A stretch of DNA of 64,000 nt, from assembly GCA_002633005.1 (NCBI GenBank), contig NMRA01000148.1, positions 372,001 through 436,000 on the forward strand, written 5' to 3'. The stretch is from Phoronis australis (lineage: Eukaryota; Animalia; Phoronida). The notes below the pieces were generated by a model. That model did no database searches. It had not been told where the DNA came from and was given only the letters and a program-made list of their open reading frames with translations. This document shows, in pieces, positions 1 to 64,000 of the stretch. A program made the translations under genes and the position numbers. Every line of letters starts with the position of its first letter. Position 1 is the first letter of the stretch.

Positions 1-488
1 TATAAATATGTGGGTGCATAAAAATTAATATTATGGGCGTTTTCAGCTGAAACCAAGTCCAAATCTTAACCACCATAGCTCGAGGTGAACAATGCTAGTC
101 AACTACTACAATCGAACTGAAACTAACTATGGTTGGACCCTGCTGCCAACTAAGGTTAGTCTAGTCACAAGATGACATCCCCGGGCAGTTACAGGTAAAC
201 TGAATAATTTCATAATCAACAAACTGTAAACATGGAAAATATGCATTTACTGAAACAATAACAAATGTTCAATTGTTTGTTAAATGCACGCTGCTTTACA
301 ATGTAGGTCAGCTTATTTGATTATGAATTTATACAAAATTATAGTCTGGATCTACAAGCCAAAGGTAGCCACCTGCTTGCTTTAATACATATAGGTTTGT
401 TTCCTTTCCGGATGACCCATAGTTCGTGACGGGAAATAAGCTTGTATAAATAACAAGCACATTACAATATTAACACAACTCAGCATAC

Positions 489-3400
489 CTTGTTCCCATT
501 GAAGTATTCCCCTCCAAACATGATCAGCTCATCTCTGTCAGGGTGAGCAGTTAAACTCATATTGCACCTACAAAAATAACAAGCTATTTCAATGGTAAAT
601 TCTTTAACTTGAGGTACTTCATTACAGGCGTGGTCTCAGAAAAGCCAGCTAAGTCATTATTTCCTTATTGGCCTAAACAGCATAATTCTGTCTACTGATT
701 GGCTAATTTCTGTGCATAACATCCAGCTTTAGCCCACTACAGCAAGTCACAAGAGGAAAATACCTGTTTAGGATTGCAAGGCTCCATGCATAATGTCAAG
801 TCGCCAAACGGGAACTTAGGTCGCTAAACCCTGTTGGCAAGAGTTGGAATTGAATTCAACAAGTGAAAAGATGGTGATTCTACTAATGTCCATCAGTGAA
901 CACAAGACTGTTTTGCTCGAACAGAAAATTAGAAGCGTCCCAAGTGCACAGTAACTATCAATTTCCTCCTTTGGGCCCAATATCCTATGCGTAAGTCCAC
1001 ATCTTTAGGCACATTTATTTTATTTATTTATTCAAACTTCTTTAAAAGATTGGGCGACCACTTCAGTCAATACACTGATTTTCAAGTGGGCCCAGTCGGA
1101 AAAAATTACATGAAGTAAAATGCAGAGAGCTATGTGCAATTAGATCGAAAAGATTAATAAATAAAATATACTAGTTATAAAAATTAGTTAAAATGTACAA
1201 TTAGATGAATAAATAAGATAATGATGAGCTCAGGTCTACAGTCCCGAACAGCACACAAAGTGCCAGTAATTCTGTTTGAAGACGCGGACATTTGACGCGT
1301 TCATGGTGGCAGTCCCCAGCCCATTGTAAGCGACAGCACCTCTGTAGGCAAAAGTTCTTTTGCCACAATTGTTTTTAAGAGCACGTCCACGAATGGACCA
1401 GGCAAAAAGTGATAAAGGCTATGTCACGGATTTCCTCGATTGTTTGCATGATGGTAGGGGTGGATACCCCAACCTTCATACCAACATTAATTTTTTTGCG
1501 TGCGCCACCTTGTGGTTGCTATGGGAACGTGTTGTTTTTCTGCCAATTCCAAGCCTCGTTACAGCTACATTTTGGCACTTTTTGCGAACTTACCTTGAGA
1601 ACAATAGTGCAAAATGAAACACTTCAAGTTTATCACTGAATTGGGGTGTCTTTCAACTTGCCAGTCATAGAAAATACCAAGGTTTCAGTTACATCTTAAC
1701 CGTTTTTGAAGGCTACCAGTTTAGCTAGTTTGTGGTGATTCCAAAATGTTGAAAATTGCCCTACTTCCTGTCTCAATATCTCAGCTGAAGCCAAATTTAA
1801 AACAACAAAACTACAACCAGTGTTTAGATTGATCTTAGCTCTACAAAATAAAACTATAAAAAGTCTAGGCAATCACCCTTCTTCATACCGCTTCGGGCTC
1901 TAGAAGTAGGGCACCTCACCAAAATTATGCAACTGGCCAATGTCTGCATAGTAACACATGTATGCGAGGATTCAAAATACAGTTTTGAAATCTTAAAATG
2001 GGCGATCGAACATATCAAGAGAGCTTTAATTTTGTTGCTTTACAGAAAATAATGAGAAGCACAACAAGGCACGTTGGTTTCCTTTGATCCTGACGAAAAC
2101 GATGCCAATAGCATGTGCATATACACACCGTTTCAAAATGCAATGAGTAAAAAATGTCTAAAGTAAGTCTTCAGTTACACATAACTGGGAACTCGAATTC
2201 TGAAATTTTAATGTGTGGGTCTGATTGAAATTTAGTTTTCTAATGTACTCGAAGTCGGTTGATCGTGTCCCCAAGCATCTCAATTCAACGAATTTTACAA
2301 AAAAAAAACAATAATAGGTGTATTGGGCCGTTAGGAGACAACTGCATCTCCATGCAGTGTACATCACCAAACCCGAATAAATCAAAGTAGTTAGTCATAA
2401 AAAAGAGATGTATTGAAATGGTATTTGTTAGATGCTGTGAAATAAGGTTAGAAAAACTGATCTTATAAGGATAGTCGACTACCGGTGAAATTGGCGTTGT
2501 TGAATAACTTTTCTTACGCTTCTCATTCGAGAAAGTCCCCGAACAGCACACGCCCAGATGTGCATATGGATGTCTGAATATTCTCGCAATATGGATACCA
2601 ATGTTTTTAGTTTTCACCGACAACGCATAGAATGATGTATTTGCGGAAAGTTTATAGACATTTTCATAAAAAAAACAGGAAACCGAATATTTCACAGGTA
2701 AGATAGCAGAAAAATCAGTTCAGATGTTTTTTGCATCTATCACAGCTTCAATGGCGGATTCCAGGAGGGGGCCAAGCGGGCCATGCCCCCCTAAAATTCT
2801 CCCAGATGCCATTTGTCAGTTCGGGGTGCTAATTGCTGACTAGCATATGCGCGCACCCAGGGGGCTCCGTGGACGAATGCACAATGCATTGGCCTTGAAC
2901 AAACCCTGTTTACCGGATTTTTTTAGTAATAAGGTCCACAAACCCAAAAATTCGAGACCCCTGCATCCCTACATTTTAGGGTGGGCGCGCGGATGAGGCG
3001 AAATTCTGTGCCCTGCCCCCCAACTCAAAATCCTGGATCCGCCCGAGTTTAGTATGGGTATGCAATGGTGTTTGGTGCTTACCATCAGTCAGACTCCAAA
3101 AATTCAGAAGTCTCGAGACTAATACATGTAGTGTCAGCTACTTCATTGAAAAATCATAAGACAATTCATGTGCAGCAAAACGAAAATAAAACACACAAAG
3201 TTAACATTCAGACTGCATATAGGTGAACTTGGGTAATCCTGCAAAGAGATTTTGGAACAAAGTTGGGCAATATTTAAAAACTGTTCTGATTTAAATTATT
3301 GTTTATTATGTTAGACATAGAGATGCAGCAGAGCAGGTTATACTGTACTTATGTAGCAAAACGATAAGATAGCCAAATATTAAACAAAAACCAAAATAGT

Positions 3401-6400
3401 TTAGAGAATAGTAATACTATATTGAGGCTGATATAGGACACAGGCAAATTACACGACATAAATCAAGTAAATAGAAAAGAACAANGTGCTTCAATTGCTT
3501 GCTGCATGGTTTCGATATTCCTTTGAAGCTCCATAAGCCAGATTTGAAGGATTATGCCAACGAACACACTATATTACTACTTCAACCACCTCGTCAGCCA
3601 TTTTTTCTTCAGTGATATCAGAGACACCTGAAGGGCTCTTAATCAAAATGGTAATTCACAGTAAAAAAAAAAAAAGATACTAATTTTATATAATTTTATT
3701 TGCTAAGAAATAAGCCCAATAATTTAACAACCATTTGAGCACTTTTAAATCTCAAAACTCAACATTTTCGATGACTAGTAGCTATTGTCACAAGTGCTCA
3801 CTTTGGCTGAGGTGGCTGCGAACAATTGCTCATTACTATATGAAGACGGGTGTTCGCCGTGGTTTTGATGCCAAATATCTATTCTACTAAGATAGATCAA
3901 ACCCGCGATTAAGTTTCAAAGAGTAAAATTTGGCTTCAGCTGAGATTGACTCATTCAAACCTGGGCAAGTTATCCATGTTTTCTGCTTGTATGACCCCAT
4001 GACCCTTCAAACCCCAAAATGTTGAATTTTAGGTGCAACTTGACACTTTTATTTTTCATTTTTAGGAAGACAATGGATGAATTTATACAAAACAGTAGCT
4101 ATTTCATTTTCTAGCAGCTTCTGTAATTTCCTACAATGTCACAAAAACTTTGATTATTGGGGTAAGTTCTGATAGTGGTTTTCAGTGAAAACTGATGTAC
4201 CCGACTTTTAAGCTACCTAACGCGATAGAATTTGTTTAAAGTGCATTTTAGTAATTACCATAAGCAAGTAAACAAAAATGCATAATATGATCCAAATCCG
4301 TCACATAGGGTTTATCACCCCTGCATGGATTTTTGCCTGGTCTGAAGTGTACTGCACTCTTAAGTTTATCTGGTACCAGGCAGCCAGAAACACTCACTCT
4401 AGTATTGTAATTGTGAGAATCTCTGACTGCTTTGAATTTAGTAGTGAGGTAATTAGGTGTGAGGCTATGTGTGGCTTTGTACACCATAAAGTTTAAATGA
4501 AAGGCATGCCTGTTAACCAGGCTGCATCAACCAAGTGTATCGAGGTCAGCAATAGGAAAGTCATTATAAAGGCCACTATAGTTGAGTATCAGCCTCCAAG
4601 CCTTGTTTTGTAATTTTTGAAATCTATCCCAAAGGTATGATGCACAGTTACCCCACACAACGTCACAGTAATCAAAGTGTGGTACAATAGACTCTTGTAC
4701 AGTCTGAAGAGTAGCCTGATCGACATAGCTTCTGACTCTCTACAAAAGCCCAATCCGCTGACAAACTTTTTTGCACACATACTCAACATGTTTGTCTCAT
4801 GATAAATTATTATCAGTCATAACACCCAGATATTTATGAACATGATCAGGCCCTTCCGATTCCCTCTCTTTTCTTCCCATAGTATTTTAATAAGAGCTCG
4901 GATGTACAATGGCGACTTCGTGAAGACCTGGAATTTTAACCAAACAAAACCTGAGGTTGCATTGGCGACCTTTTAATCGAGCCCTAGGTAGGCTGATTTC
5001 AAAGGCTAGCTCCTTACAGTATGTGCACATAACTAGTTAGTGTCTTAATTGAGTGATGACTGGGAATATTGTTACTTCACAAAAATACTGTTGGTAGTGT
5101 ATAATGCATATTGCACAAAAATTTAATTACGGAATCAGCTGTACAGGGACATCTGGGCCTAGGGTCCAATCTCCAATCTCAGACTCACTTCAAGAGTCAA
5201 TCATGCCACACTCTTAGAGGGCAAATTTGTAAGTTTACTTGAAGACTACCATGTGATTGGTAAATTTTCGAGCTGAGTTTCAAATATTTACAGAAATTAG
5301 ACTCTGGAACCTGTGGTGCATTCCACAGTGCAAAGTTCTTATAAGTCTTCTGAGATCACGCAAGTGAAAAACAAAGTTACCAGCGCAGACCAGCAAAATG
5401 GCCACCACTGAAGTGATTGGACAGCAAGACTAGAATGCTGAATTAAAGTCCCTATTTCTATTCCATAACACAAGATTTCTCACGGCAAGTATCTCACAAG
5501 TGACTAACAATATGGAATGCAGCCAAGATGTCATAATTTACTAAAGATGACGGATACACAAAACACTCTCATTGCAGCTGGTTACCTTGGAGACGGCTTG
5601 CATCGCTCCTCAACTACTTGAGCTACCTTCTTGTCCCTAGCCTGGAACTCCGCAATCAAGTTTTCTATGTCATCCTGTAAATGGATGTACCCATCACATC
5701 TCAGACAGTAAATGTTCTCCAAATAAATCATAAAGCAGCTCACATTCATGAAAACAGCAGGTGTTGTACAGGCATTCTTAAAACAATGTTTGCAAAACAA
5801 AGCTCAGACGTACATTTTATTTTAATTACATTTTATTTTAATTAAAACCTCTGCTAACTGATTGTTAAGTATGGCAAGGGAATCACAGTCTCAGAAACTT
5901 GTCCTTGCTCATTTGAACTGCGCACTGGTTGACTGGGATTACAATGATCAAAGGGGCACTTTTGTTGGAAACGAAGTAGAAAAATAATCTCGAGTTAGTG
6001 AATGAGTCACAGACGCAACAAAGTGTCCGATGTAAATTCATTAGCCCAAGTTTGCCATGATTTGAGAAAAATTATTTCTAAAATCTATATAAACCAGCCT
6101 TTAGCCTTTTTGCATTGGCACGAAGTTTCAGTCAGTCAACACAATCCAGGTGCCCACCATGCGTGTACCTGAAACCAATTTTGTTCTTTTGAGAATGCTG
6201 TAACACCTGAGGATGGCCAGAGAACTGGCTAACTGAAACATCGTGCCAATTTTAATAGGCTAGAGTTGATGTACATAGACCAATAGATTTTAGAAATGAT
6301 GTTACTGTTTCAAAGCGTGTAGAAATCTGCACCATGTAAGAATATTCCTACATTCTAAAAGACAATGCAGGAATTCCTACATTATACAACAATGTAAGAA

Positions 6401-7318
6401 TTGCAACAATCTTTCTGGACGTGATATCAAAATCCTTTTAAACATATGGTAAAATGAAACGTTTGTCCTCCCTCATTTTACATAGCAGAAATGTGTTAAT
6501 CACATTATATTGTTGAGAAACGAAATAAGCTCTCAAAGGATATGTTACCTTTTTGAAGGCATTTTTGGTCACTTTGGCACATTTCGCATACTTTGGACCT
6601 TTTTATTTGTGTTTATAAATGCAAACAGCCCAGTAGACTAAAGATCATTAGTACAACTGAGTACATGGCGGAACTGATCTGTGTGAAAAATTAAGATTTA
6701 AACAAGTTTCTGAACTTTGGGGTCAGAAATCCATATGCTACGGTTATTTATAAAACATACAATTGATTTTTAAACTTGCCAAAGGCGAACATTGGATTCA
6801 TACTTTGTGCAAAGACAACCATATAGATATTATGCCAAGGGCCCCACAACTGCGGGAGCCTCACACAGATCCACGTGATTTGTTGGAAAGGTTGTAAAGT
6901 TCAATTGTGTTATCTGTTGTTAACTGGGACAGGGTTACCGGTCGGATTCATTCATTGTTTCTGTTGCATAAGCAAATATTTCTGGCCAAAACTGCTTTGT
7001 GTTTTGGCTCTTCACAACTCATACAGTCTCCTGCAGGATGTAGGAATATTCCAACATGGCGCAGATTCTTACGTGGTTCGGAACACCTCAACTACACACA
7101 GTGACAGTCACCACGAACTACACGAGTCACAATCATGACTGTCACAACTAGCGTGTAGAAAAATTGGTTCATATTTCATCACCGACAATCATGATTTGAA
7201 TATACACCTCTCCCTTTTCAGCAAGTGATTTCTTTGCCTTTTTGGCGAGATTTTTCTCAGTCTTGAGAGCGGTTTTTTCAGCTCCTTTCCCCTTCTTTTG
7301 CTTCTGTTTCTTCCCCAT
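489..7318 (-). CDS. KLHDC4: Kelch domain-containing protein 4, 5' part (coding exons 7208-7318, 5586-5674, 489-567; continues past the left edge)
   Basis: Spliced translation MGKKQKQKKGKGAEKTALKTEKNLAKKAKKSLAEKGE/DDIENLIAEFQARDKKVAQVVEERCKPSP(R)/CNMSLTAHPDRDELIMFGGEYFNGNK matches the KLHDC4 N-terminus (MGKK...GAEKTA...PSPR...HP..DELILFGGEYFNG). GT-AG junctions, phases 0, 2, 0. Confidence 0.93.
1014..1400 (-). mobile_element. 3' end remnant of an L2/CR1-group LINE with (TAAA)n tail
   Basis: Minus strand encodes CGKRTFAYRGAVAYNGL...VFKQ, typical of the LINE ORF2 C-terminus. It is followed by a 3' UTR and a TAAA-repeat tail (tttatttatttatttatt at about 1014-1032). Confidence 0.6.
2753..3044. 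mobile_element. Small MITE-like element with GGCGGAT(T/C)CAGGA terminal inverted repeats
   Basis: ggcggattccagga at about 2754 and tcctggatccgcc at about 3031-3043, with a GC-rich interior in AT-rich flanks. Confidence 0.55.
4330..4800 (-). pseudogene. Decayed L2/CR1-group LINE ORF2 C-terminal fragment
   Basis: Frameshifted pieces LFRLYKSL..PHFDYCDVVWG-like and MVYKATHSLTPNYLTTKFKAVRDSHNYNTR. Confidence 0.65.
6074..6297. repeat. ~220-bp imperfect palindrome with a degenerate hammerhead-like core
   Basis: Paired arms: atttctaaaatctat 6074-6088 with atagattttagaaat 6283-6297; attggcacga with tcgtgccaat; gtttcagt with actgaaac. CTGAGGA-stem-GAAAC lies at 6207-6239. Confidence 0.55.
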
Positions 7319-7707
7319 TTCGCACACCACACATGTGTCAGTCGGAATCCTTCTTCACTAGCGTTACCTTGTGGCCACGTTAGAAACCAATTTAATTAAA
7401 AAGTTTTTTTCTCATATAGCTAGTAAACGCCTCTGACGTAATTCTGGTATGATAAGATAATGCAAGCGAAGCACTTAGAGACAATGTGTGAATGTTAACA
7501 CATTGCTGAATTTTTTATTGCTGATTCTATGTTTTTTCGCAAATGGGAATCGGGAAAATTGAACCAATCAAATTATCTCTGAGCGATGGGTGCAAGGAAA
7601 ATACCCGTATGTTGTGGATAGATGATCGCATTTTGAAGAAATTCATGGGGATATTTAATACGCAATTCAGCACCAGTTGCTGAAAACTAGTAATAGTTTG
7701 TGCCACC
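7319..7707. promoter_or_regulatory. Putative bidirectional promoter / 5' UTR region shared by KLHDC4 and the ZCCHC14-like gene
   Basis: Divergent ATGs are only 390 bp apart. The ZCCHC14-like ATG has a perfect Kozak context (GCCACCATGG). A CRE-like TGACGTA lies at about 7434. Confidence 0.6.
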
Positions 7708-10700
7708 ATGGTGTGCAAGGAAGAAGTTTTAAACTGGTACAAGCTGCTAAGTCCTTCAAAACGTATTGAAGTTATGTGTGGCCTGTTACATATGTGCATT
7801 CCACTGGAGCTAAGATTTCTGGGCTCCTGCCTGGAAAACTTAGCGAGAAAAGATTTTAGCATGTTGAGGGAAGCAGAACTCAAAGCCAACAGTCCTATCG
7901 AAATAGGAAGAGTGAGTGATATGCAGTCGGAGGTGTCCCGTGCTCGCCTGGTCACTTACTTGGCTTTACTTCATTCAACAAATCACGAGTGTGCCAATTT
8001 AGTTTACAATCACATTCTGACCTGTGTGGAATGGAGCACCAGAACGTTACCTATGATGGATCCTGATCTAGCCAAGGAGCTCTTACTCATGATGACTATG
8101 GCAGCAAATAGTCCAGCTTTTACATTTGATCAAAGACAGATAATATGTGACCATATAGTCACTTTAAAGAATTTATTTTATAACTACATTTATCAGGTGA
8201 GTACAAGTTGTGTGTGAACTGCCAGAAACTCATGTTTAAACTGATTTTTAACATTTTTTTTAAATCTAAAACAATGGAAATGTTCTGAAAATCAAATTCA
8301 ATTTAAATGATGTATTTGAATACTGGTAGTCTAAATTTACAACCACTTGGTTTACCTTGTGATTGCTAATCTTTTGTAATTGGATCAATATACTCTGGCA
8401 AGACCTCATAACAACTATGTAATGAGGAAACGATGAAAGTCATCTAGAAACAAACGGGAATGTTGTATATCAACTGACAATTTCATATTATAGGAAGAAT
8501 GTAGTGAGCAGTGTGTACACAATCAAAGACAAACAAGTGATTCTAGGCCGGATGGTGGGAACACTGAAGCTGGTGAGATGCGTCGCTTTTATTTGTCAAT
8601 GAATGAAAGCCATCATTGGCCGAATTCATATTGATCTGATTTACTTTAAAGTTGTTTTTTGTATTTTCTAAGAATTCTGACAATACTCATTGCTCTCTTT
8701 TATTGGCAGTTTAAATCTATCATTCACTCAGATTTGATAATGCTCATCACAGATTGTAAAGTTTCTATTTTTGTAAGTAGTAATAAGTAAGTAATTTTTT
8801 TATTATAGTGACATGTGTTCAAATTTATTTAAACAATGGATACGGTACAAAACAGGAACACCCAGCTCTCCATGGGGCTTATAAGTCACTTAATATACAT
8901 TGTGCAAACAAGAAAAACAAGTATACACGCATTGCAAGAGGACCAAAAAGAGAACACAGATATAAGAGTGATCACAACCGTATCAATATAAATTTTTCCT
9001 TACTTCAAAAATATTTTTGATGAAAAGCGAAGTTTTTCTGAAAACATCTTTTTGCATGATTGTAATTAACATATTTTCACAGCTTTCTGCAAGAAATCGT
9101 TAATATTTAATCTCAACTTGACAATAAAAGGTGTTTTTGGCATCTAAGAACAAACTGACAGTCAAACAGAAAGTGCACTTCAATTTTGACCTGACCAGTG
9201 TGACAAAGACAGCAAATTCTATCATCAAATTCTGGAAAACAAAAACACCCAACCTCAACCAATAGCTGTAGGGTTCCGGTTCTAATTTGAGCAAGAATTT
9301 ACCTACTAGGCCGAGTTAAGTCTTAATGCACGCAAGGCTCAACTTCAAAAACATTCTTCATCAAAACATAGGTTCTTAACTTTGGTTTTCTACAGCATTC
9401 AAACAACAAGCCAAATCATGTAAAATATTCTCACAGTGAGAGAAATTTTAACTGAACGTAAGTTATGAAAACAATGCGACATCCCTAATTCTTCAAAAAT
9501 GTTCAAAACTTCAGAAGGCCAATTATTAGTACAAGTAGTGTAGTCCCACCAAAATATTTGATATGTTAGTCTACCTTCCTTGAAATTAATAACACGATTC
9601 CACATTCTCAAAAGCTTCTGTACCTCATATTTTTATTCTTTTTAAATTTATTAATTAAATCGCCCAAAGCTCTTCTAGCAGATTCGGACAGAGTTTTAGC
9701 AGTTTCAGAAAACTTCAAATGTTCATTTAAAATTATCCCTAAATATTTATAATTGGTTCATATTCTAGGTCTAGTCAACCCAACCGAAATGGATATAGAA
9801 TATGAGAGACATGCTTGGATTTGAAGTGAATAATATTAGTTTTTTCCTGATTGACAATTAGCCTCCATTTAGAGCACCATTGATTGTCAACTACCCGGTG
9901 TATTCAATAAACCCTGTATATTTTCTTCCCTCTTGGCTAGTACCACTATATCATCCGCATAAAACAAAGATGAAACATCAGCACCCATAGGAATTCCTAA
10001 ATTTGACTGTTTTAATTCCGTTGCCAAATCATTTATGAATAGTGCAAAAAGAGTAAGTGATAAAACATCTGCTTGTTTGACCCCACAAGGTGTATAAAAC
10101 TAGTCCGTAAAGGTATTATTAATTTTAACACAGGATTGAGTTTTGGCATAGATATTTTTAATCGATTCATATAACTTTCCAACTATCTTCAGATCCAGCA
10201 TTTTAAAAAGTAAACAATTTCCATCTACCCAGTCAAAAGCTTTTTGCATATCAATAAAAGTCGCAAATGTGGATTGTTTGTTATTCAAGCGGTTACGTAT
10301 AACTGAGGTCAAAACAAAGACATGATTAACACTCGCTCTGTCACAACGAAAGCCATTTTGCTCATCAACAAGGACCCCATTTTCTTCCGCGTACTCAACC
10401 AATCTATTGTTCAGTACACTACTACGGTATACAACTTGTATACGTTGGACAACAAGTTGATACCTCTATAACTCAGGGGGACGTGCGGGTCCTTCTCTGA
10501 CCTCTTTGGAATTGGCATAGTAACGGATTTATCCCGTGAGCTAGGAACCATGCCGTAACGAAAAGCCATTAATTAATGTTAAATGCTTGAAAGTTTAGTA
10601 AATGCTTACATAAAAGAATTTGTTCTATTAATATCAATGCAACAGGAGTTACAGAAAGTCAAACATTTCACATGGGAAAAGTTCCATACATTAGTTGATT

Positions 10701-13700
10701 CCTGCATGACCGATGTCTTGTTGACAATACAGTCTCTGATTACTATAAAATCTCAACAGTTTTGGAAAAAAATGATTGTCAAAATTTACCCTTTCATTTT
10801 CAAGGGCTTTCAACATTGTTGTATGTCCCTATTGTGTGATACAAAACCTGAAATTGAAATGCATTATATTTGATGCTGTCTATGTTGCATTGAAAAAATG
10901 ATTAAATGAAATTTCACTAGTTGATTCTATTGTGTTTTATGTTAAATTGGAGAGATTTTACCACATTTTTTATTTAAGATTTTCTGTTCATAACTGTAAA
11001 ATTCTTGATTCATGGAGTGTTAATTGACTGATCAATTTCTTAAATGATTGCTCATCAGGTTACCACGAAAGAAACTTATTAACAGAAAGGACCATATTTC
11101 TTTAGTTGCTGACTGGTAACTCTTCACCTATTTTAAGGCGCACGTGGCAAACACAAATCCGTGTTTTGTCAAAATTCTCGGAATAATAACTTTACGGAAA
11201 CTGCATCATTTGCAGCTAGGTTTATACATTACAGGTGATTTTTTTGCTATTTTATAACAATGTTGTTGTCCTTTGAAAAATAAACAATGTCCTAGAAAAA
11301 CACCGTCCGCTGAAGTGATTGGTCAGTACGGTTGAAATCTTGAATTGGGATTGAATTTTTATTTAAATTATAGAATAGAATTCACTGTTTCTGTTTTATC
11401 AGCAAACATTTTTCCTCGCAAGTAACAGCTATTGTCGGAATATATTCCTGGCCCCTGTTTTGAAATTATAAACACCTCTCGTCAACTGAACTCTTCAGCT
11501 AAAGTAGACTTTTTGAAATTCGTTTGAACTAGAGATGTCATATTCACCAAGCCTTGCACATAGGCTTGTTAGATTATTATGCTTATTACAGTGTGCTACT
11601 TACAATACTTTCCAATCTCCACTTATTTCACATAAAAATAATTGCCAAAATTGTCATTTTTCAAAAGCTGATTACTTTTTGGCAAATTATGGGATTTTAT
11701 CAAATGGTATTTTATGATATCTACACATGACAATCTGTACTCGAAACAGACTACAATGTTCTTAATCTTTCCTTTTGTGGAGAAATTTAACAAAATAAAA
11801 TTTCATTTGTCAGCCATATTGTGTGCTAAATAAGTGTAACATTGCCGTAATTCAATGTGCTATTCATTACAATGTGCTACTTATTACAGTGTCTTGCTCA
11901 TTTCAATGTTCCATTTATCGCAATGATTGCAGTATGCTGTTTATTATAATGTGCTGTTTGGTACAAGGCGCTGGTTATTGTGTTTCAGTATATATTCAGG
12001 GAATCAAGATGGTAGGACATCAGAAGAGGCCGGAAGATGGACTGTGTGAATATCACCTAAAGGTAAATGAGTTTTGCACTTGTTGCCACACACTGGACGG
12101 TACTTTTCTAACTCGCTTTGTGACATATTAAAGTTCGAAAATTCCTTGCATCTCATTTCAGTTTGCGCTTCATTAATTCTTGTTCGTGTCACTGCCACAG
12201 CGCATAGTGAGAAAAAATCAGTGGATCTGCAACAACTAGATTGGTTATTCTCGAAAATTACCAGACATGAAATTTTTTCCAATTAGACTCCGTCTCGAGA
12301 TGAAGTAAATGGAATACTTCTTTTAGAAACATCTGAAATATGTTTACTCCAACATTCAAATTTGCCCCCGTCTCTGTACAACATGTTATGACAAGGCATG
12401 TCATCAACCACTGTACGGCTTGTCAGTCGTACCTTTACGATGCCTTGTTCCAGTGCAAACTGACCGAATGTTTTCAGGCAGAATTTCCTAATTTGCACTT
12501 AGTGTCCTCCATAACGCAGACACAACAGCTGTTTCAATATCACAAAGCTTAATTAATATAGCAGTCTAAATTAAAGCCTGGCCCCTGGCTCTGGTGAACT
12601 GAAGTACTTCGTGCTTAATTCTATCTTTTATTTTTGGGGTGAAGTAAGAGTTGATTGTTCTGTAGTTACATAGAGGTCTCTCACAGGCCGTAGATTGATC
12701 ATATTCAACATTGGTGCTTCGTTTTCATGAACTCTTGTAAAGGATCATGAGTTTGTTTACAATGCCTCGTTTTGAAACATGAATTTACCCGGAAGTAAGT
12801 GCATGCTGTAGTGTGATGAATATCCAGTGACACGAACACAGAAGGGTAGCTTTTGCACGTATTTATTTATGTTCAGTGTTTTTTTATGAAGTTAGATTGA
12901 AAATGCCTTTATACCTTAACAAAGAGAAAGTTTAATTTTGGATTTTTTCGGTACATATCTTCACATGGTCAATTGTGACGCTGACACACAGGCCATTTTT
13001 ACACACTTTATAATTCAACTTGTTTGTTTATGTAACTTGTGCCATGTTTGTGCTTCATGTCATACAATCTGTGCTGGGTATTAAAGGAGAATGCCACTCG
13101 ATTTAATTAGTCTTTTTTATAGTCTTAATCAGTCTATATCCACATCGCATCTTATACGGTCAACCTCACCTAGTGGAGAGGTGTCGTGTTAACTTGTGAG
13201 GAAGGGGAGAAACGACGCAGCGACGTCAGTGGTTCATCTGCAGAGTGAATGCCACTATATTGCGTTGCATCGTTCCTGCTTGTCTGAACTATGAAGCTGC
13301 GAAGAAAGCGGGTGTATCGTTTTTTCGACTTCCTTGAGACCCCAAAATGCTTAGGAAGTGGCTCGAGGTAGCGAAGAATGAAAAGTACGCTGTTAATAGC
13401 AAATATGAGGCCGTGAAACATCTCCTTGTCTGTGGTCGGCATTTCGTCGACAGTGATTTCTCTGACGAATTCCGGCTTACCAAAGAACTATCCATACGTT
13501 CCGTTGCCTGTGCATGTTCACAGCGCATCTCATAGTATTTCTTGATCAGTGTATTCCGGTTCAAACTGATAGCCTGTGAAACCTAACGATCCGACCCGTG
13601 AAATCTTCGTCGGATGAGCTCTCGACTAAATCGGGATTGGCACCGGGTAGATATTTATTATTCTGCGTTCTGTTTCAAAGTGAACTATTCTCACCCTAAC

Positions 13701-16700
13701 CATTGCTTATATAAAGTGAAACAAAGTCGACTGCCTCATTAGATACAATTTGTAATGCCTTTGGAGTATTCGTGAGAGCAAATGTTCTGAGAAACCAGCA
13801 ATGAATAAACCATTGCGTTACTGGCTTTGGATTGACCGGGCCAACCGAGGCCGTGAGAGCGCATGCTAATTCAGTGTTTACTGACAGAAAGCTGTTGTGA
13901 GACAATAACTCGATTTTATATGCTATGGTCACATGTTAAGGGAATCTTTATTTAGATACAGAAATGTATTATTCAAATCATTGTTACTGTACAACCTTTG
14001 CCCTGACGGTTCTGTGGAAGGGGAACCTGACTTTGTGGCCCCTGACAAGTAAGTAGATTTTCAGTTTCGTCGCTAATTCACATAAATAGTTACATGCACA
14101 TTATTTCTTTGGCTCACTATTATAACAGTCTTTTCGTGACTGGAGGTTTAGTTTCCAACTTAAGCTGGTTTATGTTCGTGATGTCCAGTCCCGGCGGCCG
14201 CCATACCGCGAATAATACGCTTAAAGGAAGATATGCCAGAATTTTCACCGCTCATCCTGAGCTGCTTTTACCAGAATCAAAGAGAGCATGGTGCCGGAGT
14301 CGCGTACAGTTGTGGTGACCGCATTGCCCGATGCGAGCAAGACCCAATTAAGTGTAATTACACGACCATAAACTGTATTAAACATCTCTGACTGTACATA
14401 ATGGCGAATTTTCAAAATGCATTAACCACTAATTTTCGTTACAAATGAACACCACAGCGGTATTCAGCTGGAAAAAAAACAACCAAGTACGGTTTTTGAT
14501 TTTTAAAAATCGATGAACTTATAACCTAAAAACTACAACCATAGGGTACGATGAGATACTACCGTGTATTGATATACTCGATGGATATACAAATGCTGAT
14601 CAGAGTTAACATGGATTCATTTTTTAATATTCTTTCAAACTCATTTAATCAGATTTTGACCAGGAAACAGTTGTACTTAACTTGTGCCCACTTTTCATTT
14701 TTATGCTGTCATCTCTGTCCGTGCGTCCAGCATCCACTGCTCTATCTCCAAAATGCCTTGACGTATGTTCATGAAATTTTGCACGTGTGTTCCTTCTGTG
14801 GATGGGACGGCATGAGCGAACTTTCGGACAGATCCGACTACCAGTGTGCCCCCTAGTGGCTATTTTAGTTTTTTATGCGCCCACATATTTATATGCGGAT
14901 GCATAATGCCGTCATCTCCGTCCGGGCAGCGTCCGTCCGGCATCCGCTGCTCTATCTCCAAAACCCCTTGACATACCTTCATGAAATTTGGCATATATGT
15001 TCCATTCATGAATGGAACAGCATGAGCGAACTTTCAGACGGATCCGACTACCAGTGTGCCCCCTAGTGGCAATTTTTTTTTTTTTTGCGTCCACCCCTCT
15101 ATCAACCAAACCGCTCAAAGGATGATTGTGAAAATTGGCATGTATTTGTTTACTATGAAGAGGACTGTTGGCTATGATTTTCCGACGATTTCGAGTACTG
15201 TGGCGCCTCCTACTGGCAGTTTTGTTTTTTTTTGCGCCTATGGCTGTATCTTCTAAACCCTTCGCAGGATCTTTACAAAATTTAGTAAGTATAGTTATAT
15301 GATGTTAACAACGGACGATGACGACTTTTGGACAGATCCGACTACCGGTGTGCCCCCTAGTGGCAGTTGTATTTTTTTACGTTTACCTTTGTATCTTCAA
15401 AAGTCCTTAACGGATTTTCATGAAATTTAATATGTTGGCACCTATTAGTGAGATGGCACTATCCTCCCGTTCTCGGATGGATTTGACGTAGTTTGCAACA
15501 CCTAGTGGCCATTTTTACTGTTTTCGAGTCTGTTCTTTTGCGTCCACCTAACCGCTCAAAGGGTGATTGTGAAAATTGGCATGTATGTGCTTACTATAAA
15601 GAGGACGGTTCACTATGATTTTCCGACGATTTCAACTACTGTGGCACCTCCTACTGGCAGTTTGGTTTTTTGCGTCTATGGCTGCATCTCCTAAACCGTT
15701 CGCAGGATCTTTACTTAATTTAGTAAGTGTATTTATGTGATGTTGACTACGGATGACGACGACTTTCAGACAGATCTGACTACTGCTGTGCCCCCTAGTG
15801 TCAATTTTAGTTTTTAACGTTTAACTCCGTATCTTAAAAGGTCCTCAACAGATTTTCATAAAATTTTAAATATAGGCATCTATTGGTGTGATGATGCTAT
15901 CTGCCTGTTTTTGGATGGAATCGAGGTATTTTGCACCACCTAGTGGCCACTTTTGCTGTTTTCAAATTTTGTTTTTGGTGTCCATCCCTGTATCAACCAC
16001 ATCATTTGAAAATTGGCATACGGTATATGTTCTCAGTGTGAAGACGACCTTTGATGATGGTGACTGATTACTGTGGCGCCTCCTAGTGGTAGTTTTTGTT
16101 TTGCGCCCATAGTTGTATCTCTTAAACCCACTGCAGGATCTTTACTAAATTTAGTAAGTGTATTTATATGAAGATAACAACAGACGATGACTTTCAGGTG
16201 GATCCAGCGGACACTGTGCCCGCTAGTGGCAATTTCATTTTATTCTGTTTTCCTTTGTTTCTCGGAAGTTCCTTGACAGACTTTTATGAAATATGGCATT
16301 TTCCTGTTTTTGGATGGATTGTATGTTTTTGCGCCATCTTGTTTCCATTTTTATGATACAAATTAAAAGCACACCATTCGCAATGCATTCGATGAATTCA
16401 AGCAATAAATTGACACCAGTAAGCATGTTATGAACGGCTGAACAGACTGCATTTGAACCGATTGCATCATTAGTTAATTTCAACACCTCCGTCTGCCGTT
16501 AGGTGTCGGGTAAAACAACTGAACTTGCTGTTATCGAGTGGAACTATTTGATCTAAATTGATACAAAATAGGTTGGTTTTTGGGTGGCATTCTCCTTTAA
16601 TTATTGGTTATTGAATTATCTCATCTTCTTTCCTGTGTCCAGACCAACACTATCTAATGTTTCTTGACAACCAACAGCCAGACCGAGGATTAACTGAAGA

Positions 16701-19700
16701 TAAATTTTGATGAGGATTTTGCGTCATACAATGTCAGTTTGATGTCTCTTGACAGGTGACCTGGTCAAATGATAGAGTGACTACAGTCAGCCGCACCTTT
16801 GCTGAACTTCACAACTTTCACGTTCAGGTGAGAACTGCCATTCGTTAAGTTACACGTTACATCCAGTGCCATTACGCCTCACTTTAAGTATAAAAAGGAT
16901 GCTCTTTTAGAATGGCACAATTTATTCATGAAAAAGTGGCTTTTTTATTAGGGCATAGCTTCTGTGTTGTTAATTTATCGCCGGTCATTTCATGAGATAC
17001 GTCAAAGAGGAATTTCCTTGTTTCCACCATGATTCCAAAAGGTTAAATTTTTCCGGATTCAACTCTCCTGTTGTAGAGGTAAAAAAACAAATCGCACGAT
17101 TAACATAGTTTTCAAAAGGTAAAGCCACTAACGATTTATCACGCCTCGCATAGCTTTTCAAATTCGATTTCTGCATTGCAATTCAGTGTGCAGTAGTAAA
17201 ATGTATTGGCACCGCAACAACAAAGGCCTAACTAATTTTAATACAGTGATTAGCACAACAGAGCTGTTGTAACTTTGAGATATTACGACATTTTAGCGAA
17301 AGGGGCTCCAGAAAGCATTATGAGTAAATGCTCCAGAATCAGAGAGGGTATTTGATTATTTCTTATTTGTTCACTAGATTTAAATGAGTCCATAACATGG
17401 GTTTGTTTGCAGTTAGTGAAGCTGTTTCCAAATGAAGCTGGGGCACACAAGCAGGAGCGCAAGATACCCTATTTGCACAGTAAGTGTCAATCTGCAAAAA
17501 GCAATACGAGGACAAAGCATATGAGCTAAAGCTGTGGCTAGATAGTGACCATGATTGCACCTGACAGCCCTAACATGTTGTTGTAGTCCTGTAGCTAAGG
17601 GTCAAAGTAGGGCAAATGTGTGCAAGTTATTTAAGCACTCACCATTTTTTCCATGTGATCCCTTTGAGATGCTTTTTGAATCCTGTTATAGGACAAGCAA
17701 AGCAAGATTGACCTCAAAACCTTGATTTGCATACGTAATTGTGTCTTGGGGCTGTATTCTTAGTTTATTTTAAGTTTTCTGTATCCTTATCCTTATCCAT
17801 AAAGGCGAAGCAAACATGTTGATGTTACCTTAAAAGAAAATGCGTATCCCTGGTTACCTTTTAGAGACATTGTTCTGTGTTAATTACTGTTCGCTTGGTG
17901 AGTATGTACTATCCATGACACAATAGGAAGTGATGTCAACAGCCCAACAAAGAGCCAGTATCTTGATTCTGCATTCACTCTTGTTGCCCAAACGTGGCCA
18001 CCACACACTGTGTGTTCAATGAGTGTAGGACATGAGTGAGGATTCTGGATAATTTTAATCCGCCTATATCTGATTTTAGCTTATATCATGGAGCTTTTCG
18101 TGAAATTGTGGAATTGGAACCTATAAGAACATCTATTTTCAAGTTGGATGTCACCTTAATTGAAGTGAAACTCACAACCCGATTGGATCCAAGTTATGGG
18201 AAGTCTTCTGTATACGTAATTGCAAATCATTATTACTCTTCAATTTGGTTGTTTTTGTTACCAGGTGGCAAGTGTGGGGGTTCACCTAGTGATCATGATT
18301 CGGAGCAGAACGTGACCTATGTGGAGGAGTACACTCAGTGAGTTATTATTACACTATAGTCTCAGCTGGGATCTGTCAGGGGGCACTTGAAATGCCCCCA
18401 GTTGCTTGTTATTCAAATTAGAAGCACAGTGATTCTTCACTTAATCACCGTGCAATATGGCCGACAAGTAAAATCCTATTTGTCAAATTTTTTCGCAAAA
18501 ATTGTAAAGATTGAAGAAACTTTAGTGCATGTACTGTGTAGATGTCATGAAAACCATCTGATGAAGTAATTGGCCTTTGAAAAAGAAAAGGGCAAATTTC
18601 TTTGTATAAACAAACCCTCTTTTCTCAAGTTTTATCTCAAATTGGCCACAATCATTAGGATATTTTACTATAAGTCTACTTTTTTGAGAAAAAAATAAGT
18701 CGTGGACAATATGAGAGGGAACTTTGTACTTGTATGAAATGTGACTCTGACAGTTAAGTCATAGCGGACTGTTTGGTTCTAGAACTGTCATTCATTCTTC
18801 ATTTATTTTTCAAAGGATTAGAACTTAGTCAGCCTTACTTAGGCTAAAGAATTGTCAGCTTGTGTTTTGTGAACCCGTTTTTTATACGTGTATGTTCATG
18901 TATGTTCATGTATGTTCATGTGTGTCTATCTGTTCACACTTAAAATATTAGAGTAATGTGCACATTGAATGGATTGAGTGTTCAACCACTTGTTTTTTAC
19001 TGTAGAGCCTTGTCATCAATGCCGGAGCATCTCATTCAGTGTGGTCACGTGACAAACTTTTTTGGACCTCCACCCACTGAAGATTTGTCTGGGTTCCAGG
19101 ATTACTCTGGTAAGAAATTCTCTGTATGAAAAACACTAGGCAACTCCGATATGCTGTGTGTTACTGATGAAGTCGCATGTCGATGTCGTTTAAGCCACGT
19201 CGCCCTGTTTGGCTGGCTAAAAACAAAAATTGAAGCATGCCTTTTAGTTTTACAAAATCAGTTTTAAATTATTCTTTATCATGATAGGACTTGTTTTCTA
19301 TTACCAAACGGACATTCAAATTCTCAACAGGTCATGTAGCGCGTCGGAAAATTGTGGATATTTTCTCTATGTCTTAAAAAAACTACAACTGTGACGTTTT
19401 CATTCATTTCAGATCTGGCTGGAGAACATTACGGTAGTGCACCACCTGTTGTCCCCCTTCAGTATTACAATTCTTTAGTAATACCTGTTCTGCATGGTGA
19501 GTAAGGAGAATAAAGAGAATGATCACATTTCAGTTAAATCTGTATTGCATCCTGTTTAGTTTATCAAAAAAGTGAAATTGAATTGAAGTCTTGTACTCAT
19601 AAAGTCAGTCTTTTTGAGTCGGTCTAATTTTTCTTGTGGTGATAAATTTTCATTTAAATTGCCATTAAGGGCATTGAAACCATCAGCGACTCAAGAAAAC

Positions 19701-22700
19701 ATTTCAAGTTTTATTGGAGTAGTCTAACCCTACAATTGCGAATTCAGAATGTGATGCATGTACGCATTGCCTGTGCCTTTAGTTGGTAATGGAAATAAAA
19801 TCCAACCACGGTAGGGAATGTTGAGACTGATTTTATGAGAGTAAAAAGAATTTGTTTTATTTTTGCCAGCTAAATAAGGGCTGTTCCAGTAAAATCCGTG
19901 TGGGGGGGGACGGCAGTAGAAATAAAAATTCATGGGTGGTGGTCTTCAAAAAAAACTCAAATTATGGGTGGTCGTTCCTTTAAGAAGTGATGCATTAAAA
20001 ATGGTGGTATTTTTTGTCCTGTTAATGTTGACAGGTTGGTTACTTCAGCTGTCAAAACTCTAAAAAATGCAATTGGCATAAATCCTAACTTATCCCAATA
20101 CAAAAAAGCCCATGTTGCCAATGAACAGAGTGCAATATGTTCACTAAGCCATTAATCAAGTTATGGGCAACTTGATTTGAGCCAACTGTTTTTCTGCAGT
20201 CCTATTGGATTGAAAAGTTATGCAACACTAAACTGGTGTCAACACATATAAGAAAATTGATGATTTTTAAATAAAAAGTATGAGGAGTAAGATAAACAAG
20301 TTCCAATATTCACTTGACATAGAAGTATAAAAGAGTGCGTGGAGATAGTTTGAGATTCATAGATCCTTATAATTGAAAAAATGTTCATTGAAATTATAGA
20401 CATATGGTGAACAGAGACACCTGGTGGCTGCCAAAAGTATTGCTCACAGGCTACTTTAGTTTTTGACAATATTGGACAAGACAACTAGTTCTTGTCTGTC
20501 AATCATCTAAGTTCTTAACAGGTCTTCCTGGAGGCAATTTGTTTGCAAGTGTTGATTTTATATTTTAACCTATTAAAAATAATTAAAAAATTGTGGGTCA
20601 TGAGTTGGAGAAATAAATGAAAAATATGGGCGGTGGGTACGAAATAAAAGTGCCTTCCCCCCTCCCATACAGATTTTGCTGGAACAGCCCTAAGGCAAAA
20701 TACAGCTTTAAATCTGTAATTATCATCACCAAGTCGTCAGGTTATGCCAGTTGAATTTGCATCGTACATTTTGTAAAGAAGTATTTAAGGCATGCGTCAC
20801 CCGATTAAATTTGGATGCAACACTGATTACTTTTGGATGATGCAGAAAATGATTGCTGATGTGCTTCTGACGTGACTGGTCCATAATTCTCTTTCTATTG
20901 TCATTTTCTATTGTATCTGTGCATTAGTCGCACTCATGTTGACTTTTCATTTCGTATACAGGTGGGTTCGTCGGCAGTCATCCACCTCACATGGCGGCAA
21001 CAAACATTGTGAACGCAGTAACTACAAATCACAAGTAAGAATGTGGACCTGCTATCTTCTCATTTGGTTTAAGTACTTAGCGGACCGTTTTGCTAGCAAA
21101 ACATTTTATGACTTTCTTACTACTTTAAACAAAAACGGAATTGGTAAATGATTTTTTATTTGTTGACCTCACTATGTACCTTGTAAAGTAAAGCTGCAGA
21201 AAATTAGTTTTGATTTAGACCTCTGTGTGTTGTGAAACCGACCGTGACTTGCTCCTTACTCAAATTGGTACTGGGCTGGGCTAGAACTGACAGTTCATTA
21301 TTGCTTGAAGCCACGCTCTGAACATCAAGTTATCTGCTTGAAGCCACGCTCTGAACATCAAGTTATCTGCTTGAAGCCACGCTCTGAACACCAAGTTATC
21401 TGCTTGTCCAGGTCTTCTCAAGTTCAGCAATCTCTTTGGATTTGAGTAAGGAACAATTCGAGACCAATGTGATAACTCTATGTGGTCTAAATGAAAAGTT
21501 AATATCAGGTGAAAACATTCGATGGCTGGAGAGTTGGTTGGAATTGTCCTCTTTTAAGAGGATTTCCTCTGTTTTGGTTTCAATTTCCTCTTAATTGATT
21601 TCCAGTTTCCTCTTTTTTCGTTTGTTTTTATCATTATTTTGACTTCATTCATGCTAAGCGTTTATTTCTGTCAGTTAAATTTTACAACACAAAAAATATT
21701 TTTATCACACCAGCCTGTGGAACAATACATCACCTGGAAAATTTTCCTCTTTTTTGTTGTTGGTCATTCCAAGCCCTGGTTGGATTATTTTCCTCTTGTA
21801 TGTTGAAATCTTCCTCTGAAATGATAACTCAGTTTACTTTACTTTGTTATAGATTGGCATACACCCACAAGCTGGCCGTTGAACCCACGTCGCAGTGCTC
21901 ATCCCTACCTTCACCTCTCTCCTCACCCCAGGAGACGCCCTCTCCCCCCTCCATCAGTGATTCTGGCCAGCAGGTCCGTGACTGGCTGACCAGCGTCCAC
22001 CTGAGCAAGTACTCTCCTCATCTGACCAAGTTTAGCATGCAAGAGGTAAGACTTGAATCGCATGTCAGGTTTTGTGAAGTGATATACTGCCATGAATGAA
22101 TTTAAGGTAATGGGCTTCATTACCAGGAATAGAATTTTACCAATTTACCTAAACATCATTCAACAAAGAATGGACTCACCGGAGACAGCCCAAGAGTTGT
22201 TATCTCTGCGACGAAGGATGTTAAAGTTGAGTTTCCGATGAGTTGCCAGCAGTCACTGGTACGGTGCGCGGCTTTAGATGCTCTGCGGCTGGGTTAAAGA
22301 TCTTTTATAGGCCTAACTATCCCCAATTCCCGTACCAGGATGAATTTCAAAAATAACTTGACTTGGCTGCGTCAGATGTGATATGCGACGTTGATGTTGA
22401 AATTGCGCCATATTTTTTATGTTGATTTCCTTTGTTGGTTTATAATTCATATATTGCAATGTAGGCATCCGGGGGAGGCTTGGATGTACTTGTGACTGTA
22501 GAGTCGTCAAAATTTATCCATTCCCATGCTGACGATTTAACACAGCATGTATAATGACCACCCGTCGTCTTTCTTCCATGGTGTTCAATGACTGCTTTTA
22601 TTTTGTAGCCGGAGAGGTCATACGAGGAAATCTTTGTGTTGATTTTTTCACCATTAGTCGCGGTTCGTAAGATATGAATACAAAGGTATTTTGGCGGTTT

Positions 22701-25700
22701 TACTAATGACCATGTGAGCTGGCCACTGAGACTATTACAGTGTGGGCAACTAAAGTCCTCGATGTCCAACGACGTCCACAAGCTGTGCCACAACTCCTGC
22801 ATAGTTATTTCTTTCCTTAGCGTTGGGAGGTAGACGGTCAACTCCCAGTCTATCTGTGTTTTTTCCTTTGTTGTTGTGCAGTTATTACAGCTCCTAGTTT
22901 GCTTCTTCACGTGTTGGAAGGTACTAGTAACCTCAGACGTTACATTATCAGCGTTGTGAGCAAGTGTGTCAACGTGCCATTGGTTCAGTAACCATAGTAA
23001 AAATTCATGGGCATCCTGTTGACTTCCGTTGCCAAGAGAGTTGTTCTGTAATCTTAGTTTATTCAAAATTTCAGACGGAGTTGATGTATACCTTTTAGTT
23101 GCTTCATATGTGTTCACAAGGATGGTTTTCATATTGTTTTTCTTGTTGATATTGTATTTGTGCCAGTTGAGGTTGCATGAAAAGATAGCTTGAAGTGTAG
23201 AGTTCACAAAACACGTGTTTCCAACATTGCAAAGACCAAATCTTTTATCTTTTGTTGATTTTTCGTTTGTCTTCCTTGATATCGGGGATGACGAAGTAGC
23301 TAATTGTGTTTCAATCTTGGGCTTAGAAATGTTGCAGAGTTGCCATTCTGTAAATTGCTTGTTATTTCTTGATAAATATATTGTATAGCTACATCTAAGA
23401 GCTGTCTGAGATGCCGTTTGGTATGCTTGTTTTTTGATTTCTTTGGGGACCTCGAGGAAATTCATTAGCTTCTTTAATGATTTGTAGATGAAGCCTCTAC
23501 TTCCAACTTCAACAGGGAACAGAACTGTTTGCCATCCTGCGTTTTTACATTCTTCGACGAGATTTGTATATTTCATTCTTTTTCTCAGGTGTGCTGATTC
23601 CATATTGTCTTCTGCTGGTATTGTAAGTTCTATTAAAACTGCTATTTTTGCCTGAATTGACCATAACACAATGTCAGGTCTTAATGCCGAATCTGTTATT
23701 TCAGATGGGAATATAAGAGGCGTTTCTGTACAATCTTTAATTAGTTTCCAATCGTTGGTCTTGGCTAGGAAGTGGGTCTGTTCTTTGAATTTCGGCTCTG
23801 TTCTGTTATTGTCGAAGTACAAACCGTTCTTTGACTTAAATCTGATTGCTGTTTCAGTTATAGGCTTTGGAGGGTGTTGAACTACTACATTGATAGCATC
23901 AAATATTATTGCTAGGACTTGGTCATGTCGCCAAGTGTAGCGACCGTTATTTAATGCTACTGTGCAATTGTTGAGGATGTGGTGAAGAGTGCCTTTAGCT
24001 GTTCTGCAGAGGTTGCAACGTTCAGAAGGCGATTGTTTCCATAAATGTAAATTTGCTGGTGTTGGAAGTACGTCGTGTATGGCATTTAACCTAAATGCCA
24101 AGAGAGATGGATTCCATGCATAAAGACTCTTGCTCCAGGATACATCAAGTGACATAACTACATCCCATCTGAGCCATAACCCTTGTTTGGCACAGCTATA
24201 CAGATATAAGAGTGCTTTGTTTTCGTCGACTTCCTTTATACGTTTCGTTATAGATGCTCTATGTTCCTTGGTTGTCATGTTCTTGACGAATTTTCTATTA
24301 TTGGTGTTATAACCCAAACCTTTCCTGTCATTATGACTTATCGAATTACAAATTTCATTCAGAACTATATCCCTTTCTCTCTCTTCGAGTTCTTTTATGC
24401 CATTCCACCGTTTTGACGTGAAAAATTGTTTAACTTTACCCATATAAAGTTTCCTTGCTTCAGGGTCGTTCGCATATTTGTTGATGTGAAACTTGACCAC
24501 TTGCATCTTCTTTAGATGGGTTGTTAGGCTAGTCATGCCTAAACCAAGATGCTCTTTGGATCTGTAGAGAACTGTGTTAGTTGACATTTTACTGATTCCA
24601 AGCCATTGTTTCAGATATTTTGTGCATATACGTTCAAGTTTTTTAGCGAAACTCAGTGGGAAGTCATACACTGTAAATTCCCAAGTAATCCTTGGAACCA
24701 CACCGTTGTTGTAGATCCATGCTTTAGTTGGACCATTAGTGCTGTCTTTGTCGAGAATTTCCAGCAAAGTATTCAATTTTGTCTCAAGTTTATTCCTTAT
24801 TTCCGTGTCTTTCAGATTTTTGAATATCGTTTTCCCAAGGAATTTCATTGGTTCTTGATGGATGTAGGGCATTTTTGTATTCTGGATTGACATTTGAGGA
24901 TCATACGGTTGGAATGTTGTTCCTCCACGAAATGCAAGTGATTTACATTTGCATGGCTTAGCTTTCATTGTGCGACTCCACGTGAGAAACTGCTCCAGTT
25001 TTTGAATCATTGATTGACAGTCTTTCGGGTTTGTAGCAATAATAGTGAGGTCGTCAGCATACACTAATTGGTGGAATGTTTGTTTGGTGAATTTAAGTTT
25101 GTAACCATTTTGTTTCTCTTTGTCGATCATCTCTAGGCCCAAGTTGAAGGCTGCGAGGAAAAGTACGACAGACAAAGGGCATCCCTGGAATAAGCCAATA
25201 CTGTAACGTATCCAGTTGGTTGTCCACTCTTTAGTTCGTATTCGTACGAATAATTCATCGTAGTACGCGTATATTATTTGTTTGATCGCTTCTGGTACAT
25301 GATACCTGTCAAGTGCGAATTGGATGAGGTTGTGGGATACTGAACCATACGCGTTAGCCAGGTCAATCCAAGCAACGCTAAGTGGTTTATTTCTTTTTTT
25401 TGCATCATTTAGTATGCTGGAGAGAGTCTCAGTATGTTCTAGACACCCTGCTACCTTTTCCATAAATCCTTTTTGTATTGATGTATTTATGAAACCGTTG
25501 GAACAAAGGAACTTCATTAGTCTATGCGCGATTTTAGTGAAGAAGATTTTCCCTACTGTGTTAGTTAACGTGATTGGACGAAACATGAATGGGTCTTTAA
25601 GATTTGTGTCCTTGGGAATTAATAAGCGTTAATAACAGACCCAAAAACCACATATTCTTAAAATTGTGAATAGTCACGAAATCTTGTGATGTGCACAAAA

Positions 25701-28700
25701 TAATGCCAGATGTTCGTAACCATAGAACTGCATAGAAATCCGGATTTTTTATGGAGATTGTCATTATTTCCACAAAAAGGCATTATTTTTATGTGCACAC
25801 ATATTTAAATGTTGATGCATTATGCTGTCATCCCCATCCGTCCAGCGTCCATTGCTCTATCTCCAAAACTCTTTGATGTATGTTCATGAAACTTAGCACA
25901 TGTGTTCCTTTCATGGATGGGACGGCATAAGCGAACCCTAGTGGCAATTTCAGTTTTTTTACGTTTACATATATCTTCAAATGTCCTCAATGAATTTTCA
26001 CAAAATTAGGTTTATTGGCATCTGTTAGTGAGATGACGCTATCCTTTTGTTTTCGGATGGATTGATGGTATTTTGCATCACCTGGTGGCCATTTTTGCGG
26101 CTTTTGAGTCTTGGCATCTGCTCCTCTATCAACCAAACCGTTCTGAGGATGATTGTGAAAATTGGCATGTATGTTCTTACTATGAAAAGGACTGCTGATG
26201 ATGATTTTCCGACGACTTTTACTACTGCGGCACCTCCTAGTGGCAGTTTTTTTTTTGCCCCCATGGCTATATCTCCTAAACCTTCTGTAGGATCTTTACT
26301 AAATTTAGCAAGTGTATTTATATGAAGTTGACAACGAACAACAACTTTCGAAAGGATTTGACTATCGGTGTACCCCATAGTGGGAATTTTAGTTTCTAAC
26401 GTTTACTTCAGTCTGTATCTTCAAAGGTCCTCAATGGATTTTCATAAAATTTGAAATATAGGCATCTATTGGTGAGATGACTTTATCCCATTTTCGGATG
26501 GTTTCAAGGTATTTTGCGCCACTTAGTGGCCATTTTTGCTGTTTTCAAGTCTGTTTTTTTGACATCCGCTCCTTTATCAACCAAACCATTCTAGAGTTGA
26601 ATTTGAAAATTGGCGTATATGTTCTCAGTGTGAAGAGGACGGTTGACAATGACGACTTTGACTACTGTGGTGCCTACTAGTGGCAGTTTTGTTTTATTTT
26701 GCGCCCATAGCTATATCTCCAAAACCTACTGCAGGATCTTTATTAAATTTTGTAAGTGTATTCATATGAAGTTAACGACAGATGACAACGACTTTCAGAT
26801 GGATCCGACGAACACTGTGCCCCCTAGTGGCAATTTCATTTTTCCGTTTTCCTTTGTTTCTGAAGTTCCGTGACAAATTTTTATGAAATTTGGTAAATAG
26901 CTTTCTATTAAAGAAACGATAGCATTTTCCCGTTTTCGGATGTTACCGACATATTTTGTGCGCCATCTAGTGGCCATTTTTATGATACAAATAAATAACC
27001 CTAGAAGCACACTGTTTGGTATGCATTCATGAGTGCATTTCACCGCTCCACGTTGCTCTTGTTCATATAATTTGCAAATTTTGTTTGTATATTCTATTAA
27101 CTAGTAAGAGTATCTGGGATTAAGCCTTTTAGCTTCATAACTCTTACATTACCTGATAGGGTTTTGGAAAATAGCTTATAGTATCTGAAAGTTTCGTATG
27201 AATTTGTACAGCCATTTCTGAGAAGTTTGCCAAATTTGGACATTTTTCTAATGTCTTGCATAACCTTAAGTTACTCGTCACAGTGATTTGGTTTTAGCTG
27301 TTAAAGCCTATTGCCATCGCGTAAATTCCAGGTTTGTTTGTGACAACTTTTAGTTAAAAGGATAAGTACGCAGCTGTGTTGCTTTGGAAGAACAAATAGT
27401 TGCACCTGTGTTTTGTTTTTGACACCAGAACACATTGTAACCGGTTTACAAATTGCTGGCACGATATTGACTGTTCAAAGTATAAGGAGGTGCAATTAAA
27501 AAAATGCCTTAGTCTGTAGATTTCATTTGTTCACAATATCTTGTGTAAACAAATAGTAAAACCAACATATATCGAGGTGGTCGTAAGCAAAGATATAACG
27601 CAATCTTTAAAATATGATATCACGGCTGACTTAATGGCTTGGTACAAGTACACTTTCCCTATTAAGCCATCATAGGCATACAAGTTGAAGGTCAATTTTG
27701 TTGATGGGTTTTCTCTACAAAAATTTTAACATTGATAAGGTAATACTATTGACTATTGAGGCGGATATATACGAGTGTGTTACGTAAGAATTTTTAAAAA
27801 GAAACAGCATTACGACGGCAGCGGTCAATATGAATAATCTGTTGTGGCTGCAGTTTTAAGTACTTCGAAATACTGACCACTGGTGAGATTAAAAATCCTG
27901 TGATAATGGTAATTGTCGCCATAATTGTCATAAAACTTGTCATTTGTTGCAAAGTGGAAAAGCACTGTTTTGCCTGTTATTTTTTGTTGGAAATACAGTT
28001 CAAGACGAAAGAAATCAGATTTCTAATTCTGTGAAGAGCAATAATTACTGGTAACAGGTGTTTGGGTGGCAAAATTCTAATTACAAAATGCCATAGCCAC
28101 TTTACTAATTTTGCTGTTGATTGGCCTTCATTCTCAGTCATGAGAGAAGGCTATTCTATGTTCTCTGACTATCTATGAATTCGGCTTTCGCCCAGTCGTC
28201 ATGACAGGGGGAACTCTAGGTCACTTTGTCTGAATACTTCTGACTTGTACTGTTAACTTCTGAATTTTATCTTAGCGTTGCACTCACCTGCTGTCTCAAC
28301 TTCTTGTTCTTCCAGCTGCTAACCTTGAGTGAAGATAGGCTGGAGTCCATGGGTCTTCCCAAAGGTGCTACGAGAAAACTGATCAAAGGGTTGGAAACTC
28401 TCAAGTAAGTATCTAGTCACCGAGTTCTTGTGAGAGTTATATATGTAGTTGTTGTTCCCGTGGTATTATATTTCAACCCTCCTAAAAGCCTACATTCATT
28501 CATTGTGGAAGCTTTGATAATAGTTTTATAAATTTTCCATTTTCAGATCCAAAAGAAACGTCAATGGGCTGGTCGGCATTCCTGCCGAGTCTCAGTCAAG
28601 ACCAGAATCCCCGCTTACCCCGCCGACAACATACCACACGCCACCTAGTCAGTCGGGCACTAGTCGGGCCGAGTCGGAAAACGGGTCTTCTGATTGCGGT

Positions 28701-31263
28701 CTGACAGCGAGCTCATCTTCTGAGAATGGGGAGGATATACCAGGTAATGATCAACAGCCAGGTGTGTTACTCCAGGACTGCTGAAAAAGCTCTGTTGACT
28801 AAGAGAGCTTGTCACTTACCACATATACATGGACTTGCTTATTTGCAAAACATAAGTAAAATCTGGGAGCAACTTTACTTGCATGGAAATGAAGGCTGAG
28901 GTATTGTTACGGTAGATCTGAAGATAAAGTTTTACGTTTAAAAAAATAAAGAAATATATTTTGTGGGAATGCAAATCATTTGTCAGAGTAAGACCATGTT
29001 TGAAAAGCACGTTTTATTTCAAGCATAAGTTCAGGGCCTAAATTTGGAGATGTATGGTAATGAGATACTGTAATATCACAGTTCTGTCCAACAGATGGCG
29101 TCGTGATGCTGCAGTTCACTTGTGCAGCTTTTGTCAGAATGCATTTTCTCTGGGGTAACCTAGTTGGATTGGGATTGTTGTTTTCTCCTAGAACATCAAA
29201 TTGCCATCAGGGTGTTTCCACTGACACGAAAACTGAATAGTCTATAAAAATTTCCTTGCTGACATTCTGTGTTAACAGCTCTCTTAACTTTGACAAATTT
29301 TTACCTGAATTGCTTCAGCAAACCTGTAAATTTATGTTTTTACTTCAGCTCATTGTTGCATTATTTGATGTGTTGTTTGCTTGTTTATCCCAGGTAAACC
29401 CCCACCAGCCATACGTCACATCCCTGTACCGCAGAAGTCAGCCAGTTTGCCTTCGATGCTGTCGCACGATGACGGTCGGTTATGTATATCCAACTCTCAG
29501 CAGGAGCTCCGTGGTGACATGGTGCATGTGCACATGCATCGTCCTCCTGCCCCGCCAAGCCCATCAGTCATGGGACCCAGGTTCCCCGTGCGCTCCCCTC
29601 TGCGACCTTCCAAACCACTAGTGCTACAAGTGGCCCCGCCCATGCAAGACCCGGCTATTGTACGACACGCTGCCGAGTTCACCACAAATATTGTCCTAGG
29701 GGCACCGCGTGATGCTGACCGACCACCAGAGACAATCACCCCAGTGTCCGTTTCTGTGGTGACAACATCGCACATGTTCAGCCCAACTCAGGTCACTGTC
29801 AGTAACTACAAACCAGCAGTGGTGATGCCCCGCCCCAGCTCACCCCCTCCCCCTCATCAGTCCTACCAGCAGATGCCCCAGCTGGTGCCCATGCCTCACC
29901 ATTTTAGCTATCCCCCGCCACCCATGTCTGCTGACCCGGGCTCTGTGATGCCTCCTGCACCCACTATTCAACACGCAGAACACGGGATTGCGCATGGATA
30001 CCCCGTGGGCAATAGTAGTAATCAGACAGGGTATAATAGTGACTCCGGCCTGCATTCAGCTTCCACTCACTACACTGGTGGCGTCCCTCACAATTCAAGT
30101 GTACCAGCGAGTTTAGGTGCATCGCAGGTTACCACAGCCACAGTTGTTACGTACGCCAGTGGTGGACACCCATTCGTTGCTCCACCCAGTGCTGCCCCAT
30201 CATACCATCAGTTTACATTGCCGCATGGTGTACCTCCCCCGCTGATGGCTCGGCATCACTGCCATGGCTGCTCTGGCAGCTGCCCAGGTAGCCAGCATCA
30301 ACCCTATATATCTGGTCAGGTTGTGCACTACCCAGCTTTCATACCCACATCCAATGGACTGATCTCACCCGGCATGCCAAACATCAACCCTGGCCATGTA
30401 GCCACTGTGAATGGGATGGTTTCCCACATGAGAGGTGTGCCACTTCACCCGTTCTTTAGGCCACCCCCACCCAAGGGCCGGATCCTCGAGTGCTTCAACT
30501 GTGGCCAGACAGGGCATCACGGCTCAGAATGTAAGGAGCAGACGATGGACAAAGTGACCTATGGTGGTGAGTCACACGTGTGTGGTTGTGTGATGGTATA
30601 TAATTATTGTGACCCAGTCGGTGTCTCCTTGAAACTAGGAGCTGCAATTTAAGTTTTCCACACTGTATGTCAACAGTTTTCTTCTAGCCTGTCAAACGCT
30701 CGGTGTTTGCCTTGATTTTATGTATTTTGGAACATCTTTGCAGTCATGTTGATATTTTTCTGTAAGCTGTTCAAGTCACTAAATAGAAAAGGAATGGAAT
30801 GTTCCTTGGTGAAACTTGTTCTTGTGGTGGCCTTTAGGTTGTGCACTTTTCTACACTAGGCAAAATTAAAAGTGAATCAATCTTAATTTGCTTGTTCTGG
30901 AGTCTGTTTCATGACAAGTGAGACATTTGGTCTCACTCTCCACACAACTATTTTTTGAAAAATAGTTAAAATCTCACTTGAGCAACAAATGTCTATGAGA
31001 ATGCATCCACTAACTCCTAGGTATTTTGGTGATTTATATAAATTATTACTAGGTTGTGATATTCTGATAATTACATGATTAATATTCAGTAATTGCAAAA
31101 TGGTAGCACAAGACCATCACCAAATTTCTGTCTTGAATCTTAAATCACTTTCATGAAACAGACCTCTGGAAATGGGAGTCATTATCTATCTAATAACTCA
31201 ATTTTAGGGTTTTTTCTTTTAGGTATGTACCATATGAAATTTGCCGAGGAAGAAGAAAAGTGA
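7708..31263 (+). CDS. ZCCHC14: ZCCHC14/ZCCHC2-like (GLS-1 family) RNA-binding protein, about 935 aa. Exons 7708-8196, 8494-8572, 11989-12062, 16756-16827, 17413-17479, 18265-18337, 19006-19109, 19413-19496, 20962-21034, 21853-22045, 28316-28404, 28547-28743, 29394-30566, 31223-31263
   Basis: N-terminus [31 protein letters not shown]. PX-like domain VTWSNDRVTTVSRTFAELHNFHVQLVKLFPNEAG..ERKIPYL...ALSSMPEHLIQCGHVTNFF. SAM domain VRDWLTSVHLSKYSPHL../LLTLSEDRLESMGLPKGATRKL. Pro-rich region, zinc knuckle CFNCGQTGHHGSEC, and terminal GMYHMKFAEEEEK*. All 13 introns are GT-AG with consistent phase, 2808 nt total. Likely the single pro-orthologue of vertebrate ZCCHC2 and ZCCHC14. Confidence 0.88.
8990..10570 (-). 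pseudogene. Decayed APE-type LINE reverse transcriptase fragment in a ZCCHC14 intron
   Basis: YRGINLLS-like segment, DEQNGFR...FIDMQKAFDWV and LFYADDIVVL (about 9940-9968), broken by stops and frameshifts. Confidence 0.8.
13249..13510 (+). pseudogene. THAP (C2CH) zinc-finger remnant
   Basis: MP..(frameshift)CIVPACLNYEAAKKAGVSFFRLP*DPKMLRKWLEVAK...LLVCGRHFVDSDF shows the THAP C-x-C, FP, W and C-x2-HF signature, with one stop codon. Confidence 0.8.
14700..16400 (+). repeat. Interspersed element with internal ~146-bp tandem units (Helentron/HINE-like), copy 1
   Basis: tgccccctagtggc-like motif recurs at about 15055, 15200, 15349, 15495, 15640, 15787, 15933, 16073 and 16216, with three-unit (~440 bp) higher-order structure. 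T-rich start and tccgtcc motifs. Homologous to 25786-27050. Confidence 0.75.
19878..20690. mobile_element. PIF/Harbinger-type (Tourist-like) MITE
   Basis: TAA|GGGCTGTTCCAGTAAAATCCGTGTGGG ... CCCATACAGATTTTGCTGGAACAGCCC|TAA: ~27-bp TIRs and a TAA target duplication. Confidence 0.85.
21302..21406. repeat. 33-bp minisatellite, 3 copies plus a partial copy
   Basis: (tgcttgaagccacgctctgaacatcaagttatc)x3 with one substitution. Confidence 0.95.
22100..25628 (-). mobile_element. 5'-truncated RLE-type (HERO-like, R2 group) non-LTR retrotransposon, antisense in ZCCHC14 intron 10
   Basis: Open frame from about 25628 (LIPK...FRPITL, start of RT) to the stop at 22440, followed by a ~300-bp putative 3' UTR. 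The 3' boundary is approximate and no clear TSD was seen. Confidence 0.88.
22440..25586 (-). CDS. Retrotransposon polyprotein (N-terminally truncated): RT, CCHC, RLE endonuclease, USP/peptidase C19 domain
   Basis: RT: QKGF, GCLEH, WIDLANAYGSV, GLFQGCPLS, YADD (about 25050-25061), KFLG. CCHC: CNLC-x7-HILNNC. RLE: YTWRHDQV, RPDIVLWS, IELTIP.E, RKRMKY, PVEVGSRG. USP: GLCNVGNTCFVNSTLQ, QQDAHEFL, CNNC..CPHC, PKYLCIHILR, AVIEHHG...GGHYTCCVK...W..FDDSTV...AYIAIYE. Confidence 0.93.
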   Translation of the reverse strand: MFRPITLTNTVGKIFFTKIAHRLMKFLCSNGFINTSIQKGFMEKVAGCLEHTETLSSILNDAKKRNKPLSVAWIDLANAYGSVSHNLIQFALDRYHVPEAIKQIIYAYYDELFVRIRTKEWTTNWIRYSIGLFQGCPLSVVLFLAAFNLGLEMIDKEKQNGYKLKFTKQTFHQLVYADDLTIIATNPKDCQSMIQKLEQFLTWSRTMKAKPCKCKSLAFRGGTTFQPYDPQMSIQNTKMPYIHQEPMKFLGKTIFKNLKDTEIRNKLETKLNTLLEILDKDSTNGPTKAWIYNNGVVPRITWEFTVYDFPLSFAKKLERICTKYLKQWLGISKMSTNTVLYRSKEHLGLGMTSLTTHLKKMQVVKFHINKYANDPEARKLYMGKVKQFFTSKRWNGIKELEERERDIVLNEICNSISHNDRKGLGYNTNNRKFVKNMTTKEHRASITKRIKEVDENKALLYLYSCAKQGLWLRWDVVMSLDVSWSKSLYAWNPSLLAFRLNAIHDVLPTPANLHLWKQSPSERCNLCRTAKGTLHHILNNCTVALNNGRYTWRHDQVLAIIFDAINVVVQHPPKPITETAIRFKSKNGLYFDNNRTEPKFKEQTHFLAKTNDWKLIKDCTETPLIFPSEITDSALRPDIVLWSIQAKIAVLIELTIPAEDNMESAHLRKRMKYTNLVEECKNAGWQTVLFPVEVGSRGFIYKSLKKLMNFLEVPKEIKKQAYQTASQTALRCSYTIYLSRNNKQFTEWQLCNISKPKIETQLATSSSPISRKTNEKSTKDKRFGLCNVGNTCFVNSTLQAIFSCNLNWHKYNINKKNNMKTILVNTYEATKRYTSTPSEILNKLRLQNNSLGNGSQQDAHEFLLWLLNQWHVDTLAHNADNVTSEVTSTFQHVKKQTRSCNNCTTTKEKTQIDWELTVYLPTLRKEITMQELWHSLWTSLDIEDFSCPHCNSLSGQLTWSLVKPPKYLCIHILRTATNGEKINTKISSYDLSGYKIKAVIEHHGRKTTGGHYTCCVKSSAWEWINFDDSTVTSTSKPPPDAYIAIYEL
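25786..27050 (+). repeat. Interspersed element with internal ~146-bp tandem units, copy 2
   Basis: Same start (tttttatgtgcacacatattt...tgctgtcatc...tgctctatctccaaaa) and same unit series as 14700-16400. ctagtggc-like motifs at about 25935, 26077, 26228, 26370, 26516, 26668, 26817 and 26960. Confidence 0.75.
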
Positions 31264-34200
31264 GGCACACAATAAGCAGTGTGTTCATGTGACTGGGCTT
31301 CCCCTGACCTAGCTATGAAGTGTCTTTCTTTTAGGCTGTCGATTTTAACGAGACATTTTACGGCTGCTACCCGAGTTGAAATTATGGATTTACACCATTG
31401 TTGCTGTACAAAAGTTTGGAGTTTGTTTTCGCTGTTTCAATCATGTGCCACATTTCAACTGAAGAGAATGGCGAAGACATATTTTAACGTCCTGAATGAT
31501 TGTGTGGCTTCAGTTGGGCCAACAGATGTCGCCTGTGTGAGATTTTGTTTTATGTTAAGATGTAGTTCTCTTATTGAGTCTGTATTGATATTTAATTGGG
31601 TGGCCAGTTATTTCTGTCAAATGCCTTGGTTGAAATGAACTCATATTTGTGTTACATTTGTGTGAAGTGTTGTTGAAATTCTGCGTGCCATGTGTTACTA
31701 CTAAGACATTTCCTTGTAAAAGATGTCGAGCTCGTTTTATCAGAAGTCTAGTCGCAGTTAAGACGGTCTGAGGCAAGTTGCAAACGTGATGCTGCGTTTT
31801 TATAAGAGTGAAATGCTGTCTGAAACCAAACGATGATTGTAGATGTATTTGCATGCTCCTAACTATGCTAATGTACAGCAAGAACTAAACGACATTGCTA
31901 TTTGAACATCATCTACTCTAAACAAAAAGCAGCTGTATTCATTGACAACTTGTAAATGTGAAAACAAAAAAATCTGCAAATAGGTTACCTTTGCACAAAT
32001 GACGTAGCCTATCTTGGGGGGCTCACATAGCCCGCATCATGCAGTGTTTTTCCCCCACATCACGGTACTGGACACTGTGGAGTGACTTACAGCGGACGAT
32101 TTTCGACACAAAACTCATTCTTAAAAACATTTCGCAATTTTCAACATACTACATAATCACATAATGACTATTTTGTGTTTCTAACGAATTTGACAAAGCA
32201 ATCACATAGATAAGGAATTAACATGCAAGTTTCACTTTAAATCCCACTCAGCGGAGTTCTTGCTCAATCAGCAATTGTCTGAGAATATTCATCGAAGGGA
32301 ATAGCAGTTTTTGAAAAATAATATATAATCAACAGATGTCCATAGTGAATCATCTCGCAAACAAAGTCGAGGGGTAGTTTTTCGGGTGGCTTACATCACT
32401 CCACGAGCCTTGTTGAGGAACTGTGTGCAAATTAAAATGGAAGTTCTGTCCGTCTTGGCGGAGATTGGATTTGTGACCTTTGATAAAACCAGCTCATAAG
32501 AACTAAACCGACCATTTCATGTAAAACTGGTCAGACAACCACATATTCTCAGCGCCTGTAATTACTCGAGTCTAACTTTAAAGTTGCAATTGTTATGTTT
32601 GTGCAATATTTACGGATCTGTGAAACCATCTGTTTGTACAGCTGGTAACTGTATCAGTTGAGGTTATCACTCAAGGGTGTGTAAGTTGAGAAAATAGGAT
32701 GAGCCGCTGGATGTCTTGCTATGCACGGTCAATTCGAAGTTAATTCTTCATAATGCGAGCTTGGATGTTTACTCGGGAAGATTGCGCGACAGCTCTTGAG
32801 CTTGTTGTTTCGGAACGAGACTAGTGGAACATGTAATTCCACTCATTCTGTTCATGTAGTCGCAATTCAGCAAATTGTGTTCGTTGAGGAACTAAAATCC
32901 TTCATAGGCAGGAACTATGTGGTTGTGTAACTTATGACGAAAAATAATTATTAGCATATTCAGGGTGCGTCAAGATGACCATTGATGTTAACTCAAACAG
33001 ATGTGGTAACTTAACCCTTGTAAGAACAATAGTTAACTTAATAAGTGACACCCATACTCTTGTTGATAACTTTTATAGCATTTTCATACACGTTCCCATT
33101 TAGATATTTTGAAAACGAAGAGTATTAAACCATTTTTCAGTGTAGTCAGTCACAATTTTATCTGCTGGCCAACTGGTATGATGTCTGCCGCATTGGTCTG
33201 TATTTTCAGTGTAGGAACTCCAGCAGTTGCCATTCACGTTCATCAGATAGCCTTTTGTTTATTCATGTGGCTCATGCTACCTTTTGTGGGCAAGTTGACA
33301 AAAAAGCTAATGAATTTGTTGCAATTTTCTCCCGTTGGTGACAAACAAATCCTTTGAAAAAGGTTTACAAGTGGAGTTCTTCAATTGCGTCAGCATTAGG
33401 TTTGATTTAATTTATTAAGTGCTTCTTAAAATGTGATATATAATGAAAACTGATAATCTTATGCCAGCTGTGCCAAGGTTTTACTGGAGACTCGGTTTGA
33501 TTCCACACCACCTTCATTTTTGCTGTCCCAATTGCAAGTTGAACAAGTATCACATAGGATTTCCTCATGAAGCTTGCTACCCTGGAAGCCTAAAGATGAT
33601 CTTGTTATCTGGCAATTCACGTGTGCCAAAGCAGACAGCACAAGATAACATTGGAGATACTGCCTCATAGTTAGTGTAGCACTGTCTTTATAAATATTTT
33701 GGTTTCGTCAGTAGAGTATATAGCCTTCTGTTACAATGAAAATCTATTTGTACTCATCAACTCGCGTCTTCTTTTACATGCAAGTCAACTTTTAATTGTA
33801 TCTCCAGCATGCAGTTGGAATACATTCAGTTTGTCATGTATATATTCATTTTGCATTACTGGTTTATTACACTAGATCGCCCCGGATTTCAAATAGCAGG
33901 GAACTTGCAAACCCGTATCTTTTTACCGGTGTCATTTTATTCTGCCCACCCTCTTTATTTCTTGGCTCTTGTGAAAATTTATTTTCTATGGATTGGTAAG
34001 GTCCAAAAAATCATCTCAAACACAAACTATGTCGGCAAATGACAATTTTATTGATTATTTAATTCTCGTTTTTAATGATAATTGAGCAAGAAATTTGAAT
34101 GGGTAGCTATAATCATGTTTCCACTGTCTTGACATACTCTATTATTTGCATGTTTTACTGGGAAGCAGAATGATAGTTTGTAAAAAGCATTTTAAGTTAA

Positions 34201-34313
34201 GTCTTGTATATATAAATTGCAATAGTGCCGAGTATGTTTCTATGGTAACAGTGGTTCAACCCTGTATCAGGAGCTAAATCATTCATGTGATGTGTACATT
34301 GAATATATTATCC

Positions 34314-34319
34314 AATAAA
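34314..34319 (+). terminator. Candidate polyadenylation signal of the ZCCHC14-like gene (implies a ~3-kb 3' UTR)
   Basis: AATAAA preceded by TGTA elements (TGTATATA at 34205, TGTACAT at about 34293). The region 31264-34320 appears free of repeats. Confidence 0.4.
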
Positions 34320-36109
34320 GGAATGAATCATACATGTATTTTCTAATAGCTGTATACTCATTCTCTAGGTATATGATCGAAACAACTTTGACCAATGTCG
34401 CAGCACCAGGTAGACTCGGACCACTGTTCACTCAACTGTTTGTGACAAGAGTGCAAATCCAGAGGGGCCTGATAAGGGGCATACCATATTCCAATAAAAA
34501 GAAACAGTACGATTGCTGGGGGGGTTCGCACTCCCTGAACCCAACTTTGAGTCTACCTGTGACACTAAGGCCAATAACTCACTTTAAAAACAACTGGTTT
34601 TAGTTAATGAAATCTCATTTTGTTCCGTAGGTAAGGAATGATTTCTAGGTTTGAGAAAAACTGACGAGCATTTATTGCTCAAGACCAGGGGCCTGTTCCA
34701 GCAAAAGTGCCTTAGTTAAGACAAATCTAAACTTTTGTATTATTTTGATATGAATTTCATATATGTCTCCAAACTTACCAGATATGGAAGTTTCAAAGTC
34801 TGGAAGTTACTACAAATCTTAGACGTTTAAAGTAAAAAATGAACTTAAGTCAGTTTCTTGTAATGGGCCCCACGTCCCTTTTAGTGGGCAATGAGCAATG
34901 CCAAGGTGGGCTCAACTTTCCGTCACCAAGGCAGTAATGGTTGCCATGGGAATTCCATGCAATTTATCATCACAATCCAAACAAAGGATAATAATGCGTT
35001 GCTCTGGAAGATCAAAATACACCGCACTACGAAGGAAGTTTCTTTAGAACCATAACATGTTTCATGTGATGTGGGTTCTGGAGGACGAACCAAATTTCAA
35101 GAAATGAGTACTTGAAATATTACAAAGCGCAAATGTAACTGAATCTGGCATGTTCTTTGTTTTGAAAGTAAAAGCTTTTTGCACATAAGTGCTAATATTA
35201 TATATGGAGGAACTGAACATTTGCAGTACTTCATTCAGCAAACAGTACGATTTGGATATTAAGCAAAAGAAAAATCTATAATTTGTTGCCTCATAAAATT
35301 GATTGGATTCTTAGTCTCACGCAGTGCTAATTAGAGGAATTTGAAACCGCGAACTTCAAAATGAAACGTGTGAACTTAACAACGATGAATCCTGTTGAAG
35401 CAATCAATGAGCTACACTCGCTACATATTAGGAACTCAAAATTACGTTATTACAAAAGGAAAATGTGTTCCAGACCAAAACACAAACCAAAACGATGGTT
35501 TTCAAAGGTGGCGATGCATGGGGCTTTAACAATACACTTTCTTCAATTTTAGCCAAGTTCTACCTGACAAATGACATCACAAAGATAAGCAAACTTGCAC
35601 ATGCTCATCCCCGAGGTGTAAACTAATATGACTATTGCATCAGGACAAACATGAACTTCTGCAACAAGCTTGCTTTGTTTTAAATTTCCATTAGTCAGAA
35701 AAACTTATTAGTTCTGAAATGGAGTAGTTAATATTTCCAATTTTCCACGATTGCACTATTTCCCGAGTAGTACAGCTAGGCTGGAATTTCGGGTTCTTAC
35801 CACCGTCTTGAACTTTAAGCCAAAAATAGCTTAACTGGTTCAGAGCTATTCTTTTTCAAAATTTATGCGACGCGTTTTAGTTGTACATATATTCAAAAGG
35901 AGAAAATCACCAAATGTCAGTTGAAATGGGCCAGGATCCTTATCTTTTACCTAGCGCCACCTCACTGGCTGTAAATTAGTTTGAAATTTCAGAATTTTTA
36001 AGCCTGCGAAAGTGCTACTCTATAACTCGAATTATTCAACTACACCAGTGCTGGGCAATTCTTTAACGAGTCAGATACACTTGATAATGGCGCAAGGTAA
36101 CAAACATGG

Positions 36110-39100
36110 CTACTTCCTTCGTCCATGTTTCTTCCGAGGCTCGTTCGGATTCCTGCGATTAAAGCTGTGCCCACCATCACGAATACCCAGTTGAGCGGCT
36201 CGACTTGTTATGTCGTTTATGCGAAACGGTGATGCCTTAGCCACATAGTCAGGGTCAAAAACGTCTATTCTACCCCTGCCAGACTTGGCTGCCCTCTGTT
36301 GGGGTAATCTTTGATCAGCGCAGAGTATTGGATTGCTAGCGTGTTTACCTCCTTTGGGTGCAGGTAGAGAGTACTGAAATATACAAATCAGAAGCACGTA
36401 ACACATCACATGTTAGATGGATAGTCTCGTCCAAGGCAGTTATTTCACTTTCCACAAAACAGCAGAACAGACAAGGAACCAACAAAACTAAATATTTGAA
36501 GTTAGAGCAGATTTGATACAAGAAACCATGAAATGGAGATCAACACGAGAGTGCCATCAACGAAACGTATACTTCGCGAACAAAGGAGACCAACAATTTG
36601 AAGCTTTCAAAGTGTCTTTAAGAATATCAATTCCCAATTTGATGAAGAACCCCGGTGGCTCTACATGGATAATAGTCACTTACAGTAGCCCTGCAATTTG
36701 AGCACCAGTTTTCTCCAATGAATATCCGGCATACAACTAGATGTCAAAATACGAGACAACTGTAAGCGACTACTGCCTCAAAGTGCTCTGTTGTACCTCC
36801 AACCAAAAGCTGACCAAGACGATACTAAGTTACAACGTGACAACACCAAACACAACAGCACTACCTTCATGCCTTTAGTGCAGATGGGGCGCCGCCGAGA
36901 GATGTAGTATCGCGTATTGCCCTCATCGTCGACAGTCATGGAGATCTTTTGCAGCGTCTGGTTACCACAAGATGGACAGAACGTCTTCGTAATGTCTGTG
37001 CAAATTCTAGGAAAGATCAGAATAGCACGCTTAAAAATATAAAACAGGCAGGATCAATACGTTGTACTGTGAATGGAACCATCAAATAAAAGTATAGAAA
37101 TAAAACAATTCTACATTGAAAGTTGAACTGCACTTGTTTTTATTTTTTAAGTTTGCAGACAAGATGCAATAACTGTGAATAAAGATAAGGTCCGAGGTCC
37201 TAGCTTTGCACTAGAAATTATTTTTGACATTTTCTGTTCTTTATTGCAAACAAAAGATAAGCGAATTATTCTGCGCCATAGTACGTTTTGGCATACATGG
37301 ATGACTGTCTTAATCCTAGTTTGCACTTAATGACCCTAGCATGAAAGCTGTAAGTGTCTGAACTTGAAATCTCAAAGTTGAGGGTCATCAAGTCTGAACT
37401 TGTACTGGACACTGATAAAAGAAAATCGCAATATGCTTGAGCACACAGCAATAAGAACTATTCTTGAACTGGTACTAAAGCAGAACGGAATTTGTTATAA
37501 ATAATTTTCAGATAGATTTTATGTATAAAGATTAGACCTTAGAACGTGGGTGGAATAAAAAATACTTGAATCAGTGAATACATCAGAGAAACATTTAGAC
37601 CTGCATGAATAGAAGTGTCGTTAAGTGAGAATACAGGTAATGTTTTTTGTTTTGATCTCTGACATCATTTCAACTTGCATTACAAACTTTTTAGGTCACG
37701 ATGCTTTGAAATCAAGATTCTGACAAGGGAGACAAGTTTTGCAAAAAATGCCAACGACCACTTTAGAATTGAGTTAGCAGCTCCCATTATTCAAACCAGT
37801 GTTACCAATGTCTCAGCAATGGAACGGTAAGAAGTTGATTTCATGCCTTCTCATATGGCAGAATTATGGTCATCATTGACATTGCACACTGGAGCCACCT
37901 GAAGTCCGGCAAGGGAATTACAAGGTTTCACAAAATGAACTTTTAGTCCGACGAAGTATTACTTGAACAAGCTTGTATCTTTATTTCACCTCGGTGCTTT
38001 AGAACTCACTTGAAACAGCCATAGCAGCGGAACACATAACTCCTGGCTTGCTTTATCAACATTCCGTCTATGGAGACAACATTAAGTCCCATTTGAATGA
38101 GGACATTCTATAAAGAGATACGAAACATAGTATCACACCAAATAACAAGACGAAAAGAATGTCAATCAGGCCTAATTGACATTACGTTTCCCTACCCGCA
38201 ACCACCCGTATATCAACACAATTGTTTTATTTGTAATCCTGCGCAAAATATTTTAGTATGAAATCAGAACACCTAAGCCACAAAACACAAACCTACTTAA
38301 TCATCTTACGATTCAGTGAGAGCGAAGGGGAAATCACAACATGTTGTACAGCCTGGGAGGGTATTTCAGCAGCAGCGAACGAAAATAAATTTTATACCCA
38401 CGGAGGAAATTTCACCAGCCATAAACAACAATAGCTTGGACAGCAACAGGCACATGCTGAATAGAGAACTATGTGCGATAACATTAAAGATGGTAATTCA
38501 ATGCTGCTATGAACACATATTCTGTCAAAAACTAACATGATTTAAACATATCACTATCAAATATTAACAACAAAACCAGGCTCAATAATTTGGCTTAAAA
38601 TAAAGTCATTTTATGAGCCAGTCATGGTGTAAAGCAATGATGAACTACAAGTCTTTCCCAAGTCAAAAGTTGCTTCCCATCAGATTAAGAAACAAGTTGA
38701 GGTCAGTTTTACAGTCGTGATTGAAATCAAGTCAGTCTCTGTGCCAGTAAGCACATTTATAATAGTCTTCAACAAGAGAATGTTCCTTTTTGAAGGCATT
38801 TTGGAAAACTTGTCATACCCAACAAACTATGAAAGGCATTTTGGACCTTTTCTGAATAATGAAAGCAAAATAATATCAGAAGTGCCACGCTGTGATCATC
38901 AAGTTCTGATGTCATCCAGTCAAGTAAGCAGTTTTCTCTCACAGCTGCACTCTTTGGCCGACATACCCAACAATTTTCAGTAACAGCCCCAGAACATAAC
39001 TTGCATACTGACTTGAGCAATGGTGCCATGCAGATATAATAAAAGCAATAAAAAAGCAATCCAGATCACTGTGTTTGCATTGCCCAACATATTCACAGAA

Positions 39101-42100
39101 CCACACTTGAGGTGTGATGAATTGAACATGTAGAATTTCTGATTAAAAAAAGACCAAAATTAGCTTTCACAGTATTAAAAGTAAAACATGTTAAGGTGAC
39201 CAAAAGCACCTACAAAACATAGCAACACCCCTCTGATTTGCCTAGTTAAACCAAACTCTGCCGCACCATATATAATATACATAGCAACACCACCTTTGAT
39301 TTGCCTAGATAAACCAAACTCTGACGCACCATATATAATATACAGTAATGATACGAGTGAAGATCAACTTTGTAGCTGAGCTCAGAGTCTTGGTGTAATC
39401 TTTAACAAAGTTCATACGAACGAGACATATCTCATCACAGCTCAAGAGCCAAAGCATTCCACTCACAAGTCTATGCTAGTCACACTATACAACAGACACC
39501 TGTCAATCCAACACCAACACACCTGCATTGCAAAATCTGTCGTTAGGCAACCGACTGCTACGTTGGCTTTTTCACAGTTTTTATCACCCATCTCTTTCTT
39601 AACTTGTTTTATATTATTTGGCGTAATCCACCCCTCATCATCATCATCATCATCATCCTCTTCTTGACCTTCTTCTTCTTCATCGAATTCTAAACAGTCC
39701 TCTGGCATAACACTACCTTCTGTGAATCTGATTCTCAAACCCTCATCATTGTTGCTATCACAATTTGTGTGACCTGAGGTCACAGGTGTCACAGAGTTCT
39801 CAGATGGGTCGATATTTTCGTCCCCCTTAGTCCTAAGTTGCCGTGAATTTGATAGAGGTTCACCTGTTTCACAAGTCTCCTTACTGTTATTCACTTCTTG
39901 GTCCTCAGCACTTTCTGAAGTTCTGTTTTGCGATTGGTGCGACTTCTGCAATAAAGGAATTATCAACCCATCTAAGTCACACTACCAGGGCCCACTTCAT
40001 CAAAGGTTGTTAGTGCAGTTGTAGCCAACACGGTGGCATGAATGTTATCGCAACACTCAAAGATGAGTGAAAAAGTTACAAAATTTAATATTTAAACTTA
40101 ACAACCGCTTTCACAAGCCATGTTAATGAACTGTCTGCAAACTGAAGTCTCAGCAACAATTACAACCATTGATAATACAGGACCCTGAATTACAACCACA
40201 CTTATATGGCCATTATGGTGGACGTGTATAATTGCAATAGCAAGCGACGTTTTGTTTTGACATTACACTTGTTGGAAGAAAGAAATCCCAGTTCCCCAAA
40301 AGTCGCCATGTCACATACAAGCATGCATGCTAAGCATTACAGCAAAAAATTTGATGGAGATCAAAATCGAGTGGCAAAAATGGTTAGTGCCAGATTGTGC
40401 TTGCCTCCCTCAGGAGGCAAGCCAGTGTGTGAGATATTGGACGCAAGAGGGAGAAATTTGTCATCACCAAGCCTGCACGACACTCCTAATTTTCTGATCG
40501 CACAAAAAAGGCCATTCGGGCAAATTCGGATGCAACAGCAGTCATTTGCCGAGTTTGCCAGCTTTTCACTTTACGTATCATATTTCATTATAGGCTCTTG
40601 CCAACGAGGTACAACAACCTCAGGTGCTATTGGGTGACCGGGCAATTTTGCCTGCAATTTTGCCACGTTGCATTTGGCAAGTTGACAGCATGTTAAGCGT
40701 CAAGCCCTGGCATGTTACACCATTTCAAACTTATAATATCTATGGCTTTGATGAGGAATATGACATGCGGATATTGAACTTGCTTAATCAAGTCAGGCCT
40801 GCAACTTTAATGTAATGGCATTAATTTACATAAATACCTTCGCCTTGAGATAAAACCCTGCAATGTCAGAGGCCTTCTCCAAGGGTCTGTTGATAGTGGT
40901 GAATTCATTCTGAAAGTGCAGAAATGCAAAACCAAATGTCACAAACATAAGACTATTCTTTCCTTTTCAATCCCTGCACTGACGTACATGAAAACCACAC
41001 AACCCCAATAACTCAAAGGCATCATGAACGTACTCAATTGACGAGATGACCAAAACAGATACAGTAATTCCATGTGTTTTGCACGGAAATAATTGCCAAA
41101 ATAGTCATTTTTCCATTTTTCAATGGCTGATTACCTTTTTGCATATATAATGTTAACTTCAGCAAATGTCTATGACATCTAAACGCTGCAAGCCAAGATT
41201 GTAATAGACTTTTGTGGAAAAATTTAACAAATTTCACGCGTCAGCCATACTGTATACCAAGAAAGTGAAGAACTACCGCAATGTAGTGAAGGACTGAATC
41301 TTGCACGAAGCAATGCGTAAAGTGTTTGTGAACACAGCATTCATTATTACAACAGTAGGTGCAATTTTTAGAACAAGGAGACAATGAAGAAGACTTAAAT
41401 ACAGCTGTGCAGAAACAGCAGTCACATTTCCATACATCAGCGTATGAACTTACTCATCACAAATTGACTTGGCAATATAAATCACTTACACATTATAAAT
41501 CAATAGACTCTTGCATTGATAGCTTTTTGCAAAGCGATCTTGAAAATCCGGATGTACGCACACATAATACACTTTACACAACCAGATCTGTCTGTATGTT
41601 CCCAGTGTATTATGCTAACTCCCTTAGCTGCTCAGGTGTCAACAATGTCATGTCACTTATAATCAGACGAACGAGACATAACTCATCATGGCAGCTATGA
41701 CTTATAAGGTCTTATTACAGTATTCGCAAGAAAGATCAAGTCACATCTACACTCTACACTCACAGTTATATGTAGACTGCAGTCCATCATACACACCAGT
41801 CTCAATATTTTGATGACACAAATCAGATGTTAAATACCATGAGGATAGAATGTATACCTTTGATCCGCTTTAAAATTTTGCAAGAAAAGTCATAAACGGC
41901 GAGAATAATATAGAACTTGCATGATTTAAATTCAGATCGACTTACCAACTTAGCAAACAATTGACACTTTTTCCTGCCTTGTTTAATAGTTTGTATCATG
42001 GTCTGCTTTTATAATCACCAAGACAACAAAAAAAAAAGAGTATTAAAATATTTCCTGTAATTACAGCTGTTCTCACTCTTAAGTTGAGCAACATTGAGAT

Positions 42101-45100
42101 GAACTAAAAACAAATAAATTACAAAACGTCACCTCTGATTTCGATGGCAAACGCAAAAAAACGAGAATACATGGATAACTTACAAATTGTTATCTAGCAT
42201 TACCTTATGCCTTGGCGTCACTCTGATGTGATCACTTCCACAAAACTCCTTCTCTAGTTGGAGAGCTAGCGCAATAACCCGAATGTCAGTTGCAGACAGG
42301 TTGCGGAAATCTCCCGTCTTCTTAGCAAAATCTGTGACTGTAAGAGAGCCACTTTTTACTATTTTCCCATTACCTCCACGATTACACGATGCAGTGCCAT
42401 CATTGAAAGCTATAGTTTTATTTCACGTTTTTAGGGAGAACTCTTTGTTTCTGTTCTTTACTACAAGTAATTAAGTGTTAGGACACTGGAGACCAAGTAT
42501 AGAGTAATTGAAAATATTCACTGCAGCCAACTCCCCACAATTTGACGCTTTTGATTGCAGTTTGACAAAACTAGGCCTAACACAGAACAATAATTGACTG
42601 TGTAGAATCATCCCTTACACTTTTGATACATGGCAATTCCTTGGACAGAAAGTGACTCCGATTTGCAATCAATGAATCAAGGATTAGGTAACTGTCACAT
42701 GTACACAAGACAGCCATTTGTATTATGGTCAAAACAATCAGCCAAAGCATGTAACTAATACAAATGAAATGTTTCTCAAGACCACATCCGTCTATTATAG
42801 ACTACAGGTCATTCACAAAGGCACACAGGCATCGAGAATACAAGCCAGGAGCCCATCATTGCAGCAAATAAAACTATACAATAAAACTTGCATAAGTTGG
42901 ATCCAATCGAGAACGAGATTTCATGCATTAAGGCAAATTCCTTCTTAACCGAATGGCTGAGAACACACAGTAAAAATGTTGGATTTATAAGTTTTACTAC
43001 ATGACGTTTTTATAACAATGAAAACCAAGACCGTTTACAGAATATTAGCATAAAATTACGTCAAGTATGTTATAAATTTTACATCACATACCAGTCTTGA
43101 CGTTTTCTAAAGATGGCTCTCTAAAGTGAAGGGTGTACGGCAGAACTTGAAGTCGTTGGCGGGTTGCCTTGTCACGAATTTCGTCAACAACATCTTCGAT
43201 AGTAAAAATGTTTGTAGCAATAGCCTGAAAGACAACAATGATTCATAAATACCCAGTCTAGTAAATGACATTTACGTCAAAACATTAGCATTGAGAGAAA
43301 ATTAGACGATGGACTACACTAGTGGACCTAAGAAGAACCTCAACTCAACTCAACCACATGAATGAAAAAATCTGCACACTGACAGTATTTTTGTTGTGTG
43401 TGTGTAGGGGTTGCTAGGTCCCCACAACCCAGTCCCTCCCCCCAAGTCTGCCTTAGCATTTGAGTGAAGAGCACACACAATTGTTTCTGTCACTCAAAAT
43501 AGATCAAAGAGTACCCACATACATACACACACCCTACTGAATAAACCTTGAAATGTTTAGAATCAAGGATATATAGAACTTTACCGACAAGTCTTTGTAT
43601 TTAGCCGAAGATATACAAAACTAGATTTGAACTTGCTAAAAGTACATTTTTTCTGAAAGAAGAAAGCCTTTAGAATTAAATATTTTGTTTTTTACCAATC
43701 TGACATTCATTGGGTCCCATTATCATGTCTCTTTTAGAAAATTTTAACAAAAAAGAATGATACATGGACAGCAAAACAACAGTATCAATAACATGACAAA
43801 ATTTCATTTCATATCAATGTTAAGTTTAAAATATCAAAAACAAATTACACTTTTAACGTGTCGCAGTCACGAGTTTGGGTGCACTCATGACCTGTTAAAA
43901 TGTCCGCGACCGTTTGTAACTATATGAAATCTGTTCCAATACGCAACCTCGTGAAAGAAGAACAGTTGATTGAAGAATTGGCAAGAAAAATAGAAACTGG
44001 GCAGCACTGATCGAATATCATGGACCCTGATTTAGAGAACCAGGCAATCACTAAACTGCCCCTTTATTTAGAGTATAAAACTGGTTTTCTCTTAATCAGG
44101 GTCCATTATATCCAGCTAGTGCCAACTGGCCAAAAGGTGACGCAATATTTCATGGTGCCGAAAGCCCACCCGAAAGATCCAGCTCCACAACTTCAGCAGC
44201 AGAAAAATGGTAGAACGCCAATTTTACCAAACACCAGTAATCAATTTAGTTTACTTAAGGAAGAGCGTACTTTATAACGACATTAAATTTGTGTCAGATT
44301 TTATTTGGCCAGTTTTTTTTTACCCACATTGGCACAAAGCTGTATATTTAATATACAGCTTTGTACCAAGGCTACTTCTACTATTCATTATATGCTCGTC
44401 AGACAGTACACGCAACAAGGTCATTAGGCAACACGTAGCCCCTCGCTTTCTGTACTAATTTCGCCCCGTGTATTTTAAATGGGCGATAGGTGAAATCCGG
44501 TCACCGATTAAGAGTTTTCACCTCACCAAAAATACATTCTACACTAGAAACTATCACTTAAAAAAGCGCTTTCTTTCTTCAGATATCCTTTCTGCTTCTT
44601 TCCATATCTTCCATGAAGCATAGCTACAAAAATTAAGGTGACACTGGAGATGAATTTCAACTCCAATTTTTTGGCCACCACTAGTTTGTAACGCGCGTGC
44701 CATAATAACAAAGTATTTCAATTGAGTCACCGGAGTTAGGGAAAGACTAGCGCAAGACTGAGCGAAACGAGTTGACACTTGCAAAATAGTACGGAACTTG
44801 TTAGATTTGTGTCCCTTAGACTTTTTGTTCATCAACAGGCATGATTTCATGTAAATTCCTCAAAATGGCACATGGTGAGAGAACCTCAAGCAAACTACGA
44901 CAGATTTTCATGGATATGTTCAAGTTCCGTTGACTAAATTGTATCGAGACACTGTATGTGTTCATTATAACTCAATGTGTAAATATGCATGATTCATTCC
45001 ATTATATTTGTGTTTTTTGAGATGAATAACTTTTTATGGAGATGTACTATCGCTCTAAACAATTACATCACCCTGAATGTCGCAGACCTACAGGATAGTA

Positions 45101-47243
45101 CATGCCTGCGGCATTCAGGGTGATGTAATTGCCTAGGACGACAGTACATCTCCATAAAAAGTTCTTCATTTCAAAATACAGCAAATAAAATCAAATGAAA
45201 CATGCATATGTGCACACCGAGTTGTAATTAACACAAAACATGACTCTGGATTCAATTTAATCAACAGAATTTGAACATATCCATGAAAACATGTCGAAGT
45301 TTGCTCGAGTCTCTCTCACCGGGTGCCATTTTGAGGAAGTTACGTGAATCACGCCTGTTGACGAACAAAAAGTCTAAGGGACACAAATCTTACTAATTTC
45401 ACCCGATATCTTCCCATGCTATTTCACAAGTGTCACGCGAAAGGTCACGCACTTCGCTCAGTCTCACCTTAGCCTTTGCCTAACTCACGTAACTCATACT
45501 TCGTGGTTATCACACGCACAATGAAAAAGTTAACGGTGATCACTTCTTCCCAAATACAACAAACGATCGTGTTTTCGATCCTTACTTGTGTGCGCATGTT
45601 AGTATAAAACTGAGGTGTGCATAACTGCGAAAAATAACGATAAAACAAAGTGCTGGTTAGTGCCAAGATAAAAACAGATTTTATTGATTACTGTGTAAGA
45701 TTGATGTTCAGGATGTGACCTGTGAACATCTCTATTGTTTCTGACGAGATGATGAATTGTGGGAGTCTGTTCCAGAGTAAAATGGTAGATGGAAAGAAAG
45801 AGTTTGCATAGTACGGTACCGTACGCAGTGTAGATGTATGATCTCTCAAAGGTATCAGAGTGGGAATTATGTGATCTGGAAATATGTAGGAGTGGAAGGT
45901 ATGAGTGGGGAATACCAACCAGGTTATGTACGGTCTTGTACAAGAGGGACAGTTTATTTTGAATTCGTCTTTCCAGAACAGTGGAGTTGAAAGTCTTCGC
46001 CAAAGTCACCTTAATGGTAATAGCTATGCTTCATTGAAGACGTGCAGATGCAGAAAGGGTCACTGAAGAAAGTAAGCGCTTCTTTATGTGACAGGTTTAA
46101 GTAAAGTGTAGAATGTAGTTTTGACGATTCAGATTTCACCTACCGCCCGTTTAAAATACACGAGATGAAATTAGTACAGAAGGGAAGTATGGAGCCCCTA
46201 ACCAGCCAAGCGAGGGTGTACGTGTTGCCTACTATCGCCCTAGGCAACATATAGCCCCTCGGTTGGCCGGTTAGGGTACAGGTGTCCTCAGCTTCTGATC
46301 GTCTCCAATACACTATATATTTCCTACAAGGTACGACACTCCGGACTAAAAATTCAACGGGTACTTCACTTCAGCCATCCATAGCAAACACAAAACTCAA
46401 TAAATTTTCAAAAAAACAGAGGTTCAACAAACCACGTGAGGAATTGTTCTTTCACCCAATACCACTTACAGTGTCCAGCTCCACCGAGTTCGCAACAAAT
46501 TCGCAGTCAAAGCACAAAAATCTTCCCAAAAGTCGCAGCGTGCTAGCAAAATGCCTCACAGAAATTGCCAGTTTGCCACGGAAGGCCACGACATCAATAA
46601 CTCCACACTATGCCAGACCATTTTGTAACCTTCCGAAGTTCTGTGATGAACCAGCATTAGCAATTGCCATCGATTCGTATCTCTTCAGATTATTCCGTAC
46701 CCTACTTGACCTTGACTGCATGTAGCATATTGCTAATTCGCAGCAACTTTTTGAGATTTTAGTGCTTTGACCGCGAATTTGTTGCGAACTCAGTGGAGCA
46801 GGACACTGTAAAAAATGGTTTTCTAGTATTGGGAGAAAGAACAATTCCTCATGGTTTCATTGAACCAGTTTTGAGTAAATTCAGTTTTGTGTTTGCTATG
46901 AACGGCTAAAGTAAAGCACCCGTGGAATTTCTAGTCCGGAGTTTCAAACATTGTAGTATTTTATATAGTGTATTGGGGACGGTCAGAAGCCGAGGACGTC
47001 TGTGGCCAGTGTGGCTGTGGGTTAGGACTAGGACTACGTAGGGGCTAAAAGGTCCTCGGCAATTAAGTCTCAAACGGGACTTTGTCAACGGATATGTGTC
47101 GCGCATAGTAAAATCCACTTGGAATTAATTGTCACGTAAGTCACACGGAAACATCAGATAAGTATTTCACAAACCTTTAAGTTAGCATTTTTGATAAATC
47201 CACCAGAATCCACAACAACGTGTTGCACATTGCTGTTCGACAT
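36110..47243 (-). CDS. NOB1: RNA-binding protein NOB1 (18S rRNA site D/3 endonuclease), about 444 aa. Exons 47175-47243, 43092-43224, 42204-42337, 40838-40909, 39523-39945, 38010-38107, 36865-37006, 36110-36373
   Basis: PIN domain QHVVVDSGGFIKN..AIATNIFTIEDVVDEIRDKATRQRL..FAKKTGDFRNLSATDIRVIAL. Acidic tract then GWITPNN, VGCLTTDFAMQNVLIQMGL, zinc ribbon RCYGCF..FCPSCGNQTL, and YSLPAPKGGKHASNPILCADQ. GT-AG junctions with consistent phase, 1335 nt. Confidence 0.96.
39217..39343. repeat. Tandem duplication of a ~63-bp unit
   Basis: acatagcaacacc..tgatttgcctag.taaaccaaactctg.cgcaccatatataatatac occurs twice. Confidence 0.85.
44425..46231. mobile_element. Long foldback (palindromic) element A in NOB1 intron 1
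   Basis: Ends TAGGCAACACGTA...TACGTGTTGCCTA. Outer arms about 44450-44665 and 45983-46180; inner arms about 44802-45085 and 45105-45390; apex caattacatcaccctgaatg / cattcagggtgatgtaattg. Confidence 0.8.
45640..45980 (-). pseudogene. LINE 3' fragment nested in the right arm of foldback A
   Basis: LERRIQNKLSLLYKTVHNLVGIP and YYANSFFPSTILLWNRLP, a typical LINE ORF2 C-terminus, frameshifted. Confidence 0.7.
46241..47050. mobile_element. Foldback element B with the same TAGGCAACA terminus but different arms
   Basis: Starts TAGGCAACATATAGCCCCTCGGTTGGCC. Arms about 46283-46522 pair with 46755-46998, e.g. gagttcgcaacaaattcgc with gcgaatttgttgcgaactc. Confidence 0.75.
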
Positions 47244-47610
47244 TTTGTTTTCATGATTTTGAGAACGAGGCACTAGCGTAAAGTGAAGTTTAATTCGTCT
47301 TCAAAACAACGAAGGAAATTTTTTTCCGCTTTTATAATAATTATTAAAAATTAATAAATTCTTCTAATAGTTGAAAGAATGCTCAATTTCTTAAATTAGA
47401 GTTTTGGGTTGTTTTTTCAATGATTACCGATTATGTTTTTCATCAAGCTAAATGACGTTTCAAAATCACGTGACTATCCTGAGTTATGGTGGATTTGGAA
47501 AGGACTTTGAGAAGGAGGAAAAGTTTTTACATTTGAAGCCTTTAAAAATTGTCTTTACTCTGAAGCCATATAGCCCCTTGTGTTTCGTGATCAGGATTAC
47601 CTTCAAGGTA
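47244..47610. promoter_or_regulatory. Putative NOB1 promoter, possibly bidirectional with the WWP/ITCH-like gene
   Basis: Lies immediately upstream of the NOB1 ATG. TGACGT at about 47452 and palindromic E-box TCACGTGA at about 47466. Plus-strand donor-like sites at about 47607 and 47949 could end a non-coding first exon. Confidence 0.4.
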
Positions 47611-48217
47611 TACGAATGTACGTTATGACAAAAATACTGGACCTAGAAGTAAATTCCGATTTTGAAATCTGCCCTTGCACTTGCACTTGCAGGCAGTTGC
47701 CAGTTCCAATTCAGTTTTGACCAGCTGAGGACGGTGAACTTGTTGAGACTCTTCCATCTCATGAACGTGAAAGTAAACCGCATAACCATAGAAATTGTGT
47801 TACACGGATTAGTTCAAAATCATCCAAAAATTTCTGCACTTAGTTACGTTTACTAAATCGTAATTCAAAGTAAGGGTTCATAGTGAGACAGTATTCGATC
47901 TGTCTCAGTGAGTTCTGTCAGCAATATTTTATTTGCACTGCTTGCCTGGTAAGTTGTGAAATCACTGGTTTACTGTCATACTCGCCATGTTATCGCCTTC
48001 TTTTTATTATGGTGAGACCATGGCAATAATCTCCCAGATCAGCTGTTAACAATTGAAAAGAGGCACATTACTTGCTTATTTTAATTTTTGGGTGTCCAGA
48101 TGCTGAACAGGGTATCCGAATTTCTGATCTGGCTGTCTTAGACAGAGTGTCTGAATTTGAGTCTGGTTGTCCATTTGGACCACCTGGACACGTGCTAGAT
48201 GAAAGCTTGATGTGACT

Positions 48218-48720
48218 TAGGCAACACATACCCCCTCAGTTGGCCGTTTAGGGGCTACAATACTTCCATTCGCTTTATGTACACATTTTGTTACATATAG
48301 TTTAAATGGGTGTTAACCCAAATCCGGCCACCGATTTTGAGTTTTCACCTCGTCAAAAATACATTCCACACTTAAAATTATCTCTTAAAAAAGCGCTTAC
48401 TCTCTTCAGTGGTCCTTTCTACTTCTATGCATATCTTCGATGAAGTTTAGTTGTGAGAATTAAGGTGAGTTTGGTGAAGAATTTCAACTCCACTTTTTTG
48501 GTTGCCGTTAACTTTTTCACCACGCGCGCGATAACTTTAAGTAGGTCAACTGAGTCACGTAAGTTAGGCAAAGGCTAGCGCGAGACTGAGCGAAGCGCGT
48601 GACACTATCGTGAGACACTTGCAAGTATTTTGAAATGAGTAACTTTTTGTGGGGATGTACTATCGCCTCTGTATGCGTGCGGCATCCAGGGGGATGGCAT
48701 TGCCTAGATGTGACTGTGTA
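48218..48720 (+). mobile_element. Partial (single-arm) copy of foldback element A
   Basis: TAGGCAACACATACCCCCTC start, then gagttttcacctc..caaaaatacatt..aaaaaagcgct..gactgagcgaa, colinear with 44425-44780. Confidence 0.75.
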
Positions 48721-51700
48721 CAATTAGGAATGGTAACTGCTAATGCTAAAAAAAAACTTATCTGCAAACTTAACTTGAGCAGTTGGAGTAATGAAAGTAC
48801 CGTTAATTTTAGGAATTTTTTGTAAATGTCTTTGCATGTGTAATTTTTTGTTCTTTATTAGGTTTTAAATGTATTTAGTTTTCAATCAGGACTGATAGCC
48901 CCAAGACCAGAACGAAGGCGTATATTGCCCAATTTCCATGTCAAAGTCTATTTTGGTGGTCCTTGGTTTTGAAAACCAGTTTCATCCTCTGAATGATTTT
49001 CAATGTTTCCTTTGGTTTTTATAGTCAAGGACCACCAATCTTTTTGACCTTCTTTCTTCTAAATTGTGGTCTACAGTGGGTGGAATCAATTCCATCGTCG
49101 CACCTCTAAACGTCCAGCTATAATCCTCAAATGCCGAATCCCTGACCAGCTGATGCCAAACATGTCGCAAAATGTCCATTACTGCAGGCCTAAGCTCCAC
49201 GCGCACTCCTAAACTACTCTGTACACAGTGACCATGACTATACTGCACAATGACTATACTGCACACCCAGGGACCATATTCTTCTCCCAGACCCCTGGAG
49301 TTCCTGGGTATGTTGTTTGATCACCAGGTATGCAGTATTTTCAACATATGTGTAGAGTTCAGAGGTTTTACTGTGAACTGTAGTCACACAATTTGTACCA
49401 CGGATGTAGTAGTGTTGGCTGGACTGGGACTTGGGACTTGGCTATTGTAGCTGGAACTCTGGAATTAAGAGGCAGAGCTATGGAATGTTTGTCACCCTGT
49501 ACTAGTCTAGGGACACAACCTAACATTCTGTTGCTGCATTGCTGATGACATCGTAAATTGGCATTGGTCAGCTTCACTGCTGTTAGTGAAATAGAATGTA
49601 GAAAACACCAACTAGTAGTTTACTTTAGTTTAATTGACCCTAGTTTAATTGACATGATTGTCATCCATTGAAATTCAGCGCTGATACAGCTCAGGTCAAT
49701 GTGCAAGTTAAACTAGTAAACCTAATCTTTTATGCCAGCCTCTTTTCAAAACAAAATACCACCTGCACATGCATCTGTTTGGGAAATATTGAGTAATTCT
49801 ATGGGACAAGTTAAATAGCTTGTGAGTAAAGGTAAAACTGAATGATATATTTATGTGTTCAGTTTAAGAAATCAAAATATGTTTGAACAATACACGGTAG
49901 GTGTATAAGAAACACAAAACATTCAGGGGAGAGCGTGATTAGGTGGTTGGGTCTACATACGAGCATTATAATTGTGAACAGGCAATGCTGTCCCGTGTCT
50001 TTACCAATTTTTCACATGGGAGTATTAGTTTTGTCCAGCTTAGACAGGAAAATTTTCCAGGTCGATTCTTTCAATCTCAAAAAATTCCATTTCGAAATTT
50101 GAACTTTTTTATCCAAATCCAGTACTGTATTTATATGATAACTTTTGACACAGAAAAAGTTGATGCGATACATGATCTGTGTTGGTTTTTGTTTAAACTA
50201 CACAATCATGTCTAACAGCCTAGTGGACATGATCCTTGCATTGCATCAAATATTGGCGAGAATTTGATAATTTAAAAGTGATAGCATGGTATGCAAATCG
50301 AGTCCATCGATACTTTAAAGTGAAACTTGCACGCTAATTCTTTATAGATCTTTGTGATTGCTTGGTCAAATAAGTTAGGAACACTACATATAGCGATGAT
50401 GTGAATATGAAGTAGGTTGAAAATTGCCAAATGGTTTGAAGAACTCGATCTTGTCTAGTAAGTATCGTGATGTGGTGTTGGGGAATAACACTGCATGATA
50501 CTGGCTAAGTGAACCCCCAAGGTACGTCATTAGTGCAAAGGTCACCTATTTACAGAAGTTTTTTTGTTTTCACATTTACAAGTTGTCAGTGAATACAACT
50601 GCACTTTGTTTAGCGTATATGATGTTAAAATAGCATTGTCATTTAGTTGCCGGCGCAACTTCCCTCTATACATTAGCATAGTTAGGAGCATGCAAATACA
50701 TCTTTAACAGCAAGACTTCCTACGGATGACTCGATTTCTTCTAGTTTGAAGTCGGCAACTTCAGCATGACCTAATTAGTCGTACACAGGCCTTAAATGAA
50801 TGCAATTTGTCAATACTGCAGACTCATTTCCCATAGATTCACTCAATTGATATCCATCACGAATCTGATCTTCACCTTAGTTTAAATTACGAATGGGGAC
50901 AACTGAAATAGATTTTGTTGTTTATGTCATCTTTAAATGTTTTTCATGAGAATATAGAATGTCACTCTCATTACTTGGTGTAGTGCAAGCTGGTTCTGGT
51001 AATGAGTACAAGATCTGGGTGCTGAAAGATTTCTGTTGAACTAGTGAGTCCAAGTTTGGTTTCAGCAATCATCGAAGGTGTTTTGATAATCAACAGAGGT
51101 GTTTTCTTTCACTGGCTCATCGCATAAACCTGTGCAATTATCTACCAAGTTTTACCCATGACCTGATTTAGATAATGTGGTATAGATACACTTTGAGCTT
51201 GACTTATTAGGACAGCTTTCTGCAAGCAGCATGTGTGGATGCAATGTACTTCGTGAACTCTCTGTGAGAATGTACTTGAAGTAGATGGAGAAATAACAAA
51301 GTGAAGTAATTCATCTTATGTTATTTTTTCAGCCCCCCCCCTCACAGTTACAGTTCTAACATGTGACGAGTACAGTCGCACCGCTCATTTGTTTGGGAAT
51401 ATCCAGAAAGTCATCGCTAAATGTAAGTAACTGTTTCGTGGTTTACCTGTTTACACAATTTGTTATGTTGTGTTGAAACTTGAATGTATTTGAATTAAAG
51501 TTACGAGGATGTTTGACCTTAGATTTTTACATTTCTTCGTATGATATTGGCCTTGCTTTGCATTTCCTGGTATTGAGCATTTAAATTCATTTGATGTAAA
51601 GTAAATCTTCATTGTGCAGAAAATTGGTCAGTAATCTGAAACATAAGAATCCTTTTATGTTAAATTTCTCATCAAAAACAAGTGACCGAATGTTTTACTT

Positions 51701-51826
51701 CAGTATCAACTGTACATTAGTTATCTACCAACAAGTGGTGAGAGTCATTGCAATGATTGTCCAAAAATGGAATTTCACAATTGCGGTAATAATTTTCAGT
51801 CAAATATGAAGAAATTTAAGTGTATT

Positions 51827-52253
51827 AAGCCACATTTACTTGGGAGACAGATGTCATGTAGCAACTAACGCGGAACAGCTGATGGGTGCAAGTGTGTGTG
51901 TAAACAAGTTGCCATCACGGTGTCCATTTTTGACACCGGTTTGAGAAGTAGAGCGAGTTGCACTCGATCAGTTGCTCCAGTTTCAACTACACGACTAAAC
52001 ACAGCCGGGGCAGGGCGGAAAAGGATCGTCTTGCAATACGCTTGCACAATAATGTTTATACGGGTTATCCGTTGGCATTCCACATAGTTTGGACTTTCGC
52101 TGTTGTTCACGCGAGCACGCGCAGACAGTCTTGGTGTAAGTGAGGCATGCTGAACCAGTTTGCGATCTAATGTTGGTAAATGCGACTGAAATGGAACAAA
52201 TTGCGCCGTGACCACTGACACAGTGACAACCGTCTCTCGTGTGAAATTGGCTT
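51827..52253. mobile_element. Old MITE-like element with degenerate TIRs
   Basis: agccacatttacttgggagacagatgtca pairs imperfectly with tgacaaccgtctctcgtgtgaaattggct. CpG-rich interior. Confidence 0.4.
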
Positions 52254-53173
52254 TAGAAATTACATTTTAGGCAATACTTCATTTAAGCACCCTTGTCACC
52301 TCAAGTCAGATGTAAATTTCCTTGACCTCGTGAACAGCTTCCCTTTATATGTGTTATGGAATATGAAGAACACTCTAAAATTAAACTGATTGGATCATCA
52401 GGTCTGCTTGGTCAACTTGAAAACTCATTTGTTTTTCATCGATATGCTCGTTTTCGCAATAGCAGTGTTTGTTAGGTAACAAAATCTCCCTTTTCTGATT
52501 GAAAAATCTACATATCTATTTACGTGATTGTAAAGTTATAAATCAGTGTGTTGATATAATAAAAATAAGATTTCTTATACATCATATGTTGACCATGTGG
52601 CATGACCTATATAATAGTTTTGTAAGTCTTAAAGATCTCTGTCTCCACCAGGGCTCCAACCCAGCTTTTACTGTGTCTCCATGGTTAGCAGAAAATACTG
52701 GGTTCCATCCCCATTCTATCACATTTCTCTACAAGTGTCTTATTACCAGCATGGTTTGTAGTGTATATATCTCATAAACAACATTTGACGAAACTTCCAT
52801 TATTTGAAACTCCCATTATTTACCTTTTAAAAATGGAAAAACGACAGATTTGGCAATTACTTTGTGAAATTGGTGGAGAATTATCATACTCAAAAAGTGT
52901 GTGAGTATAGGAGTAGAGGTGGGCCAAACATGAGCTGTAAAGTGGCTGTGAACAGGATTTATGTGTTTTCAGATACTTTATATGCTTTTTGCACTGTTTC
53001 CAAAATATTGCTAGGAATTTCGCACTTTTGCATGAGAGCTATAAAACCAGACTTGTGATTTTTACGAAACAGTCTAAAAATGCATGAAACTAAATAATTT
53101 AGAAAGCTGTAATGGGGTATTCGAGATTTCTTCTTGAACATTTATATCAAATAATATTTTATCACATTATTAA

Positions 53174-54562
53174 GGATATCTCCAACCTTATTCACAAAAA
53201 TTAGCCATTTTTACAATATTTTGTTTGTGTCTACCAAAATACCTTATCTACATTCTCGGGGAACTTCAAATACAAAATTTATACCGCGTAGCGAGAAAAA
53301 AAAGATTTTGCAGAACCACCTTGGAACCGCACAACCACGTGGATTTGTGTTTACTACTTATCCAAGGTCAAAGGTTAAAGGGCTTTCAATTAAATCGAAT
53401 CTCCCGCCAGGTACAGAACAGCTTCGTATACCCTCAGTCCTTTCATTCACAAAGTCGCCATAACATTGAGTCAATGAGGTGTACTTATAATAGAATGGCA
53501 CCAGGGAAAACAGACAAAACGTAGTTTTGATCCTGAGGGAGTTGTGCATCTACATGCACCCGACTGTTGGCGTTAAAAACGAATGCTACGAGTCGCCTCA
53601 GGCCTCTGTGATCATGAACACAGAAAGTTGTGAAAAGAGATAAATCCTCACCCTAATTCCTAATTGATAAATTGACATTTCGATGTTTTGATCTCATGCT
53701 AACGATATACTTTAACCACCGTTTCGATTTTTGTAATCCATTTCTTACTTGGTTTCGTATCAGTCTCCTAGCACGTGACGTATATAGGCTATGAATTGTG
53801 ACCTACTTAGACAGTAGGTCGTAAATACCAGTAAAAGTTGGCTGGGAACAATACGTTTTTATGATAATTAAGTTAGTTACGCACTGCAAAATCAGTTGAC
53901 ATTGCGAGTGAACATTGAAATAGCTAACATAGTTCAGGATTGTATAGGTTAGGTTACCGAAAACAAGTTTTCACTGAATAATTAATCGAAGACTTTGAGA
54001 TTTTCACTTGTCCCAGTTTAATCGGCTTTTTCTCAGCTTTGGCAAATCAACTTTATTTGAACTTACGAACAGTAGTTCTCGAAAACGGCTTCATGGATTT
54101 TGCTGAAACTTAACAAACTTAATATTTAGTCATCAATCTCAAAAATGCTATTAGGATTTTTGATATAAAGACCTAGTTTGTGCGTAATGTGACAAAGATG
54201 AACAACGACTTCAATTTTTTACAAACGTTTTGCGAGTTAATTTGTCATAGAAAGCAAACGAATAGACTACTCGAAAATTCCTAACAGCAATTTTGAGGTA
54301 ACTGGTGAAGTTTTCATTTAAAAAAGTTTCATTAAAATCGACCGAGGGGTTATTTTGCTATGAATGTACCTTTCTTAAAAATGAAATTTTGACTTGAAAA
54401 AGTTTTTATGTAAAAATAATAACGGAACATAAATACAAAAAGTATATTTATATTTCCTGGTCTTTGTTCTTTCAGAAAATTTTTACTTTTACTAGTTGAC
54501 AAAGCTTATTTTTTTGATATACGAGTTAGAATGGAGGCCACTAAATAAGGTTGGAGATAACC
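53174..54562. mobile_element. TTAA-type (Kolobok-like) non-autonomous DNA transposon
   Basis: TTAA|GGATATCTCCAACCTTATT ... AATAAGGTTGGAGATAACC|TTAA: 19-bp TIR with one mismatch and a TTAA TSD. Confidence 0.85.
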
Positions 54563-57500
54563 TTAACACTAAATATTACTAAGAGAACATGGTCACTTGA
54601 CCCTATTGATGACTGATTGCTTAAAAGTCGAAAATCAAATTTTACATGCTTTCTACTTTCAGAAAATATGTACTTTTATCATGCTAAAATCAACAGTTGA
54701 GTACATATTTGGCTAAATACATAGATTTGTGGATAAGGTCCTAGGTAACCTTAAATTAACCAAACTCTAAAGATTTATCTGTACTGTCTAGCTATGTATC
54801 CTTTATTACCGATAGACATAGCCATAGGGTAATGTATGCTAGTATAGCAATATAGAGTTGGGAGGAACAGGATTTGTGAAGTTGCAAATACGAGGTCATG
54901 CCATGTTGTGAGCATATGTTTTTATATATACCAAATGTACCATGTGATCTTGACCTACATAACTGCAAGTTGGTAAAACTTTCTGTTATTTTGATAATCA
55001 GGGCTAATATTTCATAGTGTTGCACTGAAGGGAATCTTAACAAAGGGTACATATACTGGAATTGCATACATCTCCCTTGTAATGCTGAAGGGTAAAATAA
55101 AGTATCTGCACTATGAAGACTGCAGGGCACTACGCCTGTTATTTCTTACGTTATCTGTAATTTTTCACAAAATTTTCAATTTTAGCTTGACCTAATTAGC
55201 TCTGTGTGGTTCTTCAAGTTTTGTAAAAAGTGCTGTCATCGTGGAAACAATTATAATTCATCCGTTATGATAGAGGGTCATAAGTCATTTTTGCCACTAC
55301 TTTTCACAGTTTTTTGCTCATACGAGCTAAAGTTGTCAATCAAGGAAAAAAGAAACTGAATAATACAACAAACAACTTGCATTGTACTGTTATTTTTACC
55401 TCTAGTTCCATGAATTGCATTTGAATGAGGAAAAGTTGTTCTAGCTCAAGGCAATGAAGCCATCTTCCAAGTTTAAGGCTCAGTATATAGTTTTTTTGAA
55501 GGGAATAAATAGCTGCTTTGAAACCTCGTAAATCTATTCTGTATTCTGTTGTAAACCATGTCACTAGGTGATGATGGTATATTTGATGGATAACATTTAG
55601 CGTTACCTGCAATTCACCTATGATTTTGACATTATAGGGAGTTATTAGCAGATTTCACGTTTTTTTGTAAACTCTTTGTTGCACTGTCACAAGATGTCCA
55701 AAGGGGCATTTCATCTTCGGCCCATCTTGCACCCTAAACAGTTGTATATCAGATGTTTACTGTTGCTTTGAAATCACCAGTCTTATTCCATGCCTCATAT
55801 GTCACGTCTTGTTTGGTGGTTACATATTGCACAATGTGTGTCACCTGATAGTAGTCTGTAGAGGCTTATGTAAACCTGGGATCGGCTGACCTCTGAAGGT
55901 GACACTGTATTATTTTTGGTGGGGATGCCAGTGGGGACTCTGAAAGTGGCACATTCCTGGCAGCCTCATATGGTGGCTGTGGATGGCATGTGACTGAGAT
56001 GGATAGCGTGCAATGATTTGTTTACCTCAGTTTTGCCTGGTCTGAGTTTGACATACTAACTTGTACTTTACATTTTGTTTATTGGGGGCATGTTACTGTA
56101 AGGAGCTAATTTGCACATGATTCATGATGGTAAAATCTAGAACTCAAAATGGTGAACAAGTGATTTTTGGTTTCTCATTTTTCCATACAAGAATATAGCT
56201 TTAAGTTAATGCTCAAGTCTAAGTTCTGTACCACGTCTACCATCAGCAAATATTTTGAAAAATTGTTGGCATTCGTTGTAATGTTAGGAGACCTTGAACC
56301 AAGGAGTGTACATAGAATAGGACAGTTCATTCTGTCATCTTGCCATTCGCCGCAATGGTTATTGGTCGAAAAATTAGTGCCCCAAGTGGCGAATAAGCAA
56401 CACTAATTTAGCGGCGGAGTCCGAAACATGTAAATACTGATAAATTCATAATGACGTTTGACGTGCAATAAAATTACTGTGTGATTGAAAATGGGTGAAA
56501 TACGTAAAATAACATCCACTTAGAATGGAATGAGAATGAAAATGTATGTCTTAATCAATATTAAAGTGTATTTGCTTTCATTCTGTTGAATCTCCCTCCA
56601 AAAGCCATCATAGTTTTGTTTCATGTTCGAGTTCTTAGTAAGGCAAATTACCATTCCCTACAACATTTCATACCTTCATGGACTACATAATTTTAGTGAT
56701 TGCTCCTGGGGGTTCACAGGGACGACTCCAGCATTTCGAGTAAGGGAGGAGGGCCAGAGCAGCGTATTGGCCACTATTTTGCCTGTCTGACATTCACACC
56801 CCCGAACTGCCAAATGGAAACTGGGAGAATTTTAGGGAGGCTTGGTCCTCCTCTAAATCCACCACTGGTTCAGGGGTGAGTTGCCCCCAAGTACAAGGGA
56901 GGAGTGCAAGCCAGGTGGGCGCCAAATGGGCATATGTTGACCCCCTCCCAGGAGGTACACGAGAGGAGTGCTAAACAGGTGAAAACCAATGGGGTATTTC
57001 ACATGAGTCAGGGTTTCCCTTGTGTGTAAACTTCTGGGTGGCCAGCCACACTCCTTTTTGGCCTAGCCACTCGTACATCATACTCAAATTGACCGCCACA
57101 CACATAATTGTGACAGGGAAACTTCACCGCCTTGCAAAAATCGCTAGTAAAAATGATGGTTAGTAAAAATGAATAAGTATAAGTCACACGGCACCTTTCG
57201 CCGTTTGTGGATCGAAAGGGAAAATTAATAATTTTACAATGGGATCTTGAATTGTGGACACTTCATTGCCAGTTTGTCTTGCGAAGTGTCCTTTACCCAG
57301 ATACTTACTCTACATGATGCTCGGGTTAGGGTCTTGTATATGATGAGCAAACTGCAACCAATTACATCTAATTTTCAAATTTTGCCTGGGGAAGGTCGTC
57401 CAACCCCCCCCCCCATGGGAGGATCTAACTTCATCCCATGCTCGCATGTGGCGCCGGGTTCCACATCCGCGTCGAGCATTCACCACCACGCTCCTTTCGA

Positions 57501-60500
57501 AACCCAGACAATAAGAGGATCCCACTTCTCATATTCTTGTGTGGCAATGGGCTTTGCACCCCGTTTTGGCCATTTATCACCACGCTCCTTTCCAAACCCA
57601 GGGGAAACACTGTGAGTGTTGAGCCCCTCTCATTGTCTCAAATTTTGGTTGTTCTCCTGACCATTGACAACATGTGTTGAGGTGGTGATAAGATTTGGCC
57701 CTCGTTTTGTGCATGACCCCCAAGGACTTTTGCTTGTAATGACTGGTGGCAATCAAGTCCCAGTACCATCCTGGGTATTTCCAACTTTTCATTACAAAGT
57801 GTTCTCAGGTCACTGCTCATTTCATGTCCACCCAACAATTTTGAATGTGTTCCCTACTGAATACTCCTGGCTGCTACCAGCGCAGACAATTGGTTTGTGC
57901 AGTAGGTGTAACACAAGTAAGAAGAAGAAAGCTAGACAATTAATCACTACCACAACACTGTATTCCATTCTGATGCTCCCTCACACATATTTTTAGTAAA
58001 CCTACATTGACAACAAAGTATCTGCAGAAGGCAGAGCATAGTCTGTGCAGTAGCCTACACTGTAGACGACAGCGGCACCAGGACTGCGATCGACTGAACA
58101 GAACACACAAAATGAAAGACAATGTATCATATTATTAAATAACAAATAATCCTTACCTTACCTAGAAAACGTAAAAATTGACACGTCTGGGGTTTTCGTG
58201 GATGAATTGGCGCAAGTTATTGCACTGCAAAATGCACCCTTCCCCATTGTTCTTACGCTTCCTACTTGACCGTTGCTTGTTCACCATTTGGTGGCGCTAG
58301 TTGTAGCGATAACAGTGTATTCACAAATGAACTCTCCTATTGTGCTACACTCCTTGTTTGAACTATGAAAAAATGGTGTTCAAACTGGGTGTGATTTTAT
58401 TGTAATTTAAAGTTTTTGTGTACAACACACAGGAAGGAGACTTAAGATTATAAAACAAGTAGTTTGCAGTTAATAAAAATAGACCATATTGGTTAGGTGG
58501 TGTGGAACACTAAATAATCTATTTTTCAGGACCAGGACCTGAAATTGCCGTTTCATTTCAACTAAATAAAGACTTAGGTTATGTACTACTTGTGGTGTTG
58601 ATTAATCATCTGAAGATGTGCTTAAGTACTGAAACATTGATTCTAAAGTATTATGCCTACATTCTCTAAGATATTCCCACTAACCTACCCATGCCTGGTT
58701 GTACATTTAGTTTCTGGTGAGTGTGCTGTCTGACGAGCTGCCCGACAATCATAGCTAAGACCCTAGTCCTGTTTACAGTTTTTCTGTGATACCTGCATGC
58801 TGGTGCCAGTTTGCTTCCTTTTTACTAGTGTCAGGTGTATAATATTGCACAATTTTTACACTTTTAGATTATATTAAGGAGTGTGTTTATGTAATCAACC
58901 TGGCATATGTTTCACACAGGCAATATATGTCAGTTAGATATGTATTTTACACACCCCTCACCTAAACTAATGCAGGCTTCATATCTCTGTGGCTAAAGCC
59001 TTTTTCTTTTCCACCTACTCTTAGTTGTCTGAGATGTGTGTAGATCAGTAGGTAAAGTTCGTATTCTTTGATAAAAATCTCCTATTTGGTATAGGGAAAT
59101 TTATTTTTTTGCTCAAGGTAGAAAATTCAATTTTTGTAGGAGTTTCTGTGTCCCAAATTGTAGAGAATTTTTACCGTAATATATTTGTCCACTTAGCATT
59201 GTCTTGGGTTGCTCATTTCTAGTGCAAAATATTTGGCTTTGCGGTGAAGAGTAATTCGGTTGTCAAATTCAAAATGTTACTAACTGTGTTTTGAGTCTTG
59301 TACATGCTTCGCCATTGGCCAACTAACTTGTTTTGGCGCAATCTGCGGCATGGTCATTTGCAAGGAAATTATAAGAGTATTGGCAATCTTTAACTGTCTG
59401 ACTATCCCACTTCATAGTACCGTAAAAGTGGCTTGGTTGTGCGAGTTCTTGTTTAAAATGCCTAGGTAACCCTGCCGCAAAAGCATTTCAGGAAGCCCTA
59501 ATGTGCGATATTATTAATGATTGCTATTCTGTTCTTAATTAAACGTCAAGAACGCATGAGTTTACAACACATTAATTATATATTAATAAAAGCAGAGGTG
59601 AGCGGAGTGGAATTGCTGGCTTCCAGACTCTGCAAAGAGTAATATTGGTTCATTTATCAATGAGGACGGAGCTTAAAATTTTGCTAAATTAACTGGCAAT
59701 GTAAAACCTAATGTGAGGTTACAAGAATGAAATAGTGATACAAAGTTGCCCTTTTCTGTTCTAAGGTCTTCATACATTGTTGTGAGGGTCCAGAAGTTTT
59801 CGAAATTTTGTTTGTTGGATAGCGGTAGGATACAAATCTTGAACATTGTAAAGCGTTGGGTGCTTTAGTATTGTCTTTGTTATAGTTACCTGTGTACAAT
59901 GTATGAAGAGTATAAACAAAGAATTAAAATGATACAAACCCAGCCTCATAATGGACATTAAGCATTTAAAGCACAAAAGGGAAGAAATTATTCAAAATAT
60001 GTGCATAAGATGACAGAATACTAAAAAGTCGATGCAGATCTCTTCACTAGCAGACTAAGTTCAAAAGCATTTTTGTATGCTGTCTGTTGAACAACTTGTT
60101 TTCCTTGTAAAATCTTGTATTTTCTCTCACAATCCTTAACAAGAACATTGGGACATTTCATCCCAATTTTAGAATAAAAGTTGTTTCTTTGACATGTTAG
60201 AAAGTGACATAAAGTTTCTACATGGCCCGTCTTATTTCGTATTAAAAATGAGATAATAAAATTTCAGCTGCCGGCCATGTTGTGTCCTAAATTGGTGAAA
60301 TATTTCTGTAATCGGGATCTGATGTGGTGTGTGCCAGCTCGCATAATGAGGTCTTGGGTTGTTGATAGCAACTTAGCTGTCAACTCCTCCTCAAATGTGA
60401 CTTCAAATTTTTGTTTTTCAATTCGCCAAAAGGAGGGGGACCTGAAGTTCAATGAATTTCCACGGTTTATTATGTTTTCTTTTTACAATTTTGAACATAA

Positions 60501-61170
60501 CCAGACATATTACGCACTGAAATATAAATGTACATTCTCTTAGTGCAATAATGTTATAAAAGTCGTGGCAGTACAAATCTTCAGTCCAATCAAAATTGGG
60601 ACAAATCTCATTTACTATCATTAGTGGCCAATCATGCCTTCTGACATCCAATTTGAATATGGTAATGAGTAAAACAAGTCCATGACTTGGATTGTGCCAT
60701 CTTGGCATTTTAAATAATACTGGCTTAGGTAAATTTTTGTTCAGAAGTGCCAGTTTCAGCTCACTGTAGTCCATTTCAAGTTGATCCTAAATACTTTGAT
60801 AACCTCAACTTTATGCGACCTCAGGTTGCCAGTTGCCACTTCAAAGCTAGTAACTTAAAGAAGTCAACCCCACCCAGCAATGATCCCAAAAATGCGTTGT
60901 TCGGCTGTCAAACTGACCATGTCCCTTGTATAAGAATGCGACAGTATCAGCAGCTGGTGTCAATATCCTGATCTTCTAGTTCACTTGTGTATCACTTTCA
61001 TTGCAAAATCAACATCTCACTGCAGAGATTGATGGTTTCTCCCCTTGAGTGTGATCATGCAAAACGAGATAGGTAAATAGACATTAGTATTCTGATGGAA
61101 TAGTTTGTCCTGGCTTGTGTTGTTAATACACCTCTTGTTACTTGTTTCAGTGTTTCGCTGAACATCGTTC

Positions 61171-61762
61171 ATGATGGGGGAAGGGGGAGCCCAGTACTCC
61201 CAATTAGAGGTGACGAGTAAGTACTTAGTAATTAGTCACCAATAAATAGTTAGTAATTAGTCACTGGTTTGTTTTTATAAACTTGAATGTCATTGGCATT
61301 TATCCGAATATAACTATACCTTTTTGATGCTGGATTTTTAGTTGTACCAAAATCTGCTTAGCAATGCTAGAATTGTTGCTTGCATAGTCGTATCTTGTGT
61401 CAGTAAAACAAAAACCTTATGAAGAAATTAAATAAAACTGGTAAGTGCTCAATTGATATTCTGATGCCTGTAATTTAGTTTGTTGGAAGTCTTATGTTTT
61501 TTTTTCTGTCTTGAAATCGCTTCTTTGGAAGTACAGTTGACAATTCATCCATTCACGATTTATGACCGCATGAAGTGGATGGTCACATGTCTATTTCATT
61601 TGTATTGCCTACAGTTGCTTCGGCCAAACTGAATGTCCCTGGTGGACTGTTTACATCCAAAGCTGACCCCTACCTGGAAGTGAGCATTGACGGTCAGCCG
61701 CCACGCAAGACAGAGGTCTGCCGCAAGACATGGAGCCCAGTGTGGGACGAACACTTCACTGT
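61171..61762 (+). CDS. NEDD4-family HECT E3 ligase of the WWP1/WWP2/ITCH/Su(dx) group, first coding exons 61171-61216 and 61615-61762 (C2 domain; continues past the right edge)
   Basis: MMGEGGAQYSQLEVT/IASAKLNVPGGLFTSKADPYLEVSIDGQPPRKTEVCRKTWSPVWDEHFTV resembles the ITCH/WWP C2 domain (SQL.IT..SAKL...PYVEV.VDG...KTE.C..T.SP.W). An acceptor at 61150 indicates upstream non-coding exon(s). Position head-to-head with NOB1 supports the call. WW and HECT domains are not visible in the window. Confidence 0.8.
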
Positions 61763-64000
61763 GTAAGTAATCAAATTATTTGTGCCCTCAAGGTAACACT
61801 TTGAGTGTTCTCTTATCCATATGACACATCACATTTACCAGAAAATACAAATACCGGGTAATTAGGGGATACGTGGAGAGACATCTGTTGTATTCAAAAC
61901 AGAACACAATTCATACAGGATGCTCAATTTCGCAACTGAAAATTCATACAATTAAATGTGATTGTTGATATCAGTTTTTTTTAACACTAATTTGTCAAAA
62001 ATTTCACTAGTGTGTTATTGATCTTTCAAAGAATGGAGAAGTGGGTGGTTAATCTCGTCGCATGTTGTCACAGTGAAGACATTTTATAACAAAAGAACTG
62101 TCTTGCTAGAGCAGGAAATCGCCATAACAACAAGCGTGGCGGGCTCACAAAATAGACATTAGGTTTTTGTGCTACATCTGAGTAAGTTTTCTTAATACAT
62201 GCTAGCGTTGGCTTAATATGTAGTAAGTGTAACCTACTCACAATTGGTGTGATGGAGGTTGGACATTGTAATGCTTATGTATGTTTTGTGGACCAAATTA
62301 AGTAAGCGTGCTCGCTTATCATGGCGACTGACCTTCAAGGGGTCTCCTAACTTCAACCACAGAGAGTGCACAAGGTGGTGAAACAATCTGATATTAACAA
62401 AAACAGCGTACACCTTCTCCATCAGCTGGTAGACTTTACTTGCTCTAACAGTGTCTCTGACTTTTATTCTCAGGAAGGATTTTTAAGTGAAAGACGGATT
62501 AACATTTTACTGCCGTCTTCGCTCCTACTCCTTGCGCCATCTGTTGTTACATGACAGTAACCAATACATTTCAGACATAAACTGTGTTGCAATTTAAGCT
62601 TTGGTCTAAGGAATGACTATTAACTGTGTGTAATTAGCCTCATAAGTCTATATGTGAAGCTGCTCCTCACATGCACTTATATGTCACACACTTGAATAAA
62701 ATCGTAGAGCACATTTCTGAAATACAACATGAGTGAAACTGGATTTATTAATTGTAGAATATTAAATAAAAAGCATTAAGAATGGCTAAAATGCTGTAAT
62801 TCACCCACTTAATGAGTGGCACATATGTAAGGGATAGACGCCCGACACATAAGTTAAGCTTTCATGTCTGCGCTTATATGCAAAACATGAGTACCATTTT
62901 TTTTTTCAAAAACCTTTTATTTCAGAAATAGGCATCTGTGCCTGGTAGCATAAAATAATAATGGGCACAGGGTCTCAATGCAAGCGTTTACAGTAGTTAT
63001 TAGTGGAAAGGGCTCACTATAGAAGTCGAATGTTATTATAATTCGTTTGGTTTCAAAAAGTCTCACTAGACCAACTGATTTTGATTTGATTACATCAGTA
63101 GACTTTTTCGGTGATTCTGCAAAATGCATCTGTTTGTATACAACCTAAATATTTCTAGGCTTTTCTGAAATTTGTTGCTGTTAAACAACAATTCCCTCTC
63201 ATTGTTTACTTTTTAATGAGATTTGATGGCAATGATATCGCGAGACGCCCACACTCGGCTGATTATAGATTTCTTGTGGTTGAAAAATCGCGAGAATACC
63301 AGTACTAAAAGCATTCCTCTCGAGGTTCATGTGTTTAACTGTGCCTCAGTAGTGTTTACTCTATAATACTGTGTGCATTGTGATACGTTTGTCAGACCTG
63401 TGCATATAATTACAACACTAGTTTATCAATGTTGCTATATTGTGGTTCCCACTATGTGTGGAAAACTGGGAGGAAAGGGCTGTTTCATGAAGTGACTGGG
63501 GGCTTAAGTCAGAAAGTTCATTCCTAACACTCCACGCAACCTTCCAAAAATTAATTTTATTTCAATGAAGTACAGTGCACTACAAAGTGTATGACATATC
63601 CACAGTTTGTTAATTAGATAATTTTGTATGAATTATTGGCAACATGCAATTTGCTTTCAATTACTTTGAATAATCTTTATTCATAAATAGCAAAAGCCTA
63701 ATTTCTGCCTGAAGTCAGCTTTCACTAAACAATCTCCTGGAAACATTTTCTATGCATGGGAAAACTCTTAGACAATGAAAAAAGGTAAAAATCCATGGAA
63801 AATTTGAGGAAATTTATAAAATTAATCAGGTGACTATTGTTCTTTTCCATATCATGAGTTAGTGCAGTCAGATACCCATAGCAGCAATCATTTGGATAAT
63901 AGCTATTTTCCATTGTTTTTGGAAAAAGGGAAATTGTATTCTCGAAATTCATGCATAATGGAACTGAAATACGAGTAATAGGAACCAAGTGTCTGCAATA

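Follow-up and report, generated by a model that had tools for sequence, protein, structure and literature searches.

Retrotransposons of the restriction-like endonuclease (RLE) type include the HERO clade, of which HERODr, HEROTn and HERO-2_BF have been described (PMC4640811, PMC9004415). HERO elements encode a reverse transcriptase (RT), a CCHC knuckle and a C-terminal RLE in one frame and mostly have no fixed target sequence (PMC4640811). In the nematode RLE elements NeSL and Utopia-1_TSP, one protein also includes a ubiquitin-like-modifier protease, an N-terminal Ulp1/C48 domain (PMC4640811). Among DNA transposons, Ginger1, Helitron and Mutator have an OTU or Ulp1 protease appended to the transposition enzyme (C-terminally in Ginger1), and a Trichomonas protein, XP_001314237.1, joins transposase_11 to Peptidase C19 and is a precedent for C19 on a mobile element; there is no RT-RLE retrotransposon among these cases (PMC2836005). 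As to why transposons repeatedly capture ubiquitin and SUMO proteases, there have been only open suggestions since 2010 at the latest (PMC2836005).

We analyzed a 64,000-nucleotide stretch of the Phoronis australis assembly (contig NMRA01000148.1, positions 372,001 to 436,000; hereafter the window). It contains an element that, like HERO, combines RT, CCHC knuckle and C-terminal RLE in one frame and, like NeSL and Utopia-1_TSP, adds a protease of the ubiquitin-like-modifier kind to the same protein. Unlike HERO proteins, which stop a few residues past the RLE, this protein continues into a 265-aa ubiquitin-specific protease (USP, family C19), and unlike the Ulp1/C48 domains of the nematode elements this protease lies C-terminal to the RLE. 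A single intronic insertion was seen, and the HERO-like label of this YADD element comes from comparison with fetched relatives. USP/C19 is the third protease fold on transposons after OTU and Ulp1, here on a single-protein retrotransposon. The sequence-only reading, made from the letters of the window, knew of no C19 domain following an RLE; we likewise found no description of an RT-RLE-USP retrotransposon in the literature searched, which did not extend to Repbase, Dfam or Fell 2025, but C19 on a DNA-transposon protein was already known (PMC2836005).

Domain order and fold of the encoded protein

The element and its coding features are as follows.

22133-25622, minus strand: RLE-type (HERO-like) non-LTR retrotransposon, 5'-truncated copy, antisense in a host intron
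22440-25628, minus strand: stop-free frame of 1062 codons, starting inside the RT; the element's start codon is missing
24828-25592, minus strand: reverse transcriptase core (Pfam RVT_1, aa 13-267, E 4e-20), YADD at 25061-25050
23964-24017, minus strand: CCHC zinc knuckle (C538, C541, H550, C555), from conservation in the alignment
23361-23930, minus strand: restriction-like endonuclease, with RHD (23930), RPD (23681), E667 and K683
23238-23360, minus strand: linker, about 40 aa, S/K/T-rich, predicted disordered, without Gly-Gly
22443-23237, minus strand: minimal USP/Peptidase C19 domain, 265 aa, from Pfam, fold and residue conservation
23213-23211, minus strand: catalytic Cys806
22556-22554, minus strand: catalytic His1025
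22505-22503, minus strand: Asp1042, of the Asp1041-Asp1042 pair

The single stop-free frame that the sequence-only reading had described, running from RT through CCHC, RLE and linker to USP, was recovered at 1062 codons, with Pfam matches and motif positions in agreement. Its RT, CCHC knuckle and PD-(D/E)xK nuclease, in this order in one frame, make it an RLE-type (R2 group) element, and they are followed in frame by a disordered linker (pLDDT below 50 at aa 768-795 of the whole-protein model) and a full USP/C19 domain. Among 74 aligned proteins, the RLE residues H568, P651, D652, E667 and K683 and the knuckle residues C538, H550 and C555 were invariant and C541 nearly so; a Pfam zf-RVT match at aa 507-559 (E 6e-5) lay under its curated cut-off. 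The RT-RLE part matched R2 proteins best by both sequence and fold (R2Bm and R2Tg; PDB 8GH6 and 9DOU; 17-20% identity), and the first fold matches of the whole-protein model were R2Tg, R2Pm and R2Bm, with USPs next. Unlike R2, which is specific to 28S rDNA and ends after the RLE, the window copy is flanked by host intron and another repeat, and no rRNA match was found at 21900-22600.

The C-terminal domain matched Pfam UCH at aa 798-1060 over profile positions 2-254 of 254 (E 2e-33; 116-123 bits against a cut-off of 23.9), and the best PDB match of its model (pLDDT 89.8, pTM 0.88) was USP46, from USP46-Ub (TMq 0.83, E 1e-24), a predicted thumb-palm-fingers fold with a zinc ribbon. The catalytic Cys and His had been placed exactly by the sequence-only reading, and the profile search and structure prediction that it had proposed returned a UCH profile, a USP fold and the Cys-His-Asp residues C806, H1025 and D1041-D1042, together with a QQD box and four zinc-ribbon Cys. 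In 48 diverse element USP domains, a set picked by full-length profile cover and hence biased to intact domains, the catalytic Cys and His were present in all 48 and the zinc-ribbon Cys in 46-48; the third catalytic residue was Asn in 32, Asp in 13 and Ser in 3, and the following Asp was found in all 48. The USP formed the exact end of the protein in 30 of the 48 and came within four residues of it in 42. We predict with high confidence that the domain is an active deubiquitinase. It resembles cellular USP46/USP12, USP2 and USP36 and minimal giant-virus USPs in its fold (TMq about 0.8), its zinc ribbon and its Cys, His and QQD boxes. Identity in these fold matches is about 20-26%, and element USPs are shorter than cellular ones (255-300 aa against 270-424 in the cellular set), have no accessory domains and are fused to RT-RLE. 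ESM Atlas matches, some at 0.77 and all below 0.9, are leads only. The earlier idea of a captured minimal deubiquitinase is supported, as are the anatomy and the USP assignment.

The locus, its copies and its transcripts

Beyond the coding frame, the following features were delimited.

22133-22175, minus strand: element 3' end, approximate
22175-22242, minus strand: long 3' stem-loop near the element end, from the fold
22256-22338, minus strand: candidate ribozyme of twister-like fold (P5 type) within the 3' UTR; cleavage would fall between 22296 and 22295
21834-22045, plus strand: part of a host exon adjoining the element; the intron opens with GT at 22046
25630-27400, strand not given: unrelated high-copy repeat with internal units of about 440 bp, abutting the truncated 5' end

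The window copy is 5'-truncated: the closest full-length relative has 347 extra residues ahead of the start of the window's frame, a contig of run X2 (contig 8) departs from the window at the 5' break at 25622, with 36 letters unmatched, and an X1 contig spans the 5' junction (25592-25882). Comparison of the flanks revealed no target-site duplication, the longest common word being 7 nt. Summed contig depth increases toward the element 3' end in X1 and X2 contigs; in X1 the RT was covered to about 21, the RLE to 33, the USP to 65-220, the 3' end to 390 and the host exon to 0.7, values that give a trend and no copy number. Variant and broken copies are present in the reads, and the element is multi-copy with 5'-truncated insertions. 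The adjoining repeat has a second copy at about 14700-16400 and a summed depth in the thousands. On the strand of the host exon lie a Vts1 domain (7684-8217) and a zf-CCHC (29369-30652), and the host gene is presumably ZCCHC14/ZCCHC2-like.

In three raw RNA runs carrying the same species label, RNA over the USP region was mostly antisense (antisense depth 7-68, sense 0-8), and the RT had a sense depth of 0-3; sense RNA of the element is scarce. Host-exon RNA reads had a single orientation. Sense RNA ends piled at 22282 in two of the three runs, 13 nt downstream of the predicted twister cut, which is only a hint. The twister descriptor (P1, P2 and P4 stems, two pseudoknots and cleavage-site and loop letters) was our own, was written after the sequence had been seen, from the twister consensus, and matched once on the window's two strands and in 1 of 200 shuffles. 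The candidate's outer stem appears in the fold (z 0.28); Rfam gave no match in the 3' UTR, and no homologous 3' UTR was found for covariation. A rearranged hammerhead was absent from the window. With a descriptor loosened after the sequences were seen, it was detected in 30 of the 63 related 3' regions, 1 of these being among the 13 USP-carrying regions; a version with a stricter stem II gave 2 of 63. Eckert et al. draw no link between rearranged hammerheads and retrotransposons, the term appearing once, in a reference. At gathering scores, Rfam found nothing in 20 related loci.

Distribution, phylogeny and selection of the fusion

A fusion confined to this locus, a chimeric assembly or a different fold would each have told against the sequence-only reading, and none of these was found. 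The RLE-USP junction is covered by a contig of DNA run X2 (22909-23381, 2 differences) and by an X5 contig from another study (22657-23408, 14 differences and 1 gap), and only short pieces came from the small-share runs X6 and X7; the fold is that of a USP, as described above; and the RT-RLE-USP order occurs in frame in 106 fetched sequences forming about 49 groups under 50% identity. Carriers accounted for 10 of 72 matches in the first search, 41 of the best 150 profile-search matches (2 of them already in the query) and 16 of 80 loci. In the first search, 57 of 59 USP-less RLE matches stopped within 38 aa past the RLE. Among 11 matches to longer proteins (1408-4020 aa), only P0001 was a fusion. 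A metagenome scan with the window protein alone yielded 15 pattern matches and no relative, whereas an alignment query succeeded, and viral contigs yielded 8 pattern matches and no relative. Other relatives have DarT or NADAR at the same post-RLE place; since ADP-ribose is what these enzymes act on, they suggest DNA-damage signalling more than protection of the element's own protein.

In RT trees built from fetched relatives, with no outgroup and no Repbase reference HERO elements, carriers occupied four positions, and a single carrier clade was rejected by test, indicating that capture, swapping or loss recurred. The earlier statement that one lineage had captured the domain therefore holds for the capture and not for the single lineage. 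The large carrier group (FMDD) is sister to a fish/lancelet group, from which (FMDD) the window's own group (YADD) lies across a fully supported split; the nearest named USP-less relatives are from fish, lancelet and ctenophore genomes. Since the USP-less elements L019, L055, L056, L061 and P0060 nest inside carrier clades and most relatives do without the domain, the USP is dispensable. One clade of all element USPs was not rejected (p 0.275), and a mixture-model USP tree of 31 rows separated two groups weakly (86/83 and 76/42). The paired RT and USP phylogenies proposed by the sequence-only reading thus resolved the carriers' RT places but named no donor USP subfamily. Element USPs have a median identity of 29% to one another and long branches, that is, fast divergence.

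The proposed comparison of dN/dS between families gave 0.09-0.20 in 9 of 10 computable pairs, similar to the RLE of the same elements, and 0.56 in one near-identical pair; 9 of 19 pairs were saturated, and the pairs are not independent and all come from the large FMDD group, none from the window's own. These values indicate that the USP is under purifying selection in related families. Across 35 carriers, USP and RLE similarity were correlated (Spearman 0.63; 0 of 2000 permutations), as expected under long co-inheritance. We are close to certain of the in-frame fusion as a whole and of its fold, of the conservation of its catalytic residues, of purifying selection on the USP in related families, and of its occurrence in many independent families and at four RT-tree positions.

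Possible roles of the appended protease

We give about an even chance to self-protection of the element's own protein as the main role. The domain would cut ubiquitin while tethered to the RT-RLE protein, to which it probably stays attached because it has no conserved Gly-Gly site and no targeting domain of its own. So placed, it would act first on the nearest thing, the element's protein-RNA particle, and strip the chains added by host ligases, degradation tags included; the scarce element protein would thus survive until DNA is nicked and the RNA copied in. A host precedent is TRIM41, which ubiquitinates human L1 ORF2p, leading to its degradation (PMC10716122). The TRIM41 target belongs to a different element class, in mammals, which counts against the analogy.

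The main rival is action on target-site chromatin, where the tethered USP would erase ubiquitin from H2A/H2B or PCNA and steer repair toward a finished insertion or away from silencing. The USP adjoins the endonuclease through a long flexible linker, and DNA transposons, which have no RNA stage, also bear OTU, Ulp1 or C19 domains, for which a DNA-repair role has been proposed (PMC2836005). The presence of DarT and NADAR in the same slot of relatives favors this rival as well. So do the nearest cellular matches, which include USP2, USP46/12, USP21, USP3 and USP36, several of them histone deubiquitinases; these matches are, however, only 22-29% identical to the window domain, many subfamilies score close together and the trees name no donor. 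Moreover, none of 48 linkers has a PCNA-binding PIP motif, and the eightfold range of linker length (39-317 aa across 35 carriers) leaves no fixed geometry to the nick, and on balance we consider chromatin action rather unlikely. Counter-defence in trans, on innate-immune or silencing ubiquitin chains or a ubiquitin-like modifier, is how small viral deubiquitinases work, and both the minimal giant-virus USPs, alike in size and fold (TMq 0.76-0.81), and the fast divergence, which fits conflict, would agree with it; yet no separate USP frame was found in 16 loci, save where a stop or frameshift had interrupted the copy, and scarce sense RNA implies little protein for an effect in trans, making it improbable.

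Processing of the element's polyprotein, which the sequence-only reading had listed and by which the USP would free itself or another domain, has a parallel in viral papain-like proteases, which share a related fold and perform both polyprotein processing and deubiquitination. USPs cleave after Gly-Gly, and since the linker has no conserved site of this kind (Gly-Gly in 5 of 48 linkers, LxGG or RGG in 1 of 48, none in the window), we hold processing to be highly unlikely. A USP carried along neutrally, as a host retrocopy acquired by read-through, or an assembly chimera would suit the dispensability of the domain in sister lineages and the truncation of the window copy, which has lost its own mobility; but the junction contigs from two studies, the roughly 49 diverse carrier groups, the invariant catalytic residues, the dN/dS of 0.09-0.20 and the lack of a cellular parent closer than about 31% identity have already largely refuted this explanation, to which we assign a very small probability.

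Somewhat short of an even chance, in our view, is the broader proposal that the post-RLE place of HERO-like elements is a recurrent slot for conflict enzymes, in which a working USP, alongside DarT and NADAR, would have been captured on at least two and perhaps four occasions as a result of host restriction of these elements via ubiquitin. The existence of close relatives without the USP makes the question of capture directly testable with matched pairs and a one-residue catalytic control. R2-type proteins are under development for gene insertion, and a selected natural C-terminal module may bear on their stability or on repair outcome. If the proposal is true, the USP would be a retrotransposon-encoded counter-defence enzyme and a portable stabilizing module for R2-type gene-insertion tools, and it would reveal ubiquitin-based restriction of retrotransposons outside mammals, together with an element-encoded answer to it.

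Architecture and genomic setting of the element

The sequence-only reading had proposed an RLE-type non-LTR retrotransposon with a ubiquitin-specific protease (USP) in frame behind its restriction-like endonuclease (RLE). This RT-RLE-USP architecture is real, selected and family-wide; by the features tested the window element is an RLE non-LTR element, with HERO as its putative clade.

Features of the element protein and its surroundings
22440-25628, minus strand: stop-to-stop frame of 1062 codons (ORF reading)
aa 13-267 of this frame: RVT_1 (Pfam)
aa 507-559: zf-RVT, weak match (Pfam)
aa 798-1060: UCH (Peptidase C19), profile positions 2-254 of 254 (Pfam, E 2e-33)
22046: opening of the surrounding intron; host gene on plus strand, with Vts1 and zf-CCHC domains, element antisense
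25630-27400 and 14700-16400: two copies of a very high-copy repeat, ~440-bp units

The USP assignment held, since nearly the full UCH profile is matched and the modelled fold is closest to USP46-ubiquitin (TMq 0.83), and the catalytic coordinates first read were exact (Cys806, 23213-23211; His1025, 22556-22554). The predicted structure of the USP alone had a pLDDT of 89.8 (43-row alignment) and that of the complete protein a mean pLDDT of 88.7 (74-row alignment), its low-confidence segment (aa 768-795) lying inside the linker; a fold search with the complete model ranked R2 structures first and USPs after them. Nor is the junction chimeric, as the same reading had cautioned it might be: contigs of two studies cross the RLE end and the Cys box (22909-23381 in run X2, 22657-23408 in run X5), X5 being independent and the four best DNA runs representing one sample that may be the window's own source.

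Summed contig depth in run X1, which gives a trend rather than a copy number, is lowest on the host exon (0.7) and rises through the RT (~21), the RLE (33) and the USP (65-220) to ~390 at the 3' end. This stepped profile is that of a multi-copy element whose copies include 5'-truncated ones, the USP lying within the element. The window copy is itself truncated at the 5' end, the X2 contig departing from it at 25622, and an unrelated high-copy repeat adjoins the break; P0001, the closest full-length relative, has 347 extra N-terminal residues. A search of the element's flanks found no target duplication.

Distribution, conservation and ancestry of USP carriers

The first protein search yielded 72 matches. 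Ten are proteins in which a USP follows the RLE, 3 are cellular USPs and the other 59 are elements lacking a USP; in 57 of these 59 the protein stops no more than 38 aa past the RLE. When a profile built from 6 carriers was run against a 50%-identity library, 41 of the best 150 matches were fusions (2 of them query members), and a USP lies behind the RLE in 16 of 80 metagenome loci, in the same frame in 15. The fusion, originally read at one locus, thus extends to 106 in-frame sequences, mostly from metagenome contigs, in ~49 groups below 50% identity by a rough greedy count. One carrier entry at NCBI bears a bacterial label, which we infer to be a binning error. Five proteins (P0135, P0136, P0139, P0164 and P0184) match the profile with 6-10 tandem USP domains, whose near-equal scores point either to concatenated records or to tandem arrays of recent origin. 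Head-to-tail elements occur in L004, L043, L056, L057 and L068, where a second frame begins ~200-1400 bases downstream.

Across 48 full-length carrier USP domains (thinned from 85 at 80% identity; median identity among carrier USPs 29%), neither the catalytic Cys nor the catalytic His varies, the zinc Cys are retained in 46-48, and the third catalytic residue is Asn (32), Asp (13) or Ser (3), followed by an invariant Asp. For 19 locus pairs more than 45% identical, which are not independent and come from outside the window's group, USP dN/dS was 0.09-0.20 in nine, silent sites were saturated in nine (pN 0.18-0.38), and one near-identical pair gave 0.56; the RLE of the same pairs had similar values. 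Within the window's family, 15 of 30 frame differences, the best-supported among those listed from reads, are silent and 15 non-silent, compared with 696 silent sites and 2490 others.

RT-RLE trees place carriers at four positions.

Carrier positions in RT-RLE trees
1: window, P0001 and P0155, YADD type
2: P0185
3: P0424, with DarT between RLE and USP
4: large FMDD clade, sister to fish/lancelet elements

A single carrier clade was rejected (AU test on 41 rows, p about 1e-57), and admitting USP-less large-clade members to it did not change this; L005 was excluded, its tail being cut off by the contig end. No USP remnant was found downstream of the USP-less large-clade elements L019, L055, L056 and L061. 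The USP trees are weaker than the RT-RLE trees: a single clade of element USPs was not rejected (p 0.275), and a mixture model separated two element groups with modest support. USP and RLE similarities are correlated (0.63, 35 carriers). These unrooted trees can be read as independent captures, as element-to-element swapping, or as one early capture followed by many losses. Comparisons with cellular USPs and the tree named no donor subfamily; giant-virus USPs resemble the element USPs in size and fold.

Cargo behind the RLE varies. P0211 and P0424 join RT-CCHC-RLE, a DarT-family ADP-ribosyltransferase and a USP in one 1738-aa frame with an RT of a third group, and in P0051 and P0426, canonical HERO-like elements, a NADAR domain replaces the USP. 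The sister of the window's group (L005:4590-5180) has a tail of >200 aa with an internal repeat, ended by the contig, beyond which further cargo, USP or other, may lie.

Transcription and 3' UTR layouts

RNA was taken from about 18-19% of each of three stranded runs of one study, with read orientation fixed by the first mates of a host exon, which lie exclusively on the minus strand. Most reads over the USP run antisense to the element (depth 7-68 versus 0-8 sense), the RT has a sense depth of 0-3, and the reads stem from many copies, some frameshifted. The family is transcribed in part, expression of a sense fusion transcript is putative, and the pattern counts against high element activity in these samples. 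At 22500-23670 (USP and RLE end) the mainly antisense RNA is deeper than the host exon and therefore comes largely from other copies; it is possibly a source of silencing RNA.

Ribozyme-like layouts in 3' regions
22338-22256, minus strand: candidate twister-like P5-type layout (own descriptor)
L004:1310-1385, L009:3488-3560, L043:3475-3545, L075:5785-5850: example hammerhead layouts with covarying stems, 3' UTRs of related elements

The twister descriptor, based on the twister consensus and written after seeing the 3' UTR, matched once in the window and in 1 of 200 shuffles; an Rfam search of the window element's 3' UTR gave no match. In two of three runs sense depth climbs to 150-200 between 22168 and 22334, and in X8 and X9 the sense ends pile up at 22282, which is 13 nt downstream of the predicted cut; a separate short repeat with the same stretch would look identical. 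At 22279, within a loop of this layout, nearly all reads disagree with the window copy. A non-circularly permuted hammerhead layout, resembling type SGC of PMC10085705, occurs at the matching place in 30 of 63 related 3' regions (0/63 reverse complements, 0/1260 shuffles).

Possible roles of the tethered USP

In the literature searched, which did not extend to Repbase, Dfam, Fell et al. 2025 or journals behind a subscription, no description of a USP on an RLE element was found; a Repbase entry is quite possible. The accessible text of a 2026 R2 review (PMC13580325) has no match to protease, peptidase or ubiquitin, and that of PMC5678591, PMC9004415, PMC5718144 and PMC8557442 has nothing on the architecture. 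According to PMC2836005, OTU and Ulp1 occur on Ginger1, Helitron and Mutator, and one Trichomonas transposase bears C19; PMC4640811 places Ulp1 N-terminally on NeSL and Utopia and describes HERO insertion as mostly non-specific. USP carriers would work like the OTU/Ulp1-bearing transposons.

The window USP has all catalytic elements, no targeting domain, and forms the C-terminal end of the protein. USPs cleave after Gly-Gly. The carrier linkers before the USP (39-317 aa, S/K/P/T-rich) contain Gly-Gly in only 5 of 48 cases and the window's in none, so the USP likely stays attached, uncleaved and aimed by its tether. Its nearest substrate would then be the element's own protein. The main rival, which we consider possible but rather doubtful, is that the tethered USP works at the nick, where its substrates would be ubiquitinated chromatin or repair factors; for it speak DarT and NADAR, which occupy the same slot behind the RLE in relatives, and the OTU and Ulp1 domains borne by DNA transposons. 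Self-protection is favored by the tether's proximity to its own protein together with a host ubiquitin route that destroys a non-LTR protein, TRIM41 acting on L1 ORF2p (PMC10716122). We infer, with confidence about evenly balanced, that the main role of the USP may be to protect the element protein that carries it.
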